NCBI GenBank assembly: GCA_019828565.1
Contig: JAHDYR010000025.1
Span: 744,001 to 808,000, forward strand
Direction of reading: 5' to 3'
Length of the DNA: 64,000 nucleotides
DNA from: Carpediemonas membranifera BICM
Lineage: Eukaryota; Protista; Fornicata
A program made the translations under genes and the position numbers. The notes below the pieces were generated by a model. It made no database searches. It saw nothing but the letters and a program-made list of their open reading frames with translations, and was not told where the DNA came from. Shown here piece after piece: positions 1 through 64,000 of the stretch. Numbering within the stretch: position 1 is the first letter of the stretch; every line of letters begins with the position of its first letter.

Positions 1-2805
1 CCGTAGCTTGGCGAGCATCGACTCGAGCTGAGTCTGCCGGGATGAGGTCTCCTCTAGTTCCTGAGTAAGACCGTCAATCGTCTTCTGCCGATCACCCACA
101 GCCTTCTTGGCCGCCTCCAGCTCGGCCTTGCTCTTGTCCAGGTCGACCTTGAATGTCTCAGCCTCCTCAATGGCGGTGATGGTCGCGTCACTCACCGCTA
201 GTCGAGTTGGCGGGGGGAGGGCCATAACAGCGATCTTGCTGAGTTCATCAACTGTTACTGGCACCGTTTCGATGAGCTTTCCGCTATATGACTCCATAAG
301 GGAGTCGACATCGCATGGCTCGACCATCGTCACGCGAAGGGGCTTGCGGACAAGTTCGAGCACCTCACTGATCAGACCCTCGTCTATTGCCCCAGCCCGG
401 GGCGTGACTGTGCCGACTCGCAGACCACGCAACTCCCGGACATACTCGGCGGCCTTTGTCTGCTGGAGCTCGCGGATGATCTGACTCCTGCCGGCTATGG
501 CTGTGATGAGGAGGGAGATGGCTGATGTGAGTACGCCGGCCTGGACCTCGAGGCGGTGGGCCTTTTTGGGCCCCGTCTTAGGCTCGATCAGGGCCCGGAG
601 CTTGGCCGCGGCGGCAATGGCGTCCTCGTCATCGGCTACTGATTGAAGGAGCCGCCCGATGAGTCCGCGGCCGATTGAAGTCGTCAGGGCAGCCCAGAAG
701 CTGCGGTAGACTGCGAACAGGGCGCCTACTCTCTCGAGGGAGCCGATGCGTCCGTTCTTGCGAACCACCTCGTCCTCAAGCTCGGTGACAGTCTTATTGA
801 GTAATTCAACGGTCTCTGTGAGCTGTGTGGCCTGCTCCTCCACCCTGGCGACGTGGTCGACGTGCGCCTCTGCCTCCCGACGCAGCCGCTCCGTCTCCTC
901 CGTGTGCTCACTCAGGCGCCGCTCGAGAGTCTTCACGTGCTCCTGAGAAGCTGCAAGGTCGCCCGTGAGCTCCGCGATCTCATCCGCCGCCTCTTCTTGT
1001 GCGGCCAGCTGTCTCAACGAGGCAGCGCTGTCAGCCCTGCTTGCCCCGCGGGGTGACACCACAATGCTGTTCCTCCTGCTGTTCGAGTGGTATTTGAGGG
1101 GCGACGACTTGGCCGACTTGGACGGGCTCGACTGCAGCTCCAGCGTGGGGGTTGGGGGTCTCGGCTCGGGCTCGTCCTCGTCGTCCGAGACCCTGAGCAG
1201 GGTCGGGTCAACCCCGTTCTGGTGGGCTGCGTGCAGGGCATGGTCGAGGGCCAGTTTGCTCTTCGTTGCGGTAGTCTGGAGGTGTTCGGACATCTTCTCA
1301 GCATCGGCTGCCCGCCGTTTCGCCTTCACGAGCTGCTCTTTCAGGGCGGAGTTCTCCTTCCTGAGCGCTTCTACCAAGGACCGCAGCCCGTCGCTGCTCC
1401 TGTTGGCCTCCGACAGCATCTCCCGGCCGTATTGGACCTCACTCTCGAGCTGCTGACACCGCCGCTTCAAGGCGGCCTCCCTGTCTCTCAGTGAGCCCAC
1501 CTCCGTCCTGTGCTTCTCACTGAGCGCCTGGAGGGTCCGTTCCAGCTCCTCAACTCGGGCCTTGTAGTCGTCAGCGGTGACGAGCACCTCGTTGACAACG
1601 GGGGCAACACGGACCTCCTTGGTCTTCATGCCAAACTTCAAGGAGTTCTGGGTCTCGGAGAGAAATCCCGAGGTGGCGTGGACGTTCACTATGAGCGAGT
1701 TTCGTCCGTTGCTCCCGAGGACGCTCTCGAGATGGGTAGTCAGGCGGTGGTTGCGCCAGACCACCTTTTCACCGTTACCGAGAGCTCTGATGGCCTGTCC
1801 AAGGTACAACAGGCTCTCATTGATGCTCCGTGCCTCAGCTTTCCTGATATTCGAGGCGGCAGTCTGGGCGGCAAGGGACTCGGACCCCGCAAGGTCGACG
1901 AACTTCAGCTCCGACTGTGTGGTGCGACCGTCGACCTTCACCGTGAGAAAGATGGTGAGAATCACATGAGATCTGGACGATCGGGCGTTTTTCTCTGTCT
2001 CGCCGACAGCGCGGTACTTGTGTCCCATTTGAATGAGCCCGAGGACGTCTTTGGCATTTGCGACCTCGGGGCAATACAGCTGGTCGAGCTCTGACTCCTT
2101 AATCTGGGCGAAAGTCTCGGCCTCGCCTCTGCGGGGCGTAGTATTCGGCCGTAAAAGGTCATACATGTCATCCAAGTAAATTTGAGTGTATGTCATGGTG
2201 ACAGTGTGGTCGACGGTCGACCCGGCCTCCTTCGCGTTCGTCTCCCGCTCGTAGATCTCCTCGAAGAGATAGTTGACTGCCCTCGGGATGAGGCCGAGCA
2301 GCTCGGGATTGTTGTCACCCGTGAGGGCTGGATCGCAAAGCGTGTATGTTTTCCCACTGCCAGTCTGACCGTAGGCCATGAGGCAGCCGTTGAGCCCGTC
2401 TAGGAGGTCGACAACGAGGTCCTTGCCGATGGATTGAAAGACGGTTTCCTGCCCTGAATCGACGTCAAAGACGAAGTCGAAGGGGCCTAGCTTCTTGTCG
2501 TGGGGGAGGATGATGCACTTGTCCTCCACTTTGATCTCGGACTTGCTCCCGTCGCTGGGGGGCCTGATTCTCGGGGCTACTAGGACTCGGCTGTACTGCT
2601 CGCCGTCTCTGGAGGTCAGCGAAAGATCAAAGTCGCTGAGACGAGGCGTATTACGAAGCATGATCCGCTTGGTCGATGCTGCGGAGTGACGGGACGAGCT
2701 CGTGTGAAGATGGCTCTTCGCAGGAGATTGTGTGGCTGTAGAGGGCCGCGATGATCGTGGAGACGAATGCTGTAGCCTCTGATTCAAAAAGTTTCGTTTG
2801 TTCAT
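1..2805 (-). CDS. Kinesin motor protein with C-terminal coiled coil (3'-partial, runs off window)
   Basis: Absent from the ORF track because there is no stop inside the window. Manual translation from ATG 2805 gives RVLVAPRIRP, LMAYGQTGSGKTYTL (P-loop, ~2370), YTQIYLDDMYDLL, RSSRSHVI and FVDLAGSE, then coiled-coil-like sequence. Confidence 0.9.
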   Translation of the reverse strand, partial: MNKRNFLNQRLQHSSPRSSRPSTATQSPAKSHLHTSSSRHSAASTKRIMLRNTPRLSDFDLSLTSRDGEQYSRVLVAPRIRPPSDGSKSEIKVEDKCIILPHDKKLGPFDFVFDVDSGQETVFQSIGKDLVVDLLDGLNGCLMAYGQTGSGKTYTLCDPALTGDNNPELLGLIPRAVNYLFEEIYERETNAKEAGSTVDHTVTMTYTQIYLDDMYDLLRPNTTPRRGEAETFAQIKESELDQLYCPEVANAKDVLGLIQMGHKYRAVGETEKNARSSRSHVILTIFLTVKVDGRTTQSELKFVDLAGSESLAAQTAASNIRKAEARSINESLLYLGQAIRALGNGEKVVWRNHRLTTHLESVLGSNGRNSLIVNVHATSGFLSETQNSLKFGMKTKEVRVAPVVNEVLVTADDYKARVEELERTLQALSEKHRTEVGSLRDREAALKRRCQQLESEVQYGREMLSEANRSSDGLRSLVEALRKENSALKEQLVKAKRRAADAEKMSEHLQTTATKSKLALDHALHAAHQNGVDPTLLRVSDDEDEPEPRPPTPTLELQSSPSKSAKSSPLKYHSNSRRNSIVVSPRGASRADSAASLRQLAAQEEAADEIAELTGDLAASQEHVKTLERRLSEHTEETERLRREAEAHVDHVARVEEQATQLTETVELLNKTVTELEDEVVRKNGRIGSLERVGALFAVYRSFWAALTTSIGRGLIGRLLQSVADDEDAIAAAAKLRALIEPKTGPKKAHRLEVQAGVLTSAISLLITAIAGRSQIIRELQQTKAAEYVRELRGLRVGTVTPRAGAIDEGLISEVLELVRKPLRVTMVEPCDVDSLMESYSGKLIETVPVTVDELSKIAVMALPPPTRLAVSDATITAIEEAETFKVDLDKSKAELEAAKKAVGDRQKTIDGLTQELEETSSRQTQLESMLAKLR

Positions 2806-3066
2806 GGTGTTCAGCGTCACGGGACCGATGATTGGTCCGTTCCAAAGAGCAACCGAGCGTGCTGTCCTTAAAGTGCGAATTCCCAGTCGACCATCGGGCC
2901 TTCGTACTTGGGCCTTCGTACGCCCGATCTAAGCCCATGCTATCATTTAAACATTCCTTTCCACCCGATATCCACCGCCGGTTGACCCATCATTTCGCTA
3001 TCACGACTAAACGCAGACTTTATACGTACGTACGTCCAGCATTATGGCCGTACAGCTTATGTTACA

Positions 3067-4680
3067 CTACTCCCGATCAATATCATACTTTGTCATCTTC
3101 AGCCGCTTCACGATGAGCTGCAGCTGTCTTTTGAACTTAGCGCCATCCTTGGGCAACTCGCAAAGCTCATACATCTGACTCGTCAGCTCGGAGAGGTTCT
3201 TAATGAGCCCGTGCAGCCCCGTCACGCCCAGTCTCTGCTCCCTTCTGAGCAGGTCGACCTGATCCTCCAGCAAGCGGGCTGCAAATGTGTCCTGCGCGGT
3301 CATCGCGGCCTCCGCGATCTTGCTCAGGGCCGCCGCGGTCTTCTTCTTACTCACGGCGTGCACCACCATGTCAACAGCAGGCGCAGCACGTACCGGTGCC
3401 GATCTCTTGCCCACTAGGTTCGCTGTAATTGTTGAGAGCACCGCCTTTTCCAGGTGGTAGATGTCCTTGTACGACACGGCGACGTCAGACACCTTAACCA
3501 CGCCCGAGTCCGGCCTGTCAGGGTTTGGCACGTCGTCAGGCTCGAGTCCAGTCCATGAAAGCCGAATGACGACGTCCCTCGCATGACCACTGTGGACGTC
3601 GCCGACATACACCTTGACCCTGTTGAGGTTACCCTGCTGGCGCTGGAAGTAGAGTCCGAATACGTCATCGATGTCCACCCCACGCTTCGGGTTGATGTCG
3701 ATGGTGAGATCCCGGGCAACAAGCCGACTGATCGAGAGGAGCTCGTCGTCGATGGCGCTGCGAATATCCGCCGCAGACTCGATAAACCTGAACGCACCCC
3801 CGCCGGCCTCTGCAATCTCGAGGAGAAGGTCCTCGTTGAAATCGTAGCCGACACCGAAGGCGCAGACTCTGATGCCGAGGTCCTTGAGGGCGCCCGCCTT
3901 GGCGACGACGCCCTCTTCATTCTGGGGCCGACCGTCCGATAGGATCAGGATATACGTGTTGCGGTCGCCGTCAAACTCCTTCATGGTCGCCTGGCCGGCG
4001 ACTTCAAGGCCGTCGAGGAGGTTGGTTGACCCGTGGGCCGTAAGTTCCTTGACTTTCATAGCAGCACGTCGGGCCTCGTCGCCCTTGTGCGTTGTGGAGC
4101 AGAGCACCTCGCTCGTGGACGCGAACGTAACGATTCGGAGCGTGTCCTTCTCGTCTAAACCTTTGAGGAGCGCGAGGGCGGTACGTTTGGCGTACTCGAG
4201 CTTGTTATCCTCGTTCATGGACGTCGAAGTGTCAAGCAGCAGCGTGAGATCAAGGGGGATCTTCGGGATGCTCTCTGGATCGACTATTCCAGAAAGACTG
4301 ATCGTAGCAAACGTCTCGACCTGCTCCCCGGCCACAAACTCGGTTTGCTGCAGCCGGGTGGTCACCTCGACGTCGTCGGTGAATGACCGGGGAGTAATCT
4401 CGAAGCTCTCGTTGTACCGAATGAATTCTCGGTCGGTGGGTGTCGATACCGATTGTAAGGGAGACGAAGAGTGCACTGAATGCACGCTGTTGTTCCGTTG
4501 TCGCCCAGTAGCTAGTTGGTTTCTCAGATTCAGCGGAACAGCTCGGCTAGAGATCGTGCGGGGCGATGCGCGCTTCTCCTGTCGTGAACGAGGCGATTCA
4601 AGCGCCTTGTGGGAATGTTGGAATGTTGGAAGGTTCGGTACACGTTGTGATGGTTTCGGGGTTCGGGGTGCTTGCGACAT
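3067..4680 (-). CDS. von Willebrand factor A domain protein
   Basis: 537-aa ORF with MIDAS motif LLLDTSTSM, TAHGSTNL, ILILSDGRP and AFGVGYDFNEDLLLEIAEAGGG. Confidence 0.85.
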   Translation of the reverse strand: MSQAPRTPKPSQRVPNLPTFQHSHKALESPRSRQEKRASPRTISSRAVPLNLRNQLATGRQRNNSVHSVHSSSPLQSVSTPTDREFIRYNESFEITPRSFTDDVEVTTRLQQTEFVAGEQVETFATISLSGIVDPESIPKIPLDLTLLLDTSTSMNEDNKLEYAKRTALALLKGLDEKDTLRIVTFASTSEVLCSTTHKGDEARRAAMKVKELTAHGSTNLLDGLEVAGQATMKEFDGDRNTYILILSDGRPQNEEGVVAKAGALKDLGIRVCAFGVGYDFNEDLLLEIAEAGGGAFRFIESAADIRSAIDDELLSISRLVARDLTIDINPKRGVDIDDVFGLYFQRQQGNLNRVKVYVGDVHSGHARDVVIRLSWTGLEPDDVPNPDRPDSGVVKVSDVAVSYKDIYHLEKAVLSTITANLVGKRSAPVRAAPAVDMVVHAVSKKKTAAALSKIAEAAMTAQDTFAARLLEDQVDLLRREQRLGVTGLHGLIKNLSELTSQMYELCELPKDGAKFKRQLQLIVKRLKMTKYDIDRE

Positions 4681-4782
4681 GATGCAACGATGGTCGCTGC
4701 CGCGAAGCAGATCTCTCGAGGGTGCAGATTAACGTTGATCGTATTGTGGTATTTAGAGGGTTTGTGGAGGATTCATGTAAAG

Positions 4783-5852
4783 GTGACTTAGGCTGTCGAC
4801 CCCCCTGGGATGAACTCCAGAGGACTGAACAGGTTCAGTCTGACGGCCCACCTGTCGTACACCAGAAGGGTAGCGGACATGAGGGCGTCGGCGATTTTTA
4901 GACTGAACAATTCTAATCCTGCGCAGCACACTACCTCCACTCACCCACTTCAGCCCTCGTCTGTACCATCGGGCTTTCGTGCTTGGTCTGCACGAAAAGA
5001 TGCGTCGTCTGTCGTCCATCGTCTGTGTCGAACGCTGCTGTCTTCTTTCGCGTCTGTGCTCGTCTGTTACGCGCTCATCTGTCGTCAATTGCCGGCGTCT
5101 GAAGCTCGTCGGTCGCTGGGCGGCTACACGATCCGCCACCCAGACGGGCAGAGTGTATCTGGCGTACTCGCTAAGTGTGGCTACACTGCCACCCCCTCTT
5201 TCCGCGTGAATATGAGCGCAGCATCGTTCAAAACGACAAGTCTAGAGGCTCTCAAACAGTCGATTAGGTTTGTCCATGAGAACATCGTTCCGATCATCAA
5301 CGAGGGGACGAGAAAGTGTTTCCGCCGTGCGAGTTTTGCCAATCACTGTCTGCGCCTGAAGCACTTCGCCCGGGCTGGACGGCAACTCCTGGACGATCTC
5401 GGCGGGCGCCCCCGGAGCCCATTCATCTCGAAGTCGCGTATGGGGCTGCACTGTTCGGTTCCGCCGGCACTCCCTCCTGTGCTCCGTACCGCCACTTTGC
5501 TCGAGCACTTCCTGGCATCATGCTCCAGCACAACGTCGTCGTGAGTGTCACGATGGTCTCCGAATTCCGCACTTCCATCGTGTGCCCATACTGCAAAGCA
5601 CACTTCAGACGTGTGGTGCACACACGCCGCACCATGCTCTGCCAGAATCCCGCGTGCGAGAGAGCTCCATGGCGCGTTGAACGGCTACGTCGGCATCCCG
5701 AGCAGAGAGACATACTTCTCAATCTCTCTCACCGAGATAAGAGCGCCAGCGAGAACATCCTTTGGTGCACCTTCGATGCAACTTCAGATCAGATAGAGCA
5801 ATCTCCTTTCCACTACGACTCCCAGAGAGGTGCTCTTCCTCGCTATCATTAA
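4783..5852 (+). mobile_element. Fanzor (TnpB-related RuvC endonuclease) relic; N-terminally truncated and frameshifted
   Basis: RuvC-I-like V-T-*-AVDPPG (Asp at 4798); helical region SFKTTSLEALKQSIRF...FRRASFANH; frameshift near 5409-5413 into EVAYGAALFG...APYRHFARAL; RuvC-II VSEFRTS (Glu at 5562); zinc finger CPYC...CQNPAC; RuvC-III HRDKSASENI (Asp at 5736). Confidence 0.8.
4896..4931 (+). repeat. 36-nt direct repeat, copy 1 (partner 5962-5997)
   Basis: ttttAgactGaacaattctaatcctgcgcagcacac versus ttttGgactCaacaattctaatcctgcgcagcacac: 34/36 identical. Confidence 0.9.
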
Positions 5853-5961
5853 CTTGCTAAGTTGAGCAAACTCGCGCTGCAGCGCGCGTGATATGCTGCG
5901 CATGATTGATAGAGTATGATGAACCACACTGCGATCCTGATGCTGCTTGGATCACTGTGTG

Positions 5962-5997
5962 TTTTGGACTCAACAATTCTAATCCTGCGCAGCACAC
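5962..5997 (+). repeat. 36-nt direct repeat, copy 2, downstream of the Fanzor stop
   Basis: 34/36 identical to 4896-4931. Confidence 0.9.
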
Positions 5998-6194
5998 GTA
6001 TATTTTCCTGCGCTTCTCGCGTATATGATCTCAATCAGACCGTCCAACACACTGCATACCACAGCCTGATACGCAGACTGTCCGCACAGAATAAGTATTA
6101 TCCGATCCAACTCTAATCGTCGCGACGATCGAAAATAAACGCTCCATTTCGACCCCACCGTGCAACTCATCATCAGCAACACGTCGAGTCAACT

Positions 6195-6875
6195 TTATTT
6201 CTCCTTCTCCATGCAGATCACGACTGTTCCCGGGGCATCCAACAACGGGACGGCGGGTGACCGGTCGACCTTGTACGCAGTGTCCAACACGCCGGCGTCC
6301 GTGAGGATGAATATGTGCTGCCCAGAGTGCTCGAGCGCGTGTAGTGAGAGCGTGATCCTTCTCGTAATGGCAAACACGTCAGTGTTCGTGTGAATCACGT
6401 CCAGCGTGTCCTCAGGCTCGTCATAAGGTGGGAACAGCGAGGCCGTGTGCCCGTCAGGCCCGATGCCCATCACCGTCACCCAGGCGTCCGAGTCCACGTT
6501 GTTGATGAGGTCGCGGATCTGGCTGTTGTACACTGACACGGATGCATTGAGCGGGACGTCGCAGTTGGGGCGGATGAAGTTCTCAGGGGGGATGGGGATG
6601 TGGCTTATGAGGGCCTCGATGATGGCACGTTGGTTGCTGTCCTTCTCAGAGGCAACGACGTAGCGCTCGTCGACGAGGAAGACTTTCACGCGCTTCCAAT
6701 CGATGTCCTTGTCCTCTGCGAGCTTCTCATACGCTGGGATTGGCGATCTGCCGCCGCTGAGGCCCAAAACGCAGATGCCGTAGTGCTGAACACGCTGCTT
6801 CACGTGGTCTGCAATAAGCTTTGCGCCCTTTGCTGCAAATGCTGAATGTTCTACATAGGAAACCTTCGCCTTCAT
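6195..6875 (-). CDS. PGL: 6-phosphogluconolactonase
   Basis: LGLSGGRSP, FLVDERYV..DSN, MGIGPDGHTASLFP and RRITLSL motifs. Confidence 0.93.
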   Translation of the reverse strand: MKAKVSYVEHSAFAAKGAKLIADHVKQRVQHYGICVLGLSGGRSPIPAYEKLAEDKDIDWKRVKVFLVDERYVVASEKDSNQRAIIEALISHIPIPPENFIRPNCDVPLNASVSVYNSQIRDLINNVDSDAWVTVMGIGPDGHTASLFPPYDEPEDTLDVIHTNTDVFAITRRITLSLHALEHSGQHIFILTDAGVLDTAYKVDRSPAVPLLDAPGTVVICMEKEK

Positions 6876-6955
6876 CTATTCTGTTTCTTCGTTCCAACTT
6901 CGACAAGTGTCATTCGCGGCAGTCCGAATAACTGCCACGAAATCAACAAGGGCAC

Positions 6956-7579
6956 TCAATCAGTGGTCGAGAATTGCAGCAAAGAGTCGTCTCTGCGACT
7001 GTCCAGGGCCGAGATGAGGCTTTCAGCGCAACTTTCAGCGTTGAAATTATCCTCGCGCCAGAATGTGTCGTTCAGCAGACAGCTCAGCTCCGAGCTGTTG
7101 AGAACGGGCCTTGACCCTCCAATGACGTCAGATATCATCTCAGACTCCCCTTGCCGCCGAGAAATGATCATGGCGTCATCCAGGTCCTGCGGAACGACCG
7201 GGGCAGGGCGTCGGAGCACGGTGGGCGGCGGAGTGGGTGACTTATCGAAGGATTTGGCCGTGGCACTGACCTCAGTCACGTCGGAACCGGCAGGGCCAAC
7301 TTCGGCAAGGATAGAATCGGCGCCAAGCATTTTTCGGGAGGGAGTTTTTGGGAGAAAGCCAGGAGATAGAGCGCCCTCTTCACCAGCATCGTCGCTATGG
7401 TTCAGATCAGCTACAACACTTGCAGTTAAGGAGCCTGGGGCCTCTGAGAAGAGATTGGACTCAAGATCGGCACGAGAGTCGATGGAGCTTTCGGAACAAG
7501 CACGGGAAAGCGTTACCGGGCTATTAAATGAACTCCACTTTGCTACATTCAAGGAATCCTCTTCTTGTGGTGCGCTCAT
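6956..7579 (-). CDS. Hypothetical low-complexity Ser/Pro-rich protein
   Basis: Open frame in the gap between 6PGL and H2A.Z on the same strand; start taken at MSAPQEED; no recognised domain. Confidence 0.5.
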   Translation of the reverse strand: MSAPQEEDSLNVAKWSSFNSPVTLSRACSESSIDSRADLESNLFSEAPGSLTASVVADLNHSDDAGEEGALSPGFLPKTPSRKMLGADSILAEVGPAGSDVTEVSATAKSFDKSPTPPPTVLRRPAPVVPQDLDDAMIISRRQGESEMISDVIGGSRPVLNSSELSCLLNDTFWREDNFNAESCAESLISALDSRRDDSLLQFSTTD

Positions 7580-7767
7580 AGTTCGTTTCTTGTGATTTTT
7601 GGATGATCCGAGTAATTCTGTTCGTTCGTTCGACTCGCGTCGGGTTACTCCCCCACGCATGCATGCCTGACCAACTCCCTCGTCCCTACCTGCCAGTCAT
7701 CATCCTCCTCTTCCAGTTTCCCCTCACATCTCTGCCTCCTCCCACTCCACCGCCTGCCATGTACAAT

Positions 7768-8248
7768 TTATCTACGCATACGATCGGTCCTGCCCATGAG
7801 TCCGCCCTCCATCTCCTCGTTCTTGCGGAGGAGCTTCTTGTGGATGTGGGGCACAACACCTCCACCGGCAATGGTGGCGCTGACGAGGCCGTCGAGCTCA
7901 TCATCCTGGCGGACGGCAAGCTGGATGTGGCGGGGGTTGATACGCTTGACCTTGAGATCGCGGGCAGTGTTACCAGCGAGCTCAAGAACCTCGGCGCAGA
8001 GGTATTCGAGAACGGCAGCAGTGAAGATGGCGGCGTTGCCAGCAACACGGCCGTGGAGGTTCACGCGGTCCTTCATCATACTGTGTAACGAAATGGTGGC
8101 TGAACGAGCAATCAGCCGAATACGAACCGGTGGATACGGCCAACAGGGAATTGGAGACCGGCACGGGCGGATCTGGACTATGTAACGGCATAGTAGGGAG
8201 ACATACCTTGTTCTTCTTCTTGATAGAGCCGTTAGGGGGACCAGACAT
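7768..8248 (-). CDS. H2A.Z: Histone H2A.Z, two introns (8178-8206, 8081-8127)
   Basis: Splicing gives [133 protein letters not shown] and HGRV are H2A.Z-type rather than canonical H2A. Confidence 0.92.
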
Positions 8249-8474
8249 TGTATTCTATGCTGCCGCCAAAATGTGTCAAAATTGCGCCAAAAATCAAATG
8301 ATTAACACCTGGCGACTGAAGTTTCCGCCACGAAGATCTTGATGGGCGGATGTAAGAGATGGCTCCGGCATGCCTGCCTTCCTCGTCACCATATGCGCCC
8401 AATTCTCAACCAACAATTCAGAGAAACAATTTTACAGAGAAATACCGTATGCAGGGTCAATGAACAACACAACC

Positions 8475-10193
8475 CTACAGCATCTTCCGCCCCGGCATCT
8501 TATTGAACGACGGGGTCGGTGGCGTGTGAGAGAACACCGTATTTGACCCAATCAAATCGGGTGGGAGGTTATACGTCAAGTCCGCCGTCCCCGCGCGGGT
8601 GTTACCCACTGTAGTGCGAGAGAAAGCGCGCCCGGACGCCCTTGAGAGGTCGGGCGTGTTGGTAGGCTGGACACGCCGGCCAGGCTGGGCCCTGGAGGCC
8701 GAGCGCACCGGCCGCTTCGTGGAGACCCTAACGGCGTCCTTAATCCGTGTCTTGCACATCTCAGCCTTCGCCCGGTTCACGCGGGCAGCCTCCTCGTTCG
8801 CCAGCTGCCTCTTGAAGTCCGGCGTTGCAAGGCTCGACCACATGTACTTCTCGGCCGTCCTAATGTCATAAGCTGCGGAGACCGACATCGGCTGCTGCAC
8901 CGCTTCGTGGCGATTATATGTACGATCCCCGGCCGACTTGTTAAACGTAAATGTCGTCGGCGGGGTGGCGTGTTGTGACGCATACGCCTTACCCTCGTCG
9001 AACTCGTGCTTCGGGGCAGACTCCTGCACCTTCCAGGGCTGGCGGGCGGACATGGATCTGAAGTCCGGGGTGACCAGTGGGGGGCTCGAGGTCGACGTCA
9101 CTTTCCTGTCGACCGCTGACATTGCGTTGGCCGCTACGAAGTCACGGAACTCTCCGCCGGTTTCTTTGACCACCTTACTGTCGTGCGAAGACATCTTCTC
9201 GAAATCCGGGACGGGGGAGGCAACCCTAAGAACGGCAGGGTCGACGTTGGCATACTGCCCACTCGACACCTCTTTCTCAGTAGCAGCTGACAGTCTGCCA
9301 CCGCTGACACTTCCGAACGAGTTCTGGTTACTAACGGAGTTCAGATCATTCAGCAAACGATGGTGATACCTCGACCTGTCAGGGGTCACAGAGGCCGAGC
9401 GGTTCCTCACCGCCTTGACCACGTGCGGCGAGAAAAATGCCCCTCCGCCGTCTGTGATAGTCGTTGGGTTGTACTGGCCGGGCCCCGTGCCCACTGACCC
9501 TGCCACACTGCGCCTGCCCGTCCTGGCGATGGATACTGTGGGGGACTTCATTCCGATGGCCTTGAGGCCGTCGTCTGCCTTGTCATAGACTAGGTCGTGG
9601 ATCTGTGAAGCGCCGCGGTCGACTGGGGTCCAATCTCTGGGGACCGTGGCAAAGCAGGGCGAGGGTAAGTCTTCGCGGGGACGGCGCATGGACATGGCGC
9701 TTGCTGAGCGGGGCGGGAGGGACGGTGGGGGGCTGCCTACGGGGCTCGGGGTTGAGCTCTCGTCGAATCTCGAAGCTGGAAGCTTCACAGATGAGGGGCG
9801 TTCAGTCATCCTGAGAAAGTCGGGTGTTGTACAATGCCGTGAGGGTTCACGGACCCTAATCCACCCCAGAGGAGGGGCGTCGGACTTCGTAGCCCATAGA
9901 TCCTTCCGGGGAGTGGCACGGAAGCACGAATTGGGCCGAGATGTTAGCGAACGGGTGAATGACTGGTCAAAGACGTCCTTTGGATGCGTGGGGAGCTTTG
10001 AATTGTACTTCTTCTTGCCTGTGTTGAATATAGCCTGGACATTAGGCGAAACTGGAGGAGATTTCACACGAGATTTCGAAGATGAGGCTGTTTGGGTCTT
10101 GGTAGGCGGTTTGTACTTGGCTACACCACCAGCAAGTAGATTTACCGGTGGAATCAGCTTGTCCACAGGTGTGAGAAGCTTGTTCCTCGCCAT
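8475..10193 (-). CDS. Basic repeat protein (PDF-x-x-M-x-x-R repeats, one GPGQY motif), possibly axonemal/cytoskeletal
   Basis: Long ORF with recurring TPDFLRM, VPDFEKM, TPDFRSM, TPDFKRQ, TPDLSRA and TPSFNKM. Confidence 0.65.
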   Translation of the reverse strand: MARNKLLTPVDKLIPPVNLLAGGVAKYKPPTKTQTASSSKSRVKSPPVSPNVQAIFNTGKKKYNSKLPTHPKDVFDQSFTRSLTSRPNSCFRATPRKDLWATKSDAPPLGWIRVREPSRHCTTPDFLRMTERPSSVKLPASRFDESSTPSPVGSPPPSLPPRSASAMSMRRPREDLPSPCFATVPRDWTPVDRGASQIHDLVYDKADDGLKAIGMKSPTVSIARTGRRSVAGSVGTGPGQYNPTTITDGGGAFFSPHVVKAVRNRSASVTPDRSRYHHRLLNDLNSVSNQNSFGSVSGGRLSAATEKEVSSGQYANVDPAVLRVASPVPDFEKMSSHDSKVVKETGGEFRDFVAANAMSAVDRKVTSTSSPPLVTPDFRSMSARQPWKVQESAPKHEFDEGKAYASQHATPPTTFTFNKSAGDRTYNRHEAVQQPMSVSAAYDIRTAEKYMWSSLATPDFKRQLANEEAARVNRAKAEMCKTRIKDAVRVSTKRPVRSASRAQPGRRVQPTNTPDLSRASGRAFSRTTVGNTRAGTADLTYNLPPDLIGSNTVFSHTPPTPSFNKMPGRKML

Positions 10194-10385
10194 CTGAGGC
10201 CTGCTGATGTTTTCGTCTCCAAAACTGCACGGCAATTTTCCAGAATTGCGGCAGGCGGACTACCTTGCCTCGCCCCGCCTCGGATGCGTTACGTAGAGCC
10301 CGGGTCAAGCATTGATTGGCTCCAAGTTTAAACGCCGATATTTGTTTTCCTTCCGCATGCAACCAGCCGAATTCCAACGTTCCAA

Positions 10386-11861
10386 ATGACGGCTGAGGCA
10401 TCTTCAAAAGACGCTGCAGCGATGCAGGTGCTTCATAATGCTTCGCTAAAGGACGCTATGCCAACACATAAGTTCGGAGGCCGTCCAGCCGGTCTCCTTC
10501 TTCCATTTGTAGCCGTCACGTGCTTCCTAGCCGTTAGTTTCGCCCAATACGTGTTCTTTGATATCCCCAGTAGTATAGGGCAGTACCTCATCGACGACAT
10601 AGGAATCAGGGAATCCCAGTACGGCTTCATCACGGCCATTTACTCCGTCCCAAACATCATCCTGCCTCTATTCGCCGGACTCCTGTGCGATAACTTCGGC
10701 CGTGCCCGGTCCTACATCCTGTACTACTCCCTCGTGGTCCTAGGATCATTCGTATTCAACCTGGGCGCTGCATATCCCGCCAGTGCCAACTCGTGGACTG
10801 CATTCATCGTCATGGTGCTGGGCAGGGGCATATTCGCACTAGGAGGTGATAACGGCCTGGTAGCGAATGATGTGATCATCTCTATGATCATGCCCAAGCG
10901 TTTCATCACGTTTTCGCTCACCATATCCATCTTGGTAGGCCGACTTGGTTCGTTTTTTGCAATGAATACGATTCCCTTCGCCGTGAGCAGGTTAGGGCTC
11001 ACCGCAGTCATGTACGGCACGATGCCGCTGCTCGTCCCCTTCACCCTTGCCTACCTCACCGCCGGAATCGTCGGGTACATCACGATCAAGCGCCGCAAGC
11101 TCATTCTCAAAGCGACGACAGTCAAGCCTGATGTCGAAGAGTTCCCTACCGCCGAGGCGGACGTCAGGCCTGCCACAACCCCCCTCTACGCCCGTGTCGG
11201 CGCCCTATTCCGCGTACCCTCGGTCGGAATCCTCCTCGCCCTCCTCATCCTGCCCTCTGCGGGCATAGTAGGCTTCGGCTGGACCTCTGTGGGCCAGGTC
11301 GTCCTCGTCGCCCGCTGCGGGTTGAGTCCGACTGCCGCATCCCGACTCGTCTCAGTCACTGAGCTCATCGCCATGGTCTCCCCACTGTGGGGTTTCCTGA
11401 TCGACAGACTACGCGGCCAGCTGCTACTGATGATCATCTCGGCGCTGTGCTCCATCACGGCGTTCGCCATGCTCATTATCACCCCCCGTTGGCCGTTGAT
11501 ACCTATGATCATGCAGGGCCTCGCCTTCTCCATAGTCACGCCGTCATGTTGGTCCTCTGTGCCCCTCTGCCTGCCCAAGGCCAAGATCGGCATCACCCTT
11601 GGCCTGCTAACGTGCTCACTCAACCTGGGCATGGCGCTGACTGGCTTCATCGGGCCCACGCTGCTCAACATCGACCCGAGGGTGACATTGCTCTGGTTCC
11701 TGGGCGCAGGGGTGCTCACACTGATTGTCACAGCCGTATTTATCGTTTACGACATCTTTGGTAACAAGGGCAGGCTGATTTGGAACCGGTGGAGTGGTTT
11801 GGACGTTGAGGACGCTGTTGTTATCGAGAACAAGCTCTACGCCACCGCCAACCAGAGCTAG
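10386..11861 (+). CDS. Major facilitator superfamily transporter (MFSD1-like)
   Basis: About 12 hydrophobic segments; YSVPNIILPLFAGLLCDNFG, GRGIFALGG and WGFLIDRLRG motif-A-like loops. Confidence 0.88.
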   Translation: MTAEASSKDAAAMQVLHNASLKDAMPTHKFGGRPAGLLLPFVAVTCFLAVSFAQYVFFDIPSSIGQYLIDDIGIRESQYGFITAIYSVPNIILPLFAGLLCDNFGRARSYILYYSLVVLGSFVFNLGAAYPASANSWTAFIVMVLGRGIFALGGDNGLVANDVIISMIMPKRFITFSLTISILVGRLGSFFAMNTIPFAVSRLGLTAVMYGTMPLLVPFTLAYLTAGIVGYITIKRRKLILKATTVKPDVEEFPTAEADVRPATTPLYARVGALFRVPSVGILLALLILPSAGIVGFGWTSVGQVVLVARCGLSPTAASRLVSVTELIAMVSPLWGFLIDRLRGQLLLMIISALCSITAFAMLIITPRWPLIPMIMQGLAFSIVTPSCWSSVPLCLPKAKIGITLGLLTCSLNLGMALTGFIGPTLLNIDPRVTLLWFLGAGVLTLIVTAVFIVYDIFGNKGRLIWNRWSGLDVEDAVVIENKLYATANQS

Positions 11862-11932
11862 AGGGTTGCTAAATTAGTACGGGCCTGCTGGCTCATTAGC
11901 GCAATAAACTCGACGTGTCCATAATTCAAAAA

Positions 11933-13075
11933 TCAGATCAGATCTCCAATATCGACACCGGAGATCAAAAGATCCATCTGCGCCTCAATACTAGTAGTCC
12001 TACTGAACTTGCTCGTGTCATTCAACGGAGTGTAGCCATTCGCCAGGGGAGAGGTCGAGCCCTCGCCCTTGGTCTGGACGAGTCTCAGGTCCTCCTCGTG
12101 GGGATCTGGACCGTATAAGAAGGTCATCGCCATGATCGCCATGGAAAGGGGAAGGACCTCGACGAGGGTGAGGTAGCTCGTCATAAACAAGTCGCACCCA
12201 ATGGCATCATAGGCCCAGTTGAATGCGGCTAGAGGCAGGAAGCTGGGAAAGGGAAGCGAGAGGATCTCGATGGAGGACTCGGCGGCTCGGACGACGACGG
12301 AGAACAGGGCAAGGGCGACCACGACGATGAGCACGGCAACCTGCCGAAATCGACCCGCCCCGAGCCTGGCAACGAGGTACACTAAAGAGGCTGCGAGCAT
12401 GGGTGAGGCAAGGAAATACAGCAGCGCCTCAGTCCCGTTCCACCAGAGGTCTATGCAGTCCGTCCACAGCGCTATGGGGATGCTGGCGGCGAGTATGCAT
12501 GCGTACACTACAAGGTGGAGCCCCACTAGGCCACCGAGCAGGAGACCGAGGACCCTGTTGAGACGGAGGACCGACGGCTGGGCAGGATCGAGCTTGCCTG
12601 CTATCAGGGGGGCCTTGGTTCGTCCTATGGCCAGTGTGACTGCCCGTGGGACAGTGATGGTCGGGGCGGGGGCGACGGCAACTGCCCAGAGCGCGGCCAG
12701 CATCCATAGGGCAAGGAGGATACAGGGGGCGGCTGTGTTGAGTGTCTCCATGGCTATCTTGGTCGTCAGTGACACGTGCGTGCTATTAAACCGGAGCTGC
12801 TCCGAGGTAATGATGCCGCTGAGGCGGGTGAACGAAAATGCGGTAATGAAGAATGCCGCGGCCACCTCGAAGTTCTCACGCACACGGAAGGCAAAAGCTC
12901 GTCGTAAGTTCATCCGTCCGCGGCGAGAGAAGCGGAGGGTGAGGTCCACGATGATGTACACGCAGCTGATGAGGAGAATGAACATGTAGAAGCCTACGAG
13001 GAGAATCTGAACGGCGGAACGGTTTAGAGATTCGCTATCGGCGCACATGTAGGCTATTCTTCGGATTCCACCCAT
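11933..13075 (-). CDS. Multi-pass membrane protein (about 7 TM); 5' end may extend through an unresolved upstream exon
   Basis: 380-aa ORF with several long hydrophobic stretches. Confidence 0.65.
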   Translation of the reverse strand: MGGIRRIAYMCADSESLNRSAVQILLVGFYMFILLISCVYIIVDLTLRFSRRGRMNLRRAFAFRVRENFEVAAAFFITAFSFTRLSGIITSEQLRFNSTHVSLTTKIAMETLNTAAPCILLALWMLAALWAVAVAPAPTITVPRAVTLAIGRTKAPLIAGKLDPAQPSVLRLNRVLGLLLGGLVGLHLVVYACILAASIPIALWTDCIDLWWNGTEALLYFLASPMLAASLVYLVARLGAGRFRQVAVLIVVVALALFSVVVRAAESSIEILSLPFPSFLPLAAFNWAYDAIGCDLFMTSYLTLVEVLPLSMAIMAMTFLYGPDPHEEDLRLVQTKGEGSTSPLANGYTPLNDTSKFSRTTSIEAQMDLLISGVDIGDLI

Positions 13076-13520
13076 TTGATACCAGATGCGTGCGGGCGTG
13101 TCCTCGGATTCCCATCAAATCTGAATCTGATTGGATACTCACGAGTAAGCTGTCCTCGTCGAGCAGTATAGCGTATGCCAGCGTTTCTGGATGGCTATAA
13201 TCGCCGGGTGTCGACCCAAACTCAAATGGCACTGACCCATGTGTCCCAGCCCAACGTACGATCTTCCAAGGACCCCCATGCTTGTTAGAGAGATGGTAAT
13301 CATCTTGTTCTATTCTACAGCATGGGAGTGTCGAGCTGCACTTAGTCCGCCTCCATGCATGGCCGTCCCGATGCCGGGACTTGATTAGTGAGGGAGCAGC
13401 GGGCTGAGTCCGAGATCAAGCCATTGCACGGGTGCTGGTGTATTCATCCCGAACAGTGCCGTGCGTTCACGTGCAGAGCCATTTACGGCAACAATAAATC
13501 GCTCGGCAACCAAAATTCAG

Positions 13521-16500
13521 ATGGCCGAGGAACCCTTAAAGCCTGTATTGAGCTCGCCATCGCTATTTAGACGTGACTCCGTAGCAATATCGAGCGATGG
13601 GTCCATTCAGCTTGCCGTCTGCGGAAACTCTCTGGCCATATTCAACCGTCTGTTCGATTCAGAGGTACACAACACATTTGGCGAGATTGGTGCGGTCTGC
13701 ATGCATCCTTCTGCTTCCATTGCCGCCGTAGGCCTCACTACGGAGGATGGCCCTCAGATTTCTCTCCTTCGTTGCGTCGGTGGGGAGCGTCCGGGGTTCT
13801 CGGCCCTCGCACAGGTGAAGAGCAAGGATTTCGCCGAGCCCTTTGCCAAGAAGAGCATCTCTACGATGTCTTTCAACCGTTCAGGCACTCTTCTCGCCGT
13901 CGTTGCCGGCGCACCCGACTTTATGTTCACCATTTGGGACATCACCGACGTTGTCGACGGCACTGGCTCAACTCTGAAGCTCTTCCACCGCGTCAAGGCC
14001 TTTTCACAGGACGTATACCGCGTAGCCTTCACGTCCTCCGACGTAGTGGCCGAGGGGGCGCAGCCTCTTCTCACCGGTGGCTTGGGTCACATCCGGTTCT
14101 GGGAAATGGGCACCACGTTCACGGGCGAGAAGCTTATGGGCGAGGTAGGCAAGTTCGGCGCCCTCGACATCTCCGACACGCCCGGATTCGTCATAGCCGA
14201 CTCCAACACTTTCATCTCAGGCACAGAGGGCGGCGACGTCATTCTCTGGTCTGGTGACCGCACCATCAAGCTCGTACTCGCCCTCAACGCCACGTCTGAC
14301 ACACACACGCCCGTGCACTCTGGTGCTATCGAGTTTGTGTGCACTATTGACAAGGCCGAGTTCAACCCCGACCTCCGCTTCGGACCGGACGAGGAGAACC
14401 GCAGTCAGCTTCTCCTCACCTCTGGCCACGACGGCTGGATCAAGATGTGGGATCTGAAGGCGATCACCCTCGCGGAGACAGAGAATTCGCTGTTCTTCGA
14501 GATCAAGCCCGTGGCCGAGCTCCACGTTGGCTCTCCCGTCCATATATCGCGTGTATTCATCCAAGACCACGCCTTCCTCGTCCACGATGCTCTGGGCCGC
14601 GTCCTCCGCGTCCCCCACAAGGGCGGGTCGGTGGAGTGCCTGCTCGAGGCTCACAGTGGTCCCACGGTCGCCGACTCCCACCCCAGAGGCTACCTCGCCA
14701 CCGGTTGTGAGGGTGGCCGCGTGATCATCCGTAGCGTGGACCACGACGGCGCCGCTGTCCTCTCGTCGCGCACTTTTGTCACCACGGGCGGGGCAGACGA
14801 CGAAACCCACAGTCCACGCCCCCACTCCGTCTCCTCCGTCCGCTGGGCGCCATCGGACACCTTCTCCAGCCAGGACGGCGGTGATGGTGTCCACCTTGTC
14901 GTCGGCTTCACTGACGGTGCCGTCGCCTTGACGACTTTGAGCAAGGACTCTAACCAGATGGCGATGGCCTGCCGCTACACGCACGCCCTCGCCCTAGCCT
15001 CCATTCAGCGGCCCCACGCGGCGACCGTGACGGACATCTGCTTCGTCTCCGGCGAGATGCTCATGTGTTCCCTCGCGGCCGACGGGACCGTCTTTTTCTT
15101 CTACACGTCCGTCTCTGAGCGCGAACACGGCCGCCCCACGCTCATCCCACTGGGCTTTGTCAAGCTCAACACTGGTGACGACTCGCCCCTCCGCATTGTC
15201 TCGCCGTCGGATGCCATTGGAGACCAGTACGTCGTTGTCGTCACCAAGGGCCACAAGCTCTTCTACATCGACTTGGGCGACGGATTCTTGCCCAGCCCCA
15301 CGAACGCCGGCCACCTCAAATCATTTGATTTGCTCGCCCCCACCGGCATGGAGTCACACGTCCAGGAGTACAACCTGCGGATCACGCAGGCAGCGCTGCC
15401 CAAGCAGGAGGAGGTCAAGATCACTGCCGGACTCGCAGCAGCCGAGCGGGAGCGCATCATCGCCGAGAAGAAGGCTGCCGCGGGCCTCGCCTACGACCCA
15501 GACGACGATCCCGAAGTTTCCCCCGAGTATCTGGCCAACCTCATCACCCAGGAGCCCACCAACCAGCTCAAGTTTACTGTTGTCGGCCTCGAGCCCCGCA
15601 CTGGCGCCACGCACGACCTCGTCGTCGCTGTTGGTGAGAACATCGGCACGTTTGGCCCCAGCCGCCTGACCAAGGCCCGTGCCCACCGCAGATCATGCCT
15701 GGTGTACTCGCTGGAGCTCCCGTCGCGTCCCAAGGTGGAAAACGGCATCATCACGGCCACAACCCCGGATATTAACGATCCCGCGGCATTCATCGAAAGC
15801 CGCAAGGTCGAGATCAACACTGATAGCCCAATCGCCGCCGTCCGCCGCGTCCAATCCGGCGAAGACGCTTTCATGGTCGCCCTCAAGTCTGGCAAGCTCG
15901 GCCTCCAGGTTCCCGGCGAGCGGGGCGACAAGGGTCAACTCACGCTCATCCAGGGCCACAACGAGAACTACAGCGTCACTTCTCTCGCCCCGCTGTCCGA
16001 CGGGTCGAACCTCAGCATCGCCTCGGCCACGAGCGACGGCTCGGTACTAGTGACCGCCACGACCCACCGGTTTGTACCAGACGTGGCCCTCAGTGACGAC
16101 TCGCTCTCTGTAGCCGTGGTACCCTGGGAACCGGTCGACCTGCCCGCTGAGCAGCCGCTGACTCTTCAGCAGGACCTCCTCAAGAGAAACAGATCTGAAC
16201 GCGAGGCCACTGCTGAGCGGCTCAAGGCTGCGATGGTTGACTCAATCAACGAGCTCCGCCGCAGGTTTACCCAGACCATCGATGAATACGGCGAAGTGCT
16301 CAAGCACGGCGCAGTCGGCGGCGTGGGTCGCTTCACACTCGAGGTCGACCCCCTCCTCCGCTCCACCCTCGCTGAACGGAAGGCCGCTGGGATCGAGCGG
16401 GCGGCTGCGGAAAAGCGGTGGCACCAGGAGCTTGCCAGACTCAAAATGGTCAAGGTGCTCGAGGCGACCAAGGGAAGTCTCGAGTTCGACGGGCGCGAGC

Positions 16501-18917
16501 TTGTCTCGTTCGACGGTAAGAGCGCTGTCAGCTCGTTCAAGGTCACCAAGCTTTCCGAGGAACTCCTCGACAAGCTCCGCGAGCTCGATGTTGAGAGCGC
16601 AGCCTCCGTCCCCGACGAGGACACCGCCTCCAACTCCGAGGAAGAGGAGGAAGACGCCGAGACTGCCGTCCTCGACGCACTCGAACACACAGTCATGGAC
16701 CCTAACTCAAACTCCGCCCTGAGCAAGGTCGAGGCGAGGAAGGTGCGGAGAGCCCAGCGGAAGGCGAAGAAGATCGCCCTCCTCGCTCAGAAACCGAAGG
16801 AAGGCGACCACGCCCCCGCTGATGTCAAGGCCATCGAGGCTGCACAGAAGGACACCGGCGTATGGCACCTCAAGTCCGAGCCTGAGTACGTTGTGCCCGA
16901 AGGCGAGCAGGTTAACGCAGCGATCAAAAGAAAGCAGCTGTTGCTCCTCCAGAGGGCGCGGCACCGCATCATGAGCGAGTTCAACGACCACTTCCTCCAG
17001 GCGCTGTGGGACAAGCAGGACATCGTCAAGGACGCCCGCCGCACCCGTACACGCATCGATCAGCTCGGCGTCATCGCCGCTGAGCTCGCCAAACGGGAGC
17101 CGTCCGTCGCTGAGCAGCTTAAGGAGGTCATGAAGCCGGCTACCGAGCTCGACGCGCTTGTGCTTAAGCCCGCGGAGGTGTCATCCAAGCCGGTCAGCCC
17201 GGCCCACACGATTACACTCAAGCAGTACCGCCAGTGGCTTTATGAGACCCGACGCGCTGAAGTTATCGCCAAGAGGGCCGAGCAGGCTGACGCATCTGGT
17301 GGCTTCGGCGGCCTAAAAAAGACTGTCGAGGCCGGCGCTGAGGAGGTCACCGAGGAGGAGATCGGCGACATCAACACGCCATGGGACCACTTGCCCGATG
17401 AAACCCTGCTCGACGGCAACACCATGCAGCTCGCCGACCAGGCCGAGACGGAGGAGGCTGAGCAGGATGCAACGCCGTCCCTCCCCGGCTACATCTCCAG
17501 AGCGGACGCCAGACGCATGGCTGCCGCCGTGGTGCTCGAACGCAACCGCCAGATTGCCCGCATAGAGAAGCGCGCTGCCACGTTCAACCACCGCGTGCAC
17601 GCCCTCTTTACCGAGCGGGTCGGCGTTAGCTCTGACCTCACCCAAGCGGAGATGACCAGACTCACACTCAAGCAGGAGGCCGCACTTCTTCAGGAGTTCG
17701 AGCGTTCTGACGTGACGCTGATGTCCCAGCTCGCGAAGGCCCAGACGGACCTCCAGGCGATCCAGAGCAAAATTAATAGATTCGAATCGGATCTCGAGGG
17801 TCATTCGACCCAGGCCAAATCTCTCGCTGCACGCGACCAGGACCTCCAGCAGAAGCTCGAGGATCTCGTTGGCGATTCCCCCCACGCCGAGCTCCTCCGC
17901 AAGCTGTTCAACAAGCGTATCCAGGCCGACGACGACTCAGACGACTCAGACTCGGATGACGATGACTGGGAGAACATGGATTTCGACTTGTCGGACTCGG
18001 ATGAGGAGATCGAGTGCCCCTCTGGGTGCCCGCAGGCCTTGTTTGACGAGGTGCAGGAGCTCAGAGTCCAGCGGGCCAGCCTCGCTGAGGAGAAGGCGGC
18101 ATTTGTCAAGGTGGTCGAGGAGCTGAAGAAGAAACACGCGTCACACCAGAAGCAGGAACATGCGCTGTCCTCCGTGGTCAACAAGACGCAGGCTGAGATC
18201 CAGCAGTATCAAACAGAGAAGCAGGCTCGGCTCAACATCCTGCCGGCCTCCGTCCCGCTCCATGTGTCCCAGATTTACGTCGACCCGACTCCGGAGCAGT
18301 TTAAGACAGCTGTGGTCTTCCCAGCGAATGGAATTGACATCCTGCAGCAACGTATTGACGCGCACGAGGTGCAGACCGCTGCCCTGAAGAGGGATGTCGG
18401 AACCCTGAAGAAGCAGCGTGGCCAGCTGCAACGTGACCTCAAGGCCCTTGAGGCTGACCTTGCCAAGGCAGAGGCGGACAAGAGCGAGGCGCAGACTGTC
18501 CGCTTTGGTCAGGAAGTTGACCTGGAACGCATCGATTCACTCACCATTAACGAGCGTGCGATTCAGCTCCAGCGTTCCATTGATGAAACGAAGGCGTCTT
18601 TCCAGCGACAGGAGGCGCAGCTCCGCGAAACTTTGATGAACGTCAAGGAGCAGAGCTTCGAGGCGATGCGCAAGAACACCGCCGCGCTTACCAAGTGCGG
18701 TGACCTGCTCGATGCTTCTCACAAGATGCAGCGCACACTTGTCGGCAGCGAGAAGGGGACAAGCGGTGGGTTCGAGACCGATAAGAAGAAGGATATCGAG
18801 GACATCAAGCGGCTCAAGGCGCAGCTTATCAGGGCGACGGAGGAGGTGGATGCGCTTAGGGCGGAGATCAACGTACTGACGAGGAAGTCTGGTTACATCT
18901 ACACTGATGCCCAGTAG
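13521..18917 (+). CDS. CFAP44: Cilia- and flagella-associated protein 44 (WDR52)
   Basis: N-terminal WD40 region with APDFMFTIWD, KAFSQDVYRVAF and GHIRFWEMGTTFTGEKLMGEVGKFG; C-terminal coiled coils with an acidic patch followed by CPSGCPQALFDEV. Confidence 0.88.
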   Translation: MAEEPLKPVLSSPSLFRRDSVAISSDGSIQLAVCGNSLAIFNRLFDSEVHNTFGEIGAVCMHPSASIAAVGLTTEDGPQISLLRCVGGERPGFSALAQVKSKDFAEPFAKKSISTMSFNRSGTLLAVVAGAPDFMFTIWDITDVVDGTGSTLKLFHRVKAFSQDVYRVAFTSSDVVAEGAQPLLTGGLGHIRFWEMGTTFTGEKLMGEVGKFGALDISDTPGFVIADSNTFISGTEGGDVILWSGDRTIKLVLALNATSDTHTPVHSGAIEFVCTIDKAEFNPDLRFGPDEENRSQLLLTSGHDGWIKMWDLKAITLAETENSLFFEIKPVAELHVGSPVHISRVFIQDHAFLVHDALGRVLRVPHKGGSVECLLEAHSGPTVADSHPRGYLATGCEGGRVIIRSVDHDGAAVLSSRTFVTTGGADDETHSPRPHSVSSVRWAPSDTFSSQDGGDGVHLVVGFTDGAVALTTLSKDSNQMAMACRYTHALALASIQRPHAATVTDICFVSGEMLMCSLAADGTVFFFYTSVSEREHGRPTLIPLGFVKLNTGDDSPLRIVSPSDAIGDQYVVVVTKGHKLFYIDLGDGFLPSPTNAGHLKSFDLLAPTGMESHVQEYNLRITQAALPKQEEVKITAGLAAAERERIIAEKKAAAGLAYDPDDDPEVSPEYLANLITQEPTNQLKFTVVGLEPRTGATHDLVVAVGENIGTFGPSRLTKARAHRRSCLVYSLELPSRPKVENGIITATTPDINDPAAFIESRKVEINTDSPIAAVRRVQSGEDAFMVALKSGKLGLQVPGERGDKGQLTLIQGHNENYSVTSLAPLSDGSNLSIASATSDGSVLVTATTHRFVPDVALSDDSLSVAVVPWEPVDLPAEQPLTLQQDLLKRNRSEREATAERLKAAMVDSINELRRRFTQTIDEYGEVLKHGAVGGVGRFTLEVDPLLRSTLAERKAAGIERAAAEKRWHQELARLKMVKVLEATKGSLEFDGRELVSFDGKSAVSSFKVTKLSEELLDKLRELDVESAASVPDEDTASNSEEEEEDAETAVLDALEHTVMDPNSNSALSKVEARKVRRAQRKAKKIALLAQKPKEGDHAPADVKAIEAAQKDTGVWHLKSEPEYVVPEGEQVNAAIKRKQLLLLQRARHRIMSEFNDHFLQALWDKQDIVKDARRTRTRIDQLGVIAAELAKREPSVAEQLKEVMKPATELDALVLKPAEVSSKPVSPAHTITLKQYRQWLYETRRAEVIAKRAEQADASGGFGGLKKTVEAGAEEVTEEEIGDINTPWDHLPDETLLDGNTMQLADQAETEEAEQDATPSLPGYISRADARRMAAAVVLERNRQIARIEKRAATFNHRVHALFTERVGVSSDLTQAEMTRLTLKQEAALLQEFERSDVTLMSQLAKAQTDLQAIQSKINRFESDLEGHSTQAKSLAARDQDLQQKLEDLVGDSPHAELLRKLFNKRIQADDDSDDSDSDDDDWENMDFDLSDSDEEIECPSGCPQALFDEVQELRVQRASLAEEKAAFVKVVEELKKKHASHQKQEHALSSVVNKTQAEIQQYQTEKQARLNILPASVPLHVSQIYVDPTPEQFKTAVVFPANGIDILQQRIDAHEVQTAALKRDVGTLKKQRGQLQRDLKALEADLAKAEADKSEAQTVRFGQEVDLERIDSLTINERAIQLQRSIDETKASFQRQEAQLRETLMNVKEQSFEAMRKNTAALTKCGDLLDASHKMQRTLVGSEKGTSGGFETDKKKDIEDIKRLKAQLIRATEEVDALRAEINVLTRKSGYIYTDAQ

Positions 18918-19194
18918 TGTATAAAGGATGATGATGGACTCAGCTGACCGTAGAATCTGAATCGCCCAACCACACTGGCCAAGTGCTCGCAGAAGTACGG
19001 TTGCGGGCACTGGCGCAGCCGGGCAGGGTCACTCGCCCTCAGCACCACTGTTCACCCAAGACTCTCTTTCACACTCATGCCGAGGCGCCTGTCTCTGGCC
19101 GGGGCACAGTTTCCCTGCCAGCCATGAGGCCTGGTGCATGGGGTACGGCGGGGTGTCCGACTGCAGCCGAGTTGCTTGGCAACGAACGAACGAC

Positions 19195-20880
19195 ATGAGC
19201 AATGAAGGCAAGAAGACGCGAGAGGCGCTAATCACTGCCCATCGGCTCTCAATCACGGCTACGAGCAGCATCGCAGGCGACATCCCCTCGCTCATCGCCT
19301 GCGCGTACCAGCGCCACTTCGACGAGGAGATTCCGCTCAGATCTGGCGTGCTGTCCGCATTCAAGACGTTTATCCACAATCATACAACCACAGACGCGCC
19401 GCAAGATGGCCACGATCTCGAATCACTCCTCGCCATGCTCTCAGAGATCCCTCCTCTCGAGCCATCCGCTCAAGCCCTCCTCGACCGCGCCCGCTCGATC
19501 CTCACCAGCGGCCCCCCGCTGTCCATGAACGTCGAGCTCGCGGACGGCGAGGAGCTCCCGGTCGCCATGCACACGCTGAACCAGGGCGCGGTGTGGGCGT
19601 GTCTGGTGGGTGGCGGGGCCAACCCCGACCTCGAGGACAGGGTGCTGAACGAGGCTCGAGAGGAGCAGCCAGGTAAGACTAATATGCATGACAAGATCCG
19701 CAAGACCCTCCCGCCCGAGGCCAAATGCCTCTGGTTCCTCTGCCGCAAGTTCTTCTTCTCGCTGAACGTCGCCGAGAAGGACGGCGAGAGCTGTCAGTAC
19801 ACGGGAATAGGCAGTTGCTACCACCACCGCATGTACATGGGCCGACTCTTCATGTTCGACACTGCCAAGCACGCCGCCCTCACCAGGGCCAGGATGCCCA
19901 GGGCCCTCGAGGTCTACAGCGACAGGTACACCCACATCGCCAGTACGCCCAAGGGCCTGTGGGGCTGGGGGGAGAACTATTATGGTCAGCTGGGGTTCCA
20001 GTCATCTGGGTTCGTCGACCCGACCCGCCTCACCTTCCCCGCCTGCCCCAAGGTCGCCGAGCTCGAGGCCAGCCTGCCCGCCTGGGAGAAGCACAGGGTA
20101 GTGACTGATGTGATAATCATGGGATCTATGACGACAGAGGACAATCGGACGTTTATTCTCACCCCAGTCGGCACTGTCATGGCGGGCGACAATGCAAGCT
20201 GGTATACAGGCCGTGTTGCAGATGACAATGATTACCTCTTCCATTCAGTAGGAGTACCCTCCGGCTTTGTCCCAGAGCATATCATGCACGACCGGAAAGG
20301 CACTGTCATTCTCTCAATGGGCGATCGGCAGGTGATCAGTGGAAACAAGATGCATGGCCAGCTGGGGCTCGGGCACGAGAATGATATGGCTGGCTTCGAG
20401 GAGCTTCCTTTCAGAGTCGACCGGATCATGCCATCTCATTCCTTCCATGTCTTCCTCAGCAGCCGTCAGCTGCTGTTCGCCGGGCAAGTCCTCTCTCATA
20501 TCGTCCAGTCTGGCCTGTTGCCAGGATACAGAGAGGGCGACAGGTGCCTCACAGCCACCCCGCTCCGCTTCCTTGCGAGGGTCAAGGGGTTCTTTTGTGA
20601 CCAGTTGACTCTCGTCTGGGTCAATGAGGGCAGCACTCATCTGTGTGATTACGACAAGCAGTGCTCTGTGCCCTTTGAGGCGACAGCACTTGGCAGAAGA
20701 ATGTCAGGTGGCCAGTGTGTCCATTCGTTCCGCGACCCCACCGACCAGTGGTTCAAAGTGGGCAGAGTGTCAGATGGGGTGGCTGAGCTGGTCGCGTGTG
20801 TGCCGCCATCTTCTCGAGAAGAGCGTGAGATTACCCCAGTCGACGTCGACCCGTGGACCCCGGCCGAGACGGGCATCTGA
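19195..20880 (+). CDS. RCC1-like repeat multigene family member, copy 1
   Basis: LWGWGENYYGQLG and ISGNKMHGQLGLG RCC1-type motifs; paralogue at 31255-32903 and fragments at 51892-52552. Confidence 0.8.
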   Translation: MSNEGKKTREALITAHRLSITATSSIAGDIPSLIACAYQRHFDEEIPLRSGVLSAFKTFIHNHTTTDAPQDGHDLESLLAMLSEIPPLEPSAQALLDRARSILTSGPPLSMNVELADGEELPVAMHTLNQGAVWACLVGGGANPDLEDRVLNEAREEQPGKTNMHDKIRKTLPPEAKCLWFLCRKFFFSLNVAEKDGESCQYTGIGSCYHHRMYMGRLFMFDTAKHAALTRARMPRALEVYSDRYTHIASTPKGLWGWGENYYGQLGFQSSGFVDPTRLTFPACPKVAELEASLPAWEKHRVVTDVIIMGSMTTEDNRTFILTPVGTVMAGDNASWYTGRVADDNDYLFHSVGVPSGFVPEHIMHDRKGTVILSMGDRQVISGNKMHGQLGLGHENDMAGFEELPFRVDRIMPSHSFHVFLSSRQLLFAGQVLSHIVQSGLLPGYREGDRCLTATPLRFLARVKGFFCDQLTLVWVNEGSTHLCDYDKQCSVPFEATALGRRMSGGQCVHSFRDPTDQWFKVGRVSDGVAELVACVPPSSREEREITPVDVDPWTPAETGI

Positions 20881-21159
20881 ATGAGCCTTCAGACGCTGGA
20901 GCGCCTGAAGCGTGGTTGGCATAAAAGAACTCATCAAACCCAGTTTGCTTTATAGCTGACGCGTGCATGCAGGAAGAGTCACTCACACCACGTGGTTGAC
21001 AGGCACAATCTCGTCGGCCCGAAGCACGAAGAGGAGCTCGTCCATGCTGCCGTCATCCATCGCCATGGGCTCCCCGAACGTCGGCATGTCGACGTTCCAT
21101 TCCTCGCTGGTCACATCAAGTGAGGTGACGCATCAACGTCCACTGCACACCGGCCCAAG

Positions 21160-23629
21160 CTACACGGAGACCTTGGCGTGGAACTGCGGGTACCCGAACG
21201 GCAGGGGTACGGCCTGCACCGCCAGGTTCCTCATCAGCCCGGCGTGGCTCTGGATGGTATACCGCTCGTCGTCACCGCTACCCAGAACGAAGTCGGCGAT
21301 CGTCATGTCCCAGATGGCACCAAGCGCCTGCATGTCATACGTGGCGAGCGAAACTTGATCATTGACTCCAGAAATGCGGTCGGCCGACCAGGACCCGGTC
21401 GCGGACTGGGCCAGGGTGAAGCAGTCGGGCACGCCGCGCGAGAGCTGGTGGCCCCAGACGCGGCTGGTGTCGGGGTTGGTGCAGCAGGAGGCGTAGACCT
21501 CGCCGATGTCGTTGATGACGTTATTGGTCGTGCTCTCGTCCCACGTGTCGAACGAAGGCGGCTCGAACGTGCTGAGAATCTGGTCGATGTAGACCCTCAC
21601 CGCGATCCTCAGCGCGGCCGGCCACAACGCGTTCGCCGTCTCCAAATGCACCAGATTCAGCGCGGGTGTCACTTGCCCGGGGGATGGAATTGGCCACTTG
21701 GGCACGCCGTCAGCAGTCTCGGGCATGCCCAGTGGTGGCGGGGCGAGCATGTGTGCCGTGGGCACGTTGGTTGTCGTCGTCGTCGTCGTCGTCGGTTTCC
21801 AGACGGAGACCATGTGTGGGTCGAGCCACGAGCCTGGGCCGACGGTGCCCTTCCACGCCGAGGACAGCGAGTGGACACCGAGGGACGCGCTGACCGCGTG
21901 GGTGATCGCTTCGACGAGCACGATATCCGCGTCGGTCAGGCCGGGGATGCCGCGCGTCGCCTGACGCCACTTGGGGTTCTGCGGCCGCTGCTTCTCGGGC
22001 AGCCCCGCCACAGCAGCGGCAACGTCGGCGATGCGGTCGGCGATGCGCTCGCTGACGTCGCCGGCGTCGTGCTTGATGCGTGAGATGACGTATCCGAGGG
22101 TCACGGGCAGCAAGTCCCGCAGCCCGTTGGCCATGCCCGTGTCCGAGACGTAGTAGTCCGCGTTAAAGGCCGACCACGAGTACCACGTGCACCAGACGCC
22201 GCCGACGGGGCACACGGCGTCGGTCGGCAGCCCCCGCCGCTTGCCGGCCATCAGTTCGTCCAGCAGCGTGGTCTCTCTGCTGTGGCAGCTGGTCCCGGCG
22301 AGCTCGAGCCCGTGCAGGCTGAGCTGCGGGAAGAGCGGGTGCGAGGGCCGGGGCACCAGCAGCAGTGTCTGCTCGGCCGCGCGGGCGATCATGGCGCGGC
22401 GGGACCGCAGGGCGAGGGCGAGCGAGTAGACCGTACAGTCGACCCGCTGGCCCGCGAACGTCATGAGGGCGCGGGGCACGAGGCCTCGGGTGGCTGTGAT
22501 GCCCGCGCCGACGGTGCTGACGAGGGACGCCGAGAGCACGGCATACATCGACGCCAGGGGCGTGGGGTCGTACTCGGCCGAGACACGCAGCCTGTCGGCG
22601 GCCGCGGGGAACATGGGCAGCAGGACGGGCATGCCCTTGAGGGGGGAACATGTCGAGGCCCAGCACGCCTGCGACGACGTGGCCGAGCAGCTGGAGCGGC
22701 AGCGTTAGCAGCACGTATGCGAGGCAGATATAGCGCCAGGCGGGCTTGGAGTTGCCCGCAACGGGCTCGACGGTGTAGTAGGCGTGGAGCACGACGGACC
22801 GCACCACACGGGACACGCGGGGCAGCACGAGGCGCAGGACAAGCGCCAACGGTGCTGTGTAGCCCCATGGCACGAGCAAGGGCGCCGCGGAGGCCAGGGC
22901 GAGGGCTGGGGACGTGAGGGCGAAGGTGGCATGGCTCGAGAGGAAGAAGTAGCTGACTAGCGACAGCACGCCGGGGTCCACGGGGTAGCTGGTGATGAAG
23001 CAGACCGTGAGCAGCATAACGGGGTACTGCAGGCTCGTGTGCACCCAGGAAATGGCGGCCCGGAGCGTGGGGCTGAGGGGCGAGCGCAGGCGGAAGAGGG
23101 TGGGCTCCAGGAGAAGCCTAGCTGCGCAACACGTGGCTGCAGCGACCAGTGCGATGCCGAAGAGCACAGCGCGAACAATTGTGGACGCGATCCACGGCGT
23201 CAGCACGATTAGGGAGACGACCGACGCGACGACGAGGGTGAGCAGATGCATCATGGCGGCGTGAATCGCGACGATGACGCTCAGTGTTGTGTTGCGGCGT
23301 GCGTTCACCATCTCCTGCATGCTGAAGGTCCGTGGTTGGGCCTTGAGACCGATGGCATCGGAAATATCGTCGAGCGTCGGATGTGCAACATCCTGTGTGG
23401 TGTCGGATGAGCGATAGCGCCACAGCGGAGGAAGATAGTAGAATGCAAACGGGATGAGGCCCGATAAGATTGTAATCTGGGGGAAAATGAAGTACGACAG
23501 CGGAAACAGAGCAACGTGCAGCACCAGGGTGAGAAGCTGCAGAACTGAGCCCCGTTCGAAGCCAAATATGTATAGAAATGTGTCATACGCCCAAGAAAGG
23601 CCAGAAATGGCGAGTGCCGTCTTGAGCAT
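21160..23629 (-). CDS. Pecanex-like membrane protein, split by an apparent 1-nt frameshift in the G6 run at 22641-22646
   Basis: Hydrophobic N-terminal half; C-terminal GLELAGTSCHSRE and DDERYTIQSHAGLMRNLAVQAVPLPFGYP resemble the pecanex C-terminal domain. Removing one base joins ...DMFP-LKG-MPVLLPMFP. Confidence 0.78.
21773..21793. repeat. (GTC)7 microsatellite encoding poly-Thr in the pecanex-like gene
   Basis: Visible trinucleotide run. Confidence 0.85.
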
Positions 23630-23807
23630 TGTTCGGGTCTTGTGCTCGATCTATCGCCTGCCCGGCCGAGTCGGAGTTCGCCGGACCGGATGAATGGCAA
23701 GCCCTGGCCTCTATACGAAGGAATATCCACGCTTTCCGTGGCTATCCATCCGATGCGGCTCGAAGTCACGTTCTCATCCGAAAAAGCATTTACGTAAAAC
23801 GTACCGG

Positions 23808-26249
23808 TTACATAACTAGACAGATCATCAGAGCTACCGCCGCAGACGTGATGAACGACCCAAAGGCCTTATCCTCGTCCTGACTCGACTCGTCGTCGTC
23901 CGAATCATCATCGTCACCAAGGTTGACCTCCTCGCCGACATAAAGCGTCATCATATCATCAAATGTCCGCGAGACGAACTGGACGTAGACCACGTCCTGG
24001 CCAGACGTGTCGATCGTCACCGTCGCCTCGTCGCTGGCAGCGAACACGTCAAGGGACCATCCATCGAACGAGATGAGCGTGGGGACGTCGGAGAAGCTGT
24101 AGAGGATGTCAACTCGAGCCCATGAGAGCACCTGCGGGAAGAAGCTCGACTGGAGAGGGTCATGGGCGATCGGGAAGTTGAGCATCTCCTCGGCGGAGCA
24201 GTCGATCTTGTAAGTCACAGTGTCGCTGCCGCCGAACCCCGCGTGCGACTGTGTGCCAAGTGTGCCGGAAACAGCGGCCTGGTCGATAAACTCATGTCCG
24301 CAGCTTATGCCTGAATAGCCCGCCTCGCAGACGCATTTGGCGCCGTTCCACTCTCCGTGGTCGGTGTCGCATGCCTTCTTGAGGGCTCCAGTCAGACTTG
24401 AGTCGTCGTCCGGCGTGAGGGTCAGGTCACCATCGACTGGGCCGACTACTGAGAGCGCGTAGGACTGGGCCTCGGCCGGGATGAAGGCTCCCATGATGTG
24501 AACTATGACGGTCTCGCCCGCCTCTACATCGAACACGACCCGCTCGTTGTTGTTGACCCGATCTAGGCGATCAAAGAGCCCAGCACCGGACCCGACGTTG
24601 CCTCCGTACACGGTTTCGCTAGTCTCGACCACGAGGTCAAGGTCTTGGACAAGGGCGTATACTGCGTCTGCTGGGGCCGGCTGGTCCGTCCAGGAGAGGG
24701 TGATGCTGAGTCGGCCCGAGTCGGTCGTCTTCAGTGTGTAGCTGTGCCGACTCCCCTCCTCCAGGGCGCCGTGGTCGGATGTGTCTGATAGCCTAAGACC
24801 CGCCGTGAGTGTGGCGGGTCCGTCGACTCGGCCCCAGCCCACAGCGAAGTTCGGGGTGGCTGTGATGGTGGTGTAGGCGTCGTTGGTGTTCCATAGCACC
24901 CCTTCCATGTCCTGGGCCCCTCCGATAAGGAGAGAACGCATCAGTGCAGACGAGGGTGAGTCTACGCCGAGCTCTTCGAGCCTCTGCCGCATCAGCAGCG
25001 CGAGTCCAGTCACCGCAGGGGCGGCCATCGATGTACCAGCCATCCATTCAGTCCCACAGCCAGAGCCTGCCTCAGCCGACTGGACGACAAAGCCTGGGGC
25101 GACTATGTCAGGCTTGATGCGGCCCTCTATGGTCGGGCCCTGAGATGAGAAGTACGCGAGCGACCCCTCAGACCTGGATAAGTCCTTGGCAGTGTTACAG
25201 GCGCACAGGCCCTGCGCGCAGCAGATGTCCGTCCACTCTTCATATCCGGACGAAGCGGCACCCACCGCTATGCAGTTTTTGGCGAGTGCTGGGGGACCAA
25301 TAGAGTATCGGCCGATGGTGTCGCCGTCGTTGCCTGCACTGAATATGATGAGGAGGTCCTGGTTATCGTATGCTGCTTCGTCCACCTCTTTGGTGAACGA
25401 ATCATACCGGCGGGTGCTGTAATACTCAGACGACATGCCCCAGCTATTCGAAAACACTCGGGCGCCCTGCTCATAACCAAGGGGAAAGTACTGCTGGCTC
25501 ATGTCCGTCGGGATGGACAGTCCGCTGCCCGTGCTCGTCGAGAGGTCGACGAAAATGGCGCGGGACTTGGGTGCGATGCCGGGGCGGGTGAAGGCCTCGC
25601 CGTCGCCGGTGATCGTGCCCATGACATGGGTCCCGTGGCCGTTGTTGTCCTCATCGTTGCCTAGGCCCGTGTAGTAGTACTTAAAAGTGCGGTGGTCGTT
25701 CATGACGGAGTTGAACTCGACTTGGACGTCTGAGTCGGCAAAAGCGCAGTGTGCGACATCCACGCCGCTGTCGCCCATGGCAAAGAGCTGACCGCTGCCG
25801 TCAAGGCCCATGGAATCGAACGTGTCGCCGGCAATGATGTCGTCGATGAATATGTTGTGAAGGGCGACCTCATGCACGACCGCCACCGACTTGACAAAGG
25901 GCGGCATCGCGCCGAGAAGCGTTGCTGAGTCGACGAAGCAGCTGCTGACGTCAATTGCAGTGACGCGGTCGCCCTGGATAACCTCAACATTGCAGCACAT
26001 CGTCTCCAGCTTGTCGGCGAGGTCGGCGAGTTGAGTTCGAGAGGCGCCATCGGCGCGAATATGGATTACATCGTTGGGTTTGACTGCTTCTACATTGCTT
26101 GTGAGTGATTGGAGGATCGGATCGGTGTAGATCCCCTGGCCTGCGCTCATACGGTGTCTTGCAGCCGCACTCGTCGGACTTTCGCTTGTCACAAGAGATT
26201 CAGCACATACCACGGCGATAAGGCATAGGATAATCGCCTTTAAAAGCAT
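23808..26249 (-). CDS. Subtilisin-like S8 serine protease, secreted and membrane-anchored, with EGF-like module
   Basis: Signal peptide MLLKAIILCLIAVVCA; catalytic triad GDSGVD / GHGTHVMG / GTSMAAP; CVCEAGYSGISC; C-terminal hydrophobic tail. Confidence 0.92.
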   Translation of the reverse strand: MLLKAIILCLIAVVCAESLVTSESPTSAAARHRMSAGQGIYTDPILQSLTSNVEAVKPNDVIHIRADGASRTQLADLADKLETMCCNVEVIQGDRVTAIDVSSCFVDSATLLGAMPPFVKSVAVVHEVALHNIFIDDIIAGDTFDSMGLDGSGQLFAMGDSGVDVAHCAFADSDVQVEFNSVMNDHRTFKYYYTGLGNDEDNNGHGTHVMGTITGDGEAFTRPGIAPKSRAIFVDLSTSTGSGLSIPTDMSQQYFPLGYEQGARVFSNSWGMSSEYYSTRRYDSFTKEVDEAAYDNQDLLIIFSAGNDGDTIGRYSIGPPALAKNCIAVGAASSGYEEWTDICCAQGLCACNTAKDLSRSEGSLAYFSSQGPTIEGRIKPDIVAPGFVVQSAEAGSGCGTEWMAGTSMAAPAVTGLALLMRQRLEELGVDSPSSALMRSLLIGGAQDMEGVLWNTNDAYTTITATPNFAVGWGRVDGPATLTAGLRLSDTSDHGALEEGSRHSYTLKTTDSGRLSITLSWTDQPAPADAVYALVQDLDLVVETSETVYGGNVGSGAGLFDRLDRVNNNERVVFDVEAGETVIVHIMGAFIPAEAQSYALSVVGPVDGDLTLTPDDDSSLTGALKKACDTDHGEWNGAKCVCEAGYSGISCGHEFIDQAAVSGTLGTQSHAGFGGSDTVTYKIDCSAEEMLNFPIAHDPLQSSFFPQVLSWARVDILYSFSDVPTLISFDGWSLDVFAASDEATVTIDTSGQDVVYVQFVSRTFDDMMTLYVGEEVNLGDDDDSDDDESSQDEDKAFGSFITSAAVALMICLVM

Positions 26250-26411
26250 TTCGTTGTGTATTACGAGCGTTGACCTCACATTCGTAGGATCGTCTCGCAC
26301 TGCTTTTTGTGAAGAATTTGGCGAATATCGGCCCAATTTTAGTGATTCAGTCGACCCAATCTCAAGAACGAGTGATATTTACAAAGTTCCCGAATATAAT
26401 CCCTACATATC

Positions 26412-27807
26412 TCAGAAGCCGGCGTAGATAAAAAGGTTTGTAAGCGTGGCAACAGCGATAATCTGTTCCGTCGGATGCCAACCCAGATGCAGCACCTTCC
26501 GGTCCGTGTCGACGTTTCCGATGAGCCCCTGCGCCCTGGTGCGGCCCTTCACAGTCCGCGGCGTCTTTGTGCCGCGCTTCCTGGTTGCCCGCTCACGGGA
26601 GGCCTCGATGCAAATGCCGCCCCGACCCATCCTATCGTAAATGTGGAAGTTGTTGTTGTAACTACCGGTCAGGACGTGCGAACCACTCGGGGAGACGGCG
26701 CACTCGAACTTGTCGAAGATGACGTCCTGCTCGAACAACTGGGGCAAGTGGGGCTTGAGGCTGTCGTGAATCGGGATTGTGTGCAGCGGCCGCGACTCCA
26801 TGGCGACGTCCCACACCTTGAGCGTGAGGAAGTCCCGGGCGAACATGTACTTGCCGTCCTTGGAGAAGTGCAAGTCGGAGATGGACGAGGCGATCTCCTG
26901 GTAGAAAGACTTGGGTGGCTGGCCGGCAGTGGACTCGTTGAAGCTCTTGGAGCCGAAGTCACAGAGGGCTGAGGCGCGCAGGTCGCAGAGGCGGATGACG
27001 CCCTTGGACGTGCCGTAAGCGAAGGTCGCGGCCTCTCCTGGGTGGCACTCGGCGGCAGTGATGACTTCAACCAGGTTGTCGAGGTTCGGGGGGCGGATGT
27101 CGATGACGTTAAAGGCGGTCTCGGGCCGTTCCGTGCCCCACATGTTGATGCGGAGGTCGTCGGCAGAGAGGAACGTCACGCCGTCGCTGCTGAGGGAGAG
27201 GCTGTTGATGTGGTAGGCGTGGGCGTTGTTGAACACACGCTTGGGGGTAGCGCTGATGACAGACTTGCTGCTGATCATGTGGGGGATCTGGACGGCGTGC
27301 GGGCCCGCGGCACGGCTGGTTGACATCGTGGCGACCTGCTTGGGCTTGCGCTCGTAGATCTTCCACAGCTTCACCGTCTTATCGTTCGTTGTGAGGAGGA
27401 ACTGGGCGCCGGGCTGGGGGTGGCACCATCTGATTTGGTTGATCTTCTCATCAATCTCGAGGCTTCGAAGATAGTCGAATTCTGTATAAGCATGACGGTG
27501 CTCGTGGGCGACATACCGGGCTCGTGGGACTGGAACTCCGTGTAGAAACGGTACTGGACGACACGACGGGAGGACTCAACAGCCTTGGCTCTTTTAAAGA
27601 GCACAACGCGGCCAGCACGGTCACCAGCGGCAAGGAAATCGCCTTCAGTGCTGAATTCGATCGAGGAGATAATGTCTTCTGTGTCATGGACCTGTTTCGG
27701 AAACAAACCTTCCTTCGTATCCTCAATCTGGGCGACGTCTCCGAAAACTTGACAGAACTGCGTGACACAAGAATGAAGATACTCACTTTCCACGACGTTT
27801 CGTCCAT
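26412..27807 (-). CDS. CDC55: PP2A regulatory subunit B55/Cdc55, three introns (27758-27786, 27679-27708, 27482-27516)
   Basis: Spliced product MDETSWK-FCQVFG...[74 protein letters not shown]. Confidence 0.95.
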
Positions 27808-28047
27808 TGGAACTGGAAATTTCCTGCACTTCTCCAATGGTGAGATGGGCAGTTAACCTGCGAAAAACAAATTGTGCCAATCAGCGTGCGATAAGGGTAG
27901 ATGTGCGCCTCTAGTATGCCAATCCCGGTCATTGGTGGGTGTTTTTATTTTTCCTTGATTCTCTTGATTGGCGGCGATGTCAAACTCAATCTGTCCCATT
28001 TAATCTTGGTCGCAGATTTCGAAAGATTGAGAATATCGGCTCTAGAC

Positions 28048-30390
28048 CTAAATTTCTTCACCAGCAGCCTTCTTGAGCTGCGCTCGGAGCCTTACGATTG
28101 CCCGATCCTTCATTCTCATCTTACTCTCAAGCACAAAGATCGCTCGGCGGTTCTTGGTGAGGTTATGCGACAGGTGCTTCGACGAGACCTTCTCCTGGCG
28201 CCCAATCATCTGCCAAAGCGTGACTGCACCGACGAGTATCGGCCAGAGGAACACCCATTCGGTGAGGGCGTGGTACGCAGCGTTCAATATGGTCGACCTG
28301 GCCATCAAATCTTCAATAACAGATTTGAATGTGTCATCGGAATACTCGCCCGACACCAAAGGCCCGCAGTCGAGGGGTGGGCGCCAGCCCGAGGGCGGGG
28401 TGAACCAGATGAAGAAGATGGGCATGGCACAGAGGACGAAGGTGAGCACGTACCAGACGAAGAAGAAGGAGGACGTCTCCTCGGGTGACCACTTGACCGC
28501 CACACCGTCTGTAAAATACCGGATAAAAATAAAATCACCGATGATGCCGAAGAAAGAAAGGACTACGGAGGCACCCACGGCCCAGGGCGCGTAGGGCACG
28601 ACGATGAAGAACAGCGCCTCGATGTAGATAATGTCGATGGTCGAAACGGCGACATCAAACTCGCTTTTGTTCCAGTGAAACTTGGTGAACTTGGCTTTCG
28701 TCGCGAGATTAAAGGGGAATTTGAAGTTAAAGATGAATAATTGGAGGAAGAATCGCCCAATCTCGGGCAGGATGTTGAGGATTCGGGTGGTCACTGACTC
28801 GGTCACGAGGAGGAAGAAAAAGTTTGCTCCGAACTGGGTTTGAACACAGGTCACGTTGAGAAGTGAATCCAACTGGGCTACGATTGTATGTTGGACAAGC
28901 ATCTCGCCTTGAATGATCATAACGACGAGAATGGACAAGATCCTGGCCGCGTACAGTCTACTGATCAGTACCTTCAGCTTCGTCGCCGGAGTATAGTGCT
29001 CCTTCTCGGTCGCCCACAGAATGATTGTGGTTGTGACCACGTTTGCAGCTGACAGCATCAGCTCTACAAGGTTACCCGCAAGCATAACGAACCCAGACTG
29101 AAGAATGGAGAGGCTTCCGGAAAACAGGGCGATTGAGGAGAGTGTGTCGCCGATAAAGTCCTCATAAATGGACAGTACGATGACGATAATCCACTGAATA
29201 ACGAGGATGAACACGAGAAGACACCACACCGCGAACCTGGTCATGAAGATGCTCAACCGCTTCCACCTGTTCGACTGGACTCGGACGGCGTTCTCCTCGT
29301 GCAGTAGGATCAGAAGCGTCTCGGCGACGGCGGCCTGCTGGGCACTCACCTCCCGCTTGGTGCACTGGTTGAAGTCCCAGGCGGCGAGGGTGTGCAGGAC
29401 GAAGGGCGTCTGATCTTGCGTTTCTTTGACGATGGCCGCCTCTCGGGCGTCCGATTGCTGACGGATCATCTTTTGGCCGCTCGATAGGATGGTGAAGACG
29501 TAGAATAGGATCACGGGTGTTATATACAGCCATATATATTTGGAGTCAATCTTTCCATAAAGTGCCCAGGTTGGGACAAAACTATTCAGATCGATGAGTT
29601 CGTCAAATGACCCGTTGGTGATGATGTTGAGGATGCTGACAACGTAATACGGCAGGAACAGAATTGTGACGATGAGTTTGATGAAAAACATCCACCGCTG
29701 GAATCGGAAGAAGGCCGCTACCCCGCTCCCCTCTGCCCGCTCGACGTTAGCGCATAGCCGCTCCAATGGCTCGTGTCTGTTGACGTCTGTGGCCCAAGCC
29801 TGGGCCCTGGCGAGAAGGGAGACGCCCCGGGTATTGCCCATGACGATGAGCGCGTCGTCGTTCTCGTCCTCGGCGACAGCGCGGTTCTCGAGCATGCGGG
29901 CCAAGTTACTCTGCTCTTTGCGGCGTGCGTTCCCTTCGGCTTCGCGAATTTGGATCATTTCTGCGACAACATCGCCGTCTTCTTCGTCACCCGGGCCAAG
30001 CATGTTCTCCTTCAGCATATTCTGCATCTCATCGGCTACAAGTTTCAGATCGAAGTTGGTTCGCTCGAGATACTCGACATTCTTGGCTAATTCCTTCTTT
30101 TGGAGCTTCTCGGCGCGAAGCTTTGCTTTCAGCTCTTCAATCTTATCTCGGAGCTTCTTGTCGCGCGATTCAAATTCATATTCTACTGTATGTACACTAC
30201 TAAATGCTGTCATGGGGTTTCCTGTGAACTGCAGCGCCGCAGCGTCGATTACACTGTCATCGGACGAACTCTCGGTCGCATAGAGCTTATCGAGGAGTTC
30301 TCGCCGTAGATCTGGATCATCCTCGATCGTCTGGTTCTCTTGTGCTTCTTCTATAGCATATGGATCGTGAAATGTGATGTTATCGCTCAT
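28048..30390 (-). CDS. Transmembrane channel-like (TMC) protein
   Basis: GSGVAAFFRFQRWMF, CVQTQFGANFF, EFDVAVSTIDIIY and PPLDCGPL match the TMC motif order; start taken at MSDNITF. Confidence 0.82.
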   Translation of the reverse strand: MSDNITFHDPYAIEEAQENQTIEDDPDLRRELLDKLYATESSSDDSVIDAAALQFTGNPMTAFSSVHTVEYEFESRDKKLRDKIEELKAKLRAEKLQKKELAKNVEYLERTNFDLKLVADEMQNMLKENMLGPGDEEDGDVVAEMIQIREAEGNARRKEQSNLARMLENRAVAEDENDDALIVMGNTRGVSLLARAQAWATDVNRHEPLERLCANVERAEGSGVAAFFRFQRWMFFIKLIVTILFLPYYVVSILNIITNGSFDELIDLNSFVPTWALYGKIDSKYIWLYITPVILFYVFTILSSGQKMIRQQSDAREAAIVKETQDQTPFVLHTLAAWDFNQCTKREVSAQQAAVAETLLILLHEENAVRVQSNRWKRLSIFMTRFAVWCLLVFILVIQWIIVIVLSIYEDFIGDTLSSIALFSGSLSILQSGFVMLAGNLVELMLSAANVVTTTIILWATEKEHYTPATKLKVLISRLYAARILSILVVMIIQGEMLVQHTIVAQLDSLLNVTCVQTQFGANFFFLLVTESVTTRILNILPEIGRFFLQLFIFNFKFPFNLATKAKFTKFHWNKSEFDVAVSTIDIIYIEALFFIVVPYAPWAVGASVVLSFFGIIGDFIFIRYFTDGVAVKWSPEETSSFFFVWYVLTFVLCAMPIFFIWFTPPSGWRPPLDCGPLVSGEYSDDTFKSVIEDLMARSTILNAAYHALTEWVFLWPILVGAVTLWQMIGRQEKVSSKHLSHNLTKNRRAIFVLESKMRMKDRAIVRLRAQLKKAAGEEI

Positions 30391-31254
30391 GCTGAACAAT
30401 TTGGGCAACAAATCACCTGATGCTAAATATGGACCATAGTTGGCTGAGTCGAGGAGAGGCCAGCCAAGCGTCACTCTGGCCATGTGCAGGCCGAGTGCAC
30501 TGCCTCTCGTCGGGTCTGGAAATAGCCAGTGGTGTAGAGAACCGATATAAAGGATCTGATGCTTGGTCGACCTCACAGCTCCACCTGGACAATGTTATGT
30601 GTCTATTTATGGTGTGGAAGCTATAGAAGCTAGCGACTGTGTCTCATTTACGTGATTTATGGAGCACGCAGTTTATCGATGAGACAATAGTGGTAGTAGT
30701 GGGCGTATGTGCCGACCAAGGACAAGGAGGCCGCCGTGTTCGAGGAGGTCGACCGGGTGGCGCTGCTGGTGCGGCATGTTTATGAGCTGATCGGGTGAGA
30801 CGGGTCTTGAATGATTTTTCGGTTGGTTGAGCCTGACTGTTTTCGACAACACCACCATTACTATTGTCTGAAAGAGCGCTGTCGCATTAAATTTGGCATT
30901 GGCTGCGTGATCGGTCACCGCGTCGGCTCTGACGGCTTGCTCGGCCGGGCTGAGGAGAGTGGAGAGGTATGACTTGTGATGTACTAGGACCGGGAATTTA
31001 CGTATTTAACCAGTTATGTAGCAGAATATGTTCAAACCACGCCCCGGCCCCACCGGGGGTGAGGGTTGGGCATGACGCCGGTGTTTACGAAAATCACCCA
31101 AGAGAGGACACAATGGACAAGGGTCAAGGAAGATTATATAAGCTGAATGGACATAAAACACACATTATGACAGCGTCTGCGGTCAATGTTGTCTGTGTCG
31201 ACAGTCGGCGAGTCGTCAGTCAGAACTTGGCAACCACCGAACCGAGCGTTAGAA

Positions 31255-32903
31255 ATGATGAGCAGTGCTAGTTCCTCGCCATCGGCCATCAGAGAAGCCC
31301 TTATCTCCGCATTCCGCGCCACGCTCACCGCAACGGGCTCCATCTCTGGGGACATCCCCTCGTTGCTCCAGTGCGCCTACTCCAGACACTTCGGCGAACA
31401 GATGCCCTCGATGCACAAAACAGATAGCACTGCTACACCAACGAGCGCCCCGTCTCTCGAATCCCTCCTCGCCACGCTCTGCAAGATCCCCCTCTCAAGC
31501 CAACCGCGCAAGCCCTCCTCGACCGCGCCCGCTCGATCCTCACCAGCGGCCCCCCGCTGTCCATGAACGTCGAGCTCGCGGATGGCGAGGAGCTCCCGGT
31601 CGCCATGCACACGCTGAACCAGGGCGCGGTGTGGGCGTGTCTGGTGGGTGGCGGAGCCAACCCCGACCTCGAGGACAGGGTGCTGAACGAGGTTCGAGAG
31701 AAGGAGCCAGATGAGACCGATATGCATGACAAGATCCGCAAGGCTCTCACCCCCGAGGCCAAGTGCCTCTGGTTCCTCTGCCGCAAGTTCTTCTTCTCGC
31801 TGAACGTCGCCGAGAAGGACGGCGAGAGCTGTCAGTACACGGGACTAGGCATATGCTACCACCACCGCATGTACATGGGCCGACTCTTCGTGCTCGACAC
31901 TGCCAAGCACACCGCCTTCACCAGGGCCAGGATGCCCAGGGCCCTCGAGGTCTACAGCGACAGGTACACCCACATCGCCAGGACGCCCAAGGGTCTGTGG
32001 GGCTGGGGGGAGAACTATTATGGTCAGCTGGGGTTCCAGTCATCTGGGTTCGTCGACCCGACCCGCCTCACCTTCCCCGCCTGCCCCAAGGTCGCCGAGC
32101 TCGAGGCCAGCCTGCCCGCCTGGGAGAAGCACAGGGTAGTGACTGATGTGATAATCATGGGATCTATGACGACAGAGGACAATCGGACGTTTATTCTCAC
32201 CCCAGTCGGCACTGTCATGGCGGGCGACAATGCAAGCTGGTATACAGGCCGTGTTGCAGATGACAATGATTACCTCTTCCATTCAGTAGGAGTACCCTCC
32301 GGCTTTGTCCCAGAGCATATCATGCACGACCGGAAAGGCACTGTCATTCTCTCAATGGGCGATCGGCAGGTGATCAGTGGAAACAAGATGCATGGCCAGC
32401 TGGGGCTCGGGCACGAGAACAATATGCCTGGCTTTGTCGACCTACCTTTCAGGGTCGACCGCATCATGCCAGGCTGTTACTTCAACGTCTTCCTCAGCGG
32501 CCGCCAGCTGCTGTTCGCCGGCCTAATTCCACGCTATATCGCCCAGTCGGGCCTGCTGCCTGGGTACAGCGAGTACGACAACTGCCCCACACCCACCCCG
32601 CTCCGGTTCCGAGAGAAGGTCAAGGGGTTCCAGTCTGATGACACGACGCTTGTCTGGGTCACTGAGGGCCAGACCCACCTGTGCGATTACGACAAGCAGT
32701 ACTGTGTACCCTTTGAAGCCATAGTATTTGTCGGACGGTGGGTTGGAGGCAGCTTGGTCCACTCATTCCGCGACCCCACCGGCCAGTGGTTCGAGGTGAC
32801 GGGTGTGTCAGATGGGGTGCCTAAGCTGGTCGAGTGCACGGCGCCCAATATGAACTGGGAGATCATCCCTGTCGACGTCGACCCGTGGTATGTGATGGGT
32901 TGA
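31255..32903 (+). CDS. RCC1-like repeat multigene family member, copy 2 (1-nt frameshift at 31488-31492)
   Basis: Colinear with 19195-20880; the N-terminus MMSSAS..GDIPSLLQCAY is in another frame before the C-run. Confidence 0.75.
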
Positions 32904-33303
32904 TTGATCTTTTTTGATGATTTTTGATTGACAAGTGGTAAATTGAATTCACTTTCCCTGGAATGGAATCCAAGAGTCGGCTTTCGGGTCGAGCGGGTCA
33001 CGTGAATGGAATGGCTGGTTTCTCTGTCGATTTCTGAAGAGCAGAGATAGGGTTGGCAGTATCAGTGAACAAATAACAGACGTCATCGCGAAACTTGGTC
33101 AGAACCGATGAGCGCGTCAAATTCGCACCAATTTATCGCCTTCTCACGATCATCATCTATGCCCCTTCCGGATGCCCGCTATCCGCTCCCGGCCAGAGAC
33201 AAGTTGGCGGGGCGAGGTAGGTCGGGGCACGCCACTGTCATCCACCCTGTTATCATCAGCGCTACGAACTGGGACAGCATGAACTGGCTGTAAGGTAAGG
33301 TGG

Positions 33304-33618
33304 CTAACAGTCTCGGCCCCGTCTGGAGCAGCTGAAGCAGCTGGATCGCCCAGCCGGGGAGGAAAGCTCTTCTGACTGCGATGATTTGATCGCATTGATG
33401 GTAGATGCGGATAAAGATCGTGATATTGAGTTCGTAAAAACAAGATCTTCGCTGCTAACAGCGTTCAAGGCCGCGAGATAGACCTTTGTCTTCATTGAGA
33501 GGGTGTTGGGCTTGGAGAAGAGGAACCTAGCAGCGCTATCAGTTTTGCGACTCACAAGTACATCTTTGAGCTCGTCTTTGAGACGTGATAGCGCTTTTCG
33601 CGATCCAATTTTCACCAC
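33304..33618 (-). CDS. Possible small hypothetical protein or exon
   Basis: 104-aa open frame with protein-like composition in an otherwise empty gap; no motif; start uncertain. Confidence 0.3.
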   Translation of the reverse strand: MVKIGSRKALSRLKDELKDVLVSRKTDSAARFLFSKPNTLSMKTKVYLAALNAVSSEDLVFTNSISRSLSASTINAIKSSQSEELSSPAGRSSCFSCSRRGRDC

Positions 33619-33664
33619 GGTCCGCAGTTGTGGTTAGACTGCTCGCGGCCACAGGAGTGCTCCG

Positions 33665-35803
33665 ATGACCAGTAGACGCGATCACATCTGTTTCTCACGG
33701 CTCTACCACCGTGCTACTACCCTCGACTCCTCACATTCGCCTGTCAAAGAGCAGCATCAAGCAGTGCAGATTATGTCGCATCATCGTGTGCTGCGGATGT
33801 CCACCTTCAATCCAATTCGTGCAGTTGAACTGAACCATCCAATCACCTCATTACAACCTTCTAGTGCCGGTCTGCTTGCGATTGTAGGACATTGTGTCCT
33901 ACAACTCGCGTCAGACCTTTCTGTTGTCGATCAGTACGGAAAAGCCTCCACTGGCGTGCACAAAAGGAAGATCACGCATGCAATAGAGCTAGACGACCGC
34001 ATCTTATCATTTGCAGCTGATCGAACCTTTGTTGTTTGGTCCATGATCGATCAAACTGCAACACACGTGTACCACCTTCCTTTCGACGTTACAGACGTAG
34101 TGTCCACGCCAGACCAGTGCAGTGTGTTCATATCTGACAATACCGGGTCGATCCACCACTGTGAGCTGAACACGGGCGTTGTTTCCCTGTTTGCCCGAGC
34201 ACCATTCGTCGCCAAAACACTGACAATATGTGATAAGGCCAAGATGCTGATCGTGAGCCATTCCAACGGCAGTGTGACCTTTTTTGACCTGGTTCAGAGC
34301 ATTCCCATCGCGATGATGCCCACGCGCAAGGCCGCGATCACGGCATCAGCAATCTCGCACAACGCACGGTTCCTGGCCTTCGGGTACAGCGATGGGGCCG
34401 TAGCAGCATACGACATCACCCGAATCACTCTCCCAATGGTCAAACCCGACCTCATGTCCGAGAAACCCAAGTCCGATTACCTCAAGGTCGGGGTCGAGGC
34501 CATCCCACAGGCCCTGCCGATGCCGGAGAACATGTCGTTGCTATGGGTCGAGACTGGCGTGACTTTGGGCAGCGGGCCGGTAGTGGTGCTGGACTTCTCG
34601 CCAGATGACGCGCATATCGCCTCTTCGGCGACTGAGTGTGTTTCTTACATATGGGATGTCAGCCCGACCGAGGGGGCGTGCCCCGCAGTGTTCCAGATCA
34701 ACTCCGTGGACGTGCCGCATCTGATCTTCCTCAACGACGGCTCTCTCATGGTTGCGTCGTCCGCCCAGATTCTGTCGCTCGAGCCCAGCGCCACTGCTCC
34801 TCGAATGACTGCAACTCGCGCCGTACAGCATGCCGACCCGCTCGGGGCGACCTCGGACTGGACGACCGCTGTCGCTCAGGGTCGAATGACCCCGGACGCG
34901 GCCCTCAACTGGGTCTGCGGCGTGGGTGGGGTCGACCCGCATGCTTTGAATTCATCACTCCATAATATTCCGGACGGCCGGAATTCTCTTGTCCGGCTGA
35001 TGGTCAAGATGCAGCGGGACCACGGGGTTGAGCCTGTTACGCTTGTAAGAAGAGCGGCGATGGACGACGGGGCCGTATTCTTGCAGCAGGCTGAGCTCGA
35101 CAGCGCCGCAGCAGTAGCCAATATTCGCCGCTCTAAGGCCATTCAGAACGCACGAATTCGGTTCGTCAATCTGGGCACGAGTAACATCGCCATTGAGCGG
35201 TCCCCTGCCCAGCCGATGCACAAGACCGGGGTGTACCACTCCCCGCCCCGAGTCAGACCTCCTAAAACTGCGTGGTCGACTCCCCACACTGCGCCCGGGG
35301 ACATTGTGTCCGTCAAGCGGCAGACGATACCTTCGCCACATCGGTCGGCCGTGCCTTCGACGCCCATGGGCCGAATGATTCAGACCGGACCCATTTATCG
35401 GAGGACGACAGCTGACCCCCAGCCCATCCGGCAGACTGGGGGTTTGGCCCGGCAGAGGGCCAACCTTCCTGTGCTCGGCAAAACTGCACTAAAGTTCGAC
35501 TCTGGGCCGAGTCGGAACCGTCTGGCTAAGCAAGCGGCAGCTGATGCGGCCAGCAACACGGCCCATCTCTGGCGGCTTCCAGGAGTGACCATGGGTCACC
35601 CCGGCATGAGCGCCGGCCCCTCCATTCCCTCTCCCAAGACTACGAGAGCCCAAGCTGCAGGGCCTAGGCTCGGTTTATTCTCTACGAGGATGGCGTTAGG
35701 TGTGAGGAAGGGCCTTTCGCTGGGGCAGTTCGTGAGGTCAGGCCAGGGTGTGTCTGGCGGGCCATTGTTCGAGCTCAACATCGTGAAGCTCAATGTGAAG
35801 TGA
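33665..35803 (+). CDS. WD40-repeat protein with basic low-complexity C-terminus
   Basis: SFAADRTFVVWS, HSNGSVTFFDL, LAFGYSDGAVAAYDI and LDFSPDDAHIASS...YIWDV. Confidence 0.8.
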   Translation: MTSRRDHICFSRLYHRATTLDSSHSPVKEQHQAVQIMSHHRVLRMSTFNPIRAVELNHPITSLQPSSAGLLAIVGHCVLQLASDLSVVDQYGKASTGVHKRKITHAIELDDRILSFAADRTFVVWSMIDQTATHVYHLPFDVTDVVSTPDQCSVFISDNTGSIHHCELNTGVVSLFARAPFVAKTLTICDKAKMLIVSHSNGSVTFFDLVQSIPIAMMPTRKAAITASAISHNARFLAFGYSDGAVAAYDITRITLPMVKPDLMSEKPKSDYLKVGVEAIPQALPMPENMSLLWVETGVTLGSGPVVVLDFSPDDAHIASSATECVSYIWDVSPTEGACPAVFQINSVDVPHLIFLNDGSLMVASSAQILSLEPSATAPRMTATRAVQHADPLGATSDWTTAVAQGRMTPDAALNWVCGVGGVDPHALNSSLHNIPDGRNSLVRLMVKMQRDHGVEPVTLVRRAAMDDGAVFLQQAELDSAAAVANIRRSKAIQNARIRFVNLGTSNIAIERSPAQPMHKTGVYHSPPRVRPPKTAWSTPHTAPGDIVSVKRQTIPSPHRSAVPSTPMGRMIQTGPIYRRTTADPQPIRQTGGLARQRANLPVLGKTALKFDSGPSRNRLAKQAAADAASNTAHLWRLPGVTMGHPGMSAGPSIPSPKTTRAQAAGPRLGLFSTRMALGVRKGLSLGQFVRSGQGVSGGPLFELNIVKLNVK

Positions 35804-36575
35804 GGTGGGAGTCAGCTTGGGTAATAATCGCGTCTTATTATTTGTCTTCCCTTAAATTTTATCGATTGGATAGTTTATGCTGAACCTGTGGCTTGTCTAT
35901 GGCGGTAGTGCCCCGATAAATGATATTGATGTTCCTATGTCACGACCTGGTATTGTTCACTGGGATATTGGCCTGCTGGCGGCATGTCACCCTGGCATCG
36001 GGTTGCGAGTTACTTCACGCGACATGACATTCACTCGAGTTCTTTCGGGTATTGGGACTTCGCCATCGGCAGCCTGATGCCCTTTTCTTGTGTGATCAGT
36101 CACTGGTATTGAAACCGACCCAAGATTTATAACGGTCAGACTGTGGTTGTCAATTGGGATGGTTATTTGGCTTGGCCATGGCGGGGCGACTGGGCCAACC
36201 CGGACCAGTCGAGATCGTCAGAGGACGAGCTCCCACCACCACTGATCGCCCAGAAGCAGTGCGACCTGATACCCGAGAGGCCCCTCGGGATGCTGGCCAG
36301 GGGCGAGCTTGATTATTTACTGGAGGGGGAGAGGGGATAAAGTTTTCTGCTCTTTCGGTTCATACGGTGTGCGGCGTGCAGTGGGGGCGACAGCATCGAC
36401 CCGGTCGACCCTTGTTGAACCTCGTGAGAGGATGAAATGATCCACACTGTGCATGGCAATGTACGGTCTCGCGCTTGCTCCCAGTTGCCCTAGTGGCAGG
36501 GGGGTGTACATAAACTACTACTGGGGGAAGGAACTGGGCCGAGTCCCGTTGGCAGGATAAGGCAAGTGGCGAGCC

Positions 36576-37361
36576 ATGGGCATCACTTGGGACGAGAAGA
36601 GGCAGCGCTCGAAGGAGAAGCATACGGCTATTGTGAAGAAGCGCAAGGAGGAGCGTCTGGCTCTTTTAAAGCAGACAATGACTGACGAGGAAAGAGAACA
36701 ACACCGCCTCGATGTGGCAGCTCAGAGGCACGAGCGGATCGAGAAAGAAAAGGCCGAGAAGGCTGAACGCAGGGAAATGGCACGCACAGGTATTCCCATT
36801 ATCGTTGATCTCGGTTTTGACGACCTGATGAAAGATGGCGCGAGGAAGTCCCTCGCCTCTCAGTGCCGGATGGCGTACGGGGCCGTCATGAAGATGAGCA
36901 AGCCCATGCACCTCTCGTTTGTCGGTGCCCCGGGTTCCGACACGCTCACCCGTGTCCGGGAGACCCCTGGTAATGACCAATGGGTGGCGACGTTCCACGA
37001 GGGCTCGCTGACAGATACCGACGAGAATGGGAAGCAGCTGTGGGCGAAGGAGCGTCTAGTCTACCTCTCTGCCGACGCCGAGGAGACTGTTGGCGAGATC
37101 GGGAACGATATTCTAATTGTTGGTGGACTCGTGGACAAGAACCAAGCGAAGGGTGTATGTCACAGGAAAGCGAGGGAGCTCGGCATAAGGACCGTGGCGC
37201 TTCCTGACAAGCTGCTCAGACAGTACCAGTTCAAGATCCTCACCACCAACCAGGTTGTCGAGATTGTTGCCAAGTTCCGTGATGCCGGAGATACTGGCTC
37301 TACTGAGCAACGGTGGAGTGACGCCATCGGGGCCGTGTTGCCCAGGCGGAGGTCGGGGTGA
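36576..37361 (+). CDS. TRM10: tRNA m1G9 methyltransferase
   Basis: IIVDLGFDDLM, LVYLSADAEE, IVGGLVDKN..KGVC, ILTTNQVVEI and W..AI..VLPRR. Confidence 0.93.
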   Translation: MGITWDEKRQRSKEKHTAIVKKRKEERLALLKQTMTDEEREQHRLDVAAQRHERIEKEKAEKAERREMARTGIPIIVDLGFDDLMKDGARKSLASQCRMAYGAVMKMSKPMHLSFVGAPGSDTLTRVRETPGNDQWVATFHEGSLTDTDENGKQLWAKERLVYLSADAEETVGEIGNDILIVGGLVDKNQAKGVCHRKARELGIRTVALPDKLLRQYQFKILTTNQVVEIVAKFRDAGDTGSTEQRWSDAIGAVLPRRRSG

Positions 37362-38078
37362 CGTGGCCCTACGACGGCTGGGATCGTTTCGTCGCTAGGG
37401 CAGACACAGCACGTAAAGCACGCCGGGAGAGTTCATGTGTAAGCTTGCTGTTGATAAAGGGGGTGGAGAGCGCGTATGTCATTCGCAGGACAAGAGTCGG
37501 AACGCCGGAGGAGATGACTTTTGTACACTCGCGAGGACGTTGAAAAAGCGACAATCGACGCCAGAAATGACGTAAAATGGGTGCATTACAGCTGTGCTCT
37601 GCTCATTGCTCGGGCTATGAGCGAAGTGACACGAACTAGGACATCTCTGCAGAAGGCAGGGTAGCAACATTCATCTGATGCGAATCGCCACTTTTCACAT
37701 GGTTCTATCACTTCAAGAGCTTGTAACACGCGAGCTGGTGTGATTCTGTCCCGTTCTTGTTCGAGACTTGTTGTCAAGCATTGGTCGTATCTCCCGAAGA
37801 CACCCTGAGCGCACAACAGCGAGCCAGAGACATCGCGTGAGGCCAGTCAGGCATCATTCGGCTTTTGAAGGCTTTTTGAAGGTCGGCCGAAATTTCTTTC
37901 ATGTCGGATCTAGGTATTTCGAGTGACGAAGAATAGCAGCCCCGCAGCAGAGAGCACTACTCATCCCGTGTAGCACATCCATGCTCCTGCATTTTCCCTC
38001 TTCTGCTTCCTATTGATTTTAGCCATTTTTGCCAAGAAAACGGTTCAACTTCAAAGCCTTTCGGTTTGAGCACAGAAC

Positions 38079-38471
38079 ATGGAGCGTTCCTACCACGTCG
38101 CTGGAAAGGCCCGTAATGTTGGCATGGGCATCAAGGCCCCTACCACTTCCGAGGAGTACTTCGATAAGAAGTGCCCTTTCCGTGGTGATGTTGCTATCCG
38201 TGGCCGCATCCTCCGTGGTGTCGTCGTTTCCGCCAAGATGCAGCGCACTATCATCGTCCGCCGTGACTACCTTCACTTCGTCCAGAAGTACAAGCGTTAC
38301 GAGCGCCGCCACAAGCACATCGCTGTTCACCTCTCTCCCGCCTTCAAGGTCAACCCCGGTGACACTGTTACCATCGGTGAGTGCCGCCCCCTCTCCAAGA
38401 CTGTGCGCTTCAACGTTATCGCCCACGAGCCCTCCACTGCCGTCCAGAAGAAGGGTTTCGCCAAGCTTTAA
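38079..38471 (+). CDS. RPS11: 40S ribosomal protein S11 (uS17)
   Basis: [31 protein letters not shown] and [14 protein letters not shown]; strongly biased codon use. Confidence 0.97.
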
Positions 38472-38749
38472 GTAATTCTTGGTTTCGGACATTCACGAAG
38501 TAAACAGTGAGCATAGGAATGAGTCGTTTTGAGATTTGTATGGGCTTAGTTCTCTCCTTTGTGAGTTTGGTCCGGACTGACCTGAGCATCACACATACCA
38601 TGGCCGACGGGCGAAAGGAGAAAATTTTGCCAAACCCCAGCAGCACAGGTTAGGTAGGTAGACCTACTACATGCATGCTCTCGAGTGCTCAAGCATCTAA
38701 AGTGAGGTTGAGTTGGATCGACTTGTCAGAAGAATCGATCACCTTGAAC

Positions 38750-39419
38750 ATGGTTGTGCTAGTGCTTGTGGTGCGTTTGAGAGATAAGATGGCTCTTACG
38801 GGCTCAATTGAGAATGGTAGCGAACTTGCAGAGCAGAAGAGCCGCGCGAAGTCCATCTCTCGAAGCATTACCGAAGAATCACCGAATAGACTGTCTGTGG
38901 ACGACGAGGAGTATATGTATCAGTTTGTTAGTCTCTTTACTCTCACCTAGCTACATCGTAGACACCGGAGTGATCTACATTGCCGCCGCCGAAAAGGGCT
39001 ATCCCTCCCGTCTGGCGTTTGCCTTCCTCGACAGCCTCAAGGAACGCTTCTACGCATCCCACGGCCACCAGATCGACGATGCGTCCAGGCCATATGAGTA
39101 TATCCGCTTTGCCCAAGACATCACGAAGATGTTGAAGGAATACAGAGACCCAAGGTCTCAGCGCAACCTTGACCTCATCGAGGGAGAGCTCAAGGAGGTC
39201 CGTAGGGTCATGGTGAAGAACGTCCAGGACATCATTGACCGCGAGGAACAGCTAGCCAATATTTCCGACATGTCTTCACAACTCAAGAGCGACGCCGCAG
39301 TCTACGCCGACAAGGCAAAGCAGCTCGCCACCCAGACTGCTTGGAGGCAGTACGCGCCCTTCATCGCTGTGGCGCTCGTGGTTCTGTTCCTCCTCATCCT
39401 CCGCTGGTTCCTTAGATAA
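38750..39419 (+). CDS. SEC22: Longin R-SNARE Sec22, one intron (38923-38950)
   Basis: Splicing joins ..EEYMYH-YIVDTGVIYIAAAEKGYPSRLAFAFL; RPYEYIRF; SNARE motif NVQDIIDREEQL; C-terminal TM. Confidence 0.9.
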
Positions 39420-39524
39420 ACCCAACCTTGCACTGCCGGCCGGTTGTTGCAGATTAAGGACAACCAAAAACAGATCTCGCTTGCATTTTATGACGACAGA
39501 CATACTATAAGAACAACAGCGCCC

Positions 39525-41351
39525 TCAGCGGGCTTCCCACTCGTTCAAGGCGCCCATCATCAGGAGCAGCGCCAGGTCACGGGAGAAGTTCTTCTCGCCG
39601 AGAACAGTCACATCAGATGATGAGATCGCTGCAATCTCCGCGCCTATGGAGTCAATAATCAAAATCTCATCCTCCATCTTGCTGATCATCCGATATACGA
39701 CAAAATCTCCAGATAGAATAGTCTTATTGACGGAATTGAATCTGACATAATTGGGAATACCGGCATATGAGATCGAGTAACACCCGTCGGCATCCCGCTT
39801 CAACTTGACTTGCGCCAGAGTCGCAAAAGTCGCGCCGTCCTCGAGAGAAATCGTATCTCGATTCATTCTGAAGAGCGCGACTCCCCTGTTAGACGGTTGG
39901 GCTGTGACAAGCCCAGATGTCCGGTTCGCGGAGAACTGAGTGGCTTGGCTCTGGTAGAGCAGGGGCAGCTTCTCCGCAAGGGCAGGTAGGACTTCGGGCA
40001 GGGCGTCGGCTGACTGGAGGGTGACTTCAATCTCGACTGTGACTGTGCCGACTACTGAATCAGATGCGGATACCAGCTCGACCGTCTCAATGGCACTGAC
40101 ACCATTTTCATTCTCCGGCAGCTTGAGTGAAGCCACGAGCTCGCCGAGCTGGACCACACCCTTGCCAGTAGGCGCATTGGTCGGTTCCCCCTGGGGTTCA
40201 GGCATGACATCGGACAGAATCACTGAAAGTGTCACCTCGTGATACCTAGTAGCGTCAAAGTGAACCACGTTTGAAGTCAACGCCGACCTAGCCACCGCCA
40301 GCTGGAAGGGGTGCAGGGGCGACCCGAGCCCGACTGAGAGCTGCGAGGTTGACTCGAGGTTGGAGAGGGTCGAGTCGATCATCTTGACCGTCACGCGATA
40401 CAACGGCTCGAACTGGCGGTCAATGGTCTGTGAGTCCATTAATTTCCTTAGGTCCATCTGCACAGAGGGTATTCTGAGCGCAACCGCGGCAGCCTGGCCA
40501 TTAGGGAATGTGACCGTGGCAGACTTGCCACGCCACTTCAGCCCGACACTCTGGGTGGACCTGTTGGTCACTGTGACGTCTTCTACGGGCACACTGACGT
40601 CTAGCAGGTCGGCTCCGTGCTCATCAGCAGTGGCGACACCGTAGAGCATAACACGTCGATTTGTGATAATGATTCTTCGGAGATGCTTCTTAAACGCAGA
40701 TGTGGCCATGATCACCACGCTGTGGGTGACCACACTCTCGCCCGCACACAGCAAGCCCGTCATCGCGTCCTTGGCGCCCGAGTCACCCCACTGCCAGTCG
40801 CCCAGCACCGTGACGTTCTTAGGCCGGTCTGACTTGAGCACTGCCTTCTTCAGTCTGATCTTCGCGTCGTGTGGTATCTTTGACTTCTTCCCACCGTGGG
40901 AAAGAACGACGCGAATGGCGTCCGGGGCTGGCCTGATCGGCTGGAAGGGCTGGTCGCGCGACTCGAGGAAGTCCAGCGTGCCTTCGTAGCAGGAGTTGAG
41001 GTTAGTAGACGCCTGGAGCTCGTTTTCGCTCAGTTTCGGCCCGCACACGGCGCGGATCGACTGGGCTTGCCGTAAGGAGTGGAGGACGGAAAACAGGTTG
41101 TGTGCGAGCGTCATACAGAGAAAGTTAGCATCTGCGGGGCCGTCATAGTCTCCATGCACCAGCGGAGTGATTACTTCGTCGGAAATTACCTTCAGATGCT
41201 CAACAATTGCGGCATACTGGGCTAAATTCAGACCTGCGAGCAGATCGTAGCCCCGTTTAAACGATGTAGGTATATTGGCGGGGAAATCTGTCGATTCACC
41301 CATCACCTGTCGCTTGGTGGCTGCGGTGCCGTTTCGGAGCATATTCTGCAC
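39525..41351 (-). CDS. Hypothetical protein with possible PH- and C2-like beta domains; 5' exon(s) unresolved
   Basis: 608-aa open frame; a TTATGTAG acceptor-like site lies just upstream. Confidence 0.6.
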   Translation of the reverse strand: MQNMLRNGTAATKRQVMGESTDFPANIPTSFKRGYDLLAGLNLAQYAAIVEHLKVISDEVITPLVHGDYDGPADANFLCMTLAHNLFSVLHSLRQAQSIRAVCGPKLSENELQASTNLNSCYEGTLDFLESRDQPFQPIRPAPDAIRVVLSHGGKKSKIPHDAKIRLKKAVLKSDRPKNVTVLGDWQWGDSGAKDAMTGLLCAGESVVTHSVVIMATSAFKKHLRRIIITNRRVMLYGVATADEHGADLLDVSVPVEDVTVTNRSTQSVGLKWRGKSATVTFPNGQAAAVALRIPSVQMDLRKLMDSQTIDRQFEPLYRVTVKMIDSTLSNLESTSQLSVGLGSPLHPFQLAVARSALTSNVVHFDATRYHEVTLSVILSDVMPEPQGEPTNAPTGKGVVQLGELVASLKLPENENGVSAIETVELVSASDSVVGTVTVEIEVTLQSADALPEVLPALAEKLPLLYQSQATQFSANRTSGLVTAQPSNRGVALFRMNRDTISLEDGATFATLAQVKLKRDADGCYSISYAGIPNYVRFNSVNKTILSGDFVVYRMISKMEDEILIIDSIGAEIAAISSSDVTVLGEKNFSRDLALLLMMGALNEWEAR

Positions 41352-41774
41352 TTCGCCTCCATCTCTACATAATCAGAAATCCAAGACCTCCAGCCCGTCT
41401 TCCCAACTATAACCCCAATACACCAATTACGGCTAACCAGCCGCTAGTCTTCGCCTCCGGGCAAGCTAATTGAAGTGGAGAGACGCAGTGCTTGCACTGT
41501 GCACTCAATGATACTTCACTAGATCTCAACATAAATGGGAAACAGGTGTATCGTGTGCATGCACGAGAAAGGCTGATACTTACTGCGATGAAACCATCTT
41601 TTCCGCTATTTCCATCATCAAGGGTCGACTCAAGTGACACTCCCAGGCCGGAAACGGGAAATGTTGCTGGTAACAGTCCCTCCCTGCTGAACTCAGGGAC
41701 GAGAAACGTGTTAGTCGCCCAACCCTCCGATGTCGACTGCTGTCGAGTCGCGGAGTCGGTCTGAACGGCGGCGG

Positions 41775-43866
41775 ATGCAGAATGCAGCAGATGAGACGAT
41801 TCCGCGCGTTGTACTTCCGCGAACAAGCTTGAAAAGCATCATAAGTATGGCTTCGATGGTATATTTACGCAGGAAGCATCTCCATCCCAGCACATCTCCA
41901 AACAGCCCTAGAATCCAACGGATTTGAGGACGTAGAGAGCATTCTCTGTGCCAGCACCGATAAGCTCCGCTATTCCCTCAAATGCACACGCACAGAGGCA
42001 GATACTCTGAAGACGGAGGTCTCCCGCGGCCTCCTCATGACCCACGAGTCCTTTGTCCGCGACTCCACCGCCCTCACGGCACTGGGCAGCCAGCCCGCGG
42101 TCATAAACCTCGGGGACAGCAAGATAGACAGTCTGATTGGCGGGCTGACGTGCGGCACGATCACGGAGCTGTGCGGGGAGGCGGGGACGGGCAAGTGTCT
42201 CGCCAGAGGGACGCCCGTGCTCATGGCTGACGGCATGTTCAAGCTAGTGGAGGCTATAGTGCCTGGGGACAGGCTGATGGGGTACGATGGCCATGTCGAG
42301 AGGGTGTTGTCTGCGGGGACCGGGCGGGAGGCCATGCTTAGGGTCTCTGGTGAAGAAGGAGTGGGATTTACGTGTAACATGTCGCATATATTAACCATAT
42401 CAGTGCATGGGCTGAGTCCGAGGGTCGAGTACTGCTCTAGTGCCGACTGGGCGATGACGGTTGTCCGACTCGGCAAGAACTCCTCAGGCGAGGTCACCAG
42501 TGCTACTGTTGAGACTACCCACTACAGCGCCGAGCAGGAGGCCTCGGCAGCAGCCGTGGACGCATCCCTGTCACCTGCCATTCTCACCGACGGCGCCCTC
42601 CTCGACATCCCAGCCCGTGTCCTGCTGGACGGTAGCAGGGTCGACCCCAGGGTGAGAGAAGCAGCGTGCATGGTCCACAGCGGCCTGATCTGGGCGTTCG
42701 AGGGCGACTGGGGCAGGGAGGCCCCGGCCATGTTTGCCGACGCACCCGCCAGACAGAAGTACCTCGAGACTGTGCTCAAGTCCCACGCGACTGTAGCCGA
42801 GTCATCTTTCGTGCTGAATGCCGCGGACCACGACACTCTGCTGAACATTCACACCATAGCGTTCATCGCCAGGTCTCTAGGACTGAAGGCTGTGTGTGAT
42901 GATGGTGGTACACTGTGCCGAATCTATGGACCAGATTCATCGCTTCCAGATCTCCAAAAACTATCATATCCAACTCAATCTCAAGATATGATCCGGACAA
43001 AAATCATATCTCTCGAGATCCTGCCCGAGGATGATTACTTCGGATTCACCATGACCGGCGCGACCAAGCGGTTTATTGTCACAGAATCCATGCTAGTTAC
43101 TCACAACACACAGTTCTGCATCCGGGCCGTCTCAGCCGCAACAGCCCAAGGCTACGGCGCCCTCATCCTGAACACCGAGGGCGGTCTGTGGCCTATTGAG
43201 CGGGTTCGACACGTGTCGACCCGGCAGCCGACGTATCATGAGCGGATGACGGGCCAGGCGCCCAGTACCCGGCCGGACGAGACCGACCCGCTCGACAGCG
43301 TCCTCATGCGGAACATAGCGAACGCCGAGGCTCTTGCCGCTACTGTGCTCGATATATTACCCACGGTGCTTCAAAAGCACAACATCCGACTCCTCGTGAT
43401 CGACTCGCTCGCTGCGGTCATCCCCTCATCGGGTGACCCGGCAACCCGAGCACAATGCCTCGCAGGGATAGGCGCCGCTCTCAAGCAGGCCGCACACGTG
43501 TTTCACGTCGCTGTTGTTGTCACCAACCACGCCCGAGACTACTTTGCCGACGAGGCCATCACCCCCGCCATCATCATGGGCCTGCCCGACTACTACGGCC
43601 AGCTCGCCGCGGCCAAGGACAAGCGGGACTCGGGGTATCGCCTCGTCACCCCGGCACTCGGCCCAGTTTGGTCTCATATGGTCAACGCGAGACTTATGTT
43701 GACTCGCACCCCGACCGGCGCCGGACTCAACCGGGAGTTACACGTGATACACTCTGACCGGGTGCCTGTGGGGTCGGTGGCAGTGACGGTCGACGAGAGC
43801 GGGTTTAAGAGCAAGGTGGAGGAGAGGGCTGTGGCGCCCGGGGCGAGCAGCCAGTGGATTTATTAG
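41775..43866 (+). CDS. Rad51 paralogue (XRCC3/Rad57-like) containing an intein; one intron (41845-41872)
   Basis: Splicing restores a Rad51-like N-terminal domain (ALESNGFEDVESILCASTDKL). Extein motifs: GGLTCGTITELCGEAGTGK|TQFC, ILNTEG, Walker B IRLLVIDSLAA, AVVVTNH and PALGPVWSHMVNARL. Start could be 41730. Confidence 0.9.
42196..43107 (+). mobile_element. Intein (304 aa, VMA/Hint type) with degenerate LAGLIDADG remnant
   Basis: Block A CLARGTPVLMADG, block B FTCNMSHIL, block F EDDYFGFTM, block G LVTHN followed by +1 Thr. Removal restores GTGK-TQ exactly. Confidence 0.96.
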
Positions 43867-43918
43867 GACGTTAATAAACGATAATAGCTTATAAACAGCG
43901 GGGCGAGTTGAGTCGACG

Positions 43919-44916
43919 TCAGCGCTGGCCTTCGGTGATTCGCCGAGGTTTCCCGACCCACACGCTGCTCTTGTCCTTACCCTCCTCCTTAGCCCGCTTC
44001 TCAGCCTTCTCAGCCCTCGCCCCAGCAGTAGTACCCCCCGATATGGTCCTTGCCTGCCCTGTGAACCACTCCCTGTCCTGGGCCTTCCTCTTGCCGGCAT
44101 TGAGCACCCTCACGCCCCGAACCGGCCCATTGTCTGCCTTGCTGGTGGTGGTGTTGGTACCGTTTGCTGCCTTCCTGACTGCGCCAAAGGAAATGTTTGA
44201 CCTTGCCTTGCTCGACAGACCCTGGTCCGGCTTGGCAGGCTCAGGTGTCGGTTCGACATACCCTACTGGGGCAGCGAAGTCCACAGAGAGGTCGGTGTCG
44301 ATGATACATCCTGCGTTGATGTCCTCGCCATCGGCCTTGAGCTCAAGAATGCGGAGGTCGTAGCTCTTGTTGTTGTAGTGGATGCGGATGATCTCGTTCT
44401 TAGTGAGACACGAGAACTTCACCAAGTGGTACTCTAGCACCGCTCTATGGTCTGTGATGTCCAGGAACGACGTGTCCTGAGCCTGAAGCTTGGCGAACGT
44501 CGCCTTGCGGAGGTTGACGTGGCGGAGTTTGACGAGATCATTCGATTGGAGGCCAAGGTTAGCCATAAGCCAGGAAGGTATGATGCACGTGCCCTCGGGC
44601 GCCGTGAATTCAAGGACGCCGACGTGGGTGAAGGCCTTGGTGGCGATGTTCGTAACCTGCGATAAGAGGAATGGCGAGCGTACGAACCTCAAAGATGAAC
44701 GGAAACTCGTAGTTGAGCTGCGCTATGTGAGTTTTGAAGAAATGTCTGACGAACTGAGGATATTCAGCATCGAGAGCGGGAGAAAGACCGGATAAGAGTG
44801 ATAGTGGGTGACGTACGCTTCCCTTGCTCGTCTAACTCGCGGGATTCACGCGAATCACTGAAACTACGGGCGCTATATGTTGATGTAGCCGAGGCTTGTT
44901 GCTGTCGGAAGAACAT
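43919..44916 (-). CDS. UFD1: Ubiquitin fusion degradation protein 1, three introns (44788-44816, 44723-44754, 44657-44687)
   Basis: THVGVLEFTAPEG.C.IPSWLM, FLDITDHRAVLE and IIDTDLSVDFAAPVGY. Splicing gives EQGK-LFLPLSMLNILT-QLNYEFPFIFE-VTN. Confidence 0.92.
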
Positions 44917-45061
44917 TCTCGGAGCTTGCGCAAGTCGGGTTAAACTGCACATGATAAGAACGGTGGCATGAAGGGGTGTCAGCAGGGTAGCGCATGGCGA
45001 GGGATAGTCGTCAAGCCCCTTCTTCCTTCCGCAGAAAACCTGCAGAAAATTTGTCAGTTGC

Positions 45062-46401
45062 AATGCATCGCGTCCACATCCCGTTTGTGGCGCGTGCACC
45101 TCGCGTTGGTGGTTCTAACACAGGAGGTTCTCCCTAACGCTGACCACTTTCACATGAAGCTCCAACTTCTTCTTCTCCTCGTCGCTGCGGCTTTCTGCTT
45201 CTACAGACGCTCCACTGATTCCACCTTCGAGCAATTCGACACCAGCGAGCACCGCATCATCGGATTCGCCTCCCACACCGGCGGTGAGACCAACAAGGTC
45301 TGTGTGTACAACCGCAACGCCAACCAGATCGACTATGACTACGAGACGACTTTCTGGACGCCCAACCCCCTCGACGACGACTTCGGCAAGCACATGGCCA
45401 TCTCCGGCGAGACCATTGTCATCGCCAACGGCACGACTTCCTTCTCTGCTGACGACCAGGCCATATTCGTCCACAACCTCGTCGACGGAGCCTGGGTGCT
45501 GGATGCGATAATCAAGACCGGCAAAGCATGCGAGGCTCTCGACATCGACGGCGACACCATCATGCTCGCCTACATCGACCGTTTTGTCACGGTTGTCCGC
45601 GGCACCGACGGCTGGGCCCTCGGCCAGGTAGTCGCCCTCGGCGACTCCTACACTTGCTTCGCCAGCGGCAGCAGCAAGTCTGCCTCGCTCAGCGGCGACA
45701 TTATCGCCATCGGTGACTTCTGCGGCGACGTAGTCCGTGTCTTCCGTCGTGGCGACTCAGGCGACTTTGCCTTCGAGGCGACGCTCGCCGGCCCGGCCGA
45801 CAGTTACTTCGGCTACGCAGTCGACGTCGACGGCATCACTGGCGCCATCATCGCTGGTGGCTACAGCTACGGCTCTAACGCTGGCATCGCTCAGCGCTGG
45901 GACTTTGTCGACGGCGCATGGGCCAAGACATGGGAGAAGACCGGCGCCCACATCGGCGACAGGTGCGGCACGGATGTCGCCATATTCAACGGCGTCGGCG
46001 TCTACTCTTGCCCCGACGAGGCCAGCGTCAGCGATGGGACTGGTCTTGCCATCCAGGTGAATGCCCAGGGCGCATCCATGACCTACCTCCCCATCGACGG
46101 TGTCAGCTTCGGTGACTCGATGGCGTTCGACAACAACACGCTTGTGATGACTCGCTCGAGCTTCTGGACCCACGGCTTTTATGTCGAGAACTACGACCAG
46201 CCCAACTGCATGGGTCACACCGCCACGACGTGCACCGCCTCCTCTGCCGGCCGCACCGCTCTGGCTCTTGCCGGCGTCCTTGCTATGCTGGCACTCGTGT
46301 TCTAAGCATTAAACCTTGCCTGTATGTCGCTTGACTGTTGAACGCAATGCCACGCCGAGCCGGGCCTCCCGCACGCTGAAGGGAGGTGCCCTTCCACTGC
46401 C
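45062..46401 (+). repeat. 1.34-kb inverted duplication, arm A (partner 52672-54010)
   Basis: Near-identical reverse complement, including 5' and 3' non-coding flanks. Confidence 0.95.
45154..46305 (+). CDS. Secreted/surface FG-GAP-type beta-propeller protein, probable GPI or TM anchor
   Basis: Signal peptide MKLQLLLLLVAAAFC; repeats DFGKHMAISG, YFGYAVDVDG, RCGTDVAI and SFGDSMAFD; hydrophobic C-terminus. Confidence 0.8.
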   Translation: MKLQLLLLLVAAAFCFYRRSTDSTFEQFDTSEHRIIGFASHTGGETNKVCVYNRNANQIDYDYETTFWTPNPLDDDFGKHMAISGETIVIANGTTSFSADDQAIFVHNLVDGAWVLDAIIKTGKACEALDIDGDTIMLAYIDRFVTVVRGTDGWALGQVVALGDSYTCFASGSSKSASLSGDIIAIGDFCGDVVRVFRRGDSGDFAFEATLAGPADSYFGYAVDVDGITGAIIAGGYSYGSNAGIAQRWDFVDGAWAKTWEKTGAHIGDRCGTDVAIFNGVGVYSCPDEASVSDGTGLAIQVNAQGASMTYLPIDGVSFGDSMAFDNNTLVMTRSSFWTHGFYVENYDQPNCMGHTATTCTASSAGRTALALAGVLAMLALVF

Positions 46402-46488
46402 ACTACTATGGAAGGGCGGGGCGGCGGTGACGTGCGATCGGCGTTGACCGACTCTGAACAGTCGACAGACCTGGCTCAATGCAAGCAG

Positions 46489-47268
46489 ATGTCTGTGGAA
46501 TCGGCAGCGCTCGTCTATTTCTCACCTACTGGTACCACAAAGGCTGTTTTATCCAAGATCGGCGAAGGTCTTGCTTCGAAGCTTCACCATATTGACATTA
46601 CCACCGAAGACCGCGAAAATATCGTTGTAGATGACTCTCTCGCGATCATAGGCATCCCTGTGTACGCAGGCCGGATCCCGCCAGTCGCTGTTCAGCGCCT
46701 GAAGCGTCTTTCTGGCACCTGTCCATGTGTGTGCGTCGCCGTCTACGGCAACCGCGAGGTAGACGACGCCCTGCTCGAGCTGAAGAACTTGGTCACCGAG
46801 CGCGGCTTCAAGATGATTGCGGCCGGCTCATTCATCGGCCAGCACTCCTTCAACACCGCTGAACGGCCCCTTGCTGACGGCCGGCCAGACTCATCTGACG
46901 ACGCCCTCGCCGTCAACTTTGGCGAGGGGATAGCTGCTAAGCTCGCTAGGAATGACCTGTCTGAGCCCGCAGTGCCCGGAAACTTCCCCTATAAGCCCAA
47001 CGGCCCCTCACTGGGTGGTGCACCGGTCACCGTCGCGGATAGCTGCGACCTCTGTGGAGAATGCGAAGCCTCGTGCCCTACCCACGCCATTAAGATCACA
47101 GACGGCGTCGTTGTCACCCAGCCAGACGAGTGCATCGGCTGCTTTGCTTGTGTCCAGGCGTGCCCGACCGACGCCAGGGTTTTCCCAGCAACAGAACGCC
47201 TGGAGAAGGTCAGGCAGTGGCTCTTTGACACGTGTAAGGCCCGCAAGGAACCTGTCACGTACATTTAA
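46489..47268 (+). CDS. Flavodoxin-like domain fused to a 2x[4Fe-4S] ferredoxin (EFR1-type)
   Basis: YFSPTGTT, PVYAGRIP and VYGNREVDDALLEL; CDLCGECEASCP and CIGCFACVQACP. Confidence 0.9.
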   Translation: MSVESAALVYFSPTGTTKAVLSKIGEGLASKLHHIDITTEDRENIVVDDSLAIIGIPVYAGRIPPVAVQRLKRLSGTCPCVCVAVYGNREVDDALLELKNLVTERGFKMIAAGSFIGQHSFNTAERPLADGRPDSSDDALAVNFGEGIAAKLARNDLSEPAVPGNFPYKPNGPSLGGAPVTVADSCDLCGECEASCPTHAIKITDGVVVTQPDECIGCFACVQACPTDARVFPATERLEKVRQWLFDTCKARKEPVTYI

Positions 47269-47692
47269 ACCGTTTAGAACCGTGCTTTCGTCATATTTGC
47301 TTTCTTGACCGACTTTTGAACGGTGCACAGTCAACCCTTTCTTTTCTTTACAACTGCTTCGTCCGTTCCAATGCATATCGACCCCACCTCTGACCCATGC
47401 TCTTTGAAGGAGAAAAAGGCTGGGTGAGAAAAAAAAAGTCGACGGAAAAAAGCTGATGCAGGAAAAAAGTTGGAAATTGGACACGAAAGTGTCCTGCTCA
47501 ATAATGCTTGTTCGTGATGTTTTAACCGTGCGAGTGATCCTGAGTTGAGCTATACTCTTCGCTGGCAGAAGAAAGTCCTTCCCACACCAGAACTGCTCTG
47601 AAGCTAAGCGAAATAGTCCTATCCACACAATAACAACATCAAAGCCTCTCCAAATGAGCTCATACAGTTCACACAACCATACTAATGATATC

Positions 47693-49507
47693 TCACAGTT
47701 TAAATACCTCAGTGATCTCGTCAATGTACTTTCCAGCAAGCTGAAGGATGATCTGCTGGACAAAAGCAGACGCCTTGCCTGGGTTGTAGGACTTGGTATG
47801 AACCGTGAGGTTGATGACATCCCCGTCCAGTCTAGGCTCATCAAAGGTGGCCTCCTCGTTTCCATGCTCGCGAAGAGGTCCCGGAATGAGCTCAAGCGCG
47901 CTGGCGATGGCCTTCAAGGCGAACATCGCGCGCTTACCGGGGAGCAACGTCATCTTGAGCTCAATCTCGCTGCTGGGCCGGGCCATGTAGGTCTGATCAT
48001 TGAGATCATCATACCCGACTGTCCCACAGACCCTGGCGGCCAGATCCTGGGTCCTGGACCAGTATGGCCCGTCTTTTCCCTCGTAGCCCAGGCAGTACAC
48101 CGCCCAGTGGCCCCAGAGAGGTCGGTAAAGGGTCGAGAAGGACCAGGTTGGGAGCTCCTCGTCGGCATCCGGGTCCACTGGGATTTCCCGAAGCTGGGCG
48201 ATCTTCTTGGAAGACATGGGGACAAGCTTCGACAAATCGGCAGGATCGTTGATGAAAGCAAGCACTTCCTGGCCATCAACAGTAACGGTAGTGGATGCCA
48301 CGCCGTAGTGCGTCTCCAAGAGCTTTAGCTGCTCATCAGAACACATCACAACAGCGCCTGGAGCTGCAGAGCCACTTTCCCGCTTGACCTTAAACTGCAC
48401 TTGACTCACAGGGTTGGGTCCTGCCGGAACATCGGCGTAAAGTGCGATTCCGTCCACAGAGAGCATGCTAGCGGCCGGTGGGATAAGTTCATCAAAAAGA
48501 ACGACCCGCTTAAACTGCGCAGGTAGGATACCAGCAGCCGGGGGCCGGAGAGCGTCCGCCCTCGCTGTAAAGAGAGCCGACTCTGCCTGGCGCGTCTGCT
48601 TGAACTCCTCATTCCATCCTAGTGCAGCCACGATGTCGATGATGGCCTGGTCGATGTCTCCACCAATGTGGATGTCGATCTGGGGGATCGACGGGTCTCT
48701 CTCGTGTGCAAACATGCCCAAACGCTTGCCGACCTTGTCTCTGTTAACCAACACGCGGGGTACCCCGGGTCTTGTCTTCTTGGCGAGGCCGTTGAATGGA
48801 GCCACCTGCAGGCTCGTTCCAAGGATGATAACCAGGTCAGCAGCGGCCATGTCTGCCTCGCACAGGGCGTCGAAACGGTAGGGGAGGGACTCGGAGAAGA
48901 ACACGATGTCAGGCTTGACCGGCAGACCGCAGTGTGGGCACTGGCACAGTGACTTGTCGCCCTCATACATGGCAGAGACGAAGGAAGGCAGGGGGATCGC
49001 TCGGTGACAATCACACATACTGCCGCAACACGAGGCAGAGGCGAATGTGCCGTGAGCCTCGACCAACAGCTCGGGACTAACCCCAGCAAGGTGCTCGAGG
49101 CCATCAATGTTCTGTGTGTAGTCGCGTTGAAGGAGGCCCTTGGTCTCAAGGAGTCGCACGAAGTAGTGGGGGTTGGCAGGCTTGTATTTGCCCGGGAATA
49201 GCTCCTGGACGAGGGTGTAGAAGGGCTGGGGGCGGCGGAGGAAGTAGGGCAGGGAGAACATCGCCTCAGGGTACGGAAGGTCGAATTCTTGGAGGTTTTC
49301 ATACAGCCCGGTTCCGGGAGAACGGAAGTCCGGGATTCCGCATGGAACAGAGGCACCAGCGCCGGTCATGACGACAACATTCTTGATTGTGCCGTTGCGG
49401 ACAGCATCGGCGACGTCGTCAAGAGAAGAATAGAGAGGTTTGGCCTTGGGCTGCGTGTTGACATCGAGACCAGCAAGCTGCTGCTCAACATCCTGAATGT
49501 CGGCCAT
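47693..49507 (-). CDS. Class I sirtuin (SIRT2/Hst2-like) with ~280-aa C-terminal extension
   Basis: GAGASVPCGIPDFRSPGTGLY, YTQNIDGLE, EAHGTF, KPDIVFFSE and GTSLQVAPF. Confidence 0.93.
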   Translation of the reverse strand: MADIQDVEQQLAGLDVNTQPKAKPLYSSLDDVADAVRNGTIKNVVVMTGAGASVPCGIPDFRSPGTGLYENLQEFDLPYPEAMFSLPYFLRRPQPFYTLVQELFPGKYKPANPHYFVRLLETKGLLQRDYTQNIDGLEHLAGVSPELLVEAHGTFASASCCGSMCDCHRAIPLPSFVSAMYEGDKSLCQCPHCGLPVKPDIVFFSESLPYRFDALCEADMAAADLVIILGTSLQVAPFNGLAKKTRPGVPRVLVNRDKVGKRLGMFAHERDPSIPQIDIHIGGDIDQAIIDIVAALGWNEEFKQTRQAESALFTARADALRPPAAGILPAQFKRVVLFDELIPPAASMLSVDGIALYADVPAGPNPVSQVQFKVKRESGSAAPGAVVMCSDEQLKLLETHYGVASTTVTVDGQEVLAFINDPADLSKLVPMSSKKIAQLREIPVDPDADEELPTWSFSTLYRPLWGHWAVYCLGYEGKDGPYWSRTQDLAARVCGTVGYDDLNDQTYMARPSSEIELKMTLLPGKRAMFALKAIASALELIPGPLREHGNEEATFDEPRLDGDVINLTVHTKSYNPGKASAFVQQIILQLAGKYIDEITEVFKL

Positions 49508-49800
49508 TTCCGGAGTTTTGCCAGATTTGCTAAATCTTCATATTACGTCACCCCTGGGTCGATATAAGGGTTATATGCAAGTCTTTCTGTGTGCTTTGTG
49601 TGGCTGAAGTGCGTTGTGATTATTATTCTCGATTCGGCCAAAAGCTGACTCATCCAACACCTCAGGAAAAATCAATTCGCGGCTTGTTTCTGATGCTTAG
49701 AGGCCCGCCCCAGCGAGTTCTGACCATCTGCAGGGCGGCAGAGTGCGCCATGATTTGATGGACTCACTGGGAGAAAAGTTGGTTTGCGAAAAGGAACGCA

Positions 49801-51735
49801 ATGGCTAAGGGCCTTGGTTTGGACGAGTTTTCAACGCGCCCAGTCGTTACATTGCGAGTTGGTTTTGCTTCGTGTGTTGGCATGATTCTTCTAACCTCCC
49901 TAGTTACCTCGTTCTGTCTTTGGCTCATCGATTTCTCGGTATACAACGCTGGAGAAGACTCTGAACTGTTCCCATCACTCAAGTCCGATGCAACAGACCT
50001 ATTCTTCACGCGTCATCCGTACTCCGTCCTCATGCGCCGCTTCCCAGAAAGCACGCTTCCAGCTTCTTCCGAGGGCGCCTCCCTCATCGTCTCCTCCCTC
50101 GAACTCATCCCCACCATGCACCAGTGCTCCGGCGAGCAGCTTGTCCGCACCGCATCCAATTTTATCCTCCCCAACTCTGGTCTAGCGCTCAAGTACTCGA
50201 CAGACTGGCTCAACCCAACATACTCTGACCTGGTTGAGCCCGTCGCCACAAACACCGGCTTCATGCATGTCAAGCGCACAGGTATTCTCAACAATGACCT
50301 CTTTTCCACGGAGGCCCCCCTTGTTTTCAACACTATGCCCGAGCCACCGCTCCCACTCCCCGCTGACGAGGGTCCCCCGGCCTCCGCGCCACATGTCGTG
50401 GTCATCATCATCGATGCGGTGTCCAGGGCTAACATGGCACGCACCATGCCTCTGGTTATGCGCCGCCTCCGCTCCTGGTCGAACACGGCCGACGTGCGGG
50501 CCGTTTCTTACCCGTTCTTCCACACGATCGGGCTCAATACGCCGCCTAACGAGACCCCGCTGTTCAGCGGCAGGTACCAACCCCACAAATACCAGACTGG
50601 CCGCCGTTTCTTCCCGGAGGACTACCTGGACACGCCATGGATATGGCAACGGGCCAAAGAGCAGGGCTACGTTACTGCAAGGGCATCCCAGTGGTGCAGG
50701 GAGTTCATGTCCTGCTCTCTGGGCCTCAGCAATGTCCAGGAGCACTTCGACTACCACTATACTGGCGGTGCGTGCCATGCAGAGAGCAGCGAAGGCTATA
50801 GCGACATCACAGGTAGAGATAACGTTTGCAACAACGGCAGGAGCGACGCATCTGTCATGGCGGACTGGGTCCGCGGCGTTGTTTCGGCCTCCGACAAGGT
50901 CGGCCGCAAGTCGTTTTCATTCGTCCTCATCGAACAGGCGCATAACGGCAACGGGTTGCAGTTCAGCAACAACGTCCAGGACGCCGTCCTCAGCCTCATG
51001 GACCTAGCTGTGGATAACAACACCGCCGTTGTCCTCCTCGGCGACCACGGGCTCCACTACTCCGACTTTTCATCCACTGCATACGGCGTCGTCGAGGTCC
51101 GGCAGCCCCCGCTCAGCATCATCCTCCCCTCTTCCGTCCTCGCCAATAGGCCGCAGGATGTTGTGGCGATGACAGCGAACACCGCAGCCGTCGTTTCGCC
51201 GCTTGATGTTCACGCCACGCTTCTCGACATCGCAGGCATCAGTGCTCCCGCTACCGAATTTGATGGCGGTGTTAGCGTGATGTCGAAGTCAATGGACACT
51301 AACCGGACATGCGCAGATGCCGGCATCCCAGAAGTCTGGTGTCTTTTTGCCGGTCCGACAAAGACCCTTAAAGTGCACGACGACGACGACACGAGCGAAG
51401 CATCCACTGTCATCGACATGGCCCTCGCCGAGCTCAACAGCGTATCCGACGAGCACGATGTCTGCAAGCACGTCACGCTCTCCTCTGTGGATTTTGCCAT
51501 GGTCCGCACCGCCCGCTCGGACGGCGCCAAGCACTACGAGGTCATGTTCGACGCCGCGCCGTTCCACACCAGGTGGTCTGCCCGCGCCACGCAGAGTGCT
51601 GGCGGCCTCTGGGGGCCGGTGGAGCTCACGCATATTAGCCCGTACCGACGGTTCGAGACATGCCGGCCTGCGGAGGTTGACAAGGGTATGTGCGTCTGCT
51701 ACTATGCTCCGTGGGCGTTTGTAGGGTGGGGCTAA
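49801..51735 (+). CDS. DUF229 / alkaline-phosphatase-superfamily membrane-anchored protein
   Basis: N-terminal TM; IIIDAVSRAN..RTMP, GLNTPPN, LGDHG, SPLDVHATLLDI and RTCADAGIPEVWC. Confidence 0.82.
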   Translation: MAKGLGLDEFSTRPVVTLRVGFASCVGMILLTSLVTSFCLWLIDFSVYNAGEDSELFPSLKSDATDLFFTRHPYSVLMRRFPESTLPASSEGASLIVSSLELIPTMHQCSGEQLVRTASNFILPNSGLALKYSTDWLNPTYSDLVEPVATNTGFMHVKRTGILNNDLFSTEAPLVFNTMPEPPLPLPADEGPPASAPHVVVIIIDAVSRANMARTMPLVMRRLRSWSNTADVRAVSYPFFHTIGLNTPPNETPLFSGRYQPHKYQTGRRFFPEDYLDTPWIWQRAKEQGYVTARASQWCREFMSCSLGLSNVQEHFDYHYTGGACHAESSEGYSDITGRDNVCNNGRSDASVMADWVRGVVSASDKVGRKSFSFVLIEQAHNGNGLQFSNNVQDAVLSLMDLAVDNNTAVVLLGDHGLHYSDFSSTAYGVVEVRQPPLSIILPSSVLANRPQDVVAMTANTAAVVSPLDVHATLLDIAGISAPATEFDGGVSVMSKSMDTNRTCADAGIPEVWCLFAGPTKTLKVHDDDDTSEASTVIDMALAELNSVSDEHDVCKHVTLSSVDFAMVRTARSDGAKHYEVMFDAAPFHTRWSARATQSAGGLWGPVELTHISPYRRFETCRPAEVDKGMCVCYYAPWAFVGWG

Positions 51736-51891
51736 GCCTATGTTTTGTTTATGCTGTGCCACGCGTGTAAATTTTATGCTTTAAGCCGTTGACTAACTAT
51801 CGCCAAGGTGAGGGTCGACCCGCGTGTGGTCATAGCTGTCTCGCTTTAACACAGACGACATGCCTCGCGATTTAAAGGCGGATATGCAGAG

Positions 51892-52552
51892 TGGGGCATG
51901 GGGCACTGCGGGGTGTCCGACTGCAGCCGAGTTGCTTGGCAACGAACGACATGAGCAATGAAGGCAAGAAGACGCGAAAGGCGCTGATCGCGGCCCATCG
52001 ACTCTCAATTACTGCTACGAGCAGCATCGCAGGCGACATCCCCTCGCTCATCGCCTGCGCGTACCAGCGCCAAGTAAACGAGGAATTTTTGCACAGCTCG
52101 CGAAAATCTGGCGTGCTGTCCGCATTAAGGACGGCGAACAGCAGCTGGCGGCCGCTGAGGAAGACGTTGAAGTAACAGCCTGGCATGATGCGGTCGACCC
52201 TGAAAGGTAGGTCGACAAAGCCAGGCATATTGTTCTCGTGCCCGAGCCCCAGCTGGCCATGCATCTTGTTTCCACTGATCACCTGCCGATCGCCCATTGA
52301 GAGAATGACAGTGCCTTTCCGGTCGTGCATGATATGCTCTGGGACAAAGCCGGAGGGTACTCCTACTGAATGGAAGAGGTAATCATTGTCATCTGCAACA
52401 CGGCCTGTATACCAGCTTGCATTGTCGCCCGCCATGACAGTGCCGACTGGGGTGATAATAAACGTCCGATTGTCCTCTGTCGTCATAGATCCCATGATTA
52501 TCACATCAGTCACTACCCTGTGCTTCTCCCAGGCGGGCAGGCTGGCCTCGAG
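51892..52552. pseudogene. Chimeric RCC1-like family relic: + strand 5' fragment (51892-52133) fused to an inverted internal fragment (52132-52552)
   Basis: The first part matches ~19132-19368; the second is the reverse complement of 32100-32520; 2-nt CG overlap at the junction. Confidence 0.9.
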
Positions 52553-52622
52553 TCTGATTCGGCCTCCGTAATCTTTCGCGCTGGGTATTTTTCACCGCAC
52601 ACGAATAAGGAGCAAATAATTA

Positions 52623-52649
52623 ACACGTGTGCATACCTCTCAATGTACC
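52623..52649 (+). repeat. 27-nt direct repeat left of duplication arm B (partner 54031-54057)
   Basis: acacgtGtGcatacctctcaatgtacc versus acacgtAtAcatacctctcaatgtacc: 25/27 identical. Confidence 0.88.
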
Positions 52650-52671
52650 GGTTCATACCAGTCCAAGTCCA

Positions 52672-54010
52672 GGCGGTGGAAGGGCACCTCCCTTCAGCGT
52701 GCGGGAGGCCCGGCTCGGCGTGGCATTGCGTTCAACAGTCAAGCGACATACAGGCAAGGTTTAATGCTTAGAACACGAGTGCCAGCATAGCAAGGACGCC
52801 GGCAAGAGCCAGAGCGGTGCGGCCGGCAGAGGAGGCGGTGCACGTCGTGGCGGTGTGACCCATGCAGTTGGGCTGGTCGTAGTTCTCGACATAAAAGCCG
52901 TGGGTCCAGAAGCTCGAGCGAGTCATCACAAGCGTGTTGTTGTCGAACGCCATCGAGTCACCGAAGCTGACACCGTCGATGGGGAGGTAGGTCATGGATG
53001 CGCCCTGGGCATTCACCTGGATGGCAAGACCAGTCCCATCGCTGACGCTGGCCTCGTCGGGGCAAGAGTAGACGCCGACGCCGTTGAATATGGCGACATC
53101 CGTGCCGCACCTGTCGCCGATGTGGGCGCCGGTCTTCTCCCATGTCTTGGCCCATGCGCCGTCGACAAAGTCCCAGCGCTGAGCGATGCCAGCGTTAGAG
53201 CCGTAGCTGTAGCCACCAGCGATGATGGCGCCAGTGATGCCGTCGACGTCGACTGCGTAGCCGAAGTAACTGTCGGCCGGGCCGGCGAGCGTCGCCTCGA
53301 AGGCAAAGTCGCCTGAGTCGCCACGACGGAAGACACGGACTACGTCGCCGCAGAAGTCACCGATGGCGATAATGTCGCCGCTGAGCGAGGCAGACTTGCT
53401 GCTGCCGCTGGCGAAGCAAGTGTAGGAGTCGCCGAGGGCGACTACCTGGCCGAGGGCCCAGCCGTCGGTGCCGCGGACAACCGTGACAAAACGGTCGATG
53501 TAGGCGAGCATGATGGTGTCACCGTCGATGTCGAGAGCCTCGCATGCTTTGCCGGTCTTGATTATCGCATCCAGCACCCAGGCTCCGTCGACGAGGTTGT
53601 GGACGAATATGGCCTGGTCGTCAGCAGAGAAGGAAGTCGTGCCGTTGGCGATGACAATGGTCTCGCCGGAGATGGCCATGTGCTTGCCGAAGTCGTCGTC
53701 GAGGGGTTGGGCGTCCAGAAAGTCGTCTCGTAGTCATAGTCGATCTGGTTGGCGTTGCGGTTGTACACACAGACCTTGTTGGTCTCACCGCCGGTGTGGG
53801 AGGCGAATCCGATGATACGGTGCTCGCTGGTGTCGAATTGCTCGAAGGTGGAATCAGTGGAGCGTCTGTAGAAGCAGAAAGCCGCAGCGACGAGGAGAAG
53901 AAGAAGTTGGAGCTTCATGTGAAAGTGGTCAGCGTTAGGGAGAACCTCCTGTGTTAAAACCACCAACGCGAGGTGCACGCGCCACAAACGGGATGTGGAC
54001 GCGACGCATT
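52672..54010 (-). repeat. 1.34-kb inverted duplication, arm B
   Basis: Reverse complement of 45062-46401 with a few substitutions and one missing base. Confidence 0.95.
52768..53918 (-). CDS. Second copy of the FG-GAP-type surface protein (1-nt frameshift at G-run 53703-53706)
   Basis: Same protein as 45154-46305 except 4 versus 5 C in the NPLDDD codons. Confidence 0.7.
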
Positions 54011-54030
54011 TGCATTTTGCAACTCGATTT

Positions 54031-54057
54031 ACACGTATACATACCTCTCAATGTACC
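54031..54057 (+). repeat. 27-nt direct repeat right of duplication arm B
   Basis: 25/27 identical to 52623-52649. Confidence 0.88.
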
Positions 54058-54082
54058 TAGAGCAAATCTGGCAAAACAAGCC

Positions 54083-54889
54083 ATGAACCGCGAAACCGAG
54101 AAACAAGGGGAGTATGACTCTCATACCCGTAGTACAGAGGCAGCAGAGGCATGCCGACTTGTGATTGATGGTCAGATACCGATGAAATTCACCATGATGA
54201 AGATCGGCTCTTTAGATCAGCCTGTGCCATTCTATTGCAGCGCTCGCCGCATTCTTCCTCTTACCCAGGTCCTTGAAGATGTTAAGGACCACTTTGATGC
54301 TCTCGTTGTTTCCCTAGACAGCGAGCAGCCCATCTGGTTCTCCTATGGCGCCTCCGTGCTCACATTTGAGTGGACAGTTGGCGCTCTATACGACATGTAT
54401 GCCATAGACAGCCCTCCTCCGATCCCCTGGTCCGTCGAGGTCCACTTCGGGGAATACCCCACCCATTCTATCGGGAAGCCGCCCACGAAGATCGAAACAA
54501 TGGACATGCTCTCCTCCCAAGCGATCGACAGCCTTTCCTTGACCCCCTCACCGCCTGAGAGCTCTTCTGTGCGGTCATTACTCGCCCTTGCTCTCAGAGG
54601 TGAGTTCTGGCGCTTTGCCGAAGAATACGACCGTCTTCTCCCTACCGAGGGCAAGGCTGTCTTCCGGGTAGTCTCCACGTCTGAGTCCAGGCGCCCCATC
54701 GACCCGTTTCCCGTCGCCCGACGTCGGGTGGTGCCCCTCGACGACACATCGATCGGGGCAGCACTCGAGCTCCCCCATGGAGCGAGGGTGGTCTGTCAGG
54801 GTGTCAGGTTGGAGCATTACATGACCGTGGTGGATGTGTTCAAGGCGTTCTCGGCCCCAACGTTTACCGTCACCATTCTTGTCCGGTAG
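54083..54889 (+). CDS. ATG5: Autophagy protein 5 (divergent)
   Basis: DGQIPMKF, PFYCSARR..L..V..VKDHF, IWFSYGASVLTFEWTVGALYDM, PWSVEVHFGEYP and VVCQGVRL follow the ATG5 motif order. Confidence 0.8.
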   Translation: MNRETEKQGEYDSHTRSTEAAEACRLVIDGQIPMKFTMMKIGSLDQPVPFYCSARRILPLTQVLEDVKDHFDALVVSLDSEQPIWFSYGASVLTFEWTVGALYDMYAIDSPPPIPWSVEVHFGEYPTHSIGKPPTKIETMDMLSSQAIDSLSLTPSPPESSSVRSLLALALRGEFWRFAEEYDRLLPTEGKAVFRVVSTSESRRPIDPFPVARRRVVPLDDTSIGAALELPHGARVVCQGVRLEHYMTVVDVFKAFSAPTFTVTILVR

Positions 54890-54973
54890 AGACAGGTTAC
54901 CGCCCCAGCAAGCCAGTTTACGACTTTATTACTCCCTTAGATATTCCCTTAAATATACCGTCCAACAGCATAC

Positions 54974-56086
54974 TTAGAAACCCAGGTCAAGCCCGTCCAG
55001 CATCTCATCGACGGCATCGGGTTCGCTGCAGACGAAGCCTGCAGCCTCCCCCTCAGCTTCGACCCCGGCCTCGTCAAGCCCGGCCTCCTCCGTCTCGTCC
55101 AGCAGCATGATCACTGGCTCGGCGGCTCTCGTCTCAGGCCCCTTTCTCTCGGGCGTCCTCTCGCCATCCACACGGAGATCATCATCGATGAACACCTCAA
55201 AGTCTGGCTCGTCGTCGATGATCTTGGTGTAGTCTTGGGCGATCGGCCCCGCACGAGCAAGCCGCCCGAAGTTCTCCTTGACAGTGTCGTTGGGCTTGTC
55301 TCCGACCACCGCACTGAGCTGGATGCTTGTCTTGGCTAGCTTAGTGGGGCGCGATATTCCCGTGGGTCTGCTAATTCCTCCAAGCCCTCCCCCGACTCGG
55401 CTCGGTCGACTGATCCCGGAGGCGGCACCTGGCCTGATGGGTGCCTGCTTTGCCACCCTCTGGGCATCGAGGTCCATGAGGGCCGCTCTGACAGGTCTGG
55501 CGTCCTTCTGGTCGAGTATTCCAGTCTCTATACACGGCTTGACCACGTATTTCAGGTACGACTCAATGACTTCGAGCGGCTGGGCCCCGGCCTCGACTCC
55601 CTTGCGGAGCTCCTCCTTGGCGGCTTGGGGCTTGCGTTCGAGGAGGCGCATGAGTGCGCGTGCCTTGTATAGGGCAGCGACGTTGTGCCCGATGCCCTTC
55701 TGGTCGAGGAAGCGGTGCATCAATGAAACGTTGTCGGCAAAGCGTTGGAACCGGAGCCAGACACCAACATAGCGAGGGTCGTTCGTATACCTCTCGTCGT
55801 CGACGAACTCGATGATACAGGCCCGGAGGAAGGCGAATACAGTTGCCCGCTGGACCCTCTCTGTTTCATTCGTTGCATGCTCCATGACCTTGCGAATTGT
55901 AGAAGTGTATGCTGATAGATGATCATCAGTTGCTGCTTTTGCGGCGTTTAGCTCGTCCCACATGCGTTGCTCGAACGCTTTCCAGCTCTCGGTGGTCTGT
56001 AGTGCGGAGTTGAGGGCGTTTAGGTCTCTCCCGGCGGCACGCGGTAAAACATTCTCTTTCTTTTCTTCCCAAGCAAATTGCGACAT
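54974..56086 (-). CDS. MAD3: Mad3/BubR1-like spindle checkpoint protein without kinase domain
   Basis: WEEKKENVLPRAAGR (KEN1), YTNDPRYVGVW, KGIG..VAALY and AQPLE (TPR domain); second KEN; FEVFIDD ABBA-like motif. Confidence 0.88.
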   Translation of the reverse strand: MSQFAWEEKKENVLPRAAGRDLNALNSALQTTESWKAFEQRMWDELNAAKAATDDHLSAYTSTIRKVMEHATNETERVQRATVFAFLRACIIEFVDDERYTNDPRYVGVWLRFQRFADNVSLMHRFLDQKGIGHNVAALYKARALMRLLERKPQAAKEELRKGVEAGAQPLEVIESYLKYVVKPCIETGILDQKDARPVRAALMDLDAQRVAKQAPIRPGAASGISRPSRVGGGLGGISRPTGISRPTKLAKTSIQLSAVVGDKPNDTVKENFGRLARAGPIAQDYTKIIDDEPDFEVFIDDDLRVDGERTPERKGPETRAAEPVIMLLDETEEAGLDEAGVEAEGEAAGFVCSEPDAVDEMLDGLDLGF

Positions 56087-56275
56087 GCAAGTACCGTTTC
56101 CGCTTGTGTTTGGCTGGTGACCAAAATCTGCCCGAATTCTGACGACGTTTGGGATATACCAGACCCGATTCCGCAGCTGGCTGGACCAGAGATGCCGCAA
56201 TGTACCCTTTATTATCTGTATTCGTGGTTTCTGGAGCTATGCATAAAATGCACCACAGCAAGCTTGTCGGCGACG

Positions 56276-59200
56276 ATGAGCGATTCAGAGGACTTTTCAG
56301 GTTTGTGATCAAGCCACGTAGCTTATACAGACGATGGATTGTACTATTCGTCGTCCTCTGGCCAGGAGATGGACTACATGATGCAGGATCTCGAAGATGA
56401 AGACAACGGCATCACGCTGCCCGAGGAGATGACCACACGCGTTGCAGATATCATCCCGAAGGCTCGCCGCACTAACAACGTGCTTATAGAGACCCTAGAC
56501 CAGCGTTCCTCCGTCCGCCAGCTGAAGAAAGCCCCCCACGCCCTCTTTGACCTCTATCGGGGCAGGAACGCCCTCGAGCTGAAGCGGAACGCCACTCTCC
56601 ACGATCACCCGTCTGCGAAGACAGCTGTGGAGACCGTAGACGAGTACACCCAGTTTGTAGAGGGTTCTGCTGAAACCATGCCCTTCAGGGGCCCCGATGT
56701 CATCTTCAAGACGGCCGAACGCAAGGATGCAGTGTTCGTCCCCCAACGCGACATAGCGCACACATCTTTCCGGTCCCGTCGTGTTTCCCGCACGATTATC
56801 AAGGCCCCGAAATCGGACGCTATGCTGACATCGATGGTGGAGCTTGTCCCGTGGGAAAGGAGCGTTATCAGACGCACCGAGGAGTCACGCAAGGCTACCT
56901 TCGCCACCGAGGCAAACGGACCGATGGTTGCGGCATCTGTGGTGAACTCTGATGCCTCCGGGCTCAACACATGGGCCGAGATGGTCGCCAGGACGCCTGC
57001 CGACTCCGCCAAGGTCGTTACCCACGCCAAGGAGGACCCGCTCGAGATTGACTTGGCCAGCACAGTTGCCCTCCGCAAGGCCGCCGCACGGTTCATGCAG
57101 CGGACGACCCACTCCGCCCGGGACAAGGAGGAGGAGGAGCATCCATCCTTCCAGGACATCTTCAACATCTCCCAGGACGCAGTGTATCGCGCCTGGCGCA
57201 AGGGGGCGAATGTTCAGGCGGTCTTCAGGTCTGGGCACTCGGCCATCGTCATCGCCATCGCCTCACTCGCCCCGACCGGTGGTGTCGGGACCAGGATGGA
57301 GTGGATGCCCAAGCCGGACTACTGGCTCGCGTTCCACAGGCGGCGTGACCTCCTCCAGCGTCTGACTGGCCGCATGCTGCTCAGCAGGGGCCGACCCCAC
57401 GAGGTAAGCGCGGAGACCGATGTGTCCACAGTCACTTTCCCGGACCACGAGAGCCTGTCGGTCCGAGACGGCAGGACGATACTCGTCGAATACTACGAGC
57501 AGCACCCGCACCTGCTGACATCTGTGGGGATGGTCAGCTCGCTCCATACGCTGTGTGTGGGTAACTCCACTGCCCCGCCACTGGCAGGAGCGGTGAGCCA
57601 CTGCGAGAACAACGAGATTGCGGTGAAGGACAACATCCTGCTCGGCAGACTGCCCACAAACTCTGCGACAACGTATCTCCAGAACAACCTGGGTGTTACA
57701 CCAGTGGTACACGAGACCACACGCTCTGTAGACTTCCTCCTTGTACTCAACCCGACAGCAAGTCAGGGCAGGGGCGTCAGGATGAGACACGGAGTCACCG
57801 CGGCAGACTACGAGGTCAGACCGTGCCCCTACATGTTCGCGGCAGGGCAGACGGTCCCTAAGAGACCCGTGTTCGACCCAAAGGAGAGCAGCAAGAGTGC
57901 ACGTGCGGAGTTCAACAAGAACCTGGTCCGTGTCTTCTGTCACAGGCTACAGGGCGAGCAGGACGACGTTCGTCGCATAGAGATGACCGAGGTGCGCGAT
58001 AACGTAGCTCCCGATCTGACGACGACCCGGCTGAACGAGATCATGAGCCAATTCGCCCAGAAGAAGGAACACGTCCCGGGCGGTCACAATAAGATCGCCG
58101 AATCTACATGGGAAATGACTGAGTCACACCCGTCAGAGATCGAAATCGCATCTATGTTGACCCCCGAAGACTTTTGTCTCAACGAGAGCATGCGTGCAGG
58201 CCAATACAGGCTCATCCAGTGGCTCCGGAAGGTCAAGCTCGACGCTCACATCTTCAACATCCTCGCGAACGTCACGGATCACACGAGCTCCAGGGCTGTA
58301 GAGCGGCTTATCGACCTCGCCCGTCTGGCCCAGTTCGAGTTCGCGACAATGCCGTGGATTCAGACAGAGCTCTTCTACCGACTCCAGAATCGACTCCGTG
58401 ACCGCAATTTGACGAGTAAGCAGTGCCCCGAGATCATCACGCGTGCCCATCTGATCCGATTCCCCGGCAACAACTGGATCAAGGGCGGCCACGGGATCAT
58501 GCTGCTCAACGTCGCACACAGTGGCTCGTCCCACACGACGCCGCTCGCTCGGATGACTCGGAACATCGTCACATGTATCCTAGAGGGTCGCGACGACGAC
58601 CTGCTGGGCAACGGCGGGGCTCGGCCGGGTCATATTAAGGACACGAGCAGCGATCTAAGGGCGATGGATCTTTCGCAGATCAAGACCAATATTCTTCGAC
58701 TCGGGCAGACCGAGAAGGACCTGGCCGACTTTGAGCGGAAGTATCGAGACACGCCCACAGGCAAGCCGCATCGGTGGGATTGGGTACATTACCTCAAGAA
58801 CCTCTCGACGGAGAAGACGGCGATGGGTGATGCCGGGTTCGCCGCCAAGTATGCCCGCGGCGGCAGGGCCGGGACGATGGTCAATATTTCCGACCTCACG
58901 AACGCCCTGACGAAGCTCCTTCTCAGCCAGTTTGAATTACTCAAAGGCGACGTGGCGAACGGGGATGACGTCGTCGCGGCGATCAAGGGCCGCACTCAGC
59001 TGTTTGACGCCAACGATGACGACGACGACGATGTTGTCGACTTCGAGACGGCCGGCATGAAGAGCGCTGAGGCCACCAAACCCCGCCGAAAGCGGGCCTC
59101 CCAAGCGGTCATGAAGCCCTCAACCCGCAAGCCCACAGCCCTGGAGAAGAAGACTCAGAGCTACGCCGAGATTGAGCGAATCCGGTCAGGCAAGAAGGTC

Positions 59201-60043
59201 CTCACCGTCGTCCGGAAGAACAAGCGCGTGAAGAGCGAGATGGACACGATCACTGTCACTGACCCCAATGTCATGGTCGCATTCTTCGTGCTCCAGAAGC
59301 AGCTCGACGTCATCAACACAGCGACCAAGGACCTAGCAGGCGCCAACACAAGCACTGACCGGGCCGAGACGCGATCCATGCGTCGCGGCAGGTCGCCCCG
59401 CATTGAGATCCAGGATATCCTCAGGGGCATCGTGGAGCACCTGCTCGACTGGAGTTCGGACTGTCTGACCGCGTACGGCGATGAGGGAAGGACTGAGGGG
59501 CCGATCAAGCTGTACTTCGAGAACTTGCCGGCCAAGAAGTTCTTCCCGCATTACTATAAGATGATACCGCCTGAAAACCTCACGGCGCTGTCGGAGATCA
59601 AGAGGAAGTTCAGCCAGGGCGATAGCAAGACCACAGCGGACTTTATTAAGAAGATCCGGCAGATGCTCGTTAACGCCTATGCTTTCAGTGACCCGAAACA
59701 ACCGTCAAGCTGGACTACTGCGCCGAACGAGCCCGCCCCACGCAAGCCCGACGGCGTACTCGCTGCTGCCGAGATTATCAGGCGGAGCGTCGTTAAGCTG
59801 CTCCTCGCCCGACGCGAGGAGCTTGAGGGCCTCGAGACGAGGGCCGAACGGGAAGTACAAGGCAGGGAGGCCGACGAGGTGATTGACCGTGTGACCATCC
59901 CCATTGAGATCCTGGAGCGGTTCCGGGAGTCTGATCGGACTGGCCCTGGGCGGCACTTTTCTTTCATTGGCACCGACTACCCATTATTCAGGGATTTATT
60001 CGGGACTGGAGACGAGGAGGCCATGCCTGTGATCCCAGGCTGA
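56276..60043 (+). CDS. TAF1: TFIID subunit 1 with one C-terminal bromodomain; intron 56301-56330
   Basis: DIFNISQD, LSVRDGRTILVEYYEQHPHLLTSVGM, DFLLV, AGQTVP and TPEDFCLNESMRAG; bromodomain-like FPHYYKMI..LSEIKRK..F...IRQMLVNAYAFS. Confidence 0.85.
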
Positions 60044-60131
60044 GCGGGCGGTGTTTAAATACTGTTTCTTGTGGTTTGGCGTTTGTGGCAGTTTTGGCAT
60101 CGGCGATCCCCAATTTCCAAAAAATCTCAAT

Positions 60132-60775
60132 ATGCCCCTTCCTTTCGTCAAGAAGCCATTGAAGAAGGCTGTACTTAAGGAGTACGAGGAGATGTTTGTG
60201 CCCTGCTCTCTTTCGCCTCTTACTTAGGACATTCTTCACAAAGAACGAAATTCTGCGGTATGAACCCTCCAACGCCCCTTTAACACAGGATATACAAGAG
60301 ATGGGCGAAACTGTACGAGAAGAAGCACGGCAAGATCACGGACGAGCAGCTGGAAGCCGTCGACTATATCGAGCCTGCCGATGTTCAGACAATTCCCGAG
60401 CTCACGCTCAACCCCTTCGTTCTCCGCTTCTGCGAGATCTTCAGCGAGAACGGTACCGGGAACCTGCGCTTCGACGAGTTCCTCAACTTCCTCTCCTCCA
60501 TGTCGGAGGCCGCGCCGCGTGAGGTCAAGGCGCAGACGGCCTTCCGCCTCTACGATTTCGACAACGATGGGTATATCTCAGCTGAAGACGTCAAGAAGGC
60601 TGTGAACATGCTCACTGACTCCCAGCTGAACGAGGATGACCTCGAGATTGTCGCTTCTCGTGTCCTGGGTGAGGTGGACCTTGACGGCGACAGACTACTG
60701 TCGTTCGAGGAGCTGAACCGTATTCTCGAGCAGATCCCGGACTTTAAGTACCTCTTTAACATATCCCTGGTGTAA
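60132..60775 (+). CDS. Calcium- and integrin-binding (CIB)/calcineurin-B-like EF-hand protein; introns 60194-60227 and 60258-60288
   Basis: Spliced product ..KEYEEMTFFTKNEILRIYKRW..IPELTLNPFVLRFCEIFSENGTGNLRFDEFL..AFRLYDFDNDGYI..DLDGDRLLSFEE. Confidence 0.88.
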
Positions 60776-61390
60776 ATGGTCTGTAAATGTGTCATAGCCG
60801 ACGACCTCTCCTACAGCTGGGATCAGGGAGCGCTGCTTGTGTTTCTGTCGTGTAGTGTAGATGTGTCATCAGTTGCGTGTGGAGGTCGAGCTCTACTGGG
60901 GTGCCTGTCGATCCCCCATCATCACTCGCCACATGTCATTGTTGAATTTGCCTTCTTGTTGGAAGGCTCAGAGGGGATCGAGCCACTTGCTCACATTTCA
61001 GCCCCACCTAGAGACGCTTGGACTCACCACCCGGAATTGGACCATTGCCGAGGGTTGACGGCCAGCTTCTTACGGCCCACGATTCAAGGTCAAGATTGGT
61101 CAATTCAATATTTAAGCTGCCAATTGTTTAGTGAATGTAGGAATACTACACGATAGCAACAGAGAGACACCTGCGTCAAGGCTGAGTACAGTCACAAAAA
61201 TTCTTTTTCTTTCGCCCTAAATAGCCATCGAATAGAATTCGCACTTCACTGAAATATACACAGCTGGGGGCTATCAGGCAAGGCTATCACATGACCCGGT
61301 CATCCAACCCCGACTGCTACAGTTCGAGTCAAATCGATCGCGCACTTTTGCCATCACAACCATCTCACAACCTTCACAACTTATTTTCTG

Positions 61391-63073
61391 ATGCGTGCCC
61401 AGATTAGGCGGATAGGATCCATTACCAACATGATTAGCGAGCTTGACGGCGGGTCTGATGTACATGTCAACTACTTCTCCTGCCTTTCTTGCCTCCCCAC
61501 CGTGTATTTGCGCCAAATCCTCCGTGAAATCATTGAAGAGGTCCCTGAAGCCAGGGAACGCATCATCATTGAAGCGTCCAAGGCCCACGAAGCCTTCGAC
61601 GCGGTCCTGAGTGCCCTTGATGAAGTCTCGATCAAAAACGCCCACAGCATCAAGCCACTCGTCACTCGCGCGCTCTCATCCTACGACGACGAAGGCAAGC
61701 AGTCCCTCGCACGGGCCCTAGCCCTTGCTTGCGAGCTTTCCGCCACGGTGGACGTAATCCTTCCAGTCCAGCCCGCCCTCTTTGTCACGGACGCCGACGC
61801 TGTATTCTCATCCGTCATCACTGCTCTGAACGTGCTGGCCGCAGAGGTTGCTCCCCTTGACGCCCTCGACTGCCCCATTCCGCTTGACGCCGTCCGCGCC
61901 GTCTGCAAGATGACCAAGGAGTGGCCCCGGATAGTATCGTACGACGAGACCACCTGCGAGCGCTGGAACATCCCTGCTGGCTACATGAAGCCCGAAAACC
62001 TCACCCCCCTCGGCCTGGTCACTCTCAAGGCCCTCCAGCTCATGGAACGGTGGCACCATTACTCACACTCGGAGAGCCTCACCCCCGCCATGGTCAAGGC
62101 GCTGCACGCCATGCCCGGCCTGCCCATGGTCCCTCGCATGGTTGCCCGGGCGATCGAGGACATCGAGCTGCTCAGCATTGAGCATTTCGCCCATGCCGTG
62201 GCCGATGCCGTCGACGACGACGCACTCGTCGCTGCTGTTGCTGCCATCCGCCCGACTACCGCGGACCGGGCCGAGGAGCCGCCCATAGAGGAGCACCGCC
62301 AGTCCGTGCCCCCCAGCGCCGCGGACACCATCGCTGCCGTGCACATCCCCACCGCCCCAGGCAACGTGGTGAGGCACATCCTCACAGAGCTCCTGCGCCG
62401 CCACGTGGCCCTCCAGCCCCTCAGCGACAAGCTGGACAAGCGCCTCCACATGATGCTCTCCCTCGAGCAGCACTGGGGCGCCCTCGACAAGCTGATGGAC
62501 TTGGTCGACGTACCTGAGTCGGTTATCGCTGAGAGACTGCTCGCTGGCATCTACGCGGCCGTCGGTCTCGTCGAAGAGCACAGGGTTCTCCACGAACGTG
62601 CGCTCGTGTGGCTCGACGCAGGCTGGCACCTCGTCAAGGACCGCAATATCGAGAAGATCCAGGCCGCTTTCGCCGAGCAGGCGCACGATGACCGCAAGGT
62701 TGAGTGTATCCTGATGTCGATCATGGGCGATGTCATGTCTGATCTTATCCAAGGCGACCGTGTGGTCGATGACCAAAAGATCGAATCACTCCTCGTCCCC
62801 ATCCTGAACGAGGGCGAGATCAACGGCACGAGCTTCCTCAGCCAGCTCCGGGTCGACCTTGCTAAGCCAGGCCGTAAGCACCTCGCCACGGTCCTGCTGC
62901 CCCTCATCCCAGATCTGTGTCTGCCCGCGCAGATTAACTACCCCGTCCCCGGCGCCCTCGAGCTGGCCAACCCCGACCGCGTGCGGAGCGAGGCGCTCAG
63001 CCTGGCTCGGGCGGTGATGGTGGAGGAGGACTCGATCGCTGACTACGAGACTCAGTTTACATACTCGCTATAA
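61391..63073 (+). CDS. Hypothetical alpha-helical protein
   Basis: 560-aa ORF with typical codon bias; no recognised motif. Confidence 0.65.
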   Translation: MRAQIRRIGSITNMISELDGGSDVHVNYFSCLSCLPTVYLRQILREIIEEVPEARERIIIEASKAHEAFDAVLSALDEVSIKNAHSIKPLVTRALSSYDDEGKQSLARALALACELSATVDVILPVQPALFVTDADAVFSSVITALNVLAAEVAPLDALDCPIPLDAVRAVCKMTKEWPRIVSYDETTCERWNIPAGYMKPENLTPLGLVTLKALQLMERWHHYSHSESLTPAMVKALHAMPGLPMVPRMVARAIEDIELLSIEHFAHAVADAVDDDALVAAVAAIRPTTADRAEEPPIEEHRQSVPPSAADTIAAVHIPTAPGNVVRHILTELLRRHVALQPLSDKLDKRLHMMLSLEQHWGALDKLMDLVDVPESVIAERLLAGIYAAVGLVEEHRVLHERALVWLDAGWHLVKDRNIEKIQAAFAEQAHDDRKVECILMSIMGDVMSDLIQGDRVVDDQKIESLLVPILNEGEINGTSFLSQLRVDLAKPGRKHLATVLLPLIPDLCLPAQINYPVPGALELANPDRVRSEALSLARAVMVEEDSIADYETQFTYSL

Positions 63074-63431
63074 ATGATATATAACAGTTGGATGCACATG
63101 GAGGCGGGCTAGCGTATATCGGGACTGGACGGCACAATGGTCTCTTGGGGACGGGATGCCGCGGCACTTCTTCTTAATATCGCGGGGGATTTGATGGAGC
63201 AGACGGTCACACATCAAAACACGATACTAGACTGCAAACCGGCAGATGGTCGACCGAGTTGCAGATGGATGGATGACATTCGATATCACTATGACAAGGC
63301 ATGAGATTGAATTGTGAGAAATTTGGGGAGGCTGGCACGAGGTGTCGGCAGATTGGCTCGTTAACCCGCTCCAAGATGACAAACGTAATCTCAAGTGACC
63401 CCAACCGATCAAAACTAGAAATGATTGGTTC

Positions 63432-64000
63432 ATGAATTCCAACATCATCGTTCCGGCTCTCCCTCCATCTATGACAGTAGAGGACAACTTGGTTGAAGAG
63501 ATGGATAGTTTGCGTCAGGAATATCTTCGGCGTTACAAGAAGCAGAGCGACAACTTCCAGGGAATGAAGACTGAGCGTGATAGCTTCGAGCAGGAGAAGG
63601 TTAGCCTGGAGCAGCAGATCTTGCAGTTGAACCGTGATCATAAGCGCGAGCTTTCCGAACTGCAGCGCCTTGTTGACCGCACCAACCGCCAATCAGCTGT
63701 GAATGACCAAACTCTCCGTTCCAAGGACGCCGAGCTCAAGAAACTCCAGGCCACCCTCCACAACCTCGAAGCAGACACTCACGAGCGCGAGGTAGCCCAA
63801 GAGAAGCTCCTAGCCACCGCCCAGGCCAAGGTCCGCTCAATGGAAGACCAGCTCGCCGCCCGGGCGAACGACCTAAGAAACAGGGACACCCGCATCGCGG
63901 AGCTCGTCAAGGAGAATGGGACCATCAGAAAGCAGCAGGCGGCGGCTCTTGTGCGAACCCAGAAGCAGTACGAGGGGGAGTCCCGCGAGCAGGGTGCGCT
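63432..64000 (+). CDS. Coiled-coil protein (3'-partial; 5' exons unresolved)
   Basis: Frame MNSNIIVP..EMDSLRQEYLRRYKKQ..LEQQILQL..KDAELKKLQATL is open to the window end. Confidence 0.6.
   Translation, partial: MNSNIIVPALPPSMTVEDNLVEEMDSLRQEYLRRYKKQSDNFQGMKTERDSFEQEKVSLEQQILQLNRDHKRELSELQRLVDRTNRQSAVNDQTLRSKDAELKKLQATLHNLEADTHEREVAQEKLLATAQAKVRSMEDQLAARANDLRNRDTRIAELVKENGTIRKQQAAALVRTQKQYEGESREQGA

Follow-up and report, generated by a model that had tools for sequence, protein, structure and literature searches.

The P-loop has been called a hot spot for inteins, with independent invasions in RadA and RecA (PMC4513877). In Pyrococcus horikoshii (Pho) RadA, an intein with Cys1 and no working endonuclease interrupts the P-loop of this RecA-family ATPase (PMC4513877, PMC5238726); single-stranded DNA (ssDNA) binds the exteins, splicing becomes 46-fold faster and residue R503 is involved (PMC5238726). 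Among eukaryotes, non-allelic P-loop spread in an intein-rich nuclear genome has already been published for the metamonad Anaeramoeba, where related class 3 inteins with atypical N-termini (cluster 1) occupy the Walker A motif of non-homologous nuclear proteins, including kinesin, dynein and SNF2 (Gallot-Lavallee et al. 2023, PMC10710043). That paper gives four nuclear inteins per genome as the published maximum outside Anaeramoeba and raises the question of whether this genus is an outlier. Intragenomic transfer between unrelated nuclear genes has been reported for pairs of inteins, namely the fungal GLT/CHS pairs (Green et al. 2018, PMC5784728) and the SRP receptor/IF2 pair of Rhizophagus (PMC10710043).

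Here we describe an intein in a Rad51 paralogue of the fornicate Carpediemonas membranifera. With the VMA1 intein of Saccharomyces cerevisiae (PI-SceI/VDE, PF05203), its best match in sequence and structure, it shares class 1 chemistry, blocks A, B, F and G and the Hint fold; it differs in having Thr+1 instead of Cys+1, a GK|T instead of a GAFG|C site, 304 instead of 454 aa, a deletion of blocks C and D with a degenerate block E, and a Rad51 paralogue as host. It resembles the Pho RadA intein in its P-loop position in a RecA-family ATPase, in Cys1 and Thr+1 and in the want of a working endonuclease. However, no close relationship to that intein is detectable in sequence or fold, the host is a paralogue here and the main recombinase there, and it is for the Pho intein that conditional splicing has been shown. 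In contrast to Anaeramoeba cluster 1, the Carpediemonas inteins are class 1, VMA-type and belong to the Fornicata lineage; they may perhaps be nearer to Anaeramoeba cluster 15 (PMC10710043). Where the fungal reports concern pairs, inteins with up to 97% nucleotide identity sit in 10 host genes of Carpediemonas. We propose, with a probability of roughly 0.78, that the Rad51-paralogue intein is a copy left stranded by a mobile family of inteins that targets P-loops.

The intein and its host gene

The window analysed is a stretch of 64,000 nt (G000:C13:744001-808000) from an assembly of 24.24 Mb in 69 contigs. It includes the gene for KAG9393385.1 (P0001), a 687-aa C. membranifera protein entered in the database as DNA repair protein XRCC3, with the following features in window coordinates.

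41775-41844, plus strand: first exon of the Rad51-paralogue gene, opening with the ATG at 41775 (N-terminus of P0001/KAG9393385.1 matched)
41845-41872, plus strand: putative 28-nt GT-AG spliceosomal intron (P0001 model compared with the window)
41873-42195, plus strand: remaining N-extein, ending in the Walker A motif GEAGTGK at 42175-42195 (weak RAD51 matches in the PDB; same motif in orthologue P0007)
42196-43107, plus strand: 304-aa class 1 intein of the Hom_end_hint (VMA1/PI-SceI) family with a decayed endonuclease (Pfam, PDB, AlphaFold/Foldseek)
42196-42234, plus strand: block A including the Cys1 nucleophile (sequence comparison)
42364-42399, plus strand: block B, N61-x-x-H64 (same His in all 10 sisters aligned)
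42727-42732, plus strand: approximate junction of a deletion of about 90 aa, LAGLIDADG block C and block D gone (alignment with sisters of 399-401 aa; low-confidence loop 170-179 in the model)
42760-42789, plus strand: degenerate block E, YLETVLKSHA against LAGxxDxDG in active relatives (alignment)
43024-43107, plus strand: blocks F and G with the terminal His303-Asn304 (sequence comparison)
43108-43866, plus strand: C-extein, stop codon at 43864-43866 (Pfam Rad51; PDB XRCC3 and RAD51B, E 8e-7)
43108-43110, plus strand: Thr+1 nucleophile, in the C-extein
43390-43407, plus strand: Walker B motif LLVIDS, in the C-extein
43732-43734, plus strand: Arg equivalent to RAD51 R310 and RadA R503 (Dmc1 alignment)

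A preliminary description of this DNA had placed an in-frame insert of 912 nt at 42196-43107, and these coordinates are exact: the insert has 304 codons and lies between the Walker A Lys (ending at 42195) and Thr (starting at 43108). The gene start at 41775, the 28-nt intron, the partial deletion of the endonuclease and the sister inteins at the same motif (at least 11) were absent from that description. An orthologue from assembly GCA_002919055.1 (P0007, 53% identity) reads GEAGAGK|TQFCIQ and has no insert. The junctions were read directly off the precursor and orthologue sequences and, because P0007 lacks exactly this segment, both are fixed independently. Blocks A, B, F and G are present as had been claimed, block B with N61-x-x-H64 as in Sce VMA1 and block G with His303-Asn304, and the set of splice-catalytic residues is complete (C1, H64, H303, N304 and T+1).

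Profile and structure searches agree on the kind of intein. Pfam Hom_end_hint (PF05203) matches at 54.9 bits against a cut-off of 32.1, and the likeness to VMA1 noticed earlier is borne out by the PDB, where PI-SceI is the best sequence match (E 1e-7, or 5e-33 when the family profile is the query) and, together with fungal Prp8 inteins, the best solved relative. An AlphaFold model of the intein (pLDDT 81, pTM 0.75) has the VMA1 endonuclease (PI-SceI) as its top Foldseek match, at E 8e-16. Class 3 DnaB inteins are weak matches (E 0.06-0.1 in the PDB with the family profile), and a class 3 assignment was rejected on the canonical Cys1. The insert is a class 1, VMA1/PI-SceI-type intein at GK|T of a Rad51 paralogue. 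A Hedgehog or BIL-type Hint domain was rejected in view of the internal position, Thr+1 and the exactly empty orthologue, and an RNA intron was judged unlikely in view of the open frame, the splice-catalytic residues, the lack of GT-AG ends and the lack of a skipping joint. On the last point, a contig from a presumed RNA run crosses the 5' junction with 61 nt on the extein side, and no joint skipping the 912-nt insert was seen in the contigs of that run, which of the two junctions cover the 5' one. The depth of the run goes from about 6 to about 45 at a neighbouring gene, a transcriptome-like profile; the two runs used look like one data set. Since the insert interrupts the P-loop, ATP binding would have to wait for splicing, in agreement with the earlier suggestion that the ATPase is inactive before the intein is removed.

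The intein is probably splicing-competent but immobile, as about 90 aa including endonuclease block C have been lost. In the alignment with sisters of 399-401 aa, blocks C and D are deleted and the motif of block E is lost, so that the intein cannot home by itself; no Hom_end or LAGLIDADG Pfam match was found in the insert. In comparisons with the inteins of SMC6 and kinesin, dS is saturated and dN/dS lies near 0.1 for the splicing blocks and near 0.5 for the middle; across comparisons the ratio ranges from 0.09 to 0.20 in the splicing blocks and reaches 0.65 in the middle, all values being approximate as they come from a simple counting method. These ratios point to purifying selection on the splicing blocks and decay of the endonuclease and, together with the saturated dS, fit an old copy that has been kept splicing-competent. 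GC3 is 0.66 in the intein and 0.75-0.76 in the exteins.

What is the host protein? It had been called an XRCC3-like nuclear Rad51 paralogue, and the second half of that label stands. The Rad51 ATPase core (PF08423) scores over its cut-off, Walker A and B are present, and the protein is a Rad51 paralogue distinct from Dmc1/Rad51; elsewhere the genome also encodes two Dmc1-like proteins and a RAD51C-like one, all with empty P-loops. As to the first half, the searches favour neither XRCC3 nor RAD51B. With the N- and C-exteins used as separate queries, the C-extein matches XRCC3 at E 7.7e-7 and RAD51B at E 7.8e-7 in the PDB, orthologue P0007 matches RAD51B at E 2.4e-15 and XRCC3 at E 1.8e-13, and an Atlas search with the host gave a mixture of XRCC3 and RAD51B matches. 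Because the two score almost equally, the XRCC3 label rests on published annotation, in which Xrcc3 is listed for Carpediemonas (including C. frisia), Rad51B is not listed and the BCDX2 complex is absent in fornicates (PMC8516963). On these matches the host (43108-43863) may be RAD51B instead of XRCC3.

Related inteins in this genome and elsewhere

An intein-family search of the C. membranifera genome gave 17 N-terminal matches, 12 of them at GK|T or GK|S of Walker A in 10 unrelated host genes. The hosts are the Rad51 paralogue, SMC6, a kinesin (two copies), a 4961-aa RNF213-like ligase, an SRP-receptor GTPase, a DEAD-box helicase (two copies), an SNF2 helicase, an AAA ATPase, a Ski2-type helicase and a G-alpha subunit. 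Two of these names, RNF213-like and Ski2-type, are our reading of size and motifs. The five matches outside P-loops lie in VMA1, a P-type ATPase, a gene read as CoA-dehydratase activase and two stand-alone ORFs. At least 15 inteins in the genome are apparently complete, counting one nested in the Ski2 copy. Hom_end domains are already flagged in the database annotations of some hosts. The TIGR01445 and LAGLIDADG_3 profiles gave no matches in the genome and TIGR01443 gave two weak ones.

Beyond this genome, a profile search reached 18,797 proteins at E<=0.001. Among the inteins cut from the top database matches, 135 of 174 follow GK, a count biased upward by a query profile built from P-loop inteins. 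Both catalytic endonuclease acids are kept in none of the P-loop copies of C. membranifera, whereas both motifs are kept in 91 of 131 outside relatives. The Rad51-paralogue intein falls into a clade of 17 rows (support 100/99) with eight other C. membranifera copies and outside members. The latter include, from fornicates, a dynein intein (GCA_002919055.1, L064) and the kinesin and GET3/ArsA inteins of Dysnectes brevis (P0033, P0078) and, from metagenomes, P0037, P0042, P0002 and P0137, with eukaryotic myosin, ABC ATPase and AAA proteins as hosts. One clade member has intact endonuclease motifs, and its gene-dense contig looks viral to us. The nearest relatives of the Rad51-paralogue intein are the SMC6 group, with 41-42% identity and a common C-terminal signature; a quick tree groups it with SMC6/dynein (SH-aLRT 93), and a careful tree has a polytomy at this point, with a long branch of 1.74 changes per column for our intein.

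Occupancy of the hosts is reciprocal between the two assemblies. The Rad51 paralogue carries an intein in C. membranifera and has an uninterrupted site in GCA_002919055.1; dynein carries one in GCA_002919055.1, and the genome intein search gave no match in its 72%-identical counterpart in C. membranifera. From the sequences, gain here or precise loss in GCA_002919055.1 would fit the difference equally. No other intein-bearing Rad51 protein was found in homologue searches that were limited by length and by word. Among the database relatives, seven proteins (P0026, P0056, P0059, P0083, P0103, P0107 and P0128) have two inteins within a single Walker A motif, separated by only three residues (G|[TS]GK|T), and several further proteins have inteins back to back.

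Origin, spread and splicing

How did an intein come to lie in this gene? We suggest that the ancestral intein, which a virus may have brought in, had a LAGLIDADG endonuclease that was active and of low specificity; it would have cut Walker A-encoding DNA and been copied into the break by recombination on the short shared motif. The endonuclease would then have been inactivated in each lineage, because a promiscuous enzyme would cut many essential genes, and copies would have been retained in P-loops because only precise deletion restores the loop. Ectopic gene conversion has later homogenised parts of some copies. The Rad51-paralogue copy would be an old, degenerate one, translated as a 687-aa precursor. 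Self-splicing in the usual steps (Cys1 N-S shift, Thr+1 transesterification and Asn304 cyclisation) would then yield an ATPase of 383 aa with its P-loop restored. We favour a stranded mobile copy over a damage switch because a dozen related inteins share the same loop in unrelated genes, and in our analysis splicing is most likely constitutive and without a regulatory role.

A variant that overlaps with this scheme concerns the origin of the recent copies. The family might spread among P-loop genes without an endonuclease of its own, by ectopic recombination on short Walker A homology and possibly with help from the organism's unusual Dmc1-centred recombination. The full-length inteins of the SRP receptor and SNF2, unrelated genes, are 97% identical in nucleotides and have the same dead motifs; those of SMC6, kinesin and the RNF213-like ligase are 87-90% identical. 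Assembly polishing could partly inflate this near-identity. Over the first 200 nt the DEAD-box inteins diverge from the SRP-receptor and SNF2 copies by about 28%, beyond that by about 3%, and this breakpoint near nt 200 reads as a gene-conversion signature between copies. In 9 of 10 hosts the insert follows GGCAAG (P about 0.005 against a rough baseline, the codon usage of the window), and an active, intact P-loop-targeting endonuclease was not found in this assembly. The 97% identity with the same dead motifs, the breakpoint, the GGCAAG context and the missing endonuclease favour spread without an endonuclease, and the identities and the breakpoint count for the main scheme too. However, conversion between copies already resident explains the identity without new invasions, and an endonuclease that came in trans from a virus, or one since lost, fits as well. 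We hold such spread to be possible but rather unlikely. That the Rad51-paralogue copy is an old footprint of it is, in our estimate, equally doubtful; the variant says little on this old copy specifically.

The preliminary description had raised the idea of a domesticated switch that responds to ssDNA or damage. On the model of Pho RadA, extein-intein contacts would keep the precursor unspliced until ssDNA or damage set splicing off. That the Pho intein occupies the same site, with insertion into the P-loop and a T+1 nucleophile, is correct, and its 46-fold ssDNA response speaks for the idea (PMC5238726). The copy in Carpediemonas is moreover old (dS saturated) and immobile, yet retained; the equivalent of R503 is present; and Carpediemonas has been proposed to rely on recombination for replication (PMC8516963). 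The wider comparison speaks against a switch. Inteins of this family occur at GK|T/S in 10 hosts that are unrelated to one another, most of which have no ssDNA role and some no DNA role at all, and the closest orthologue, P0007, has no intein. Because the R503-equivalent Arg is equally conserved in this intein-free orthologue and in Dmc1, as throughout the host family, it gives no sign of extein-intein co-adaptation. The helix-1 contact R358 of RadA, as we take that motif to read, appears by eye to be Trp both here and in the orthologue, which also counts against a switch. That the copy has persisted is accounted for if only a precise loss is tolerated. The Pho RadA intein is absent from the PDB sequence matches at E<=10 and from the top 50 fold matches, so that the shared insertion site is convergent; on these grounds and on the careful tree, descent from the archaeal RadA intein was rejected. 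In these comparisons nothing sets the Rad51-paralogue host apart from the kinesin or G-alpha hosts, and we consider a switch improbable. It is less probable still that the intein splices poorly and that the gene is a pseudogene or encodes an unspliced, ATPase-dead fusion. The long branch, the large internal deletion and the lower GC3 would suit such a relic, and some Rad51 paralogues tolerate weak ATPase activity. Nonetheless, all splice-catalytic residues are intact in an open frame, dN/dS is low in the splicing blocks, the Hint fold is modelled with high confidence, and the exteins, with 53% identity to the orthologue, are conserved and are probably transcribed. Contamination or an assembly chimera might be suspected, as nuclear inteins are rare and the culture contains prokaryotes. 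We regard its chance as negligible, given a spliceosomal intron in the gene, a 1.02-Mb contig among eukaryotic genes, a contig of an independent assembly that spans the junction and related inteins in two other fornicate data sets.

Novelty and individual copies

Taken singly, the insert in the Rad51 paralogue is a known kind of intein in an apparently new host, and the picture at the level of the family is the more valuable result. The preliminary description knew of no intein in an XRCC3-type paralogue, and our literature searches likewise found no published report of inteins in Carpediemonas, in fornicates or in a eukaryotic Rad51 paralogue; this appears to be the first intein seen in the last. 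Inteins are unmentioned in the Carpediemonas genome paper and its supplements (PMC8516963), Rad51 and the P-loop are unmentioned in Green et al. 2018 (PMC5784728), and the main text of PMC10710043 names no Rad51-paralogue host. The P-loop inteins of Dysnectes brevis (P0033, P0078) and of GCA_002919055.1 (L064) are apparently unreported too. At least 15 apparently complete inteins here, together with relatives in Dysnectes and in the sister assembly, add a second intein-rich lineage of metamonads.

What are the implications of such a family? Near-identical copies, a conversion breakpoint and natural empty orthologues allow non-allelic spread and the P-loop hot spot to be tested directly in a eukaryote that can be cultured, and the conditional-splicing model from RadA becomes testable in a mesophilic one. 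If endonuclease-free spread were true, inteins would be moving among P-loop NTPase genes of an organism for which recombination-based replication has been proposed. In GenBank, the models of XRCC3, SMC6, the SRP receptor and others contain unrecognised inteins, and inteins that appear to splice in many P-loop contexts may help protein engineering.

Some individual copies deserve mention. A 348-aa intein (Cys to Gly-Asn, then Cys) is nested in block B of the P-loop intein of the Ski2-type helicase (G000:C6:863349-864392, minus strand; L058:4850-5893); the genome search with it returned itself alone, and it has no Pfam match. A complete 292-aa intein, 67% identical to the outer Ski2 intein, lies in a short ORF without a recognisable host (G000:C15:279763-280638, plus strand; L055). 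The VMA1 intein occupies the classical site (G000:C13:571020 onward, plus strand; L057:3021-4000), and since a short spliceosomal intron appears to split its +1 Cys codon, protein splicing would there depend on RNA splicing. On contig C8 (L050), a free-standing intein-like ORF ending in His-Ser-Cys-Gly-stop stands beside a gene with a related intein (G000:C8:701061 and C8:698305, both minus strand), and among the copies seen the intein of that gene alone has kept both LAGLIDADG motifs intact; we take the pair to resemble HO/WHO-type elements. The kinesin-intein region is duplicated in inverted orientation (G000:C63:831996-833191, plus strand; L053) with a 1-nt deletion near intein nt 1106 as the sole difference, the duplicate being a pseudogene or an assembly error. 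A 163-aa mini-intein lies at a non-P-loop site of the P-type ATPase (G000:C6:1605914, minus strand; L059:4927-5415). Downstream of the Rad51-paralogue gene, the window also carries an inverted duplicate of a secreted repeat-protein gene, in which the ORF at 52768-53679 (minus strand) starts with sequence found inside the ORF at 44968-46305 (plus strand).
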